Shown here piece by piece: positions 1 to 64,000 of a DNA stretch of 64,000 nucleotides. The notes under the pieces were generated by a model. The model searched no databases and was not told the origin of the DNA. It was given only the letters and a program-made list of their open reading frames with translations. Position numbers and translations under genes: made by a program. Position 1 is the stretch's first letter, and each line of letters starts with the position of its first letter. The stretch spans positions 9,734,001-9,798,000 of the forward strand of contig JAYWIR010000001.1 of the NCBI GenBank assembly GCA_036172245.1. Reading direction: 5' to 3'. This DNA is from Raillietiella orientalis (lineage: Eukaryota).

Positions 1-58
1 ACCATAGTTATACAATATCCTGAATGAAAAGCACTCGGTTTGATAAAGTCTGCTGGCA

Positions 59-592
59 TCACACATAGGTCACCCAATTACTTCCATCTTCTGGACCAAG
101 GTAACCACATATGAGTAACACTATGTCTGTAATCCACCATATTCCTAATCCACCAAGAGTTAACAATTTGCCCACAGCCATGCCTGTATATCCAAGACAA
201 AATCTGTCCATGCCCAAGAATCCCATTAAGAGACTATACAACAAGGTTGTTGTAAACAGATGACCTGTATATCGTATGCATGGTATACCATCCTTGAAAA
301 ATGTGCGGGGCCCGAAGCACTCAATATTTGGCAAAACTGTACATTTTACCGATGTATGTTCAACTTCATGATACTTTTGACCTCCAAATTTCACACAACC
401 ATAATTAAGTTGTTCACGTAAAGTTTCATTTCCATGAAGATCTTCGGGTTCATCACAATCAAGAAATTCCAAAGGTAGGAAGGAGCAGTTCACTAAGGCG
501 GAATGGGGCTCGTAAACTGCTCCACAACTTTCATTGAAGCAAGGCTGTTTTGCCAGTACTGTGCAGACAAAACTTAACAATAGAATATACAT
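59..592 (-). CDS. TM2D2: TM2 domain-containing protein (TM2D2/amaretto-like), 177 aa
   Basis: Uninterrupted ORF with an N-terminal signal peptide, a Cys-rich ectodomain (LPLEFLDC...YGCVKFGG...[13 protein letters not shown]) and the TM2 domain ([44 protein letters not shown]), ending PEDGSNW. Confidence 0.93.
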
Positions 593-699
593 ATAAAGGG
601 AATTCCTTTCCTATGATACAAAGATATTTCACGAAACAAGCAGGCCTATCAACACATCCAATTTAACGAGGTTGCCTGAACGGTTTCCGTTTCTCCTAA

Positions 700-1010
700 G
701 TGCTCACGTTAGATGCACGTCCTCGGAGATAACGTGTTTTCATTACTTCTAAACATCCCTTTTGCTGAAAAACATTATGCATTTCTTACTCTTACCTGCT
801 GCGATGCTTGTAAACTGCTGCATTGCACCTAGCAGGGGTACGTTTCAGAAAATCACCACTGAACAGCCACATCTCGGGTGCAGCAACTTCTTCCCGTGCA
901 CGTCAACAGCCCCGCGCACTTCTGCCAAACTTTTTCTCTTAAGACTATCCACTCCACCCCAATGGGCTGCAGTGCCGTTTTGCCTTCAGCAGCAAGGTAA
1001 ACCACGAAAA
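700..1010. promoter_or_regulatory. CpG-containing patch upstream of the TM2D2-like gene, candidate promoter
   Basis: Local cluster of CpG/ACGT words (cacgtt, cacgtc, cccgcgc) in otherwise CpG-poor DNA, directly 5' of the minus-strand gene. Positional inference only. Confidence 0.3.
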
Positions 1011-2039
1011 CTTGAAAAATAAAAACCCTGTTTTCAAATGATTTTCTCTGAGCGTGTTTTTCTGGGGGGGGGGGAGGAGGAAATCGTTTTGAAAAGATAA
1101 TGGGAGTGCTTAGGCTTTACCAAGCCCGAGCTCTGATGGTTTGGCACATTCTTAGAATCACTGGGATCTTAGCAATTTATCTACTGCTCCAGTTTTTTGT
1201 TTTTTTCCTTCTTTTGCACATACATTGAAAATGCACAGTTGTGCTAGTGCCACAGAAGACATGAATTCGGTATGCTTAAGTTTTCGGGGCAATGACATGT
1301 TTCAAGCTAGAAAAGCAAGAAAAGTTTGATGTGTATTTATAAATGTAAACCGTCCAAGAGGGATTTCAAAGTAATCCCTAGTGCAAATAAATCCAGCAAT
1401 ACATTTTCCGTGTAACTATCTAATTCACTTTTACGCAGCGTTTGTTTATTCAGTTGGTTTAGCTTGCTGGCTTTATGAACAGCATCATTCAAAAACATTT
1501 CTTGATGTGCATGATACTCTAACGGTGATTAGCTATAACAGCTGCAATAGTTCATCCCTATTGCAAACCTTCCAATGTTCTCTTCAGAGTAAGTTAACCT
1601 GAAATCAATTAATCCGCACAGAGTACACTATGATTCATCGGAATGACAGAGGAAACAGGATTCATGTAAATTGTCCACGAAATATAAGGTCGGAAATGTG
1701 GAAAAGATGCCTTTATTCCTTAAATGCCTTTTTAATCCCATGATTTACAAGTTCAATAAGTTGCAGCACAAAATGATCAAAACCTTATATTGTCATCCAA
1801 ATACGCACCACTTGGAATCCGAACTGAGTAATAGTAGAAAAAAATACATTCCGAGAAACAAATCGCTTGATGCAATGTTTCTTGCTGCATTTATTGATTG
1901 TCATTATTTCCTTTGTTTTTAAAACTCACATCTTCAAAAGTGGCATAGATGTAGTAAAGCATTCTTTATCACTGATTTTAAAACAAGTCAAATTGGAAAT
2001 AAGAAACGAGTGTCTTTAAAATAAGGAAGGATAGGGGCG

Positions 2040-2790
2040 TGTGGTTACGGTGGTCTCCGAGCGTGGCACCATGAGCACTCAGAAGGAATCGACTCAGTGC
2101 GTCGTGGGCTCCGACTTCACCCCACAAGATGACGCTGGTTGGCCTAGATTCGTCCGAGTGCGGCACTGGTAGCGGTTAAAACCGGATGACTCCGATGAGG
2201 GCAGGGACAAATGGGAGTCGACCTCCGGGTCATTCCAGGAATCAAGGAGAGGGGAGCTCCCCCTCCGGTTGTGAACGAGCGGACCCCCCATTCCGGAGGA
2301 CCCTCCGCGTCGGACTGATGGAGTAGGTGTGTCGCCACCACCTCTCCAGAGAGTGCAGAGAAACCAGCCGATCCCTTCGGGGAAGCTGCGTCCTTCTGAA
2401 TTTCGGAAGCGTCCCTTCGGGGTTCTCTTCAGAAGAGTAAACAGGAGCGGATCCCTTGCGGGGGATCCATCTGGAGAAGAAATTCCTGGATCGGATCCTT
2501 TCCGGGTTCCCTTCAGTGAAGAAAAAATGGAGCGGACCCTCCCGGGGGTCCTCCGGAGAGAATAAGGGAGGAGAATTCCCTTCTGGATTCCCCTTCGGAG
2601 ACAACCAGGGTGGAGGTGATCTCCATTTCCGGGGATCTCTCCCCAGGCATGAGAGGAACGGACTCCGAGTCCTTCCTGGATTCATAGGGCGGATCCCTCC
2701 CGGGAAATTCTATCTTGAAGAATACCCACCTCGGGTGGAGTGGAACCGTGTCGAAGAACTGCGAAGGCAGAAAAGGATTTCCATCACAGC
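2040..2790 (+). mobile_element. GC-rich structured insertion made of a tandem hairpin array (SINE-like or LTR-like, unclassified)
   Basis: Sharp GC island in AT-rich DNA. Starts TGTGG and ends ATCACA(GC). Flanked by AGGGGCG (2033-2039) and AGGGGTG (2791-2797). Contains more than 12 stem-loops. Diverged homolog at 16320-16808. Confidence 0.7.
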
Positions 2791-5700
2791 AGGGGTGCTT
2801 TATTGAAAGTCTCAATCCTCACTAATATATGTATTGATGTATAGAATAATTTCAGAAAAAATAACTTTGATTTTAATTATAAGTTTACAGTATCTGGGAA
2901 TTGTGCAATAAAAATACAGATATAGATCATTCTCAATTGTTATTATTTATTTTTCTGGGCTACTTCTGGTTTATATTTCTCCTCCAAGAGAAGAACGGAG
3001 ATTCTGAAAAGTTTGTCATTTTTGATATTGCTTGTTCTTATCAGAATGTGTTTCCGTGTTCTGAAATGAGCATCCGAAGGATTTGAAAATTAATAGTTAT
3101 CAGTTTTGTTGTAAATGTAAATTTCTTTTATTTATGCTTAGGCAACAGTTACCAAAAATACTTTTGTTTGAAAAAAAAAAGAACTTCATAGAACCAAGTG
3201 TACTACAAAAGATTATTTCGAATCACTTATTTTTAATTCACTTAAGAAGAATGACTATGAATTGCAGTTTTTTCCCTTCAAAATTCAAGTGCCGAAATGT
3301 GTTGGAGTTATGCAAGGTACACATCATTATTTCGAGCATACTACACATATATCTTCTATCTTAGAAATCTCTATGTTGAAAATCATCTTAGCCTGTTCAT
3401 GAGGAACAATGCTTCAATGTTTCTTTAGGTAGACAGAAACAGCACCTATTCTCCAACACATATTTGTCAAGTTTGATTTTTCACACATTTATCGAAACTT
3501 GCTTTAACTAACAAGTTCGAAAACGGTTTTATTATTTTATTTCTTTTAGAGCATAAGGCCGTAACAAGGAAGATTAATTATTCTGTTTCATTTCTGAAGT
3601 GATGATCAATAAAACCAAACACATCAACATGAACATTAGGTGAGTAAGCTAATGGCACTGTAAGAATCTTTGAATGCAGACAAAGGTAATTTCTAAAAAG
3701 TCCATATACTTACCAAAATTAAAAACCATCTCTGCAGAAATGAAACAGAATCACATTTGCTTAGATTCACAAATACAATCCTTACTTGAAATCAAGAGTA
3801 CATTATTTAAACAAGATCCAATTGATATTCCCTTTCTACTTTATTTTTCGTCATCTCCAATATTGGTCAAAGCTTCCATTGGAATCTAAATTGCTTTTCC
3901 CCTTAAATGCCTCTTCCACGGTAATCTGATTCGCTTTTCTCATTTCTGATATTGTCGGTTTTCCGATCTCTGATACTGAATTAGCTGCAAATGCGCTTGT
4001 ATTTGATTCTTGCAAGATAATTTTTATATATATTTAGATGATTTGGGGGAAAAGTCAACTACTCTTCAAAGTGCTTCCTCTCATTGATAAACTGTGTATT
4101 CAATATGCTAAATAGAAATATAAATTGCTTTCATTTCTATTTGAAATACGCTAATATACTGAATATCCCTCATATTAAATAAAAATGCAATTTTAAAATG
4201 TTTAATTATTAATGATTTGAGTGATTTGACATGATCTTCTGAAGTGTCTAAAATTATGCATATTTAAGAGAGCAAACAGGCAGAGTCACAGAATGATCGT
4301 CTTTTTGTGTGTGAAGAGAGAAGAAAAGATATATTAGAAGAGCTTTATTAGAGCTATGAAAATTTCATTAGCTTTTTTCAATTGATGGCTTACTACCCAT
4401 TCTGTTTACGATACTTTTGGACTTCGATAAGTTTGAGCTTACGCAAAAATGGGGCTTTAATTCATATCAAATTTTGAATAATGAAATGTATTCGATTTAA
4501 GTTCCTCTTATTTTATTTGATGTTATATGCACTGCATTCATATTTCCTTTTTGTTTTCAAATAATTAGACTTTAATACAATTTGAATTCTGAGAAATTTA
4601 TATCATTATTACCAAAATAATGTGCATTTTTGTTTTGACCAGGAAAATGCAGTACAGAAAAGTTTTTTAAATATGTCTAATTTGAGATCTCTAATTAAAT
4701 ATAGAATTTTTGCACAATCTGTAATATCATATAAAGCGTTTTTCCTTTTTCTTTCTACTATATTGGAATTTATAAATACAAAAAGTTTATGATTTCGCTT
4801 ATTACAGAGAACTTGTTGAGCTATAAGAAACACACTAATAAAACAATACCAACGGATATTATTTTATTAATTATTTTTTGCTTCTACAGACCTAAATTTT
4901 TTGGGAAAGTAAATTTCATTGATTGCTCATCTGAATTCGAAATATACATTATGGTAAGTGGTAACTGCGCCACATGAATTCAAAACTGTCACGGATACCT
5001 CTAGAAAGAACATGGAGGGAACTCAACAAAGTGTGTTGTATTCGTTAAACATTGTTTACGGTATTATCACTTACGAGTAGTAAAGTGTATATGTGATATA
5101 GTATTGTTATTTGTTATATAATGAATTAGTATTTTATTATACGGTAGTAGATTTAGATCGTAGCGTGTTTTCAATTACTTGTATTGTAAGCATCGGAGGT
5201 TGTAATCAGCCAATGCATGTAAAACTCTAATTCGTGTTTCCTTTCGTTACTGTTTTGGATGGATTATTTGGCGAGCCAGCTTTATATTTTCATTTATGAC
5301 CAAATAGCATCTCATCCAACATATGTAATAAATTGTGTGGAATTTATGTTATTGTATACTTTATAGCAGTTTTTGTGCTTAGTTTTATGGAACTTTTAGA
5401 TGAGTCTCTTGGTTCATAATACTCAAGCTTTTTGAGTAAAATTTACTCTAGTATCCTTTTTTGTTCATTTGAGAAGAGTGATCTCCGTTTTTATGAAATG
5501 CAGTCATGGGAGAGCAATAGCTTGTTTCTTTTTATACAGTGTATACAGTGTAGCAAGGTATTGCGTTGTTGATGCTCGAAGTTTAGCAAACAGAGTTGGT
5601 ATTTAAAATGGGTGACTTATGTTGATTATAATATATTACATAAAATTCGCATTACATAAATATTACATAAAAGTTTCCCTTCAGTTTTTTTTGAATCTTT

Positions 5701-5919
5701 TTTATTGTACAGAAAATGAAACTCCTTACAACCCGAATTACTTGATTTTTGCCTGCTTTAATTTTTTTTGAGATTTGCATGTTGGGGTTATTGGTCATTA
5801 ATTTTGCAGTAGTACTATACTATATTTGTTTACATTAAGCTACTGTAATGTTAATGATTCTTTTGTAAATAATTTTTCCAAATTGAAGCTTCAAAAAAGT
5901 GATTTTATAATGGAATACG

Positions 5920-8900
5920 ATGGGAGAAACTGTGGATGTATTATCCAAAAAGTGTTGTAATTGTTCAGAATTGCCATTAGAAACTGTTGGGAAGACTAAA
6001 GTCTATGTAAAGTGAGTGAATCAAACCATTAAATTTTTCTGCATTGTATTGATTTCCCTGTAACTAAAAAATCAGACGAATAGTTTGGAGGAAACAAATC
6101 AGAAAACTTCGTCGTCAAAAAAGGCGTCAAAAATTAGCAAAAGCATTATCTGCAGAACGTTTGAAAGGTTAGTTTATTAATTACTTGGGTATTATACATA
6201 TTGTGCATCATCACAGTGTTTTATAAAAGTATTTTATTTGGAATTGAACAACTTCTATTGCTGGTTACATAGCTCTAATGTTTCAATTATATAAAAAGTA
6301 TAGGAAAGTTTGTTTGCTTTTATTTAATCAGCAGATCCAAATTAAAGCTTCTGATGTGTAATTTACAGTGCATTTACAGGCACAACATCATTCCAGTTGT
6401 GCACATTTTTAAGAAGTCTAGTGCGTTAACTTTGTAATTCTTTTGATTGCATATGTGTATGTGTAGGTATTCAGAAAACTTCTTTGCTATGCAATCAAGT
6501 AGTCATGGTTTTTAAGTTTGTATCAGTATTTAATGAACTGTATCTTACACTGAACTCGTCATGAATGTGCCTTGAAATTATTTAAATTTACGAAATGACC
6601 CTTTGATTTTGTAACATTGAGTTGCATGCAATCACAATCAGTAAGGTCAGCTATTTGTACCTAGCAATACATTGTCTAATAAGATTAGTAAGATTGAGTT
6701 TGCCATTGTGAAGTAAATCCAAGTACATGTCTTTGAGTGGGTGTATGCAAATGTCAGTGTGAAGTTGAAGAGGTGCTAGTGATAAAAAATTGATGTATAA
6801 CTGAAGTTATAAAGGAAACAGGAAATTCATACTATTCAATGAATTGTCTTGGTTAATGTTTTCAAAGGGATTTCAAGCCCTACTCCATTTCAAAGAATGG
6901 GTTGCCCTGTTAGATCCTGTGAGTATGTATTCATTTATGAGGTGTTTTCAGTTATTATCAGAGGAAACAGTACTAGGTAAATAACTTAATTACAAAAGCG
7001 AATCTTTTGTATGTTCTTAAGATCTTCAGATATGCTCATGTGTAAGTATTTGGTTGAATCATTTTATTTTGATTCGATGTGAAGTATCCAATTTTTCATT
7101 GGATCTTGAATTTTGTTATTGAGAATTTAAGTTTTTGAGAATGCAGCCATTGCATTCAAGTATTCATTTGTGTCATTAATGAGCATCTTTACTATCGTTA
7201 ATTAAAAATCTTAATGGCTTCTTAGAAGATTATCTTGATTTTTTATGTATATTTGATTGATTTATGCATGAACAAGTAGTGTAGCAGTCAGATTAGCATT
7301 TATGTAGTTGAAAATAAATGTTGGGGTTTCTTTAGTTTTCTTTTTTTTAGTGTGTGTGTGCATCAGCCGTTTTTATGTATTTGATTGAAAACATTTGTCT
7401 CTATGGAGTTCATTTATACAGTATCAAAGTCAAGATGTGCTAACACACCCTGTAAGGTCATGGATATCCACTATGTAGCAATTGTTTTTTTTTTTTTTTT
7501 TTTTCGTTGTATTGGAATTCCCATTGGTCTGCCATTGATAGTATGCTTAAAGTATATACAGAATACTCAGATTAATCATGAAAGTAGATCTGCTTCCAGC
7601 TTGTTTTTTTGTCAATTTTTTTTATCAATTTAATTCTGGATGTCATTTTGAAGATTTTCCTTGGTTTTTGAAAGAGAGCCTTGTGCCTTATTTATTTTCG
7701 CCTTTTTATTATCCTAGTTATTGTCGATGCTTTTTATGTTGTTTACATTCTCAAGAAGCATATTCGATGTTCAGGTATTCTGTTTACAGCTACAGTTATC
7801 AGTGTTCAATTTTGCAGTTCATGAGAACTTTGAAGCACCTAGAAAATAATGCGATTGAGTTGGTAAAGGTGTGTGAAATCTTAATATTTTTGTTGAGCTG
7901 ATTCAGTCATCTTTGCTCATCAATACTTATACAAAGAAAATTTTCAGGGATACATTATATCATGCTTAAGTAAGCATTAAGTTAGATCCCAAGCATATAA
8001 GTCTCATTAAGTAAATCTCAGCTTTTAGAAATTGATTCTTTCGAGCATATAATTTTTTTGATTTATGCATGTTAACTGACTAAATCTGTTGTACAGAAGT
8101 TAGTTTCTTTTGTATGCAAATATCAGAAATGATCGTTAAATTTCCAAATTAATGAATTATAAAATCATTAAAATAAAGTTATGAGTAATAGGAAATTTTC
8201 AGTTTTATATTCTATCTTGTCCCATTCGTTTTCCTGTAAGACATAGCATTTATTTGTATAGTACTTTTATAATGAAATGCTTATGTTGCGTAGAGATTTG
8301 ATACATAGTGTACTAGTGTTATTTTCAGTAAATCAAATTCTGTTCTTAATAATTGGCATAATAATTGCAAAATACTGTAAATTAGTGGCTACACTCACAT
8401 ATGTATCATTTCATTTATGTAAAGCATGAAATGTAGTTCGTGCATTGCTACATCACTAGTGTATATTCATGATGCTACTGTGTTGAGTGTTTTTCACCAT
8501 TGGTGTACTACAGAAATTTTGACAGAAACATGCAAGTAGCTTTAATTTTGAAATTTTTAATTAAGAAAAGTAGGTTTTGTAGAAAAATAGCATGCATTGT
8601 CCAGGGGTTTGATAACTGTTGAACAATTTTATGGCATTTTTCATTTTTGGATTGTATTGGAGAGAACAGAAAAAGGTTTCCTCAGTTTGGTTAAAGAATC
8701 TGTCATATTAAGAAGTAAGTGACTTTGAATAAAAAGAAAAAAAATCAGTTGGTTAATCCAAATTATTACTGGGATTTTGTTTGTAAGATTATTCCTGTAA
8801 ACGTCAGTAATTCGTCCAAGGTTGCTGAAGTTGTAAAAACCTTACTTTCTTTGGCTATGGGGAAGCTGGTTGAAATTTGTTCATGGACTAATCAGTACAT

Positions 8901-11900
8901 TATAGCTCAGGAACGCAGAGAATCATCTCCCACGTATCAGCTTTGGATTTTGGAACAAGAAGAACTAGAACGCCAGCAGGAACAGATTCAAAGTGAATTG
9001 CAATTAAAGCTGCATCAGGAGTGGCTGGAAAGAGAAAAACAAGCACAAGCAGATTGGAATGAAAAGAGATGCAAGCAGCAAATGATGGATGCTAATAAAG
9101 AGGCTGAACAAGTAATAATGTTATTTGATGATCGTGTGAAATTAGTGCATCTAATCTGCTCTGTTACTAAATTAACGAATTTCAGAAAAAAATCCTTGAT
9201 GAATGGGAGGTGGAACTTCAACGACAACTGGAGGAGCAGGCTCGTCGGGAATCAAAGAAGAAGGAATACAAGGTGAATTGCTCTCTATGCTGCTGGGGTA
9301 GACAATTAATGGGAACATAACCCAACACATTTGTTGCTGCGTTGCCTTCCCCAAGTCTTCTATTGCTGCACCTGTTTTTTGCCCTGTCACTTTGCCCTTT
9401 GAGGGCTTTCCATGGGGCATCTTAGTTCATGCAGATCTTGTCAACCTTTGTTCTGTCCCAGGAGTCTCAGCTGCGTGATGCCTGGGCTGCTCTTGGACAG
9501 GTAGGATTCCATGTATACTGCAATGCCAGCCCTACGCTTGTGCAGGATCCCAGTCATAATCCAATGGCTCCCCATTTTTACTATACAGATGATGATCGGG
9601 AAACTTGCCCATTTTTCCTACGTACAGCAGCATGTCGTTTTGGAGACCGTTGTTCCCGGTTGGCCTGTACATTCTTATGTATTTGTATTAATGATATTTT
9701 TTGCAGATTGCATCCACCATGTACCAGTAGTCGTACTTTGCTTATTCCTAACATGTATTCTCATTTTCGTTTTGAGTCTATGAGAGATGAGTATGATACT
9801 GATCTTAATTTAGAATATGATGACCAAGAAACGTATCAGCATTTTATGTATGTAGAGTGCGAAGTATAAAGAATATTTCATCAGCATATCTTCTAAATAT
9901 TCTATAGAGATTTTTATGAAGATGTATTGCCAGAGTTGCGAGCTGCTGGGGAGGTTATTCAGTTCAAAGTTTGTTGTAACTACGAACCTCATTTGAGAGG
10001 GAATGTATATGTTCAGTATAATACAGAGGCTGAAGCTCGCAGAGCATATGCCACCTTCAATGGACGCTTTTATGCAGGACGTCAGCTGAGTCTTCGATTC
10101 GCCATTATTGATTCTTGGAAATCAGCCATCTGCGGTGGAATACCTGTTTTTATTATTCTGTTACCGAATTTTTGCATTGTAGGACTGTTTCATCGGAATC
10201 GCTGCCCCAAAGGAAAAGGTTGCAACTTCCTGCATGTTTTCAAGAATCCTAGAGATGAGTTCAGAGATGCAGACTTTGACTGGTCAGCACCCAAGTCAGA
10301 CAAGTAAGATGAAGAATATAATCTTCAGGTGAACAGGACGGCCTTTCAATTCTAGGAAAAGAGAACGCATGTCTCGGCGTCGTTCGAGAAAGTCGTATTC
10401 GAGGTCTAGATCCCACTCAGGAGAGAGCTCCCGAGCAGTGTCTCGCAGTCGCTCTGCTTCATACTCTCGCTCCCATAATACCTCGCATTCTCGTGCGAGA
10501 TCCCGATCCCAGTCAAAGTCAAGATCCAGTTCATATGGTGAGCTTTGATTTTCTTTCTTCGGGTAATGTTGTTCCTCAATCAGATTCATGTGGAGAGTCG
10601 GTGGCACGGTCTCCTAACCGGGAAAAAGTACGTCCTCACAAAGAGCCACGTTCTCACAGGCGATCCCGTTCACCTAATAATGATTCTGCTTGGAAAGGCC
10701 ATAAGGGATCACGGTCACATAGATCCGGATCACCCAGAAAAAATTACCGGGAGCGAAGATCGCGATCCCACCACAGAGGAAGGTCTCATTCACGACGATC
10801 GCGTTCAAGATCCCACGGAAAATCTCGGCATCATCATGCATCTCGATCTCGGCATTGGAAGCACAGATCACCTTCTTCTCTTGGTGCATACCGATCCAGG
10901 AATCGTGGCCGATCTCGAGCCGAACATCGTTCACGATCTCGATGCAAAAAAAGATACGACAGTTCAAGATCCCGCTCACCTTCAGGAAAAAAATCGCGAT
11001 CTTGTTCAAGACGCAAATCACCACTTGGCAATTCCTTTGCTGCTGCCCATTCACAAGTAGCTGATGGAAGGTTTCCTCAAGGATCGGCGGATGGAAAGCT
11101 TAATACATGTGTGGATCCTCAGCATGCTTATTTTGCAGGCTTTCCAACAGGAATGCAAGGCACAGAGTATCAGAGGCTGCTGACATATCCCAAGGATCCC
11201 AATATGCTTCTTGCTGGTGAAAGTGCCCTTCCTGGACCAATCCGTGGGAAACCAGGATTCCAGGCGGATGGTGGAAGAATTGTTTTCCATTCTCAAAAAG
11301 CAGCCACCAGTATCTGCAAGACAACTCCATCCTTGTTTCCCGTGCCAGTTGGTTCCCAGGAATACTCATCCTTGAATGCACAGAAATACGAGGATCGAGG
11401 TTTTCCTTTTGCTCCAGATGTGCAGCACGCTGAAACTGAGAGACATTCTGATAATGATCAGTTTGCATTTGCCCAGGAATCGAGCAAAAGCCAGCTGCTG
11501 ACACCATCAGAAGCTGAGGCCAGCCACGAGGATCATTTGCAGGACTCTTATCCTGCACAAGGGGTTTTGGAAAAAGAATTTTCCGCACATACCTTGCCAG
11601 CAGAAAATTATGGATTCTCTTCTGGAATGCAAATATCTACCTCACCCACGCGTTCTCCTGTTTCTGCAGTTTCTGTTGACGCCAAGGAAACTGCGGAAAT
11701 GGTGTCCGCCTCTCCACAGTCAGAAAGTTCCAGTTCTTCGGGTACTGAATCATCTTCTGAGGATGACTCACCGACGTTTCATCATCCTGAAACGAATGCA
11801 CCCACCAGCAACGTGGTTTCTGCAGGAAAAGCGCTCACTGATGCTTTGATTGTTACTTCAGGTAATCTGCACCTTGCGTCGCTGCGTAAATTGTTTTGTT

Positions 11901-13621
11901 TTACCTTTTGCACGGTAGGATCTGATCTTTGGACGAGATCGGTTCTTGAGCCGAGCGAAAAAACTCGTGTTTCACATTCCCAGCCCTTATCCTTTGAAGA
12001 TGATAGATCGTCCGTATTGGCGAAGTCACGGCCACTTCAAATAGAAACAGAGACTGTTTCCTTGTGCACTTCGACCGCTTCAAAGGATAACCTTCATACA
12101 GTAGTACCATCTAAGTTTTCGCCGTCATCGGAAACAACGATGACGTCCATACCGTCTTTCATGGAGAAGAAAGAAGAGGTGGCACATGGTGCTGCTCAAA
12201 CCAATGCAGTGACCGCTGCATTATCGTCCCTTCCTATAGTCTCCGTTCAGGAAGCGTGCGTGAAGGAATTGGCTGTTGTAAAGGAGCCTTTGACAAAAGA
12301 TTTACCGGCATCGAAACTCAAAGAAGCTTCAGTTAAAAAGGACGGAGATTCATTAATAGCTCCTCACCCTGTAGCACCGCCATCCCAAAAGGGGGTTTCT
12401 TCTTTTCCGTTATCACCATCCATTTCGTCTCCCTTTACTGATATGGTGGCTCGATTAAGTTCCGCCGCCAGACCTATTTCCCCCATGCTGGCCGTGAGAA
12501 AGCCACAGTCAGCCAAGTTTCCTGTTCCTTATCCATCTCCCTACCCAGTTCAGTATCAGACTCCGCAGGAGAAACGGCCTCTTGGTCAGCAAGTCGCAAC
12601 GACTACAGCAGCCGCCCCAGCAGCTGCTTCCGCTTCAGGTTTCGAACTCGCCCCCAAAACACCACCAGCCTCAGGCAGCCAGGAATACTCACAAAAATCG
12701 CTGGCATCTTTGCAGGAAGAACCGACGATTCCTCCTGCACCTTTTGGATGTAGGGAACCTCCTGATACTGACAAAGCAAGAAGCAAGCTTGTGAACGAGC
12801 AAAAGCCTTTGGTAGCAAGTGTACCAGTTGAGGATTCGCCAGTGGCGAATTCCCTTGACGAGGCCGAAGTTGTCGAGCACAATGATTCCTTTTCCGAAGG
12901 ACCACCAAATGACTTGTGCTCAGTAAACGCCGAGCCCGGGCTTGCCCCCGTGGCCCCATCGGAAGTTTTGCCTCAAGAAGATTCGGACGAGGAGCACGCG
13001 CCACACGGAGATGCATCTGCGGCTGTCGAGCCCGAAGCCGAAATCCTGCAGCCATCCTCTCCCGAAGCCTCTAAAGTTCCGCATTCCCCATTGGTGATCA
13101 GTTCCAAGCCACGAAGTAGGAAACGAAGCACTTGTTCCGTTAAGGATGCAGAGATGCAGTCAGTTGACGCTAAGTCCACGAAAGAAAGCACAAAGTTACC
13201 TTCGCCAACTGTCATGTGCACGCGATCCTTAAACAGGAAAACAGTTTCCACTCCCAAGAAGGGTTTGCCCAAAAGAACTCAAGTGTCAGTGTCTCCGAAA
13301 AAGGGGAGCAAGTCAGAGGGCACTAGCGTAGCGGAAAAAGTAACAGGTAGCAGGTCGAAACCCGCAACCAACGAGAAAGAACAGCAGCAGAGAAAGCCAC
13401 AGTCGAGAACAGCAAAAAGTGTGTCCGTCGTAAGTGATAGTGCGCAGAACTTTCCCCCGTCAGGTTCACTCCGTGTGCAGACTCGCTCCTCGACCCAAAG
13501 CATATGCTCGCGATCCGTCGTCGAGGCGACTCCGGAAAAAAACTTGACCAGTCTTTCCACCAGGAAGAGAAAGGTCGAAGGAAGCGCCCGAATTTCGAAG
13601 AAAAGACGATCTGCCATGTAA
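5920..13621 (+). CDS. ZRSR2: U2AF35-related splicing factor ZRSR2/Urp-like (CCCH-UHM-CCCH-RS) with a long low-complexity C-terminus, about 1426 aa
   Basis: Manually spliced coding exons 5920-6011, 6076-6167, 8906-9111, 9186-9272, 9462-9500, 9546-9658, 9707-9847, 9908-10134, 10183-10303, 10356-10537, 10584-11861, 11919-13621. All introns are GT-AG, phases are consistent, total 4281 nt. Motifs: RKLRRQKRRQKLA, LHQEWLEREKQAQ, CPFFLRTAACRFGDRCSR.H, DEYDTDLNLEY, DFYEDVLPE..GEVIQFKVCCNYEPHLRGNVYVQY, FNGRFYAGRQL, WKSAICGLF..CPKGKGCNFLHVFKNP, then an RS domain. The first exon is less certain than the core. Confidence 0.92.
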
Positions 13622-13644
13622 ATGGATATGGTACGCAGATATTG

Positions 13645-13650
13645 AATAAA
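13645..13650 (+). terminator. AATAAA polyadenylation signal of the ZRSR2-like gene
   Basis: Canonical hexamer beginning 24 nt after the stop codon, followed by T/GT-rich sequence. Confidence 0.6.
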
Positions 13651-13705
13651 GTTTTTTGTGTATTGCCCTACATGAATGAATTTTATACATACAGTTATTT
13701 GAAAG

Positions 13706-13851
13706 GAAAAAAAAAAAAAAAAAAAAGAAAAAAAAACCTAGAAAGAAAAGCGCGCGCGAAAGAGAGAGAGAGAGAGGAGAGAAAAAGAAGAAGCGTGCTT
13801 TTTTTCTGTACATTTTGTGACCGAGTCGTTGCAAAAAAAAAAAAAAAAAAA
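13706..13851. repeat. Poly(A) and (GA)n simple repeats at the compositional boundary
   Basis: Two A runs of about 20 nt and a (GA)n tract, read directly. Confidence 0.85.
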
Positions 13852-15996
13852 TGAGACCCAAAACAATTATGTTGAAAGACGTGTATTGATCAAGAGTTTC
13901 GGTGTGAACTGTCTGCTAATCATAAAGAATGAACTGGTGTGCTGAAGTGAAACTCTTTGCCTTTGTACCTTACAGTTCATCCCTGTAACGAATGGGGAGT
14001 GTTTTCGAGGTAGTGGAAGAGTAGCAACGAGGCGGCTTTGACGTGCGTCATGCAGGAGCCGCAGCCAGTCCGATGCCTAAGAGGTGCGCTGCTTCCTGCG
14101 AAGTGCTGCGTGTTCGAAATGGCGCCGAGAGTAGAGAGAGTGAACCCCGAGCAGGTAGAGGGCTCAGTGGACAGTAATGGACCAGGCGACAAGTTTACCG
14201 TGTCCCAGAACAGGGAAACCCCGACGGGAGCTTTCGCTTCCCTTCCCGTGACCGGCAGAAGGGAAGCCTTCCTTCACGCCTCGATTTGCCCCCGCGCCAG
14301 CTCGCTGACCGGAACTTTCAAGAAGGAGCTGGCGAAAGCAAAGATCGTGTGGCTCCCCGTGGTCCATTTCGAGTGGCAGGTGACGAGAAGAAGAAAAACT
14401 CATGTACCTGAAAATCGAAAATACAGTAACTGCTGAAAAGAAACTTGTCCCAGTTTGGGGTCCTGGTGCGCGTTGGGTGCGGTTGCGCATGCTGCTGTTT
14501 TGTGTGTGTGTGTCGTTTGACTTGCATCTTTGGAATGCAACCATTCCCAGTTGTTTTTTCCGGGGGACCCTGGTTGAGGTGGCACCGAGTGCCGAATGGC
14601 GTTGGGCTCTGCCCAGCTCGCTTCCCGCGGGTTCGGTCCACCCTCAGGCGTTTTCGCGCCGGCCACACGGCTGTGTTCCCTCGGCCGGGGAAGCTGCAGC
14701 GGAGGCGAGCACGTCCTTACGGATCGCCTCCGTCCCCCGCGCGGAGGAAACCACTGATTTTCTGGAAGCCGATGGTGGGTCGGGGGGAGGGGAGGGGGTA
14801 ACGGACTGTCCGAAGGGGTGGGAGAAGAACTCGGCTGGAATGAGGGCCGTTGTTGAGTGCCTGGGTGCAGGGCCACGAAGCCCCTGCCCCCCGCTTCCCC
14901 CTCCCTCCCTGCCGAAAGTCTCGGTGGTGTTCGGGTGGCCTGCGGGGGAGTAGACCAGGTCGGAAGGGCGGATTCCTTGGTTCAGCGGGGCGACCGGCGA
15001 AAATGGCGAGGAGGCAAACGTCCCTCGCTGTGCCAGGACGTCTCCCGCAGCCCTCAAGGTGCCCGGAAGTGGAACCAAGACAAGCAAGAAAAGAGGAAGG
15101 CTCCCTCCGTTGAAAAGGAGGAATCCTCGCGTGGGGCTGTGCTACCCCAGCTCGGGGCCAGCTCCAACGTGTTCCAACGCCGGGCGTAGATGACAAGGTG
15201 CCTGGGGAAGCGACGTACGCCTGCTAGGATGGCCGCGGTGCCGGGTGTGTACTCCACGCGGAAAGATGCCGGGAGATCCGGATGCAGGTCGCGTCTCTTG
15301 GAAGGGAGTCACGGTCACCCCGCAACTTCGTTCTTCCGGATTCTTCTGGCCTCGTAAGCGCCGCCGATCCCCCTCCACTCGCAACGAGGAGATCCGACCT
15401 CGAGTTCCCTTCCTGGAGACGGTGGAGAATCCGAACGGGCGGCTGGAGACGGAGTCAGGGGGAAGCCTCCAAGACTCCTCCCCTCCTACCATTTTTTTTT
15501 TAGTCCCCTCTGCTTCCGCATTAAACAGAAAAATCGGGAGGAGGCGCGCGAACCACCATTTCTCTAGCAACGGTCCAATCCTCTGTCCTTCCTTTTCCTC
15601 TTTTTTGCTCGAAACCAGGGATGCGTTCTGCTGGATGGTGGCCACAAGACCAGCATCTCCAGCGCCGCCAGGCATCTGAGGGAGGCGGCAGCGATCCCGC
15701 ACTTCACTCCGTGCTGCGGCATCCTCCTCGGAGCACGTCCGAATGGGGGTGCAGAGCTGGGGCGCGCCTTCCGGGAGCGAGGCCAATCTCAGGATTTGGG
15801 GCGCCCGTTCCGGTTCCCCCTCCAGGTCACATGTGGCACAACAGAGGTCCCCTGCTCACGGAGGGTTCTGCAGGTGAAGGGTGAGGAAAGGGCCAGAGGG
15901 AGCGGAAGGACGGGAAGGGCTTGGCCCCGGAAATGGGGAGGTCTCCTCGCAGTCCTGCGAGGGTCTCGGGAAGGGCTTGCCCGAGGGCAGCCATTC

Positions 15997-16979
15997 CGCC
16001 CTCTACAGGAGGCGTCCCTTCGGGGTTCTCTTCAGAGGAGGAGGAAAGAAGGACGTTTCCCTTGCGGATTCCCGTCGAGGAAGAAATGAGGAGCAGTCCC
16101 CACAAAAAGGGGGGTCCCTTCGGAGAGAATAGGCAGTCGTGCGGGCGGTCAGGTCAGCTTCTCCTTATGCTTCGCAGCGCCACCTGCGTCGCTAGGCGGA
16201 ATCGAAGCAGCGGCAACCTTCCATGCGCTCAACGCGCTCCTCTCTTCGCATCGAGGATGGCCAAAGGCCTTTTCGGACAGAACCTCGTTCGGACTTGCCC
16301 GCACTGGCAGCAACAACCTCTGCGCGCGGCACCGTGCGTCGCGCTTCAGAATCCCTCCCGAGGAAGGGTCGACTCCGACAACGGAAGACGCGCCGTGGGT
16401 TCCAGTTCCCCCCGCTAGATTACTCTGGTTGGCCGGTATTCGGGTGCGGCACTACTGCAAGCCGGAAACCCCCGGATGCCCCGTCGCCTGGCCCGGATCG
16501 GAAGCTGACTCTCCGGAGTCCTTCCAGGAATCCAGGAGTTCTTCGGGGTTCCTCTCCGGTCGGGAAGATGGAGCCGTCCTCCTCTTCAGGAGGACTCTCC
16601 ATCGCGCACCATGGAGCTGGCTGATGCCTCTCCAGAGTGCGAGAAGAGCGCTGTTCCCTTCGAGGAGCGCCCTTTACAGAAGGAAACGCCCCTTCGGGGT
16701 TCTCTTCAGAGGAGGAGGAAAGAAGGGACGTTTCCCTTGCGGATTCCCGTCGAGGAAGACATGAGGAGCAGTCCCCACAAAAAGGGGGGTCCCTCCAAAG
16801 AGAATAGGCGGCCGTGCGGGTGGTGGCCAGATCAGCTTCTCCTTATGCTTCGCAGCGCCACCTCCGTTGCTAGGGCGAATCGAAACGGCGGCGAACCTTC
16901 CCTATGCTCGACGCGCTCTTCGCACCAAAGATGACCAATGGCCTTTTCGTGCTGAACCTCGGATCACAAAAAAAAAAAA
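15997..16979 (+). mobile_element. Head-to-tail partial tandem of the hairpin-array family
   Basis: 15997-16287 is repeated at 16668-16961 (period about 670). 16320-16808 aligns by eye with 2057-2566 (ggcacc, gtggg, ctggttggcc, gtgcggcact, ttccaggaatc, cctctccaga, cccttcggggttctcttcaga, cccttgcgg, gagaata). The copy ends ATCACA followed by an A run. Confidence 0.8.
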
Positions 16980-19094
16980 GAAGGTCAGCAGCCGTCTCCA
17001 TTCGGACCGCTTTGCGAGCCCAGTACTGGCGCGCAACCCTCGAAAGCGGAGCCTCCCCTGAGCGCCAGCACGAGCTGCAAGCCTGCACGACCCAATTCGC
17101 CTCCCGGCGCGGACAGCGGCCAACCGCCCCGACATCTGTCTCTGGGAGATGTCCTGAAGGAGAAGCAACCGCCTGAACACTCTTCGCCGAGCCGGCTCCA
17201 TCTGTCTGGAGGGCAAAGGGCCCGCCGACGCGCACGGAGCGGCAGCTCTCCCGCGCCGCTGCACCCGGGAGGCTAGAAGGCGAGCGAACTGGCGAGCGCC
17301 CCCGTCACATTTCACTCCCAGGAGGAGAAGAGACCTCTTCTCCCCCTTTTGGGGCGGAGTGGAGCCTCGAGCGTGCCCTCCAAGGAGCTATCTGCTCCTC
17401 CTTTGAGAGCGGATGCTTCGGCGTCCCCTCCCTAGGTGGAAGCACCTGGCTGCCGGGGTTTCCGGTGCGATCAGCGTCGGCACCCCATTCCTCGGGGCCA
17501 GCTGGGACCTCCGTCTGCTACAGGCGCGACGGACCTCCCCCGCACCCCTTAAAGGACCGCAGCGACGCTCTCCAGGCGGGCAGTCTTCTGCTCTCCAGAA
17601 GTCACCGCCGAGGACGCGCGGCCAGCGCCGCGACGGCGCGTGGTACGTAGCCGCAAGCCGAATCCCAGGCGCAGCGTGGGGAGGTCACCCGCATGGCGGT
17701 CTCGCCTGTGCGAAGAAGTCGCATCGGGACAGATCGGCGTTCCGCGCCAGCTTCGAGCACGAGGGAGCGCCGCAGACCCCCCGTCCCCACCCTCCCCTCG
17801 TCCACTTCCCCCTTCTCCTCCCCTCCGCACTTTCTCAGCAACCACCCTGCCTGTCGGCGATCCCTCTTCCCCAAAACTTCTGACTTCCTGTCTTCCGGCT
17901 CCCGCCATGTTTGTCCAGTTTGGATGACGCCCCGGCGCACAGGGCGAAGAGCCGCCTCCCTCCCGGGTCAGCAGAGAGGAGAGTCCTTCCTGCCCCCGGA
18001 AGCTACCTGCGGAGATCTGAGGGGCGAACCCGGATGGTGGTGGGCCGACCACCACCCCTCGGGTCACTCGCGCGCACGCCCGCGGGTTCCCCGCTGCGGC
18101 TGGAGGGCGCCGGGTAGGCCTCTCCCGCGATCCCGAAGGATGGTCGCTGCTCTGCGGCGTGGGTACGCCTGCCCCGACGCGCACCTGCGGTCTCTGGACC
18201 CCGGGGGGTTTCCTCGCCTGTCTCTCCTTTCCGCGATCGGACGGCAGGACTTCTCGCACCGCGTGAACCGTCGGGACTCCTTCCCGCTTAGGGAGTTGAC
18301 AGGATCTGTGCGTGGGGGGTGTCGGCTGCCTCCTGCGGACCAGTATAGCGACCGCAGTACAGCAGCCGCCGACATTCTCCGTTCGTGGCTGCCACTTTCC
18401 GGGCGCTGCAGGAATCGCCACGAGGCGCCTGCAGCTCCTCTTGTTTGGGGAAGGAAGCGTCCGTCTTCCCTGGCGCGAAAAGAAGCAGGTTCTCTCCTTT
18501 TCACAAAAAAAAAAAAAAAAGGAAGAAAAATCTGCAGTCGGGATTCATCTTCAGAAAAATCTGCAGATGAATCCCGACTGCATTCCGGTACGTGGATGCT
18601 CCCTCTTTCTTGTCACCAGAGGTCACCTCCAGGAGTCGACGACTGGGGCCACGTCAGACGGGCTTTGGGGGGAGGCGGGAGTTCCGCTCGCGGCTGAGTC
18701 CGTCGGGCGGAAAGTTCCGGAGCACAGGCGAGAGGACACGAGGGGTCGGGACGGCTCTCGGGGACATGGGTCAACAGCGGCGACTGCATGGCGCGGCCCA
18801 CCCCGGAATCCAGGGTAGGGTGCCGCGAGACTTCGAGGCCGCCTCCAGAGCCTTGCGGGGGTTCTATGGACCACGGAGGATCCGAGCTCTCTCACCCCTC
18901 CCAGCCATCTTCAGGACGGGAAGGAAGAGGTGGGGATGGCCGCGGGAGTCTCCCAGCGGCATCCGCCGCACCTGTGGTCCAGGAGCTACGCTGTCTCGGT
19001 GGCGCCGGGCAGCCTACGCATGCACGTTCGTGTGTGGGTGCACGGATGAATGCAGAGAGGAGGCAGGTGCGTAGGCAGTAGTGACGAGCTGGGG

Positions 19095-19650
19095 GGAGGG
19101 CAGAATGAGGGAAGAATTGGAGATGGAGGAGGAGGACGGGGAAGAAGAGTAAAACGATGGAAGAAAGGAAGAGAGGGAAGAGGAGGAGGATGGAAGGAAG
19201 GAAGGAGGAGGAAAGGATGGAAGGAAGGGAAGAGGGAGAGGAAAAAAGGAGGAAGAGAGAAAGGAAAGAAAGGAGGCAGAGGAAGAGGGGAAAGGAATAA
19301 AGGAAGGAAGAAGAGAAGGAAGAAAAGGAGGAGTTAAAGAGGAAGGAAAGGAGAGGGAGGAAGGAGGAAGAGGAAGAAAGGAAAAAGGGGTGGAGGGAAG
19401 AAAGGAAGAAGGAAAGAGGAAGAGAAGAGGAAGAGAGGTATGAAGAGGAAAGAAGGAAAGGAGGAGGAGGAAGAAAGGGGGAAGGGAAGAAGTAGGTAGA
19501 GGAGGAAAAGGATACATGGGAGGGGGGAGGACGACAACGACGAAAGGTGGAAGAGGAAGAAAGAGAAGAAAGGGATGAAAAGAGGAGAAAGTAAGAGAAG
19601 AGGAAAAGGAAAGAAGGAAGAAAGGAGAAGGAGGAGGAAGAGGGATCGGA
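19095..19650 (+). repeat. Long polypurine (GA-rich) tract
   Basis: About 550 nt almost exclusively G/A. Confidence 0.9.
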
Positions 19651-20059
19651 TGGGAGGAATCACTCAGCAAACGATCCGGGTTGGCTGGAGTGGACTTTGA
19701 GGTGCTCCTGGGGTCCGGGGTGGAGGGAGAAGGCGGAAAGGAAATGCGAGGAGGACCGAGTTGAGCTTCACGGAAGTTCTTCGGGCACACAAGCTCTGCG
19801 TGCTAAGTGGGGAGGGCTCCGGGAAGGAGGGGTCCTTGGGACGCTCGGGAGGGGCACTGCCGCCGTCACATCTGCGTGGCGGATGTGCTGCTAGGATCCG
19901 TCATCCGCCTTACTTCCCCGGGTGCCCCGGGCGTCCTTTTGTCTCAGGGACTGTTGTCTCCGCGTGGCTCGGAGGGCCTCCCGGAGCCGCCGGATTCGGC
20001 GACGCTCGCCTGGGGTCCGACGTGGAGACAGCCGGTGGAGTCATCACGTGCCCGAGAAC

Positions 20060-20480
20060 AGGCAGCGGGAGCGATGGCTCCATGGCTACTCCGCAGTCCA
20101 CGTTCCGGGAGCTGGTCGAGGGTTTTTTGGTCCAGCACCGGTGCCCACCTGGTGCTCCTGGGAGCACGTAGCGCTCCTGGCCGGAGTCAAATGGCCTTCC
20201 TCCCCGAGTGCTTGCGCTTTTCCTTCGTGGGTCCTTCCGGTGAGAGGATCCCCGGGAGCGATGGGGGTCATGCGAGGGGTCAATACTACGCAGTGCAACC
20301 TCAGAGAAGCCTCAGAGGTGATGCTGGCCGGAAGCCCCGAGCGAAAGAGGGCGAGCAGGAGGCGGGAACGCCTGGGAAGGGAAGGATGTGGGGGTGACTC
20401 GTCTCCGGATGTGCTTTCGGGGACTACTGGGGAGTACGACAAGGGAGTTTCGTCCCTCATTCTCCGAACCGTCAACTGAG
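20060..20480 (+). mobile_element. Decayed non-LTR retrotransposon RT fragment (CR1-like)
   Basis: GVMRGVNTTQCNLREA resembles GF.xGRST..NL. DVLSGTTGEYDKGVSSLILRTV resembles D.IYLDF.KAFD.V.H..LL.KL. Confidence 0.45.
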
Positions 20481-20839
20481 GCCCTCTCAGCAGCATAATT
20501 CCCCCCGAAGGGCCCCCGCGCGCACCGGTGAGAGACGAAACTGCCCGAAATGCGGGTCGACGCCGCTCTACGGGGGCGGCAACGATCTTCGGCGCGTCTG
20601 CGGCTACGCTTGCGGGCAGGGCGACACCATCAGTCTGACGAGGAGGATACGAGCTGCGAACAAGACGGGCTTGAGCGCAGCTTCCCGAACCGTCACGGCG
20701 TGAAGGATCCATCTCTTCCCGGAAACCTTGGAGACGAGGTCTTCTGGGAATTCGTCTCAGACGCGTTCGCTCCCTGTCGCCTGGGAGATGGCGAAAGATG
20801 TGTGTGCATGGAGGCCACCCGTCCCTGAGCTTTCCAAAG

Positions 20840-21030
20840 GGGAAAGAAGGGGGAGCGGGAGGAAGGGAGCAAGGAGAGGAGGAAAGGAAGAAGGGGGAAG
20901 AGCAGGGCTCTGAAGAGGAAGAGGAGAAGGAGGAGGGAAAGGAAAAAGAAGGGAATAGGAGGAAGGAAGGGGTAAGGGGAGGAAACGAAGAAGAGCAGAA
21001 GGAAGAGGAGGAAGGGGATGAAGGAGGAGT
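20840..21030 (+). repeat. Polypurine tract
   Basis: GA-rich low complexity. Confidence 0.85.
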
Positions 21031-21909
21031 TCATTTGCTCTCTTCCTCCTCCTCCTTTCCTGGGGGAGGGGAGATTTTTCGTTTTGGCTGCTAGCCGCAG
21101 GTGCATTTCATCTCTGCCTGTGATGGCGCTGACGCGCCAGAACAGGAGGTTTCCGTCCTGACGCAGCTCGGCAACCCGTCGCTTTTGGGGAGAACGCGGG
21201 CAGCGCGGAGCCTTCCGTCGCGAGGCCGGTAAAGGTGGGTAGGGAGTGGGGATGACGCCACGTGAGAATCCGGAGCGAAACTTCCTCTCGAGCGGGCATC
21301 GTCGGGCGGGCACTGCGAGAGCGCCCGTCTTCAGCAGGGTGTGAGGGCGAGAAGGCGAGGGGAGGAAGGAAGGAGAGAGCTCTGGTCGTCTCCTGGACAG
21401 GGGGCTTCTCGGAGGGTGCGGGTCCTCCCGGGTCCTCGGGGAAAGCTGCTGGGGCGGCTCTCGGGCGCTCGTTAACGGGGGAGGCCTTGAGCAAACATCT
21501 TCCTCCCGTAACACAATTAGCAGCCCCTCATCAGCATATCGGCGGTTGCCATCTCACCGCAAGACTCGGGCCCGCCTCGTACGTGAGCGGAAAGGCGGAA
21601 GTCATCGATCCGCGAGTGCGGCCCTCTGCCGGCGTGGCGCGCGCCGCCCGTCCGCCGGAACGCGGCGGGCAGGGCGAGCCCCCGCGCGCGCTTCCCTATG
21701 GGACGCAGCGCGTCCCTCTGGGCGAGGCAGGGTCTCCTCGCGCTTTGCCGGAGGGTCGCGAGTGGAAAGCTGCTCCCGGGAACCGTTCTTCTCGCGCGAC
21801 TCCCCAGAGACGCAGACTTTTCATCTCGGCGGCCAGGAGGGGACGGTCCTTCCCACCCCCTCCCCCTCCGTCCTCCCGGCACGCACGAGTCCCCTCAGCG
21901 GAACTCCGA

Positions 21910-22030
21910 ATGAAAAATGCCTCTCGTCTCTTCCCATTGTCACGACCCCGAGGCGGACGTTCCCAAGTGGACCGCCGCCGCATGAAAAATGTGCCCCATC
22001 GCTGCCCATTGTTCCGGCCCAGAAGCGGGT
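21910..22030 (+). repeat. Diverged 72-nt-period tandem duplication
   Basis: atgaaaaatg...cccattgt...gcgg starts at 21910 and again at 21982. Confidence 0.7.
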
Positions 22031-22334
22031 CAGCCCGCGAGATCAACCAGCTGATTGCAAACGCTTCCCTCCTCCCCTTCCTTCTCCTCCCTCCATCCAT
22101 TAGGACCGGGGAGGGCTGGGTGCGCCGCCCTTAGGAGCTGCGAATCCCGTGCGCCCTCGGCGACAGCAACCACCTCGGGGAACAATTCGAGCCGGTCCGC
22201 CCGGGAGGGCAGAGCGGGTGGCAGCGGCAGCAGCTGAGGGGGAAGGGGGGGGGGAGATGACGGCGATGAGGTGCTTCTTTGTTCCGAGAACAGAGGGCGG
22301 GCGCTCCTTTCATGTCGCTTGCACGGGCTCTCAG

Positions 22335-22495
22335 CAGGAGGAGCAGTGGAAGGGGGAGGAAGGAAGAGGAAAAGAAGAGAGGAGGAAGGGAGGGGAAGGA
22401 AAAGAATAGAGGAGGAAGAGAGAAGGAAAAGAAGAGGAAAAGAGGAGGAGGAGGAGGAGGAGAAGGAAGGAAGGAAGAGGAAGAAGGAGAGAAAT
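22335..22495 (+). repeat. Polypurine tract
   Basis: GA-rich low complexity. Confidence 0.85.
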
Positions 22496-24229
22496 GGACG
22501 AGAGACTTCCAGCATTCTGGGACGTTCTCCAGGAGAAAGCGCATTCCAGACGGTGCAGAGCCGAAAGGGAGGAGCACGGAAGTTCTTTTGACCACAGGGC
22601 ACCGTTCAGGGACACTTGGCGGGGAGGCTGCCCGGAGGGGAAAAAAGGGTTCTCTTCTTTCTCCCTATCTCGCCGAAATCCCGGAGCGACCGCGGAAAGG
22701 AGCTGCCGGCGTGGTGAGGATGTTGCCCGGATTCTACACGCGGCGTTTCCCCGGGCGCCCTTTCACCTCTGGGGAGTGGTCGCGCTCGGGGCCGCTTGGG
22801 AGGCTGCGTCCGGCGCAGCCTCAGGGGGACTCCAAGGGACGGCTCCCGACGCCCTGAGGAGCCCCGTGGCCGGAAGGAGACAGGGAGAGATCTAGGCGAG
22901 GAATGAGCACGCGGGGAGCCTTTCTCCAGCGGAGGGCACAGGCCCATCGTGCGTCCTCCCCGACCGCGGGTTCCACCAGAGGTGTCCCGGGAGCAGGAAG
23001 GACCTGTACCCTTCTTCCCCGGAGTGCCGTCTGGTGGCACGGAGGCCTTCCTCCGTCCAGGATCCCTCCCGGGCCCTTCCTGCCCCTCGCCGGTCCCCGG
23101 ACCAGGTCTTTCCGGGACAGGAGGGGTGTGGAGGAGCAGGAGGCGGGGGAGCGGTTGCGGGCCGCTCACGGGCAGGGAGAAGGCGCGTGGGGGCGAGAGA
23201 GGGACCCTTCCTTGGGGGCCGCAGAGACGTGCGGTGCGTCCTCAGCCCATGCTGAGGTGGGCCGGGGTTGACGGGAGGACGCCGCTCTGTGGTCACCGGG
23301 TAGTCTCTTTGCCTCCCCACTCCACCCTACTAGCCACAGAAGATCCGGCAATTACGGGCAGCGGCGTGGCGTTTTCTCGGGGGACTTTGGGGGCGACTCC
23401 CTTTTTCGAAGGACGCCTTTTCGTCTTCGTCAGGCCCCTCGGGGTGTGAGAGGCTTCTCTAGGCATCCTCCCGTCTCTTCGGGCAGGGGGCGCACCTCGG
23501 CGTAGCGGAAAATGCTCGCACTGCGCCCGGAAGAGCTCCCTGCCTCCTCCTCCCACCCGCCCGGGCGTCCCCACGGCAACGAAGCGCCTCCGCCGAGAGC
23601 GAAGCCGTTCCGACCGAAGAGCCCCCGTGCGCACGGGCCTCCTGCGCTCATCAGCTGCCCCTAACGGTTCCCAAGCGCCCGGAGAGGCGAGAGACGCAGC
23701 TCACCTCCGGCCGTCAACGGGTCTTCACGAGGTTCCCCTGCATTCCGCCCCCCCCCCCCGCCTCCTCCCTCGCATCCATCCGTTGCTTCGGTTTCTCGCT
23801 CACCGGAGACCACGCTCGCGGTCGCGGGCATGCAGGGCCGCCTGCAGCGAGCGCGCTCTTTGCGATCGAATCTCCCGCTTTCCACGCAGGTGAACTCATT
23901 ACGATGCCCTCACCTACACGCCTGCTGCTTCTTCCCCTTTGATTTACTTGTCGCTCTCCTGCCCCTGACGTCACCGCGCACGTTTCGACCGTCGACGTTT
24001 CCCTTCAATATCGGCCATTACTCGCTGCTACGTCCGAGTCATGATGGCACGCTGCTCTCCAAGAGTTTTTAAGTGGCGGTCCGCTTCCCTTTCGCCACGG
24101 GAAAGAGGACGAGGAAAAAGGAGGGGAAAAGGCCTTCCAGAAGGCGGCGTGGCTGCCGAACGCTAAAAGGCGGGGGGGGGGGTCCTGGCCGTCTCTACGC
24201 AACGAGTGCCTTGCACTCGATGCACTCAT

Positions 24230-25330
24230 TCTGTGCAGACTAATTCAAATAAATCTCTTTCCTAATTACTTTACAAACACGCGATTTGCAATTCAAATAA
24301 CACGTGCTGTAATTCATATCGTTTGATTCTTGGGGTAATGATGCGTGCAATCTTTCATCCCGAACTGTTTACACATTTTGTTTTGTTTTGCGTTCTCTCT
24401 CTCTTTTAACCCCTTTTTGCTGAGGTTTCTTTTCTTTAATCCTTTTTTTGTTTTTTGTTTTTTCCTTTCTTTCTTTCTTTCCTTCTTTTTTCTCTCTTGC
24501 TTCAGGCACTGCCCTACGCCGCGAGAACGGGATGGAAGAAAATCGCGACTGCGCCCGATGAGAACACATCGGTTCCTTGTGATCACAACCCCGTACTCAT
24601 TATGCTGATGTATCACATGGATTATCACCGTGCAAACTTGTGCATCTGAGATGTTTCGATGCAGATGAGGGTCTCCTTAGCACAAGCATATCTGTGTTCC
24701 TTCCCCCCCCCGCCTCTCCCCCTTTCCTTTTTTTCGATGTCGAATCGCGTGTGAAAAATCGTGCCCTTGTGCAACAATGGAGCGGACTTTGCGTGTTTCA
24801 CGAGATGGCCGCGCTACAGGCTTGCCAGCTCATAACGCTCGTGATTGCCGTAGTGACCTGATTTTGAGGAGGCTTGTATTTTTTATAATTAGGCCGTGAA
24901 AATTCATGGCCAGTTCGCAACTGAGAATTAATGCAAATCCCCCCCCCCTCTCCTTCCTTCCCCCTCGTTCCGAAAGAAACCTCATCAACAAAAGGAGAAG
25001 GAAGAAAAAAAGCCCACATAAACGATTTCTTCCTCTCGCTTGCTGAAACCGCGGCCATCTTGTATGAGAATGAAACCGAAAGCAACTCCGACAGATTCGA
25101 CAGCACCAGAACTTGGGCAGAGGTTGCCTGATTTCCTTCCTTCCTTTCTTTTTTTGGCTTCTCAACCATTGGAAGCTCGGAGCTACGAAGAAATCCTCAC
25201 TTGAAAGGTATCATTAGCCAGCTGCAATCATCATTTCGAGAAGCCTGAGTGGCTGGACGCCTCCGTAGCAGCAGCAGCACTGAGAAAATGGCTCTGAAGG
25301 GCGTGTATCAAACAAAGTCGAGACAGTGAG
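24230..25330. promoter_or_regulatory. AT-richer non-repetitive island, candidate cis-regulatory region
   Basis: Several TAATT motifs, CACGTG (24301), octamer ATGCAAAT (24931) and a YY1-like AAGATGGCCGC on the minus strand (25051-25061). Motif evidence only. Confidence 0.3.
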
Positions 25331-27539
25331 TCCTCCAAGGAGGCAGGTGGAAGACACCACGTCTCCCTCCTCTGGTAAAGGCTGCACCGCTAGTGAAATT
25401 CAAGGCGATCTCCGAAATGCTCGAGGGCATTTTGCACATAGGGCGGCGGCCCCGGGCCGCTCTTCACTCCTGATAAAAAAAAAAGAAGGAAAAAAATCCA
25501 CTCACGGCAGCAACTCACCCGCTGCGCCTTCGCCAGGCAGCGAGCACCTGCGACGCGCGGCTTCACGAGCAGCAGTCCCAGGAGCAGCAGCAGCGCTCTC
25601 TTCGCGGGTCCCGGCTAAGGAGAGGGGGTGGCGGCATCGAGGAGGAAACGTGGGAGGGAGGACGACGCCGAAAGGAGGGGAAAGGAAATTTTCGGGCGTC
25701 TCCCCGCTCCCCATCCCCCTCCTCCTGAACGGAGGAGGGAAACCTTCGGACTGCCCCGCCCCTTCACTTGCCCGTTGCCCGCGATGCTCACGGAGAGTCC
25801 CGGTATCGGGAGGGAGAGATGGTCCGGCAGCATCAGGAGGGGGTGAGGGGTAAGAGCAGGCACGCTTCGCTTCCTCCAGGAGGGTCATTGCTTTGCCACC
25901 TCGCCGAGAGGGACTCTGGTTGGAGTCATCTCCCAGCCCCAACGGGGGCGCGGGCAGACGCTCCTTCTGCCTCGTCTGGGGGTCCTGAAGGACTTCCAGG
26001 ACTCTGGTAAGGGAGACGAACTCTCTCCTCCGCAAATCCTCCCTCTCCCTGCTCGAACTGGATCCCGGATTGGGGGCGGTGACCCCACTCGCCCCCCCTC
26101 CTCCAAAGTTCCTCCCTCGCCATCCGTCCGGACGCTCGGGCACGCGGAGCCTCAGCTGCCCTCCGTCCGTGCCACCTCACCTATGGTCATGACCTTGGGT
26201 GAGGTGCCTCGCCGCGCGCGCGCCGGAAGGGACACTGTCCTCCGGCGAGGCTTCCGTGGGATGGCGGAGCGCTCGCCCGTCCGACGAAGAGGGGGGGAGG
26301 AAGGGGACGCCCCTGGACGCGGAGGCTGGGCCGGCACCCGGGAAGACGCCTCCGGTGGGTGTGAGGAAGCTGACTGGCGGCTGTGGGGACCGCCTGAGGG
26401 TCTTAGCGGTCCTGCTCTGCGACCCTGGGCTGCGGGTGAGCTGAGATCCTCCTGCGACTTCGCTCCCGCCCTGGAGCTTATGGAGGGAGTGGGGGGAGAG
26501 TTCGGTAAGACAGGGGAGGCAGCGCCTTGCTGCGGGTGGTGCCTCCACCTTGGAGCGCGTCCGGGTTGCCGGGGTGGTCTTTGCCGCCTCCCCGCTAGAC
26601 CGCAGGGAGGTCCCGGAAGCGGGCGGCCCGTTCCCCTGCTGGCAGCGGACGCCGGGGGTGCGAGGTGCTGTGGCCTGCGCATGGCCTCGGAGGGCCGCGC
26701 AGTCGAAAGGAGCGACCCCGCGCATCCTCCCGCGGAGGGGGAGCGTGGGCCTTCTCCACGACAGAAGACTGGTGGGTGCGGCTGAGAATTCTCCTCCGCG
26801 CGCCGCCGTCTCGGCAGCCACGAAACTCCCCAGCAACTTAGCGGTCCGCTCCAGGGCCGCGTGGGAACCCTCCCCGCGACGCACGCCGACTCTCCCGTCC
26901 TCCCCCCGAGATGCGGCAGTGAAAGTGCCCCCCTTTTTCCTCGGAGGATTCCCCAGCGCCGCCGAGAACCGCGCTACCACGAGGGACGGCAAGCTCCCCG
27001 GATGTCCTGCAGATGACAGTCTGGGGGGTCCTCGCGTCACGAAGGGACGGTGTCAGGCTCCAGGGATTTCTGGACCGTAGAGCCCTTCGTTCGGAGGACC
27101 AGAACGCCGGGAGGATCCCTCGGAGCGCTTCCTCGTCCTGAATGGGCTCTGGCGGGACGCGGTGGCGCCGCGGCAGCTCCAGCGGAAGGGCGCCAAGTCG
27201 CTCCCACGGCTGTCTTCACGCTGAGTAGCGCAGATAGGCGGGACGTCTGCGAAAAGCTGCAGATCAGAAGGTCTCTGACCCCGTCGTGTGGTCAGGGAAC
27301 GGCGATAGCCGCGAGCGGAGACACCGACATATGACCCCCTCTCCCGGCCCACCATCAACCTCCAGTCGCCTTGCTTTCCCCACCTGCTGCCTTCACACTC
27401 CTCCAGATCCATCCCTTCCTGTTCAGCGCGATGCGTCCCTCTCAACTCTGGACTGCATCCAGGTGGGAATCTCGCCCTCCTGTTTCTCTCCTGTCTTGTG
27501 AGATCGAACTCCTGGAGCACTCGGAAGGGAACCTTTCCC

Positions 27540-27850
27540 TTCTTATTCCCGTTCTTCCATTTCCACCTCCTGCTTGTTCCCTCCCATTCTCACTCTTCGT
27601 CACCTCTCCTTCCTCCTCCTGTTTTCATCCTTTTCTTCTCTTCCTTCCTCTTCGTCCATTCCTCCATCTCCCCGTTTCTCCCACTTAGTCTTCTTTTTCC
27701 TTTACTCCTCTTCCTCCCCTTCCTCTTTTCTTTCTCCTTCTTCCCTCCTCATCCTGTTTTCATCCCTTTCTTATCTTCCTTACTCTTCCTCTTTCCTTTC
27801 TCCTCCTCCTCCTCCTCCTTCCTTCCTTCCTCCTCTTTCTTTCTCCCATT
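27540..27850 (+). repeat. Polypyrimidine tract (purine tract on the minus strand)
   Basis: CT-rich low complexity. It shares the specific word ttttcatccYtttcttctctt with the reverse complement of the 19.5 kb tract. Confidence 0.85.
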
Positions 27851-28050
27851 CCTTCTGTGGATTCTACGGGGGGATCCCAGTCTACGTTGTCTTCTCCCTC
27901 TCCACCTTCATTCCGGTTCCTCCAATCGTGCAATCCAGATCGGGCTCGGGGAGAACCGTTGCCATCGCGACGGAATTCCAGGAGGTCCCGGGATCGGTTC
28001 CACCGACGAGTCCGGGCCCCGCCCACATAAATCACGGAGGATTTCCTTGC
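27850..28050 (+). mobile_element. Decayed LINE RT fragment
   Basis: LLWIL...SNRAIQIGLGEN...GIPGGPGIGS, then HIN in a shifted frame, resembles WI..FL.NR.Q.V...GVPQGS.LGP...YIN. Confidence 0.35.
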
Positions 28051-30199
28051 CCATCCACCGGAAAGTGGGCTTGCTGGAAGACCACAGGAGGGATGAAGAA
28101 AGTGGCGCTCTCCTATTAATCAGGGTAGAGAGGAGAGGCAGGGGAGAAGGAAGGGAGCGGACCCGAGGAACCCGACGCGGTCCCACCTGGCAGATGGTGC
28201 GGGAACGTCAGCCTGAGAGCGTCGCTGGGGTACGGAGGCAGCGTCTCCTGTGCGGAGACCGACGTGGAGATGTCGCCCCTCCCTCGTTCCCGGAAGGCGG
28301 AAGGGCGGGGGCGAGTCCCTCACAGCCGTCTTAGGGAGCAGAGACCTCGCCTTCCTTTCCCCGGACAGGACGCCCCTCCTTCTCCCCCCTTGAGGCATCC
28401 TCGGGGAGGACTTCGGGGGACCAGCGGCTTCCAAGGTGGAAACCCTTCTCATTCGAGAATCATCCCGGGAGGTGCGCCCCCTTTCCCCTCAAGAGCCAAG
28501 AAGGGCACGCGAACGAGGAGGGAGGGCACGGGCGTTCAGTGCAGGCGCGCATCCTCTCTCGCGAGCGAAGGAGGTGGTCGCGTTCCCTTCCTCCCCAAGG
28601 GCCGATTCTCAACCGGGAAGCAGACGGGAACGGTAGGGACTTCCACGTGCTCGTCGCTCATCTCTCATGAGGGAATTCCAGAGCGACTCACTTCAAGTGT
28701 GGAGGAAGAGGAGGAGGAGGAGGCGAAAAAGGGAAGGAGGAGGAAGGGAAGAGGGGGAAGGAACTGACGATAATGAGAGGGGAAAAGGGAGGAAGGTGCT
28801 TGAAAGTCCTTCTTCCGGCAGGGGACGCGTGCGCCTGGGGGCAGTCCACAGGACTTTCGACGTGCTGGTGGCACCTCACGGATTCTTGAAGGGTGCAAGG
28901 GCCGCGGTTTGCGAAGGCACCACGCGCGCTTCGCCCTGCGGCCCCGCGCGCGGGCGCCTCAGGCGATGCGGGCGCGCCTGCGACGCCATCGCAGGGTGCG
29001 CACATATGCACTAGCAATGGTTGACACGCACTCGCGCGCGCAAGCGCCGCACCGCCTACCATGCGGTACGCTCCGGCGCTCCGGAGCTTCTGTGGCGCTC
29101 TCAGCCGTGCAGAATGCGGCAGCCACGCCCCTTACGTGACGCGTCACCTGGGTTACCGCGTGGCTCGCGGTTTCGCGAGCTCTCTGAGCGTGCAGCGAAG
29201 GCTGCCCCGCCTCGAGGACGCCACACAGGGGGCGGGGTCCACTCAAGGGCAGGTCCGCCATACGCCCACTTTGCCCGCGAGCTCGGGGGGACCCCGGAGT
29301 TCTGGCCTTACGCCGAAGGTCTAGTCTCGCCGGTGATGGTCCACGGTATCCTCCGCTCTGGACCTGCAGCGGCCCTCTGCCTCCAACCCAGCGTCCAGGA
29401 AGCCGCTCGAACGCCGGGAGGGGCGAGGGAGGCCACGTGGTTGTGCTCGGAGGTGGGAATTCCCGGGAGGACCAGGAAGGAACTCTTGAACCCCCGAGGC
29501 GGCGGTGTTTTCCTCGATGCCGACCTCGAGCTGACCCTGCCAAGGCAGATGCGGAGGCGCATGCACGCCCGAGGCGCGTGCGAGAAGGAAGGTGGTCTCG
29601 GGGAAGCGGCCCTCCGTCTCCTCAGAGAGGGCAGCGCCCGCAAGGGGATCGCCGGTCCCAGCTCCGCCCCAGGGGAGTCTCAACTCGTGCGCTGGGGGTT
29701 CGCGGAGCTTCCGGGTCGCCGCGGACACCACTTCCCATCCGGTTGTCCTGCACGTCCTGGTATGGAAGAACGCGCTGGGGATGGTGCGCGGGAGGCGGAG
29801 AGGGGGGGAGCTCCCGAGAAATGCACGGAGGCGGGCGGGCAAACTGTGACGAGTCGCTGCCGCCGTCCGCAGTGCAGCTCTTTGACCGCTGAGAGGGGTT
29901 GACGCCGTCCGCCTGCTCCCTTTTTTCGGCGGCGGTGCTTCTGCACTTGCCGGCGTGACTCCCGCTCAGTCGCAGAGGTCGCTTAGCAACCCTCACTGTT
30001 CCTGCGGGTGGCACGACCCACCGGCTGATTTACCCTGCGAAGCGGCTCCTCCAGAAAGGCGACCCCTTTCCTCGGTAGGAACGGTGGGAAAAGAGGCGGA
30101 GACTGGACTGCGGCCCAGGGGCTGACCACCTCTTCAGGAGGCTGGGTGCGGTTTCCGTGGAAACGGCCACGGGAGTGGTTCAATCAATCCCGACTCCAC

Positions 30200-30930
30200 C
30201 TCGCTATGTTGCCGGACGTTTCCCCCGTGCAGATACGCGGAAGCATAGGAAGGCAGGAAAGGGGATCGGTCAAGGGTCCAAGGTGTTCTTGCGCTGTAAG
30301 GGAGATGACCTCTTTGCTAAAATCTACCGGGAGACCGGTGGCGGCGATCAAGGCGTCCAGTTCTCTACATGGTGCCTGCCCTCGTTCCATGCTGCTCATC
30401 CCTGTGAGGGAGACAAACGAAAGGACACCAGCTGACCAGTACGCGGGTCATCAGAGCCCGAGGGTCGGAATCAGCGAGTGCAGAGCCAATCGCCCAGGGG
30501 GCGTTCCCGGAGACGGCGCTCCCACATGGACGGCCGTGGTCCCTTCCTACGGTGATGTCGACAGAAAAAAAGGTGGAGGCTGCATTGTGCCTCAGGGGCT
30601 GACCACTTCCGCGTGAGGCCAAGCGCAGCCACTAAGCACCTTCGGCATCCGGCTCGTCCAGAGAGTCTTTCCATGGCGACCGACCGGACCCACCGCTGCT
30701 CAGACCCCTTGGATCTCTCAAGGGACTTTTAGGAAAGCCCCAGCGACGGAGCGGGTGGTGTTCAAAGGGCCCTGAGGGTTGTGCCAAGGGACGCAGGCCG
30801 TGTACTGGCGACCCATTCCCTTCAGAGTGACCTCTCCCTGATGAGCTGCCGGCGCCATTGCAATGGTGGCTGGAAGGTCAGCTGATCCGACATTCATCTT
30901 GAACCTGATCACCACGGACTCTCCTCTCCC
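30200..30930 (+). mobile_element. Decayed RT N-terminal half, R2-like (restriction-like endonuclease clade)
   Basis: Frameshifted but co-linear motifs PDVSPVQIRGSI...GSVKGP, DLFAKIYR, RSMLLIP...PADQY, LDLSRDF and DPTFILNL resemble I...EI...SAPGPDG, L..IFN, RTxLIPK...QYRPI, LDxxKAF and LSP.LFNL. Confidence 0.5.
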
Positions 30931-31796
30931 AAACGACCAAGTCACCGGAGCGATCCCCCCCCGTGATGGAGTCGAAGCCTCTCCACGTGACATCGTCCCG
31001 CTCCGGAGGCCTCCCTGGCTGCAGGTCCCACCGTGCTCTCAAATCCATTACGGAAGATGCCCCGAGGCGAGGGGGAACTCTCGAAACTCGCCCTCCGCCG
31101 CCGGCTGCCCCACTGGCCGTCCATCTCGCCTGAGCCGCTGCGCGCGGCGGCTTTCGCTGCGGCGGTCAGGACCGCATTCCTGCTCCCTGCCCTACTCCTG
31201 GCTGGGCCGCAGCGCATTTTTGCGCCGGTTCCCATGACGACCCCTCGCGTGCGCCTCAGCCCGCGAGAGTGGTGTGCATTGATGCACGCCGGGGGATCCG
31301 CCAAGGAAACGCGGGAGGATGGCGGTCAGCCTTTCCCTTTCATAGGGCGCCACGCGTGCGCCCGTTCAAATGATACCCTCCGGCAGGGTGGCAGCGGGGT
31401 GGAGAAACCTCTCTGCCCTGAGCCGCATTCCCGAAGGCGTTCCGGAGAGCTAGAAGCAGCTCCCGGTGCGGACGATCGACCCTGGGAGCACCAGCGTCCT
31501 CCCATCCGATTCCCCCCTCGAAATCCACTCACGTCGTTGCTCGCGCAAACCCTCACTCCGCGGACGTTGGCTCTCCTCCTTCGAGATGGCTGCGGCAGAC
31601 CGGGCACTGCGGGCAGGCTCTCTGTTCAACGTGTGCTGCCGCCGTCCATTCTGCGGGTCCATCGCTGGAGCGCGCGTTCTGCGCTCTGCCTTTCGGGGCG
31701 CAACTGCAGAGGGACGCAACAGGGGTCTCAAACACTCAGGAAACCAAGACCTCGCAGTGCTCGACCCCTCGCCTGCGAGAACTCTTGGATGACCTG

Positions 31797-31970
31797 CGAG
31801 ATGCATCCGAGATCAAGAAGAGTTGCATCCTGCCAGGCTTCTGGCACCCCTGAAATGCCTCCTCTATTAAGAAGTCATCCGCCTTGCTAGTGGACTTCTG
31901 ATACCTCTGAGATGCCTCCTCTATTAACAAGTATTCCGCCTCGACAGCAGGCTTCTGGAACTTTCGACTG
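31797..31970 (+). repeat. Three diverged 54-57 nt tandem units
   Basis: gaRatgcctcctctattaa...ccgcct...cttctg repeats with period 57 (31851, 31908), preceded by a more diverged unit. Unit lengths are multiples of 3. Confidence 0.75.
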
Positions 31971-32329
31971 GCCTCCGAGACCAAGCAGAATGGACATCCT
32001 TCTAGTGGGATTATAGTAGGAGGAAATTCTTGCAGTGTGGAGGTCGCCTAGTCGCCTGAAAGTCTTCGCGTCGGTGCGATCCTCTGGCTGCGGCAAAGTC
32101 TTGCGAGCCGATCGAAACACCACATAGGCGTTTCTGTAGTGCAAGTGGCCTCCGCGCCACTACCGGCTGTGGCCACGCGAGCGAGGTTCTTGCACTGCCC
32201 TGGATGTGAGGGCAGTGACCCCAGGGAAGCGTTCTCCGGGAGCTCCCTGCCTTCTGTCCCCTTTCTCCAGAGCCCTCCTTCCCTTCCGGGAGGCGTAGTT
32301 TTTTCAGGAGATAGATGTGGATGGACTGT

Positions 32330-32500
32330 CTACGTCTGGAGGGAGAGCTTCGCCGGCTGTAGGGATTTCCCGAAGGGTCTGGGGAAGTAGGGGTCCCGGT
32401 CGGTTCTTCTGACATTGGTCGGTCTGCTCCTCCCCCCCTCCAATTCCGTTCTTAATGAAAATGCTGAGTGGAGGGGCGGGAGGAATACGGGGCGTCCCTA
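32330..32500 (-). mobile_element. Decayed LINE RT fragment
   Basis: IPPAPPLSIFIKNG...QKNRPGPLLPQTLREI resembles IP..W....LI.K.G....NYRPISLL....K. Confidence 0.3.
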
Positions 32501-33559
32501 CGCCCATCGCTCTTTCGCGGACAAGTCGTAGGTCATCCGCCGTCCTCAGGGTGGTCATGCGTTCAGGAGGCCCGCAGCTTCTCTGTCTCGTCTGCGAGCA
32601 GCAGCAGTGCTGTAAGCGGCCGGGTGCGTCGATAAGGGCGGAGATCGCCTTTTGTGCCGCCACCACCCGGGTGGGCCCTTCGGGGAGGTCCGCTGCAGAG
32701 AGCAGGGGTCGTAGCGCCACCAAGATGCGAGCATACTGCTGCTGCTGCTGCTGCCCTGCTGGGAGAGAAGCCGACGTGCCGGGGGGGAACTCTGGGGTGC
32801 TCTGAGGGACCCAGCCTCTCCGTGGTGGTCCCTCATCGACCTAGGGTTCCTCCTCCCCTTTCGGCGAGGGAGCCGCCTCATTGGAGACGCGGGAAGCAGA
32901 GCAGAGAAACGGATATACCGCTTTTTCCTTAAACGCCTCCGGTCTTCCCTGTCTCCAGGACTTCCTGGGGATGGTTGCCCCTTTAGGGGAAGGGAATGCC
33001 CCACCGGGCCGCATCGGCTTCGTCCCCCTTTGCCCTCCTCACAATGGGCTCTCCATGAGCTCTGCCTTAGAAGGATCCCCGAGGTCCAGAGGGTCTTCCT
33101 CCTTGCCTCGTTGGTGGCCGCCTCCTTCAGGTTGGCGGATGTGTGCATCCGGTTCCACGTCTCTTGGGTCAGTCCTTCTCCCAGGCCGCGTCTTCCTCAG
33201 GGTCCTCATGCTCGCGCGCCTCCCGCCCGTGAGGTCCAGCCAAAGGACGTCTCGCCCTGGACCTTCTTCGCCTCGCTCCCGCTCCTCCCGCCTTCCGGGT
33301 TCGCCTCTCACGGCCTCTCTGCCCCCGCGGAGACCCCCCATTCTCACCGCGGGGGTGCCCTTGGCGGCCTGGAGGACTACGCATCCTTTGTTTTTGTTTT
33401 TGTTTTTTGAGAGTAGTCGCCCTCGTTTTTCCCGGACGCTGGGTCTCCGCGGACCGGGGTCAGGCGGGAGCGCGGAAGAGGAAGATGCCCCCAGGAAGAG
33501 GGCCCTCACTGTGTCCTCTTCCATCTCCTTCACGCCCTTTTGATTAGGGGGGCAACCTG

Positions 33560-33760
33560 TGCTGGTCCCGTGCTGCTCTTTGAGGCGCCCCCAGGAATTC
33601 CCAGAGCGCAAGCAGGTGTGAGGCGGCTTCTCTCCGAGTCCCAAGGAACCAAGGTCTGCGTCATCAAGGAAACCCCTAGGTTCGGTGGGTCGGAAGGGAG
33701 AGCGCACTGACCGACTCGAAGTCAGGGATGCTACCAAGGTTCCCGTCCTGCTAGGCGACG
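33560..33760 (-). mobile_element. Decayed RT catalytic-site fragment
   Basis: RGFLDDADL resembles FADD..L and is followed by a downstream W. Confidence 0.3.
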
Positions 33761-34399
33761 GGGTCGGGCCCCCGGTTCTCGCGCAAGAAGGAGCCATGGC
33801 AACCGGAGGTAGCCGCGCGTGCCTCCTTTTTCCTGGGGTCGTTCTACGCGAGAATTCGTAGCATCTCACCTGCAGATTCCTCGAACGCCCCTCTGGCGAC
33901 GTCTGTTGGATCCTCCGGATGGGAAGGATCCTGGGAAGGCGCCTCCGCCGCCGTCCCAGGGAGCAAAAGGGCAGGGACGGTCCGTCGCCTCCGAGGTGAC
34001 GCGGACGGCCGCCTCTCCGCCGGGCGTCTCCGGCTCGAAGGGGAATCGCGCCCACCCCTGGGGGCCGCTTTAACGGTCCTTCCTGCTCCACGCCGCATTC
34101 TTTCACTTACTCCTACGAGGGCAGCTTCTGGGAGTGCGAAGGGGGCCGAAAGACGGCACCAGCGCAGGACTCCTGGCAACCGGAGAGACTTCGAAGGACA
34201 GGAAGGGAAGAAGAGGATCAGAAGGATGGAGGAGTCAGGCAAAGGGTCGGGATGGAGCAAGGGTCGCTCTGAGTCCGTCATTCTGAGAGCGGTTTCCGGA
34301 GCGAAAGCGTTGGCGCTCTGGGACCATGGCAACGACTGCCAATGAAAGGCATGCGGTTGCTTTATCTGCAGGCGGGACGGGGGCGTATAGCGAAAGAGG

Positions 34400-34530
34400 A
34401 GGAAAAAAAAAGCAATGAAGGAAAGAAAGGAGGGAGGGTGGGAGAAAGGAGGAGCAGGCGAGGAGGCAGAGGAGGAAGGTAGGAAGAGGAGGTGGAGGAT
34501 GAAGAGGAGGATGAAGAGAGGAAAGAGTTT
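34400..34530 (+). repeat. Polypurine tract
   Basis: GA-rich low complexity. Confidence 0.8.
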
Positions 34531-35233
34531 TCTGCTGGGAAACCATTTTTCCTCCCCTGCTCTGGGGCGAGAGTGGTCGGGGATAGTCAGGCGGGGATGG
34601 GACAACAAACCGGGGAGGAGGCCTTTCCGTGCGGTCCGCATTCTGTGGGCGTGCCGGGAGGTGGTCTTCGTCATGGAAGAGGCGTGAGCTGACTGCAGGA
34701 ACGAGGGTCGGGGTCCGTCATAGGCGTGAGCGACTTTGGAGAGATCGCTTCCATCGTCACCCTCCCTTTCCGTTCCCATCTTCCCTCCCCTCTTTCCCAC
34801 CTCCTTCTTTCCCATCGTTGTCCTGCTCCAGTCTTTCGCCTGCCTTCTCCCCTCGCGTACCGGGATTACCTCGCGAAACGACGCGACTCCGCCGGCGTCT
34901 CCGCGACGGACGCGGAGAGTCCCCGTGAGGAGCCTTCGGGGCGCCAGGGATCTTCCCCTGTGTTTCTGCGCCTCCTTTCTTTTTCTTCCTGTCGTTCCTT
35001 TTCTTTTCCCCCCGAGGCCCATTCGCTGCGTCGCCCGGGGGAAGCGAACGCTTCCCCCGAACCGGGAGGCACATTTCGTCTGAGAGTGAGCTGCATTCCC
35101 GGGGTTTTCCTTCCTCTCCCTCTCCCCTCTCTCCCGCTTTTTTTTTTCTTTTTTGCCTTTTTTTCTTGGCGTCGAGACAAAGACGTTGCTTCTGGCAACC
35201 AGTCGCTCCACTGACGAATCGCGAGAGGAGCGA

Positions 35234-35697
35234 CTTCCGCCCCGGGCGACGCCAGCAGCCTAGGCGGCCCCTGTGGCCCATCACGCCTTCCCTGCCATGG
35301 GCAGCGCCAACCGCCGACTGCCTTCCGCGTTTTTCTCCGGGGACTTAGGATCGACTGATCCACGCTCAAAGGTTGTTCGCATGGAACCCTTCTCAACATC
35401 AGACCTCCAGGATCTCACTGGAGTATTTGCTACTACCACCAAGATCTGCGCCGACGGCGGCTCCAGACGAGCTCGCGCCCAAACCCTTCTGCGCATACCG
35501 TCGCGACTTTCCTACTCGCCGGAACCTGAGGAACCTGCCGTCCTCCCGAACGCGCCCGAAAGGCAGGAATGGCTCTGTCCCGGCGGTTGGGTATAGGCTC
35601 GACGCTTGAGTGCCATCCATTTTCAGGGCTAGTTGCTTCGGCAGGTGAGTCGTTACACACTCCTTAGCGGATTCCGACTTCCATGGCCACCGTCCTG
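35234..35697 (-). rRNA. 28S (LSU) rRNA gene fragment, orphan pseudogenic piece
   Basis: The reverse complement contains universal LSU sequences: CAGGACGGTGGCCATGGAAGTCGGAATCCGCTAAGGAGTGTGTAAC, CTCACCTGCCGAAGCAACTAGCCCTGAAAATGGATGGC, GCAGATCTTGGTGGTAGTAGCAAATA, GAGAAGGGTTCCATG and TCAGTCGATCCTAAG. The core is 35343-35697. Extension to 35234 is inferred from CCCCGG...CCGGGGCGGAAG closing the following expansion helix. Confidence 0.93.
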
Positions 35698-35699
35698 AG

Positions 35700-36450
35700 A
35701 ACGTCCTTCCGCCCCGGTCGCTTCCAGAGAAAAGTGCTATGGTAGTGGCGCACGCCAAAGCGCCACACATGACCCCCATCTTGCGCCCGCGGGCATTGTA
35801 GACTCGCCACACCTCACCGCCGCGGTGTGCGCAGGTGTTGAGCTGCACGTCTCCTGCGCGCGCGTGCCGACGCGGCGCGCCCGTCTGAGCTTTCACCAGA
35901 GCTGCCGTCGAAGCGCCGGGTCCTGGCGCTTTGCTGGCGACCCCGCGACCTGCAGACGTGGTCTCTGTGGCTGCTTCTCGCAGCCCCCAAGAAGCAGGCT
36001 CCGGGCTCTCTCCCTCCCATCTTATTGACCCACGAATTCTCCCTGACCATGTTTGATCCCATAGGCCCGTCCGCCGAACCCATCCTGCGGTTCTTGCAAC
36101 TCAAAGAGCGTTGTTGCGCGCCTCCCGTCCCCTGGCGCGCCCATCAACTTCCCTTCGGATGGGAGGCGCCAGGAGCAGTCTCCAGAGAGCGAGGCTCCTC
36201 GCTACCTGCTCAGACAGGGAGCGCCGCCATGTCGCGGATGCTTCGATGCGAGGGCAAGGCAGTGCCTCTCCCTTGCCCTCGCATTTCTTTTCCAGCTTCT
36301 GGGGCTGCCTCCCTTAGGGAGCGTCCAACTCTCCCTGACATTGTCTGCAGCGGTCTTCTTGCTGTCGCCTTTCCCAACAGAGGCGCTCCGAGAGACGGAA
36401 GGATCGTCACGCCAAACCTGCGAAGAGGCGGTGATCATGGGAATTCAAAA
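35700..36450 (-). mobile_element. Decayed CR1/L2-like RT fragment abutting the 28S piece
   Basis: Co-linear motifs KGDSKKTAADNVR (KGD....NYR), AYGIKHG then SWVNKMGGRE (YGI.G...WI..FL..R) and GVASKAPGP (GVPQGSVLGP). Confidence 0.45.
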
Positions 36451-38179
36451 GGGAGTTGCCCTGGGGGTCAACACAAGAGGGAATTTGCGGCAACGCGCGA
36501 ACACCTCTTCCTCCTTTCCTTCCTCCTCCTCCTACTGCTCCCACCATCCGCTTTCTGCTCTTTCCATAGTGCTCCTCCCGAGTTTGTGGTTGTGTTGAGC
36601 TGCTCCCAATGTTGGCAGCCGGGAACTGGCTCATCGACGAAGAGGTTCCGGAGTCACCACCGACGGCGTTTTCCACGGCCGAGACCGGCAGTGCAAGTGA
36701 CGCGCAGGTCACTCCATCCCCAAGGTGACCCCCCGGAGAGAATCCTTCCTAATTATCGAGGGGGTCCTTCGCTCGTCTCCCCGATCCAGAAGAAACGTGG
36801 AATTACGTCCGGGTCCATCCGGGTCTTCAGAGCGGTGCCACTGCTACGCGCCCCACCCCCTGGCTGTCTCTCGCTCGTTGAGGGGGGAGTAGCCCGAACA
36901 ACGGCACCGGCAGCGGCTCCCTCTCTCCTTCATTGGGCAAGTGAATCATCGGGAATCCCTCGTTCCGGTAGCTGCCCTCTGCTGATTGTGGCTCGGTCAA
37001 AAGCGGGAAGGGGACGTCGCGTTACCGTAGTCGGACTGCGGGCTGCTCCCGCCGAGGGAACAGCAGGAGGCTGCGCGCCCAGGGAAGGTGTCCAGACGGG
37101 AATTCGCCCTTCCACTGCCGCCCCCGGAAGGAAGGGGAGGAAAAAGGGGGTCCTGCTTCCAGCTCCACCCCTCACATCCCTACCTGCCAGCCCAGAGGAG
37201 CGCTGCGTCCCGGGGGCCACCTGGGCCAGGGGGACAGCGTCCTCACGCAGGGGTGAGAGGTGGCGCGCCAACAGGTTCGCCTGCAGGTTGGGGGCGCACC
37301 GAAACGGGAGGAGGAGGCGGATAGGGAGGGGGGTTCCTTCCCCTCCCTCACCCACCTTTTCCGCTCGGAAAAAAAGGAGAAAAGCCAGGAGGGGGCGGCC
37401 GAATGAGGTGCCCCTCCGCTCAGAGGACCGAGCGCTGCTTTTCACATCCTCCTTCCCCCTGGACCGGATGGAGAGGAGAGGAGGAGGCTCCAAGAAGTTG
37501 CGGACCCACCGCCCGCGTGAGAGGGGTAGCTGCGGGCGCGGCATTGGCTCGCTTCCCGGCAGCAGTCGATTCCGGGGCGATCGCTCCTCCCCCCTTCCTC
37601 CAGGAAGAGAGGGGAAAAGGAGGGAGGGAGGGGGAGGTTCGGGCTGACTTCCTTCCCGGGCTCCGGTGCCTCCAGGTTTTCATCGCCGCCCCTAATTGAT
37701 CCTCTGTGGAGACGCCCGTCGCTTATTAACGGCCCTGCTGCCGGCAGCGTCAATCGATCTCTGCCGCCCCTCGGCGTCCTCGGGGAGCCGCAGGGTGGCA
37801 GCAGGGGGGGTTGACACCCTATTCTCCCTCAGAAGAGGGCAGGCGAGTGTGGTCGCTGCTCCGGTCGGACCATTCTGGGTCCCCCTGAGGGGTTATCAGG
37901 TGGGGGGCGGGAGATCGGTCGGATGCGATCGCAAGGAGGTGGCGAGAGGAAGAGGGGGGGGAGGACATCCGCACCCTGCAAGGCTCCCCAGGGAATGACC
38001 TCTTTTTTGACTGACTCTCGCTGATTTGGGACTCCCGAAGCTCTTCCGTCCTGCATCCCAGGAGTGACCATGACTTACCACCTACCACACGCCATTCACC
38101 GCATGCCCGAGTCTGCAGCTCCGACGACCCCTTTCGTCGCCCCGGAGCCCCAAGCCACCGGAGAGTCCAGTGGAAACGC

Positions 38180-38395
38180 CTCCTGCTCCTCTCCCCTTCC
38201 TTCTTTTTCTTTCTTCCTCTGTTGTCCTTCCTCCTTCCTTCCTTCCTTCTACTTCTCCACCTCCTGTCTTCCTCTTCCTCCCTCCCCCTTCTTCCTGTTC
38301 CTCCCTCTTCCATTTCTTTCCTTCTTTCTTCCTCCCTTCCTCCTCTTCCTCCTTTCTTCCTCTTTCCCTCCTCTTCCTTTCTTCTTCCTTTTCCC
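38180..38395 (+). repeat. Polypyrimidine tract
   Basis: CT-rich low complexity. Confidence 0.85.
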
Positions 38396-38569
38396 CACGT
38401 ACCGACTGAAGCTGAGGGGCAGCACGATCGGTAGGGCCACAAGAGAGAGTCCTGAACGTGCTGCCCGAATGGGGAATGGGGACTGGGAAACGGGGTATCC
38501 GGGACGTGGGGAACTTCAGCATCTCCATCGACCTGCAGACACGTTTGGCTGACCCGCACTTTCACCCTC

Positions 38570-40200
38570 ATTAAAGGCAATGACGGACAATGGGCGTCCT
38601 CGTTAAAGCGTGGACTGCGAGTCTACTGGACAGCGTCCGGGGAGAAAGTGGCGACAGAGAAGCGGTACAAGGAATTGATGGACTTGCATCCGAATGGACC
38701 AAGCTGTGACGTCCTGGAAAGCGCGAATTCGGAGGAAGCGGAGCGAGGCGATGGGTCCGCATGGGGGCAGGAAGAGATCTTCAGAGCGAGTGCAGTCCGA
38801 GTGTGGAAGAAGGAATCATTGAAGGGGAACTGAGCCGTGCAGGAGAGTCAAGCAGCTTCCCTCGATTCTAGGTCCCTGGAGTCCAATACAAGAAGCGATG
38901 GGCAACAGAACAAGGGAAGAGAAGATGGGTCGAGACGGCAATGGGAGGGATGTGGCGAGGGGCGAGCAAGGCAGATCACGAGAGACAGGCAAGCAGGGTA
39001 GGAAAGTCAAGATGGGATGTTTTCTAGGGCCTGTGGAAAATGGTGGAAGGGCTTCCGGAAGGAAAAGAATGGAAAACCGGGAGAGATAGGAGACGGGGTA
39101 GAGAATGGGGCCTAAAGTGGACGCCCACAAGGAGGCATCTGTAGCTCAGGCATTTGCAGTCACACTGAGCTCAGCCTGTGCCAGGAGTCCACTCCCTACC
39201 GTCTCAAAGGTGCTTTTCCCTTGTTCTTCTCGGCTGCTTCTCTCCAAAGTGCCGGGATGCGCGGTTGCTAAGCTGTTCCCTGATTTTTCTGGAGCTTTCC
39301 TTTCCGGTCGCAAAACGCCTGCAAGCGTTCGCAAAGTCCGTCCGTCTTTTCCGCCAGTCCTCGATCATCCGTGTCCTTCGGCTCTGTTGGTCCACCAGAG
39401 TCCACCATGCAACTCTCGCACCCCACCCTGGAGCGGTATAGACTCGGTAGTGACATGGAAAAACAAGGGTGATCCTTCTTCGCCCCTCCCCCTAGCGAAT
39501 CTGCACATCTCCAATGACCTGCGTGACCCTAACCTTCCCGGAGGTCACTCCCGCTCCGCTGTTTCTCGAAGTCCCGCGTGTCGGCTCATCCAGCGTCTCT
39601 CCCAGAGCATCCGTAACACCCGCCCACGCAGGGGCGGGTTCTGCGACGATCTTCTGGAGCCGTCCGTTTGCAGCGCGCAGCTCTGACTCGGTGGCTCCAC
39701 CACAGAGGAAGGCCTGAAGGACGCGGGAGACTGGTCCTTTGCTGGGCACCTCCGAAAGAAGAGCTCACCTGGCTGGAAAGAAAAGTTGGAGGTGTCATCC
39801 TTGAAAGGGTACCTCCCGGAATGATGCCACGGAGGGAGCAGGCGGGTTCGATGGATCGCATCCAAGGGCGAAGATGGCACGGGATGGACTGGTGACGGAC
39901 AGTCCTCCCTGAGGCGCCAGGGGATGAATGATCGACCGACGGAGGCTTCCGCGTGCACGCGAACCGCCAGACAGGGGACGAACAAAAGACGCAGAGGCGA
40001 GCGAGTGAACCTTCCTGCCGCATCGCCAGCATCCGCTCCTGCGCAGCCGCCGTGATGCCGCGACCAGAGTGCGACTGGAGCTGGCGGGTCGAACAAAACG
40101 AGGCTGGTCAACTGCAGCTGGAACCGGCAACACCCGACCGGCCTATTGCAGATGGCACTTTCGGGTCGAAACTAGGTAACCTACCCCTTCAGTAGATAGG
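38570..40200 (+). mobile_element. Decayed CR1-like LINE ORF2 segment (tether plus RT)
   Basis: KEASVAQAFAVTLSS, PPWSGIDSVVTWKNKGDPSSP, and after a frameshift MTCVTLTFPE resemble P..W....V.P..KKGD.S.P.NYRPISLTCV..K..E. Later VTDSPP*G resembles VTSGVPQG. Confidence 0.6.
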
Positions 40201-41352
40201 AGGATCTGTCCCTCCCTCGGAAGTCAAGGACCTTCTACAGTCTTCCATTATCTGGTCCGAGTGCACCTTACAGAGCTCCAGGAAGCGTCCACAGCGGCCA
40301 CTTTGGACGCGGGACATTCACAGGGACACTCCGTCGGGAGACGCAAGACAAAAAAGGGGGAGAGCAAATAAGGCGGATGGGGTTTCCCGAGAGGGTTTCG
40401 ACGCCCGTGGGATCTTGCAGAAAGCAAGGGTGGTGGTGCGCGAGACGCCAAAGCACCGAGGAGGAAAGCGTACGACACGCTGCGAGCAGAGAGCGAGATG
40501 CCGCCCATTGGAAACCGTCCTGCTAGTCGACCCCGTCGGGGGAGCATAGGGTCGGTCATGCGGAGGACGGCCGCGTCGCGGAGAGGAAGGGAGTGACCGC
40601 ATCGGTCGCACGCAACCGCTGCCGGACCTACCCAAACCGGCCCTGGAAGGTGTTTCCCGGCAGCGCCTCCAGCTGGACACTCTCGCGGGGGATGCGGTCA
40701 CCGGCACGGAGGAACAGCAAACGACGGCCCGATGGCGTAAAACGGGTGCCCTCATCTTTTTCCCCCGAAGAGGCGATCGGCTGCGTTCTCGACTCCTTCC
40801 TCTCCACGTAGGAGGGTTCCAGAGGACTGGGAAAGCTCTTCTCCTGCTACGAGGTGTCCAGAGAGACCCTGCGACCTCCTGACATCGCCTTCTGCTCTCC
40901 GCCGCTCCGGCTGTAGATCGTGGCGGGGTCCGCAGCTCCTCCATGCAGCTCCTGAACAGGTCTGGGTCTTCCAGGAGCAGCGTTCCAGGAGGTTCCAGAA
41001 GACAGGTCCACAGAGCCCCCGGGAACGGAAAGAAAAGGGAAGGGGAGCGGCGGCGGAGGCAGAGAGGGCTGTTCGCGCTGCTGGTCCTGCATAGCTTTGC
41101 CGCCGGCATTACCCCAGTGCGTCGCAGTGCGTGACCTCCCCTGCCGCGACCCACGTGGGAGTGAGGAAGAAGAGCAAGCACGGGATGACGTCACGCCACC
41201 GCGGAAGGGGAGGGAACGGCGCCATCCCCTCTGCGCGACCTCGGACCCGAGGTACTCCTGGATCCCACCGATCTGCACGCCCAGAGGCTTCCCTGGCCGG
41301 GCAGGCTATCGGAGAAGAAGAGCCAAGGGTGCTGCTTCCAGGAGTCCTCGCC

Positions 41353-41525
41353 GCGTGCCAGTAAGCTGAGGTGGCGGTGCTCACAGGCTGCACAAGCGGA
41401 TATCCGCAACAGAGATACCGGCCGCTGTTTGCCACCCGAGGAGTGCCGTCTATATTTAGACCTCTGTCAACAATGCCGCGCGGGATGCCCTCCGAGAGTG
41501 CAGACTAATTATAGGTATTTGCTGA
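41353..41525 (+). repeat. Left arm of a ~172-bp inverted repeat pair
   Basis: Reverse complement of 43885-44056 with long identical blocks (caagcggatatccgcaac, gataccggccgctgtttgccacc, cgtctatatttagacc, tgtcaacaatgccgcgcgggatgccctccgagag). Confidence 0.9.
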
Positions 41526-42109
41526 GGCTCCTCGAACTCGGTCTCGCGGATAACTAAGGTCTGCTCCTCCGGAGCTGCTGACTGCAGTCGTGGGGGCGTC
41601 AGTGGTAGCAGAGGTCGAGGAAGAGCGGTCCGGGTGCGCGACAAGGACATGCCTCACTGTGCAATGGAGGGAGCGTGTGTCCGTACCTCTGGCAAGGGAA
41701 TGGAGGGGGAGAAGCCCACTTGCTGCGGAGAGTGTCCGTTCCCCAGAAGCAGCCCCGCGATATTCTCACGTCCTCTGTCCTTTCCGAAGGCACCAGGTGC
41801 GCGCCTGCTCCAGCCCCTCAAGTAGGGTCACCTTATTTTTTAACGCCATTTTTGCGTTCATCCCGTACTCCAGCTGCGCCCTTCGAAGGGCGGGGGCAAG
41901 AAGAAAGGGCCGAGCTCGGAGACGAGTGGTGGAAAGGAGGAAGGGTCGGGAAAAAATGTTTGGGGGAAGCGAGATGAGAGAAAGGCGCTGGGGACCCGTT
42001 CTGAGGAAGAGGAGCGAGGAAGGAAATGCCTTCTCCCACGATCCCCTGCGCGAGGGAGCGGCGACCAGAATCCAGGAATGCGGCACTCGGAAGTCCCGCA
42101 TTCCTGGAT

Positions 42110-43010
42110 AGCCTCAGTCACTTGAAGGAGCCTGAGACACTTCAGGTAGGACTTAATGTCCTCCATGAGTCTTCTAGTCTTGTGGAACGGAAGGGGATCT
42201 TCCGAACGATCCCGGAGAAGGAAACAGGACTGACCCGGATACCAGGACCCCTGCGGGATGGTCGGAGAGGAAGGAGCGAAGGCGAGGCGGAACGGAGATG
42301 CCCTCGTCTCGAATGACTGCCGCCCCTACTTCTCTGTGCAGGCAAGCGGGGGCTATCCTTAGGAGGAAGAGACGCACTTGCCAAAGAAGAGAGCCTCCTG
42401 GAAGGATAATGGAACGCTCAGGATCCTTTTATCTCTCTCCTCACTCCTGGGATAACCGTAAGGGTTCCATGACCACCACCCTCCCTCTTAAGCAGTAACG
42501 TGTGTGTCCATGAGAACCCTAGAGCTTTTACCTTCACGACTCCATATTAAAAGTTTCCTTGCTTTGCACCATGGGCTCTCGACCTGCTTTTTCCCCACCG
42601 AGGCCTCCCCCCTGACAAGCTGGAAGGTCCGCCACGTTGCTACTGAGTCCTTCACGGAGTAAAGTGGGGAGGTCATTCCTCCCCTCTCCCTTTGTCCCTT
42701 CCGACAGGTTTGCGTGCCGCTCTCTTTCCAGCACGAAGCCTCTCTTCCCTGATTCCCGTCCGCCCCATGGGAGTGAGTGGCCGCGTGCTCAGGAGTGCCC
42801 CTCCCAAGGCGATCGAGGCTGCGGTTCCCGTTGGTTGAAACGGGCGCAGGGAAGTCATGAAAAAGGGAAGGGGAGGGAGGGAGGAGGTCTGTGGTCATCC
42901 AGATTTGGTCCAGGGTCCTGGGAAAGCGGCAGAAACGCTGAGGAGGGGTAGTTCGACCCCGGAGGGCAGAGTGCACACGAGCGAGGTTTTGGTAATCCGG
43001 AGACATCAAG
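42110..43010 (-). mobile_element. Decayed LINE endonuclease/tether fragment
   Basis: TLDQIWMTTDL resembles the APE endonuclease motif (T/L)D.I(F/L). Multiple stops and frameshifts. Confidence 0.35.
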
Positions 43011-43884
43011 GACGTGATGGGTCATTGGTCTCGATTGGGCTCCTCACGCTGGAATATGAGGAAAGAGGCGACACCTCGGAAAGAGGGCTTTTGTGTACGG
43101 TGTGGAGACCTGCCGACAGTTCTCCTCAACGTCTTGCGCTTCGATTTCTGCTCGTGAAACTGGGCTGAGATTGCCACCATTTAAAAGCCACTATTTCTTC
43201 CATTACATGAGTAGGAAACTGAGACAGAACTCCAAAAGAATCATGTTCCGCACGAAGGAGTCCACACGAGGAACCAGAAATCTCTTTCCTTTTTTTTTTT
43301 TCTTTCTTTCTTTTTCTTTTCTCCCCCTCCTCTCTCTTTTTTATTCCTTTGATTTTGACGGCTTGATGGCTGTTTCTCTGCACACGCGATTTCCGGACAG
43401 CCAAGACTCTCTGTGTCCAGCTCCATTTCCAGGAGCTGCGGATCGAAAATCTGCTTTTATCGAAAATGCATAAAACCCCCACAAATCACGAATCGAAAGC
43501 TACAGAAACGCAGCAAAGTGTCTCCATTCGCACATGTCTCAAGCGAAGAATGACGTCACTAGAATGTTTAGAAAGTGCTTTCCACAATGAATCCGAATGA
43601 GAATTTGCTTCACAGTACTCTTCCGGTGATTCCCGAGCATTAAACGCGGGATCACAAAATAAACGGATAGCTTGGTCGAATTATTAAATCAATCTAATTG
43701 AAAGCATTAGAAATTCCTCGCGCAGTTCATTTCTGACGGGAATTCCCTTCCTGTGCAACTGAAAACACGGGGCTCTCCCTCTCATTCTGAATGCCATTCG
43801 TAGGAATTCTGGATGCTCTTTCCTTTGTATTCATCACTTTTTATGTGTGCATAAGCACGTGGCATGGGAACGCTTGCAACAATG

Positions 43885-44056
43885 CTCAGAAAATGCCTAT
43901 AATTAGCCTGAGCTCTCGGAGGGCATCCCGCGCGGCATTGTTGACAGGTCTAAATATAGACGACACTCCTCAGGTGGCAAACAGCGGCCGGTATCCCCGT
44001 TGCGGATATCCGCTTGCGCAGCTTGTGAGCACCGCCGCCGCAGCACGCTGGCACGC
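43885..44056 (-). repeat. Right arm of a ~172-bp inverted repeat pair
   Basis: Reverse complement of 41353-41525. Confidence 0.9.
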
Positions 44057-44449
44057 AACGAAACATCTGCTTGCTGCCTGCCTGCACGTCTGCTGCGGAG
44101 CCACGGAGGAACCACGCTGCGACGGACGGTCGGCGTCTCAGTCAGGGAGGAGAAGCAAACGAAAAGGAAGAAAAAAAAACATGCGAGCACACCGGAAACG
44201 CACGCGACAACAGCAAACACCCGGGCCAGAGAACCGCGCAGATTCGTTTCTCGCTCGCGTGGCCCTCGGCTCTCTCTCCTTGCAGCTAACAAACGGCTCT
44301 GTGCCGTTGCCCGTAGTGACGGGTGATTTGCATTCAAGGCAGTCAGCTGAGTCGAGACTGGATTAGTCTGGCGCTGCTCTTGAAATGAATCGCAACTCAC
44401 GGCGCGCTCTTCTCTTTCAGGTGAGCGCTTCATCTCTCGCGTTGCTTCC

Positions 44450-44760
44450 CACTCCGCTTTCCCTCACTCTGCAGATCTTCCTGTAGTCCTCCAGGAAAGG
44501 AGCAGCTGCTCGAAATTCAGTAGAACCGAGTTTTCCACTGGCAACCATCCCATCTACGCCACCAGAGGAGTCCCATGGACATCTTTTGCCAGGAGAGCGG
44601 GAGAGAGCTGGGGCCAGCACGCACTCTTTGCGCTGCCATTGCTGAGGGGAGGCGCTAGAGCGCGCGAAACATACTAGGAGGGTCCTCCCAGAAGAAAGAG
44701 GGAAGTAGTTTCGATTTCGGGGTGGTCGCTGGACCACGGTGCGCGATCCCGCAGTTGTTA
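44450..44760 (-). mobile_element. Decayed LINE RT fragment
   Basis: RNYFPLSS resembles NYRPIS and PFLEDYRKICRV resembles FLD..KAFD.V, at a plausible spacing. Confidence 0.4.
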
Positions 44761-45514
44761 GGGACGAACCTTCAAGTCCAGGAGAGCACCCACACACGAG
44801 CGGGAGGAGGATCGGAGTCTGCTTCTTGGCTTTTCCCTATTGCCTCAGCGGTCTCAGGAACTCGCTGGCAGCTCCCAAGGGAGCGGAGATTTTTGTGAAG
44901 AGAAAGGAATAGGGGATAGGGAGGTAGGTGGCGACTCATCCGCCGTTCTCCGGTGTCGCCTCCGATGTTTCCCCGCGCTCCTCCGTGAATTCCCCAGATA
45001 TCCTTTGCCTTCCGAGTCTCTCAGGAGGCGTCGATTCCTTTCCTTCCCCTCCTCCTCCCTCCTTCCCTTCCTTTCCCGCGTCGATGGTTGCCTTTTGAAC
45101 GTCCTCTGTCTGCCGGAGGACAGACGACGCACGGCTCAGAGAGTCAGAGGTCGAACGGGTTGGTCGGAAGCACCCGCTGGTCGGAAGCGAGGAGCGGAGG
45201 GCGCAGCAAAGACCCCTTCCTGGAGGAACTTGAGGTGGGGCGGTCACTTCGGAGGGGATAGGGAAAAGCGGACCCAGCAGTGAGGTAAGCGGAGACGCTG
45301 GGAGCGGCCCCGCTGCCCCTCCCCGCTTTCCGGAGTATCAAGGAGGCGCGGTTCGCGACTTCGGGAGGCGACGATCCTAGGCCGGGACGGGCAGCAAAGA
45401 TGGTCAGAGAGCCCCGCCCTCCCCCCCCCCTTCCCTGCTTGCGGTTTCCGAGGCCCAGTTCACAGTTGCGTTCGCCCTCGAACGGCTCCGGGGTGCCCAG
45501 CGTTCCCGGAACCG

Positions 45515-45588
45515 TTCTAATCCGGAAGGTCCCGTTCAGCCCGCCGGTCCCGGGGCCTCCGGGCTGAACGGGACCTTCCGGATTAGAA
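45515..45588. repeat. Perfect 29-bp inverted repeat with a 16-nt loop
   Basis: TTCTAATCCGGAAGGTCCCGTTCAGCCCG (45515-45543) and its exact reverse complement (45560-45588). Confidence 0.95.
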
Positions 45589-48500
45589 GCTACGGGGGAT
45601 CGCGACCGACCGGTGCCTCCGGCGACCCCGAGGCGCACCCCGAAGACTCAGGGGCGGTCACCGTGAATCCGGCGGCGACCCACGAGTCTCCCCGATCCGC
45701 TCCTACGAAAGAGTCGGGATTGGATCAGCGTAGGATTAGCAGGTCGCCAAATTGGGAGGCATCGACAGAGGGCATTTCCACAAAGGGCACAAAGGGACTC
45801 CCCGGCAGGAGGGAGTAGGAAGGAAGGGTTCCGAGGCACGGGACCCCTTTCCCCAGTGCCGTAAGCACAATATGGGATGTGAGCCTGGGGCGCCGCGAGC
45901 GTGAGCGCCCACCAGGAAAAACATCCGGTTCCTGAATGGCGGCTCCCGAGGGAGAGTGCTGAGGGCGGCGCTCTCTTCGGGGGACGGAGAGGTTTGACGG
46001 CGTCGTCCACCCTCTCGAGGGGAGGGGGAAGGAGGGAGAGAAGAGAGATGGCCGCAGAGGAAGCGCGGGCTCGCGCTCTGGTGGCGAACCAACGATCCTA
46101 CTGGTGCGATCCCCTGGACACACATCCAGACGGAAGGGTTGGGCTGGCCGGCGGAGCCGCCTCCTTCCTTGCGGCGCTCGCGGCGGCTGAGGGTGCGGGG
46201 GGCTGGGGTGGACCTTCCGTTACAGCAGAGCACTTCCGGCTTCAACCTCCGACTCTCCGGCGGTCGGGGCGCGCCCAAAGCTCCACGTGGGCGGGAGAGG
46301 GGCAGCCACTTGCTTCCCGGAGGAGGGACCCCCATCTCCGCGATGCCAGAGAGACGGAGCTTCTCTCAGTCTTCGGCGTGTAGGGTTGCCAGATGCCACC
46401 AAAGGAGGGAGGGAGGAAGCGCGAGGGTGCCTCGTCCCAGAGGAGGTGGCAGCCTCTTCCTGGTCGTCCTTCCGGGAGAAGAAGGGGCGCGGCGAAGGGA
46501 CGGGAAGGGAAGGAGGAAAAGCAGGAGCCACCTCTTCTTCTGCGGACAGCGCCCTGCCTCCTCGGGGAGAGGGGAGAAACCGAGCGGGCAGGAAGGTCTC
46601 CTCCGCCGGGCTCCACTTGCTTGCTCCCGGGGTCGGTCGGTTCCGCGGGAGGGAAGGGGCCTCCCTGGGACGTTGGAGCCTCTGGGAACCGGCACCGTTG
46701 GGTTCTCAGATGACACGAGGGGAGAGATGCCCTTCCGCCACCAGTCCTGAGGAGGAGAGGGGCATTGGCTGCCCGCTGGCTCGAGACCCCCGAGGGGAGA
46801 GAGCGCGCCGGTCTTCCACCTCCTTCCCACGTCAGGAGAGGTCGTCCCGGAAAACTGTGAAAGGAATCCCCCGCGGAGCTCGGAAGACCCCAGAGAATCC
46901 CCACCTGAGGAACTGGGGAGTTGGCATGGAGCACGGAAGGATCAGCCCCCGTTTACGCGGTCGCCGCGCTGCTGATCTGCAGAGTGCGTGCCCCTGAGGC
47001 GGACGCGAGGCGGAGGAACCCGCAGTCGTCCCTGCCCCCAGCGTCCGGCTCGGGGAAGACCCGAGGGACCTCTTCCCATCGAGTTCCGCAGGCAGCGCCT
47101 CGTTCCTCGGACCTTGGCGATTCCTGCCCGCGGGGGATCAAGATTCAAGGCGCCGAGGACTGGGGCGTCCTCTCCCCTCGCGCGGATCCTAGAGGCGGGA
47201 TGGATCGCTTGGCGCCCAGAGGGGAGCACGGGTGTTGCTTGGGGGGAAGAAGGAGGGGCCTCTGGGGAGCATCACCCCCTCACCGCTCTTTCCCGCTCTT
47301 GCTAGAGTTCGGTGGATGCCAGGCAGCTCGTCCTGGCTGCGATGCGGTCGCCCGCGGCCGCACAGGGACACTGTTCTCCCCCTCTTCTGCGGCAAGGACC
47401 CTTGGCCGCGGGGAAGGCAAGGGGGCGGCCGGAGGTCGAGTCCACGGTCGACGACGACCCCTCGGGGTTCTCGCTGCGGGAGGGCCTTCGCAGGAAGCGT
47501 CCACTGGATGGCTCGCGGAAGCCGCGAGCTGCCTTTCGCTCCCTGTGGCGCCAACGCGCCCCTCAGGCGCGTCTGCCCCGCCCCCGGCTCGGAGGAAAAC
47601 GGCCGCGGCGGGGAGGGACATGGGGTAGGGGTCACTCCCTGTGGGATGCCCCGTGTAGCTCGCAAGACGGCGGAGAAAGACAGTCTGGGGCAACCGAGGC
47701 CCCATTGATGGGTGCTCTCTGAGCCGGGGCGGAAGAGGGACAGCGCGGGTGTGCCCCCGACATGACCCCGGTCACTGCCATAGGCATCTGACCTTCTCGA
47801 AGAAGGGTGAAGGAGAGCCTCACGCTTCCTTCGCCCTTCCTTCCCTTAGCGCCGGCCCCGGCTGTCGAGGGCTCCAGCGGTCCTGCCGCAGCCCTGGGGA
47901 GGGCCGGGAGAACCCGCAGGCGCGCGGGAACCGGAGGCAGCGTCTCTGGCCGCTGACCCGGAGGCGGGGTGAGGCGTCCCGGGTGACCGTTCGGTCGGCC
48001 GAGGAACGCCCGCTCCGACTGTCCCGACCTCGGGTCGCGAGGTCGGGACAATCGGAGCGGCTGGTCGTCAGGAAAGGCCGGTGACTTGCCCTCCAGGAAG
48101 AGCCACCGAGGCACGGAGGTCAGGCGCGTCTCTCCCCCACTTCGCTTCCTCCTGGACAGCCCCCGGCCGGGCAGCCCCTCCTGAAAGAGGGGGGACAGCA
48201 TTAGTCACGTGACCCCGCTCCCCCACCCCCACGTGGCCACCGCAGCTCCGTCGGTTGGGCGAGGGAAGCTGCGTCTTCCCGGAGAAAAATTTGCGTGCGT
48301 TCCCCGGAGAATTGTAAATTCAGGAAAAGCACCAAACGCAATTACAGCGGGCAAACAGGAAGGGGAGGGAGGGGAGGGGGAGGAAGGCAAAGGGGGAGGC
48401 ACGCGCTCCCTTGCCGCCGTCTGCGCGGGATGGGAGCGGCGAGGAGCGGTGCACCCCCGCGCTTCCGCGACCCGGCTGAGCGTGTAAGAGAAGGGAAAAG

Positions 48501-51500
48501 GAGCGAGAGAGAGAGCGCGGGAGAGCGGTTGTCGCACCATTCCGGGCGCGCCGACGCGTTCCGCACCCGCGCCGCGGCAGGCTCGCCACTGCTACCTCCT
48601 GGCGGCGTTTCCGGTAAGCCAGCGAGGAGGCAGCCGGCATCTTCGGTTTCGACTCCTCGCTCCCTGCCTTCCCCCGCCTCCTCTCCCCACCCCTCCGCTC
48701 GTTCTGAATCGACGGCGAGGAGAGCCGGACGCGTCCCCGCGGAAATGGCGACGGACCCGGCCGAAAGACGGGAGAACGCCGGATGCAGCCACAAATCATC
48801 CCGGCTTTTCCAGAGCTTTCCGGAGATGATCCGCAGGCGCGAGAGCGCGCGGGGGAGCGGCGGGTGTCGCCGCTGCCATCACAGGGGGGGTGGGGGGTGG
48901 GGGAAGAAACGTCCGTTTTCCGTCACGGATTCGGGGAAAGCGCCCCCTCTTTGTCCCGTTGCCTGGGCAACAACGACTCCCGGAGCGTTCCCATCCGGCG
49001 CTGCTGCAGAGCCAAGAGCGAGGGTGGTGAGCTGGCCGCCGCTCACCACCAGAGATCGGTCGGGCTGGGACCCCGACGGGCGCCGGGATGGCTCGCGCCC
49101 TCTCCATCCGGTTGCAGCTAAGGGGCGTCCTGGAAACGCTCTGGGAACGGACGTCATGCGGCCTTTCCGCGGGCGCTGCGCCAGCAACGCAGAGCTGCTT
49201 TTCTCGCGCGAGGGCGCCATGATGACGGCGGCGCCCTCTCGGCGGCGCCTGCCGAGCTTCCCGAGTCGAAAAAAGCGGGACTTTCGCGGATCCGAGTCGT
49301 GCCCCCACCCCACCCCCACAAGAACGGCGGCTGCTCGGGGAGCCTCCCCGATCTTGGGAGCTCCCGGGGAATAGAGTGCTGCCGTAGGACGGCTCCGGAG
49401 GGCGACCCAGAAGGTAGCCAGAGTGAGAAGCGTGAGAAGCCCGTCGAGGGAGTCCCCGGAAAGCAGATGGAGGGGTCTGCGCCCGCGATCCCGAAAATTC
49501 ACGGCCCCGGAACTCTCGAGGCGAAGACTTGACCTCTGTGAGCTAAGCGGTGGGTGGGGAGTAGCCCCTCTTGACTTGGGAGGTCCTGCGCGCTGCTCTT
49601 CCTCCGCGCCAGGCTGGGGGTCGTCCCCGCCCCGGCGGGACCGCAGGAGATTCCTGGAGGATGGCGGTGGCGTCTCCACGCCCCGAAATTCCCGAGCCGC
49701 CCTGTCCGTCTTCCCAGATCGGCTGCATGCGCGCCGCTGCTCCTCCGGATGCTGCATCTTTATCCTTGTTCCTGCGGAGCCGCTCCGCGTCGTTGCTCCC
49801 GAGGGCGAGGCGATCCCGCAGGGACGGCGCGCGGACGCGAGATGGCGCTCGCAGTCGTAGCCGCCACGTCTCCCCTGCCTCTTCCTCAGGGATGCGCGAG
49901 AGGCAGCGGCAGTTTCCCTGGAGAAAGACCGACGGACTTCCGGGAAGGGGTCAAGGTGTTCGCCAGACCGAGGATTCTCCCCAGATCTTGGCAGCATGGC
50001 AACGGGAAGGCAGGAGAGGAGATTTTTTTTTCCTCTCTTTCCCCCCTTCCCACTTCTCCGTTGCCGTGGAGACGAGCGAAATTTCCACGGGATCCTCTCC
50101 GCTGTCACTCCCGCGAACGACCCCTTCTGACAGGCGGAGGCATTGAAGGATTCCTGTGACCCCGGAGCTCGGCAGATGGTCTTTTGACCTGGACCTAGAG
50201 GGGGCGAGGGGTCGGCTTTCAGAACCCTGGATCGCGGGGGCGGAAGCCACCCGGGGAAGGTATCAGGGGATGGAGACGCTGGGGGAGAGGAGCGTCCAGC
50301 CCGCGGCGGAGGGTGGCGCTAACCTCCTCCCTTCGGCACTGGTTCGGCGGTTCCCCGCTGGAGGGAACGCAGCGCCACCTTCCGTTCGCTGCTGCCCGCG
50401 GGCCGCAGAGGCGAGCGGAAGCCGCGAGAGGGGGGAGATGTCCCTCCCTCCCTCAGGCGAATCGCCGTCCGCCCTGTCCGTCCTTCCGGGGGTCGCGGCT
50501 TGTGAGGTGTTCGGGGACAGCCGCTCGTTCGCCTCGTCCGCGCCCACACCCCGGGGTCCCGGGCGCGAAGATTCGGGGAACGGCCGCCGCAGGGTGCGCC
50601 CCACTGCCTCCGTGCACCTCGCTCAAGGAGTGGCCAGGAATGAAGGGCGGGAGCCGCGGGGGAACTGCGACCTCCGGGTACTCGGGAGACGTCGCACGCG
50701 GGCCACGAGGTCGTGGGAACCCGCAGGGGAAGGAGGAAGTCTCGCTGCCTTCACAAGTGACATTCGGAGGGGAGCAGCGCGGGTTTCACCTGGACTCGGC
50801 GGGAGCGCGAGGAGTAGGAGGGAGGGAAGGGAGAGGAAGCTTCCCCTCTTTTTCCCTCGGACTTCCTCCCTGAGGACCCGCTCCCTCCCAGAGTCGTTGG
50901 AGGCACGAGCATCCTCTTCTCGGTCCATCCCTGGTTGCCATGAACACGCCTTCTTCCCCCCCTCACCTGCCTGGGACCAGGCAGGAGTCCCGTCGAAACC
51001 TTGACCTCCGGAGGAGTGCAGAAGGCAGCGGGACTCCATGCGGAAGAGCTCGCCGTCGACGTACGAAGGGAACCCCCGGGTCCGCGGTGGTGGCTCTGCG
51101 CCCCTCCGGCGACGAGCGTCTTCCCTCCTCCCCACCTCGTCGCCGCCCCGTGCGCCGCAGCTTCCCCTCGGTCGGTTCGGCTCGCCCAGTCCTTCTCGAC
51201 CCGTGGCGCCTGCTGCCGCCTCCAGCCCCTTCCCCGACGTGCTCGCTGCAGCAGCAGCGGCGGGGGCGGCCGCTTGCCTCTTATGCATCCACACCCCGGA
51301 GGGGAGGGGGAGGAAAGGTCAATGCACGCGCAGGAACTTTGGAGAACCACCGCCGTGGGGCGGCCCGCTGCCGCTGCCCGACTCTCCCCCACCCTAGGCG
51401 TGGCGGCGGTCGCTCCGAGGTGGTACAGCAGCCGGGAGAATGCGCGGCGGCTGAAGCGTACCAGCGCGGCCGGAGGACGTGTCCATGGCTACCTCCCCAG

Positions 51501-54500
51501 CAGTTCCTTCCAATCGGGAGCGCTCGATCTATGCCCTTTCCCTTGCTCTCTTCCACCCGCCGGATCAGCCCGCGATCTTCCAGTGACTTAGCAGATCGCC
51601 CCCTGCAGAGGAAGACTGAGTGCAGTGGACCGAGCTGCGTCCGGAAAGAGCGATGCCGTGATGGTCGCTGCCTCCCGTCCGGTCCAACACTTTCGCGCCA
51701 TCCCTTCCCCTCCGCCTCTTGGGACTGACCGACGTCGAGGAGGCTGGACTGGGCACCTCATCTGAGGGACCACCCCTTCGGGCTGGGGGGTACTCTGTCG
51801 AAGCTGCTCCTCCTCGCGTGACCTCGTCCAGAAAGAGCTCCGGGAGCCGCGACGGGGGAGACTCTTCCTCGCCTTGCGACCCCGCCGAGCGGTCTTTTTG
51901 GCCGCTCTCAAGCCGCCCCGCCCTCCCGGACGCTGCACGCTGCCGGTCGCGGGAACACGCAATAACAGAGAGCCCCTGAGGAGATCCCTCGGACCTCCCG
52001 AGGAAGTGCGGGGGCGGCTTCCCTACCCTTCAAGTAGCCACGCTCCGAGGTCGCCCCCGAACAAGGCGATCCTGAGGCGACATTCTCAGACCAAGGAGTC
52101 TGGGGGATCTCTTCGGCGCCCGAGGAGACGCCGCTAACTCTCAACTCGCCCCCTCCACGACCGCCGCCGTTCCATGGGGACTCCTCAAAGTTCCTTCGGG
52201 GGCTCCAGCGTCCTCGGAGGATGGCTCCGGCCTCCCTGTTGGAGCAGACTGCCCTTTGTCCATACCCCGGCCGAAGGGTATGGACAGCCCTCCTGCCGGC
52301 CCGCGAGCGCCACGAGCCGGACCCGACTGCCGCCCGAGAGAGGGGTTACGCGCGCGAGCTCCCAAGATAAGGATCGGTGTCTTCTTTCGAATGGCTCGAA
52401 CCGGGCCCTCGGGTGTAGGTAGACGAACGGGCAGGCGCCGGACGGTGGCAACTGCGTCCGCCATGCGCGACCCGCAGCCTCCCAGCTTTTACGACCCCTG
52501 AGTGAGCCGTCAACAGCTCCCGTGGGCAGCGGCGCGCCCGCCCGTCTCCGCGGAGACACCCACGGCGTTCTCGCGGGCTCTCAGAGGGTCGCAGTAACAG
52601 CCTGGGGCGGCGGTCTGCGGTTCCCCACCTCCTCCTCCCCCTCTTCGGACCGCGGCGGGCGCACCGCGGGTAAGTGGCGGCCCGCAGAACGCCCCGGAGG
52701 AAGGGGGAGAGAAAGGAGTGACGGCCGCCGCCGTCCTGGAGGAAGGGAGCGGGCAGGGGAGGCCACCGCGGTCGGAGGGGGCAGGAGAGACCCCGGCAAC
52801 GGCCGCCGTTCGAACCGCCGCCGCCTCGTAGCGACGAAACAACTCCTGGGAGTCGACGTTCGTCCAGGCGACGGGGGAAAGGGGAGGTCGCCACGAAGAA
52901 GACACTCTGCCACCCGCTTCCCCCCTTACTCCTCCCCCCTTCCCAACATTCCTCCGCAGGCGTCACGCACATCACGTTCGGATGCGCAGAGACGCCTAGA
53001 GAAGGCGGCGAGGAGCGAGGCTGTCCTCACCCGCATGCCGTGACCCCGGCAACATCGAGAGCTACTGCAGGATCCGTACGCCAAACCGGAACCACCGTAT
53101 GCGGTGGATCCGACGGGCGTCCAGGTCCCCCGGGAAGGATGGGACAAGGAGTCTCCAGCGCACGACCCCGCCCCAGGAGACGCCACGACGGGACTTCTCG
53201 ACGCTTCCGCGTGAACACCTCGTTCTTCTTCCCTCCACTTCCCTTTCTTACGCTTCCCGGCTCTCGCGGAAACCACTCTCGCGCCACGCCAGCTCCGCGG
53301 CCACGACCTGGGCCGGGACGGGCTCAGCCGCAGGCGTGCGCGCACGTCTGTCAGCTCACGGCAACCCCTGCATCCGGAGATCTCGGGTTCCCGTGTCGGC
53401 CTGCGGAAGGAACGGCGGATTTCCAGGACGATTCGTCGTCCCCCAGGGAACCTCACTGCTCTCCCGAATGCTTCCCGCAAAAACTCTCCCTCCAGCTGGG
53501 AGAGACCTCCCTCCCTCCCTCGGCGGCGAAAGATGCAGCCGCCGCGGATTGTGCGACGCGCGCGCGGAGCTCCTGTCCCGGCAGCGGCGAAACCGCCCCA
53601 CCTGAGAGAGACGGGGGAGCCGGCACGCATGCGGAGGAGCGTGCGTGGTGCCTCCCGGCCTTCCATCATTCTCTGGTTCCCGGCGACGGGGGGTTGCGCC
53701 TCGTCCCTCTCTAGAGGAGTGAGACCTGGAAACCCTGCCCTGCCCTGCCTACAGGGTTCTGTCCGGCTCCGCACGCGATGCGCCAGCGCGAGACTGCTGT
53801 TCCTTGCGGCCAACGACACAGGAGGATTGTGAGTCTGGGTTCCGGGAGCGACCGCCTCCTCCCGCAATGAAAAGTCATCCTCTTCGCTCTCCCCTTCCGG
53901 AACTTGCGTTCTCTCCCTTCCAGCAGGAAGAAGGAAGCGACGGGACTCCTCCTCTCCGCGAGCAAAGTCGTCTCCTGCTCTCGCTTCTCCTACTCAAGAA
54001 GGGCAGCCGGAGGATTCCGCCGAAGGCGCCGCCGCGCCCCGCGAGGAGGCCACCTTCCCTGCGGAGGGCCCAGGAGGGTGGCGTCCCTCGCCCTGCCTCC
54101 GAGGTTCCCGCGAAAAGAGCGCCATTAGATTTTATGGCCTCCGAGGGATCAGGGAGCGGACTGCTGCCACTCACGGGGTATTTCCGGGAGGAACGGGAAG
54201 CGAAGAAAAGGAGGCTGGTCGTAACGGAGGCTATTCCTGCCGCATCATCCACGGGGGACCCCTCGCCTACGGGCGAGGGAGAACCGCGCTGATTGCGGAG
54301 CGTGGGGACGGGGGAGGAGCGAATCCGACGGGAGGGCGGCCAGCCGACTGTCGGGGTCGCCTGGCGCACGGAACTGCTGCTGCCTCCTCAGCAGAGGGAG
54401 GAGCGGGAAAAGGGGGGGCGCGTCGTTGCCTCGGGAACCGGAAGCTCGGCTTCCCGGACCGGGGGGCTTCTGTCCGAGGGGGGGCACCTTCCACCATCAC

Positions 54501-54879
54501 CCCACCCCTTTCTGTCTCGCCCGACTTCTCCTTCCCCGTGGATCAAAAGAAGGAGCGGCGCTCCGACGACGAGGACCGCGGTCATCGCCGGCTTCTCGCT
54601 GGCGCCACAGCTACGAGGCGCGCCCTCCGCCTGATAGGGGCTTGCCCTCGAGGCTTATGGCAAAGCGGTCTGCCAGGGAACGGGGTCTGGAAGTGAGTGC
54701 ATGGTAAGAGTAAGGGGATTTTTGGTGCTTCTTCTCGCGTCTCCTTTAGCAGGACAGACTCCCCCGTAGGGCACCGGAGCAGGACGCTGCCGCCACCTGG
54801 GACGCGAACGGGCATGGCTCCCGGAGTCCCGGGGACGGAGGGAGGTGCAGAGGAAGACGAAGGCCTCCCTCCTTTCGCC

Positions 54880-55036
54880 AATGTCACCGAGGACCTCCGG
54901 CGCGCCGGTCGGCCCCCCGCAGGCCACAGAGAGACGACGCGTCTCTCGGCAGCGGCCTCACAGTCCGAGGGACGTTTCCGTGGGTCTCCCGAAGGTGGGC
55001 CCGGACGGAGGGGCTGCAAGCGTGGGTTTGCTTGAG
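54880..55036 (+). repeat. Diverged direct repeat, partner at about 56660-56822
   Basis: Shared blocks gagacgaYgcgtctctcggcag, cgtttccgYggg, cccgaRgg and cggacggagg. Confidence 0.75.
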
Positions 55037-55789
55037 TTCCCACGGCCCATCGTGCACTGCGGAGAGCTGCTGCCCCCGCGACGGACGCATGCGAGTGGCA
55101 CTCCCCCCCTTTAGCGTCCCCCCAGTTCCCCGCCGACCCCGCTTCTCCCGAAGGACTTTCCTGCAGATCTTTCCGGGAGAGGGAATGCGGCCGCTCTCGT
55201 CTCCCCAACCCTTTTGGAGAGCTCAAAGGAAGGAGGAGAAGGGACCAGGGCAGGAGTCACTACCAGGTGGAGGCGTCCCTTCCCCGCGCAGCGGCTTCCG
55301 CACGGCGGTTCTCGGCGCAGCTGGGAGGGCTCCCCGGGGCTCGTGGAGCGACTCGCAGGGAGGGAGGGGCACTCCCAAGGGGAGGGGCATCCGGAGCCCA
55401 ACCCTTCCATATCATCGGCCGCCTCTCCTCCTCCTCCGGCTCTTCTTTTCCACAACAGCGATGGAGACCTCCGGACCTCTGAGGGAGCTCTGAGGGGGAG
55501 CAGCGGTCCGAGAGGAGGAGAGAAAGAGCGACGGGTGCTGCCGCCTGGAGCCGGAAGAGCACGAGGTGGCGCCACCGCGGCTGTCAGGCAGAGACAGGGT
55601 TCTGGAGACGGCGTGTGCCGGAGGAAGGGACCCGGTTGGAGTGAGTGGGAGAGGAGGAAGAGGCGCGTGTCAGTAGCTCGAGCGGGAGCGAATGTGCAAG
55701 GTCAGGGGAAGACCACCCGGTAGCATCTCGCCACCGGCTCTTCTTGGGAGGGCAGCAGGTTCCGGTGGCCTCCGGATCGCTGGCAAGGA

Positions 55790-55900
55790 GGGAGATCAGG
55801 ATATCGTCCCGCAGCATTGGGTTCCCAATGAAGGTCCCTAAAGAGGGTGGAGGAATTCCTCCTGGGCACACCGGGAAGCTCATTTGATAAAAAGAAACAT
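55790..55900 (-). mobile_element. L2-like LINE ORF2 C-terminal remnant
   Basis: STLFRDLHWEPNAAGRY resembles the L2-type TP.L..LHWLP...RI motif. Confidence 0.4.
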
Positions 55901-56049
55901 CCACAATTTTCGTGTGGTAGGACAGGTGGTGCAACCACGTCCGTTTCGAAGGGAGCCTGCCGGGTTGCAAGTGCGCAGACCGGTGGGGTTCTTCCAGAGG
56001 GGAGGGGTAGAACAAAAAGAAAAAAGAAACGAAAATAAGAAATAAAATA

Positions 56050-56400
56050 GGTGAGGTTTGAGTGGGTGCAGGAAGGGGTCACGTCCTGCTGGAGTCGGTC
56101 CTCTGCATCCTTTGGAGGATGTCGGCAAGCTCTTGCTGAACACAATTCTTCAGGTGGGGTCATCTCGTTGCCATCCTCATGAATCGGGAGGCAGAGAGGA
56201 TGTGGCACCCCTATCACTCCGTCCTCCCCTTGAGTCTCTTCAGGCAGCGACGACGAACTCGCGTTGGCAGCAGAGGGCTGCTGACGATGCTACAGAGGCC
56301 CAAGGGCGGGGCGAAGGAGGAGGGGTTTCAGGGAATATCTGGAGTTGCCTCTGGGGGTCCTCAGGGTCGTGGCGAAGTGTTCCTAGAGGGGCTGGAGGAC
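56050..56400 (+). mobile_element. Decayed LINE RT fragment
   Basis: Co-linear motifs SGCRKGS (GFRKGRS), VAILMNREAERMWH (A..LD..KAFD.VWH) and GISGVASGGPQG (SGVPQG). Confidence 0.55.
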
Positions 56401-57514
56401 AACACGATTTCACAGGCAGGTGCGGGAGGGATTCGCTCTTCCCGCACCTGCCACAGTTGGGGTCCACACACACACCATATCCAGTGATGCCGGAGGGCGT
56501 TGCACGGGAGACCTCAGTGCAGCAGCATCAACGCCGACTCCTTCCACTTCAGGAGGGAGGGACGGCTATCCAAGAGCACGGGAGGTGTCACTACAAGGCC
56601 TCCTCAGGAATACCCAGTAGCTCTCCCCGGCTCAAAAGTCCTCGTAGGGGAGCACTCGAGGTCACAACGAAGCTCCCCGGAGGCCCCTGCGTGGCTCCCC
56701 GCAGACCCCGGAGGGGAGACGATGCGTCTCTCGGCAGAGGCGCTACGGCCCGGGGGGCGTTTCCGCGGGCTTCCCGAGGGCGGACTCGGACGGAGGAGCG
56801 ACGGGCGCAGGTTCGCCTGTGAGAGTACACGCGCTCGAAAGCAAACAGACACTGTGACCCGGGATTACTTGCCGGCCCCTTCCTGACTTCTCCTTTCCTA
56901 GACAGGGAAGACGGGATCCCACGGCCCGCCGGGCGCCGTGCCCTTCCCGGTGTACATGGACGTGGGGCGGCACGAAGCAAGTTCCCTAGGGAAGCCGCAC
57001 GGAGGTGGACTTCTGAGGGCCAGGCGTAGACGCTCCGCGCTCTCCCCGGAAGAAGCCGTTCGGATGGAGCACCTCTGACCTCTGGTCAAAGTGAGGAGCG
57101 GTTGCTGAGTCCCGGAAGTACCCCAGAGCAGTCCCCGCTGGTCTCCGGGGCGACCCGCGAGTCGGACGCGTCGTTCGTGTGAAGGGAGAACAGGAGAGGG
57201 TGGTCCCGCCATTTTTCTCTCCCCGTCGCCCTACCGCATCGCGAGTCCAGGGTCGCTCCCTCATCTTTCTCCTGTTTCCGCACTCCCAGAAAGGACGGGA
57301 CGGACGGGAGGGAGAGAGGGGAAGTCTCGCCGCCGTTGGAAGTCTTTCCGCCCGCGTTCCGGGTTCCTGACAGAAGGCTGCAACGCAAACAGAAGACACG
57401 CTGTCAATAGGGCCGGAGGAGAGCGCGTGCCAACCCCTCCGGCGGAGATAGAATCGCCCGCGGTTCGCAACAACAATAACAATAACAACCACAGAAGAAA
57501 CAAAGAAAAGAAAA

Positions 57515-57760
57515 AAAGGTCATCCGGCAATCATCCATGAGATCTGACGAACGCTAGGAGAGCTGGACTCACGTCTGACCTCCAATAGCTATCCAGGAGC
57601 CACCCAACGCTCTCCCGTGATCCAGAAGCCACCCACAGACAGGGACTAGTGCGCTTCCTGGGACGTGCAGGGGGGAAGGAGGCAACGATGCTCCACGCAC
57701 GCGGCACACGCGCGTGCGCGATGCCTCTACCGTTCGCGCTTGTGATGGATGACGCCTCAT
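57515..57760 (-). mobile_element. Decayed LINE RT fragment
   Basis: RTRVCRVRGAS...HVPGSALVP resembles R.Q.V.V.G..S...GVPQGS.LGP. Downstream LPDDL resembles FADD. Confidence 0.35.
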
Positions 57761-58249
57761 CGATCAAACCTTCACGTCGAAACCGCCCCGGGTGCCTGGC
57801 AGCAGCAATGGTTCCCTCCCTTTGGCAATTGGCAGCAGGCGGACGCAGAGAACTCGGAAGTTCGCGGAAGGAGTGGGTGGGACGAGTGGATTGGAGGGGG
57901 GGGGGGAGGAAGAAGAGTCCCCGCTTGCGGAAGGAGACGTCAGGGAACGCTCCAACAAACCGCCTCCGGCACCGGCGGCGCCCGTGACCTCCTTGGTTCA
58001 GGCTGGGCGCCGCTTCGGCTTTCTCGAGCGGTCCGCGCAGCGACACTGCGCCCATCCCTTTAGTCAAGAGCCCTTCCGCGACCACCGGCGTTCGCTGCTG
58101 CGACCCAGATGCATTCCTGCTCGCTCCCGGCTGCTGATGCTTCTCGCAAGCAGCTATTGAAGTCATTTTTCATCAGAGTGAAAAATGACCTTTCTCACTA
58201 CCTGAGCATGCCCGTTCCTGGTGGCCATAGAGACGAACGCATCGATGTA

Positions 58250-58450
58250 ATGTTTGGCGATGACAGCAGTAACAATGGTACCGATAACAGCGAAGGTAGC
58301 TGACAATGAAAGCAACAATAACTAGAATGACTGACAACAGAAACGGAAGTGAATGTAAAGGTAACGATCACAAAGGAACAAGCGCAACAATGATGATAAT
58401 CGCCGTCGTCAGCAACAACGGCGAAAGCAAGAACGGTGATAATGATGGGA
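58250..58450 (+). repeat. Degenerate (AAC/AAT/GAT)n trinucleotide low-complexity tract
   Basis: Read directly. Confidence 0.6.
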
Positions 58451-58859
58451 AACTTCTAGACGAACGCGCTTACACTCACAGTCGGCCGGCTTCATGCCGG
58501 TGGGAGGGAAAAGTCTGTTGCTTCAAGGGACCGACAGCGAAAACAAAAAACTCCTTCCAGGCTGTTTTGAAGAATAATTGCAGCGAAAGCCTCCCATTTA
58601 GAAGGAAAGAGGAGGTTGACGCAGGTGCTTAGCGGGTGAGCGGAAAGCTGCGTTCTCAGAGTGACGAACATGTGTCCGAGGAAGCAGCAAATAATTATAA
58701 CTCGCCCTCGCGGTGGTGTTCTGCGAAGCTGATGGGCTCGTGAGCAGCCACGAGAGCCAGAAGCCAGAAGATACTGGTGGGAGCTGAGCTAAGGGAAAGC
58801 TAGCGCCGAAGGGGAGAGAGGGGAACTGGAATGGCGGCGTTTCTCAGCAACGCAGCAGC

Positions 58860-59560
58860 GATGCGCTGTATCGGAGAGCTTCAAGGAGAGTTCCAAGAGA
58901 CGCCACGAAGACCTTGATCAGAAGTGAGAAAAGAGCAGAGGAACGAATTTTCAAAACGAAAACTTCGAAAAAACAAAAAAAGAGTCCAGAGATATTTCCT
59001 CGAGAGAACAAGTCTGGTAAAGGAAAACCTTCAGCTGGAAGGCAGCGAGCGTAAGTACCGTTCGAGGATGGAGGGGGATCCCAGTCAGCAGAGCACGAAG
59101 AGCATCGAGTACATCCGTTCCCTAAGGGCTGCCTACATGCAGGACGAAATGTCGCTGCTGCTCGGAATGAATCAGGGGGACACACCCATTCGATTGTTGT
59201 CCGATGTCAGTATCCCCTACTGTCTCTCCAGCCTCCCACTTTCTTGCATCCGGACCACACATCGTAGACCAAGCAGTTGAACAGTTGGGTTCCACGTCAA
59301 TGGAAAGGCTTTCCATGTGGAGGATGAAAGGAGCAGAGGGCGGGATGTCGAAGAGAGGTGGCACCAATATCAAGCAGCAAAGAAGGAAAGGGACGACAAC
59401 GGCGAAGAAAGCCACATAGGAAGGCATTTCCGCTATGATTTCTAGAAACGAGCAGCTGCGGTAGAGCTGAAGAAAACGAGTTGACCCCATCTGCAGAAAA
59501 GATGGCTGCGGAGGTGCAGCGGTAGGCATTCTCTCCATTAGCTCGGACAGGCGCATTGCA
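58860..59560 (+). mobile_element. R2-like retrotransposon C-terminal remnant (thumb to zinc knuckle)
   Basis: DALYRRASRRVPRDATKTLIRSEKRAEE resembles D..IR..VR.WL.LP.DT....H....GGLG. Downstream DPICRKDGCG resembles the CRxxGC start of the R2 CCHC knuckle. Stops and frameshifts are present. Confidence 0.5.
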
Positions 59561-60680
59561 GCGCGGACGGGAGTTGTAGGAGCGTTCTCCCAGCTGTCCA
59601 GAACACCCGTTCCTGGAAACTCGATGCAGTCCCGAACGCCACGTGACAGGAGGCGTTCCCTGTTCCGAAGGGCTGCATGTAGGTCTTCTGTTTCCGCTTT
59701 TTCCCACACATCAGCTCCCTCTCCCTGGCTCTTCCTTTCAGGAACGGGATGCGAGCGTAAAGGTCGCCGGAGGAAATCGACGTGCAAGGGATGCAGAACT
59801 CCTCACCCACCCATCCCCCTTCCTGCTCCTCCTAGAGGGGCAAACCAATCAGAAAGGGAGCGACGAAAATCGGCTTTTTTTTCTTGTGCTGGCAGTCAGG
59901 CGCCTCGTCCCTAACCAAACCCCGTCTGACGGGAAGGTTAATCCTGGGTCACAGTGTCTGTTTGCTTTCGAGCGCGTGTACTCTGTCACCCTTCTTCTTC
60001 CAGCCCTGTGCCGCATCCATCTCCTGCGGGCACTTCGGCTTCCATTGGGACCCCTCCTGCCTTCTGCTTTCCTAGGCAGGGAATACTCAGGACGAGGAGA
60101 GAGCTGTGGACGCTGCCGGATTCTCTTCTCCAGAACACATCCTGAACTCCTCGATCGAGTGTGGGAGTGATCGAGCTTCTCTTTCTCTTGTCTTGCTGAC
60201 GTCCTTCGCTGGATGGATTACCCTTGCCGCTCTTGGCCTCCTCCCTTAGTGCATATCCCAGGACTCGATAAGGAAAAGAGAGAGAGAGAGAGGGACACCT
60301 TTTGGCTACAGGCGTTTTGCGTGGAGGTCGTCCGGGTTCATGAAGTCAGCAGGGGTCACCTGGCCCTGAGTCCGAGGGCGTAACCAGCCTAGCGGCGTGG
60401 TCGGAAAGGGAGGAAAGAAGGGAGCGGACGCATCTTATCCGCTGGACAGACTGCGGGAGATGCGGAGATGCCGCCGCCGCCGCAGCTCGCCTCCTGCGAG
60501 ACACGTGTCCGCCCATTGCAAGGGCGTTGGGAAAGGGTGAGGAGGGGGCAGGGACAAAGAGCTTCCCCAGCCTCTGATTCCTCCGTATCAGGGCGAGTCG
60601 AAGAGAAGGAGGCGACGGAGCGAAAGGCGACGCTCTCTTTTCGTTCTCCGCCTCAAAGCAGAGACCCTCCGCCTCCATTT

Positions 60681-60726
60681 TTGTGTGTGTGCGCGCGCGC
60701 GCGTGTGTGTGTGTTTGTGTGTGTGT
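60681..60726. repeat. (TG)n/(CG)n dinucleotide microsatellite
   Basis: Read directly. Confidence 0.9.
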
Positions 60727-63700
60727 TTTCATGTTTTTCCAGTCCGGCGCGCGCGGCACTGCGCAGAGAACAGAGGCTGGCGTGATGGGAGTGGTCGAGC
60801 GGGTCCTGCTTGCCAGCTTTGGATCCTACCATCTCATGGCCCAAGAAGAGAGACGTGCCTGCCTCCAGAGCAAGGAAAAGGAAAAAGAGAGAATGAGAAA
60901 GAAAGACGTGCGAAGGCATCCAAGATCAACAAAGGAAGACAAGATGGGAACCCTCCCTGAAAAACTGGCAGAGCGTTTGTTTTCTGCCTCCCCTGCAGCG
61001 AATTGTTACAGTCGAGACAACAAGTGAAGTCAGCGGGACGCCTCCTTCGATACGGCACGCTGAAGTGAGTTCCATTGGGATCTCCGATAAGCAAACAGGA
61101 CAGTTTTTCCCTCGTGACAAGCGATGCTTCTATTCCCATACCCCCCCCCCCCCTTCGATACTTTCCCTGTCCGCGCACCACAGTAGCTCCCTTCCCGGAA
61201 AAGGAAAGGAAGGGGGAAGGAGGCGGCACACGCGCTTCTCTCGGAAAGCTGGTGCCGACGCGTGTGTCACGGGAGGAACTCATCTCAAAGACAGAAAAGG
61301 AGAAGCAAGGAGAGTGGTATTTGCACAAGTGAAATCTGGCGAGAAATCGATCCTAACGAGGCACGGTATGCAGCGAAAAATCTGACGCCCGCGCCCGAAA
61401 CCCAAGCGCATCGCGGAGAAGTCCCGCTTTCTGTCCTCTTGTTACTCGTGTGGCGTTCTCGTTTTCCTTTCCCGTTGTTAAGGCGACGTGAAGAAGGAGG
61501 AGGAAAGAAGACAAAAATTCCAAAGGACTCACGAAGCCACAGGAGAGAGAAACCCGAAAAACCATCCGTGTGCATTTCCCAGGAGGGTTCGTTCCGTTCA
61601 TTCTTGGTCTTCCAGGACTCCAAGATCATATTTTGTTCATCGTGATTCGGCACATTACGGCTCAAATGCCCAGTTTCCAGCTGATGAACAAAGCAAGTCC
61701 CTGCGTTATCTTTGAAAAAAATAAAATAAAATAAACAAAGCTTCTCCTAGGAGACCGGCGGCTATTTCGGAAGCACATTGTTAGAATAGGCTTCCTCTCT
61801 CTCCTCACATGGCGGCAACAATGGGGTGCGCATCCCGGAACACTCGCCAAGAGCCCTAGGCTTTGTGCGGAACCGCTTGAAAACGAAGCCGGTCGGTCCT
61901 CGGAGAGAAACAGGAAATAAAACAGGGAAGGTGCGCGCGCGAAAGCCGCCGCCGCTACGTGTAAAGGGCACGCACGAAAAGCAGCCGAATATCGCAGCAG
62001 CGATTTTTGCCTTCTCGCATTGGAGCTGTCCGCAGCACGGACGAAGGGGGACGGTGAGTGGAGCGGTGGCGCCACTCCGGAGAATCCGCGCGCTTGCCGG
62101 GAAAGATTCCGGCTGATAAGACGGCGAGAACGACCAGTTGTTTTCTCTCTCTCTCTTGCTCTCGGCTCACGTAAGGAAGGGATAAAGTTTTCGTGGACGC
62201 GGGAAATTGGCAAACCGCGTTTCGAAGACTAGAGGAGAACTTTTGCTCCGAACGGGTGCAAGTGAAGGGGGAGGAAGAGTCGGAAACTTTTCGGGAACGA
62301 AGGGAAGAGCGCGACGAGGAGGAGGAGGAGTAAGGAGGGGGGGGGTTCCCTGGAAAACGGGGAAGGCGGGATGAGCGTGGAGGCAGCCCTCCCTGAGTTC
62401 CGAAGCGAGAGGGAAGCTTTTCCCGAACGGAGGCGGCAAGGGTAGGGACACCGCGCGATACATCACGATCCATGGAAAACATCTGGCCTGCAAAAGCCAA
62501 TAAAGGAAGCGTTTAAGAAGAAGGGGGGAGGAACGAAAAAAGGAAGCAGAAGAAAAGGAAAAAGGAAAAAAAAGAATGCACACGGGAATTTTTCAGAGCA
62601 TCTTCAAATTGCGAAAGGATTAAGAAAGATGGATTATCGCGCTGCTCGGGAGAAGAAGATGCAAGGGGAAAGGGGAGAGGATTTCGGACTGGGAGACAGC
62701 CCACGGTGCGGTGAACTGGAATGGCGTGACGGGGAGGATGGAAGGAGTGGGGAGGAAGGAAGGAAGGAAGTAGGGTTGCAAGCGTCTCTGCCCGGGTCGG
62801 ACCGCGGGCGGTGCTGGAGGAGGACGCAGCGCGGCTGGAGGGGCTCCGGGAGGCGAAGTGGAGGGGAACCGCGCGGCGTGGGAAGCGTCGGAGCCGCAGG
62901 ACAGACACGCGGAGCAGTGCGCGCGTCCGGCGATGGCCTCGAGCTGAGTAGAGATGCGTGTCCGACGAAAGGGCCAAGTGATTCGAACGATGATGAAGAG
63001 TCGTCGCTTAGGAGCGGCGAGAGGTGAGTGACGGGGAGGCGGGAGGGGATCGGGAAAAGGCAGAAAAGCAGCCGCGCGAGCGGGGAGGAGGAAGGGCAGC
63101 GTGCTGCTTCCCTCCTTTTGTACCCTCCCTTCGGAAACGCGGAGATTTCCGGGACGAAAAGGCGGCCGTCGCAGGGCGCGCCCGCCCTTCGCTGGGTTTC
63201 CCGGCCGTTTGGGGGAGATGCTAGGCCGAGGCAGGAGCGAAAGAAAGCGCCCACCGGGAGGAGGCGGAGGGAGGGACGGCACGATGCGCGGAGAGGGGAG
63301 CGAGGCGGGAAGGAGGGAACTCCCGCATCAGCGGCGGGAAAGGGTCACGCCGTGCGCGCTCCTGGATGGACTCCCGGGAGCGCGCGCGCGGTCGTCAAGC
63401 GGGCACGCAGGAAGCGAACGTTCCCCCTCGCGTCCTCGGCGGCGTCGCCGGGGGAAATCCCTCCCGCCTCGCTTGCGGGAGACGTCCCGCGCCGCCGTCC
63501 ACGCGGTAAATCACCCGTTCACGAGCGGACATCATAAACGGGATGATTTAAGGGAGGAGGGCGAGGAAGAGGAATGCAGGAGGAAGGAGGAAGGAAGATG
63601 GTGCCGGCTATGGTGACGAGGAGGAACGCTGCGCCCGAGAGCGCGGAGCAGGCCTGCAGCAGCGTTCGCTTCCGTGGAAACGAGCCGGTCGTGCGCGCGA

Positions 63701-64000
63701 GCGGCGCTTCGTCCTCCCCTTGTGGTGTCGCCGGGGCATCGGGAGCGGGGACTCGGCTCCTGGAGAAGCCTCTCCGACCCCTCTCTCCTGCAGGATGGAG
63801 GCCTCCCGTCGCCGTTGCCTGGCAATGCCCGCAAGGAAGCACGTACCCTTCGGGTCTGGACTCCCAAAAAGGGCGGACGAATCGACGGAAAGGGGGAGAG
63901 CAGGCCTCGTTTGGTTCCTGCGGGGGGGGGGGAGGAAACGATTCTTCGAGACTCTCACCGAGGCTGGCAGTCCTGTGAGGTCAGGCTCGCACGCACGGAA

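Follow-up and report, generated by a model that had tools for sequence, protein, structure and literature searches.

A GC-rich non-coding element with an internal array of short hairpin units in Raillietiella orientalis, probably an unclassified repeat

SVA composite retroposons are non-coding elements of sub-kilobase to kilobase size, with a unique 5' part, a variable array of GC-rich units of 35-50 nt and a tail. Retrozymes and the metazoan tandem hammerhead-ribozyme repeats are likewise non-coding and hairpin-rich; they can be arranged in tandem, and they give rise to RNAs. Families that exist both as internal repeats borne by a transposon and as satellites are known as well, e.g. the foldback element Tetris of Drosophila virilis, according to an excerpt of its description (PMC4079207). 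As for functional RNAs, excerpts of two reports describe the Xist A-repeat as about eight short GC-rich cores that are able to form tetraloop-capped stem-loops and are separated by linkers (PMC10870365, PMC8887474).

We analysed a window of 64,000 nt from Raillietiella orientalis (GCA_036172245.1, contig JAYWIR010000001.1, positions 9,734,001-9,798,000 of the forward strand), in which an earlier note had described a mobile element built as a string of hairpins. Our evidence comes from two diverged loci within this single window, called A and B. Element A is probably an ordinary unclassified repeat, of no recognised family.

Element A and its relative in the window

The DNA of the window is eukaryotic and animal-like. 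Its first 14000 positions have a GC content of 29-48%, and the remainder (~14000-64000) 52-69%. The main features are as follows.

62-610, minus strand: single-exon ORF with a TM2 domain, TM2D2-like (Pfam and protein relatives)
2036-2800: element A, a GC-rich non-coding island of 765 bases (delimited by composition and by the nhmmer envelope 2036-2800)
2036-2365: non-repetitive 5' part of A, in which hairpins are scattered, homologous to 16303-16650 in B
2366-2725: array of A, nine degenerate units of ~41 nt (U0-U8), each made of a short inverted repeat and a linker rich in purines
2726-2800: 3' tail of A, where the hairpins CCACC-tcg-GGTGG and CTGC-gaag-GCAG lie
9426-9866, plus strand: CCCH zinc finger of a CCCH/RRM/RS-rich gene (9426-13621)
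9897-10304, plus strand: RRM of the same gene
10322-13621, plus strand: Arg/Ser-rich ORF of the same gene, 1099 aa
15938-16287: B1, a partial unit that precedes B2
16288-16990: B2, relative of A in the same orientation; its array has three units (16680-16806), and an A12 run is at 16968-16979
35606-35708: degenerate 28S fragment (88 bits; readable as 28S-like over 35340-35710), the sole Rfam match in the window

Element A thus sits between two ordinary animal genes, the TM2D2-like gene, which most resembles TM2D2/CG11103 proteins from molluscs, nemerteans and arthropods (55-75% identity), and the CCCH/RRM/RS-rich gene. The whole window has 295 stop-to-stop ORFs with a minimum length of 110 aa; beyond the TM2, CCCH and RRM domains, they yielded no Pfam match, and none of them codes for a reverse transcriptase, integrase or gag domain.

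The island is sharply bounded in AT-rich DNA: its GC content is 57.8% (CpG o/e 0.76, GpC o/e 0.47), and that of its flanks 39.0% and 31.6%. It begins with TGTGG (2041) and ends with CACA (2786-2789), ends of the LTR-like TG..CA type; its 3' end reads ...CATCACAGCAGGGGTGC, followed by the AT-rich flank. The hairpins of its 5' part include GAGGGG/CCCCTC (2249-2265) and TGGAG..CTCCA (2321-2349). The element had been called non-coding, and this holds: three of its ORFs belong to no Pfam family, and a search with the 195-aa ORF of the minus strand returned no relative at E <= 0.01 (135 candidates, 5.8 billion proteins). We also ruled out that the array encodes a repeat peptide, because its units, 34-47 nt long, do not come in multiples of three and because Pfam matches are lacking. 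A cloning-vector polylinker was considered in view of the 6-bp palindromes (GGATCC, GAATTC, CCCGGG) and was dropped, as these were regarded as a by-product of the palindromic units. A scan for promoters and terminators of the bacterial type gave shuffle-level results; this type of scan is not relevant to an animal genome.

The element is repeated, as its description as mobile had implied: a second, diverged locus, B, lies at 15938-16990. BLAST aligned A 2099-2461 with 16390-16742 (66.4% identity over 381 columns, E 2.35e-32) and A 2405-2483 with 16008-16087 (74.7% identity), and nhmmer related the two loci with an E value of 3.9e-27. Within B, 15997-16287 and 16668-16961 are 86% identical over 299 columns (E 1.5e-82). 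B is therefore arranged head to tail, with ~2.2 units and a period of ~671-675 nt; its third unit, of ~45 nt, starts near 17005 after a 38-nt insert that bears the A12 run. Head-to-tail copies as in a satellite are found at B only, in this short array, and A is a single unit. No further copy was detected in the window beyond A, B1 and B2 at nhmmer E <= 0.01.

A block of 21 nt, CCCTTCGGGGTTCTCTTCAGA, is identical in A, B1 and B2 and spans the first array unit. In the alignment, B has three array units and A has nine, those additional in A being one between U2 and U3 and U5-U8. The tails, A 2565-2800 and B 16807-16961, have no detectable similarity. The CCCTTCGGGG motif also occurs at 20503 and at 32281-32685, but these sites are not copies of the element. 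A pattern scan of metagenome contigs and viral contigs with two conserved motifs gave no match. A lone 22-nt match in a bacterial MAG, among prokaryote genome contigs, was rejected; by our estimate, chance alone would give ~0.3 such matches in 596 Gb.

The absence of a recognised RNA family, which had been put forward without database searches, was also found here. Rfam yielded three matches for A and ten for B, all of them far below the gathering thresholds, and neither locus has a curated match. The tRNA, 5S and 7SL families and all ribozyme families gave no match at E <= 10 in 1800-3000 or 15800-17200, and ARAGORN found no tRNA gene.

B lies inside a GC-rich, domain-free block of ~50 kb that also holds the 28S fragment, and the spacers of ribosomal DNA are typically GC-rich, hairpin-rich and made of sub-repeats. 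The element might hence be an orphan fragment of such a spacer, with sub-repeats of the IGS or ETS type, copied from a GC-rich block derived from rDNA. However, intact 18S, 5.8S and 28S genes were not found by Rfam in the 64 kb, and the 28S fragment is 19 kb away from B. We consider this origin very improbable.

The hairpin array and its self-complementarity

The earlier note had counted about eight degenerate units of ~40 nt. These units are real, and we divided the array (2366-2725) into nine, of 34-47 nt each. All the hairpins it had named are present, with positions that are the same or differ by 1-2 bases. Those read in the array are given below, with the fold energies of their units on the plus strand and on the reverse complement.

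2449-2468: hairpin of U2, GGATCCCT-tgcg-GGGGATCC, the strongest unit (-19.6 and -15.9 kcal/mol)
2493-2509: hairpin GGATCC/GGGTTC
2534-2551: hairpin of U4, GGACCCT-cccg-GGGGTCC, in which the T-A pair of U2 is replaced by C-G (-13.6 and -12.4 kcal/mol)
2612-2642: hairpin of U6, GGAGG.GATCTCC-atttcc-GGGGATCTCTCC, with a GATCTCC/GGGGATC core at 2618-2637 (-17.3 and -16.6 kcal/mol)
2654-2677: hairpin of U7, AGGAAcGGACT-ccg-AGTCCTTCCT (-11.3 and -10.9 kcal/mol)

The other five units have weaker folds, of -6.6 to -9.0 kcal/mol on the plus strand and -6.3 to -10.5 kcal/mol on the reverse complement. The three cUUCGg loops are located in CCCTTCGGGG, at 2373 and 2413, and in CCCTTCGGAG, at 2591. The hairpins reported outside the array (GACTCC/GGAGTC, TGGAG..AGGTG/CACCTCTCCA, CCACC/GGTGG and CTGC/GCAG) are readable as well.

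The periodicity of the array is real but weak. The best lag of its autocorrelation is 42 (0.384), and lags of 83/84 and 121-124 also rank high; in 300 mononucleotide shuffles, the maxima per shuffle averaged 0.332, with 0.359 as their 95th percentile and 0.398 as the highest value. A direct repeat inside the array, 2412-2464 against 2496-2548 (78% identical, E 6.6e-6), indicates a higher-order unit of ~83-84 nt that consists of two hairpin sub-units. Tandem Repeats Finder, at a minimum score of 30, reported nothing for the array, which is too degenerate for this program. Nevertheless, its tandem units fall in the 10-100-nt range of minisatellites, and their number varies between copies, nine in A versus three in B. 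The array also matches its own reverse complement (nhmmer, E 6e-5).

We compared the hairpins with those of 300 dinucleotide shuffles, counting non-overlapping hairpins with stems of at least 6 and loops of 3-8. When G-U pairs were allowed, there were eight on the plus strand (9.18 ± 2.15 in the shuffles, 234/300 of which reach 8) and 11 on the minus strand (9.23 in the shuffles, 80/300 reaching 11). With Watson-Crick pairs only, each strand has four, versus ~1.55 in the shuffles, and 17/300 reach that number. The z-scores of the minimum free energy of the whole element are -1.53 (plus) and -2.27 (minus) with 20 shuffles each. In local folding (span <=40; 200 shuffles each), the array scores -1.61 (plus) and -1.70 (minus), and the whole element -2.15 (plus) and -2.86 (minus). 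Element A is thus slightly more self-complementary at the local level than its shuffles, to the same degree on both strands. Of the proposal that the sequence folds better than dinucleotide-shuffled controls, a modest part stands, with z-scores of -1.5 to -2.9; the number of hairpins with G-U pairs allowed is not above that of the shuffles. Most of the visual impact of the hairpin string stems from its GG/CC-rich dinucleotide content. In GG/CC-rich sequence, striking hairpins, UUCG loops and G-U pairs can be expected at about this level from dinucleotide composition alone; hence, readings of such hairpin strings need both shuffled and opposite-strand controls.

The stems do contain G-U pairs, as had been noted, 8 among 69 pairs on the plus strand and 3 among 59 on the minus strand. 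This larger number on the plus strand, 8 versus 3, is an observation that goes against a DNA-level reading of the array. The assignment of the structure to the plus strand on the basis of such pairs was not upheld, as the two strands are alike in their z-scores and the shuffles show the same energy offset of plus over minus: the local energies of the shuffled sequences are -101.7 versus -94.8 kcal/mol. The G-U excess on the plus strand is therefore a matter of composition and carries no strand signal.

The claim that pairing is kept while the units diverge was borne out within the array. We took the 10 nt on either side of the loop of each unit, joined them by a neutral loop and compared the energies of arms with their own partners with those of all other combinations of 5' and 3' arms, using 20000 permutations. 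Cognate arms have a mean energy of -9.52 kcal/mol on the plus strand, versus -6.21 for non-cognate arms, with 30 of the 20000 permutations as good; on the minus strand, the values are -8.40 versus -5.13 kcal/mol, with 5/20000 as good. Thus, cognate arms outperform permuted ones on both strands, in a comparison of nine units only whose loop positions were taken from the cognate folds, which favours the cognates. Compensatory examples include the T-A pair of U2 that is C-G at the same stem position in U4, and C-G versus T-A in U7.

Between the two copies, the picture is different. B has not retained the strong hairpins U2 and U4 of A: B1b and B1c lack their outer GGAYC/GRTCC pairing and adopt a different fold. 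RNAalifold predicted 93 pairs in the two-sequence alignment of A and B, 11 of them with both sides changed, a count that is no test in itself. The global consensus energy has a z-score of -1.56 on the plus strand (8/100 column shuffles as low) and -2.74 on the minus strand (0/100). With two copies only, the structure conservation index (SCI) is 0.38 (plus) and 0.43 (minus), versus 0.38 and 0.40 in shuffles. The consensus of local pairs (span <=40, 200 column shuffles) gave z-scores of -3.05 (plus, 1/200) and -3.01 (minus, 0/200), values of about -3 that may be inflated because column shuffles ignore dinucleotides. The covariation between copies that the earlier note had proposed to look for did not emerge: on the plus strand, nine pairs are changed on both sides, versus 6.9 ± 2.3 in the shuffles of the two-copy alignment, 46/200 of which reach 9. 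On the minus strand, there are three such pairs, versus 7.4 ± 2.7, and 197/200 shuffles reach 3. The comparison of A and B thus shows that local palindromes are conserved, on both strands, without an excess of compensatory changes.

These results bear on the possibility that the element gives rise to a structured non-coding RNA, possibly mobile, in which the array of stem-loops with GAA-type linkers would form a multivalent platform for protein binding. In such a case, selection would keep the complementarity of the stems while the sequences of the units drift. The co-variation of the arms among units, the conservation of local palindromes between A and B, the three C(UUCG)G-type loops and the conserved 21-nt block over the first unit are in line with this possibility, as are the more numerous G-U pairs and the slightly lower cognate energies of the plus strand (-9.52 vs -8.40 kcal/mol). 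In contrast, z-scores are equal on both strands, the SCI on the plus strand is the same as in shuffles (0.38 vs 0.38), A and B have no surplus of compensatory pairs between them, the outer pairing of the U2 and U4 hairpins is lost in B1b and B1c, hairpins are not more numerous than in dinucleotide shuffles and no Rfam family is recognised. A protein-binding platform of this sort, which would be analogous to the Xist A-repeat, appears quite improbable. Similarly, there is little likelihood that A and B would represent an undescribed family of transcribed and possibly RNA-mobile elements, with a platform like that of the Xist A-repeat in an invertebrate. Judged by covariation among copies and by folding beyond dinucleotide shuffles, the two tests set out in the earlier note, the RNA reading comes close to being refuted, but two copies give the covariation test little power, and the reading is neither supported nor excluded.

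Origin and class of the element

The best explanation, in which we have moderate confidence, is that A is a dispersed unit of a family of GC-rich non-coding DNA repeats, derived from a transposon or a satellite, that carries an internal quasi-palindromic minisatellite. The unit of this family would measure ~670-765 bp, and the same family would form the short head-to-tail arrangement at 15938-16990. The string of hairpins would correspond to the internal minisatellite, with its quasi-palindromic units of ~41 nt. The size of the array probably changes by slippage or unequal exchange, which would account for the nine units of A and the three of B.

The arms may stay complementary mainly through events at the DNA level (hairpin-templated or template-switch correction while the DNA replicates) rather than through selection for an RNA. 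Such correction fits with arms that are complementary on both strands and that co-vary among units. An excerpt of a published report states that template switching can create and maintain perfect stems and generate multi-base compensatory changes (PMC8794818). Element A would then lack an RNA function. Yet the co-variation of the arms and the CCCTTCGGGGTTCTCTTCAGA block would likewise be in line with a transcript under selection. Given more copies, the both-strand co-variation of the arms in these nine units would provide a natural case for separating template switching from RNA selection.

Element A probably arrived by insertion, either through transposition of a non-autonomous element or through re-integration of an excised repeat unit. 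Since there is no target-site duplication and no terminal repeat beyond TGTG..CACA, it is the composition of the island that points to an insertion. The longest repeats shared by its flanks are a 6-mer, AAGGAT, and three 5-mers, among them AGGGG (2033 and 2791). Such 5-6-mers are at chance level, with ~0.9 six-mers expected for the 61 x 71 nt compared, and the AGGGG repeats stand two bases outside the TG/CA ends and do not abut them. Helitrons have ends of the type 5'-TC..CTRR-3', with a 3' hairpin and insertion between A and T (A^T), and MITEs have terminal inverted repeats with TA or TAA duplications. At the ends of A, we found no 3' CTRR followed by T and no terminal inverted repeat other than TGTG..CACA.

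The ends of A are also relevant to a solo LTR, i.e. an LTR retrotransposon of which one LTR is left, with tandem enhancer-like repeats in U3. The TG..CA ends of such LTRs are directly adjoined by a target-site duplication of 4-6 bp, and full-length relatives have two LTRs around gag-pol. The size of A, ~750 bp, would fit, as would the TGTGG and CACA ends with AGGGG two bases beyond each of them. However, a 5-mer match that does not abut the ends is at chance level, the window harbours no paired LTR around a coding region and no reverse transcriptase, integrase or gag, and B repeats the whole unit head to tail rather than in an LTR-internal-LTR order. This makes a solo LTR a most improbable identity for A.

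The earlier note had classified the element as a retro-mobile RNA. A related possibility is that A is a retroposon of the non-autonomous kind, either SINE-like or a composite resembling SVA, i.e. an RNA-mediated insertion mobilised by a LINE, with an array of the VNTR type; the hairpins may in that case be recognised by the reverse transcriptase of the partner. A forms a separate GC island whose size would suit a SINE or SVA, with the layout of a unique 5' part, a VNTR-like array and a tail, A and B share the same orientation, and the A12 run at 16968-16979 is near the end of B2. On the other side of the balance, a poly(A) or A-rich tail is missing from A, the only A12 run being in B2, and its flank repeats are those expected by chance. 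No tRNA gene and no Rfam match at E <= 10, including 5S and 7SL, provides a head for such an element. We also scanned the window for patterns of the pol III A-box/B-box consensus with up to two mismatches; they occur 174 and 224 times, versus 267 and 281 expected, and none is found at homologous positions of A and B. These boxes are thus uninformative as regards the retro-mobile claim, and they are not enriched. Finally, B1 is joined directly to B2 without an A-run between them, and no reverse-transcriptase domain is encoded by the 295 ORFs of the window. The retro-mobile claim was not supported by these observations, and a retroposon origin of A seems unlikely.

Returning to the dispersed DNA repeat as the preferred explanation, the outcome of this work is a repeat annotation, that of an unclassified GC-rich family in an animal-like genome, with no close relative in the databases searched.

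Comparison with known systems

A self-cleaving ribozyme motif of the hammerhead or HDV type marks retrozymes, the LTRs of Penelope-like elements and the 5' ends of R2. Retrozymes and metazoan ribozyme repeats differ from A and B in that neither locus has a hammerhead or another ribozyme family at E <= 10. The array of A, with its small tetraloop-capped stem-loops and its linkers, resembles the Xist A-repeat, a likeness that is a functional analogy only: there is no sequence relation, the linkers of A are purine-rich and those of the Xist A-repeat U-rich, and the pairing in A is equal on both strands. Similarly, the layout of A, non-coding with a unique 5' part, a GC-rich array and a tail, is that of SVA elements, but A has neither a poly(A) tail nor a target-site duplication, and it has no Alu-like or retroviral-derived modules.

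Compared with families of the Tetris type, A lacks long terminal inverted repeats and has just TGTG..CACA at its ends, and no transposase partner is known for it; in addition, the unit is GC-rich here, with sub-units that are small palindromes in their own right. What A and B have in common with the Tetris type is the occurrence of dispersed single units together with head-to-tail arrays, all non-coding and with internal short tandem repeats that vary in number.

The GC-rich block

The GC-rich block occupies ~50 kb (window 14000–64000), with a GC content of 52–69% and a CpG observed/expected ratio of 0.74–1.13, and is directly adjoined by gene-bearing DNA of 29–48% GC. No Pfam domain was found in any of the ORFs of at least 110 aa in window 14000–64000, and internal repetition is almost absent. 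The block is a long, unique, GC-rich and apparently non-coding stretch within an AT-rich, animal-like genome.

Features within the block

The following features were distinguished.

19232–19442, 22395–22473, 27607–27853 and 38194–38394: low-complexity tracts, purine-rich (GGA/GAA-type), with pyrimidine-rich complements
35340–35710, minus strand: degenerate 28S rRNA fragment
41353–41526 and 43885–44056: arms of a 174-nt inverted repeat, 90% identical

The low-complexity tracts and their complements recur in the block. This purine-rich character is shared by the linkers of the array units, the degenerate repeats (~41 nt in A) of element A (a GC-rich non-coding repeat unit in AT-rich DNA) and of its diverged relative B.

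The 28S fragment, also located in the block, matches the Rfam model LSU_rRNA_eukarya (model positions 1218–1332, 88 bits), and 28S-like sequence can also be read downstream of the matched part. Because normally conserved positions are altered, the fragment is probably a pseudogene piece.

The arms of the 174-nt inverted repeat flank an interior of ~2.4 kb with a lower GC content (52%), and the ORFs between them gave no Pfam match. Arms and interior may together represent a non-autonomous DNA transposon or a foldback element.

Genes outside the block

62–610, minus strand: single-exon ORF of 183 aa, similar to TM2D2/CG11103 (amaretto)
9426–13621, plus strand: gene that combines CCCH zinc-finger and RRM domains with a single Arg/Ser-rich ORF of 1099 aa

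The named matches of the TM2D2-like ORF come from protostomes, cnidarians and one hemichordate. The top database identities are only 55–75%, so none of these named matches comes from a close relative of the source organism. The CCCH/RRM/Arg-Ser-rich gene has a U2AF35/ZRSR2-like layout, and poly(A) and GA tracts come after it, at 13700–13850.
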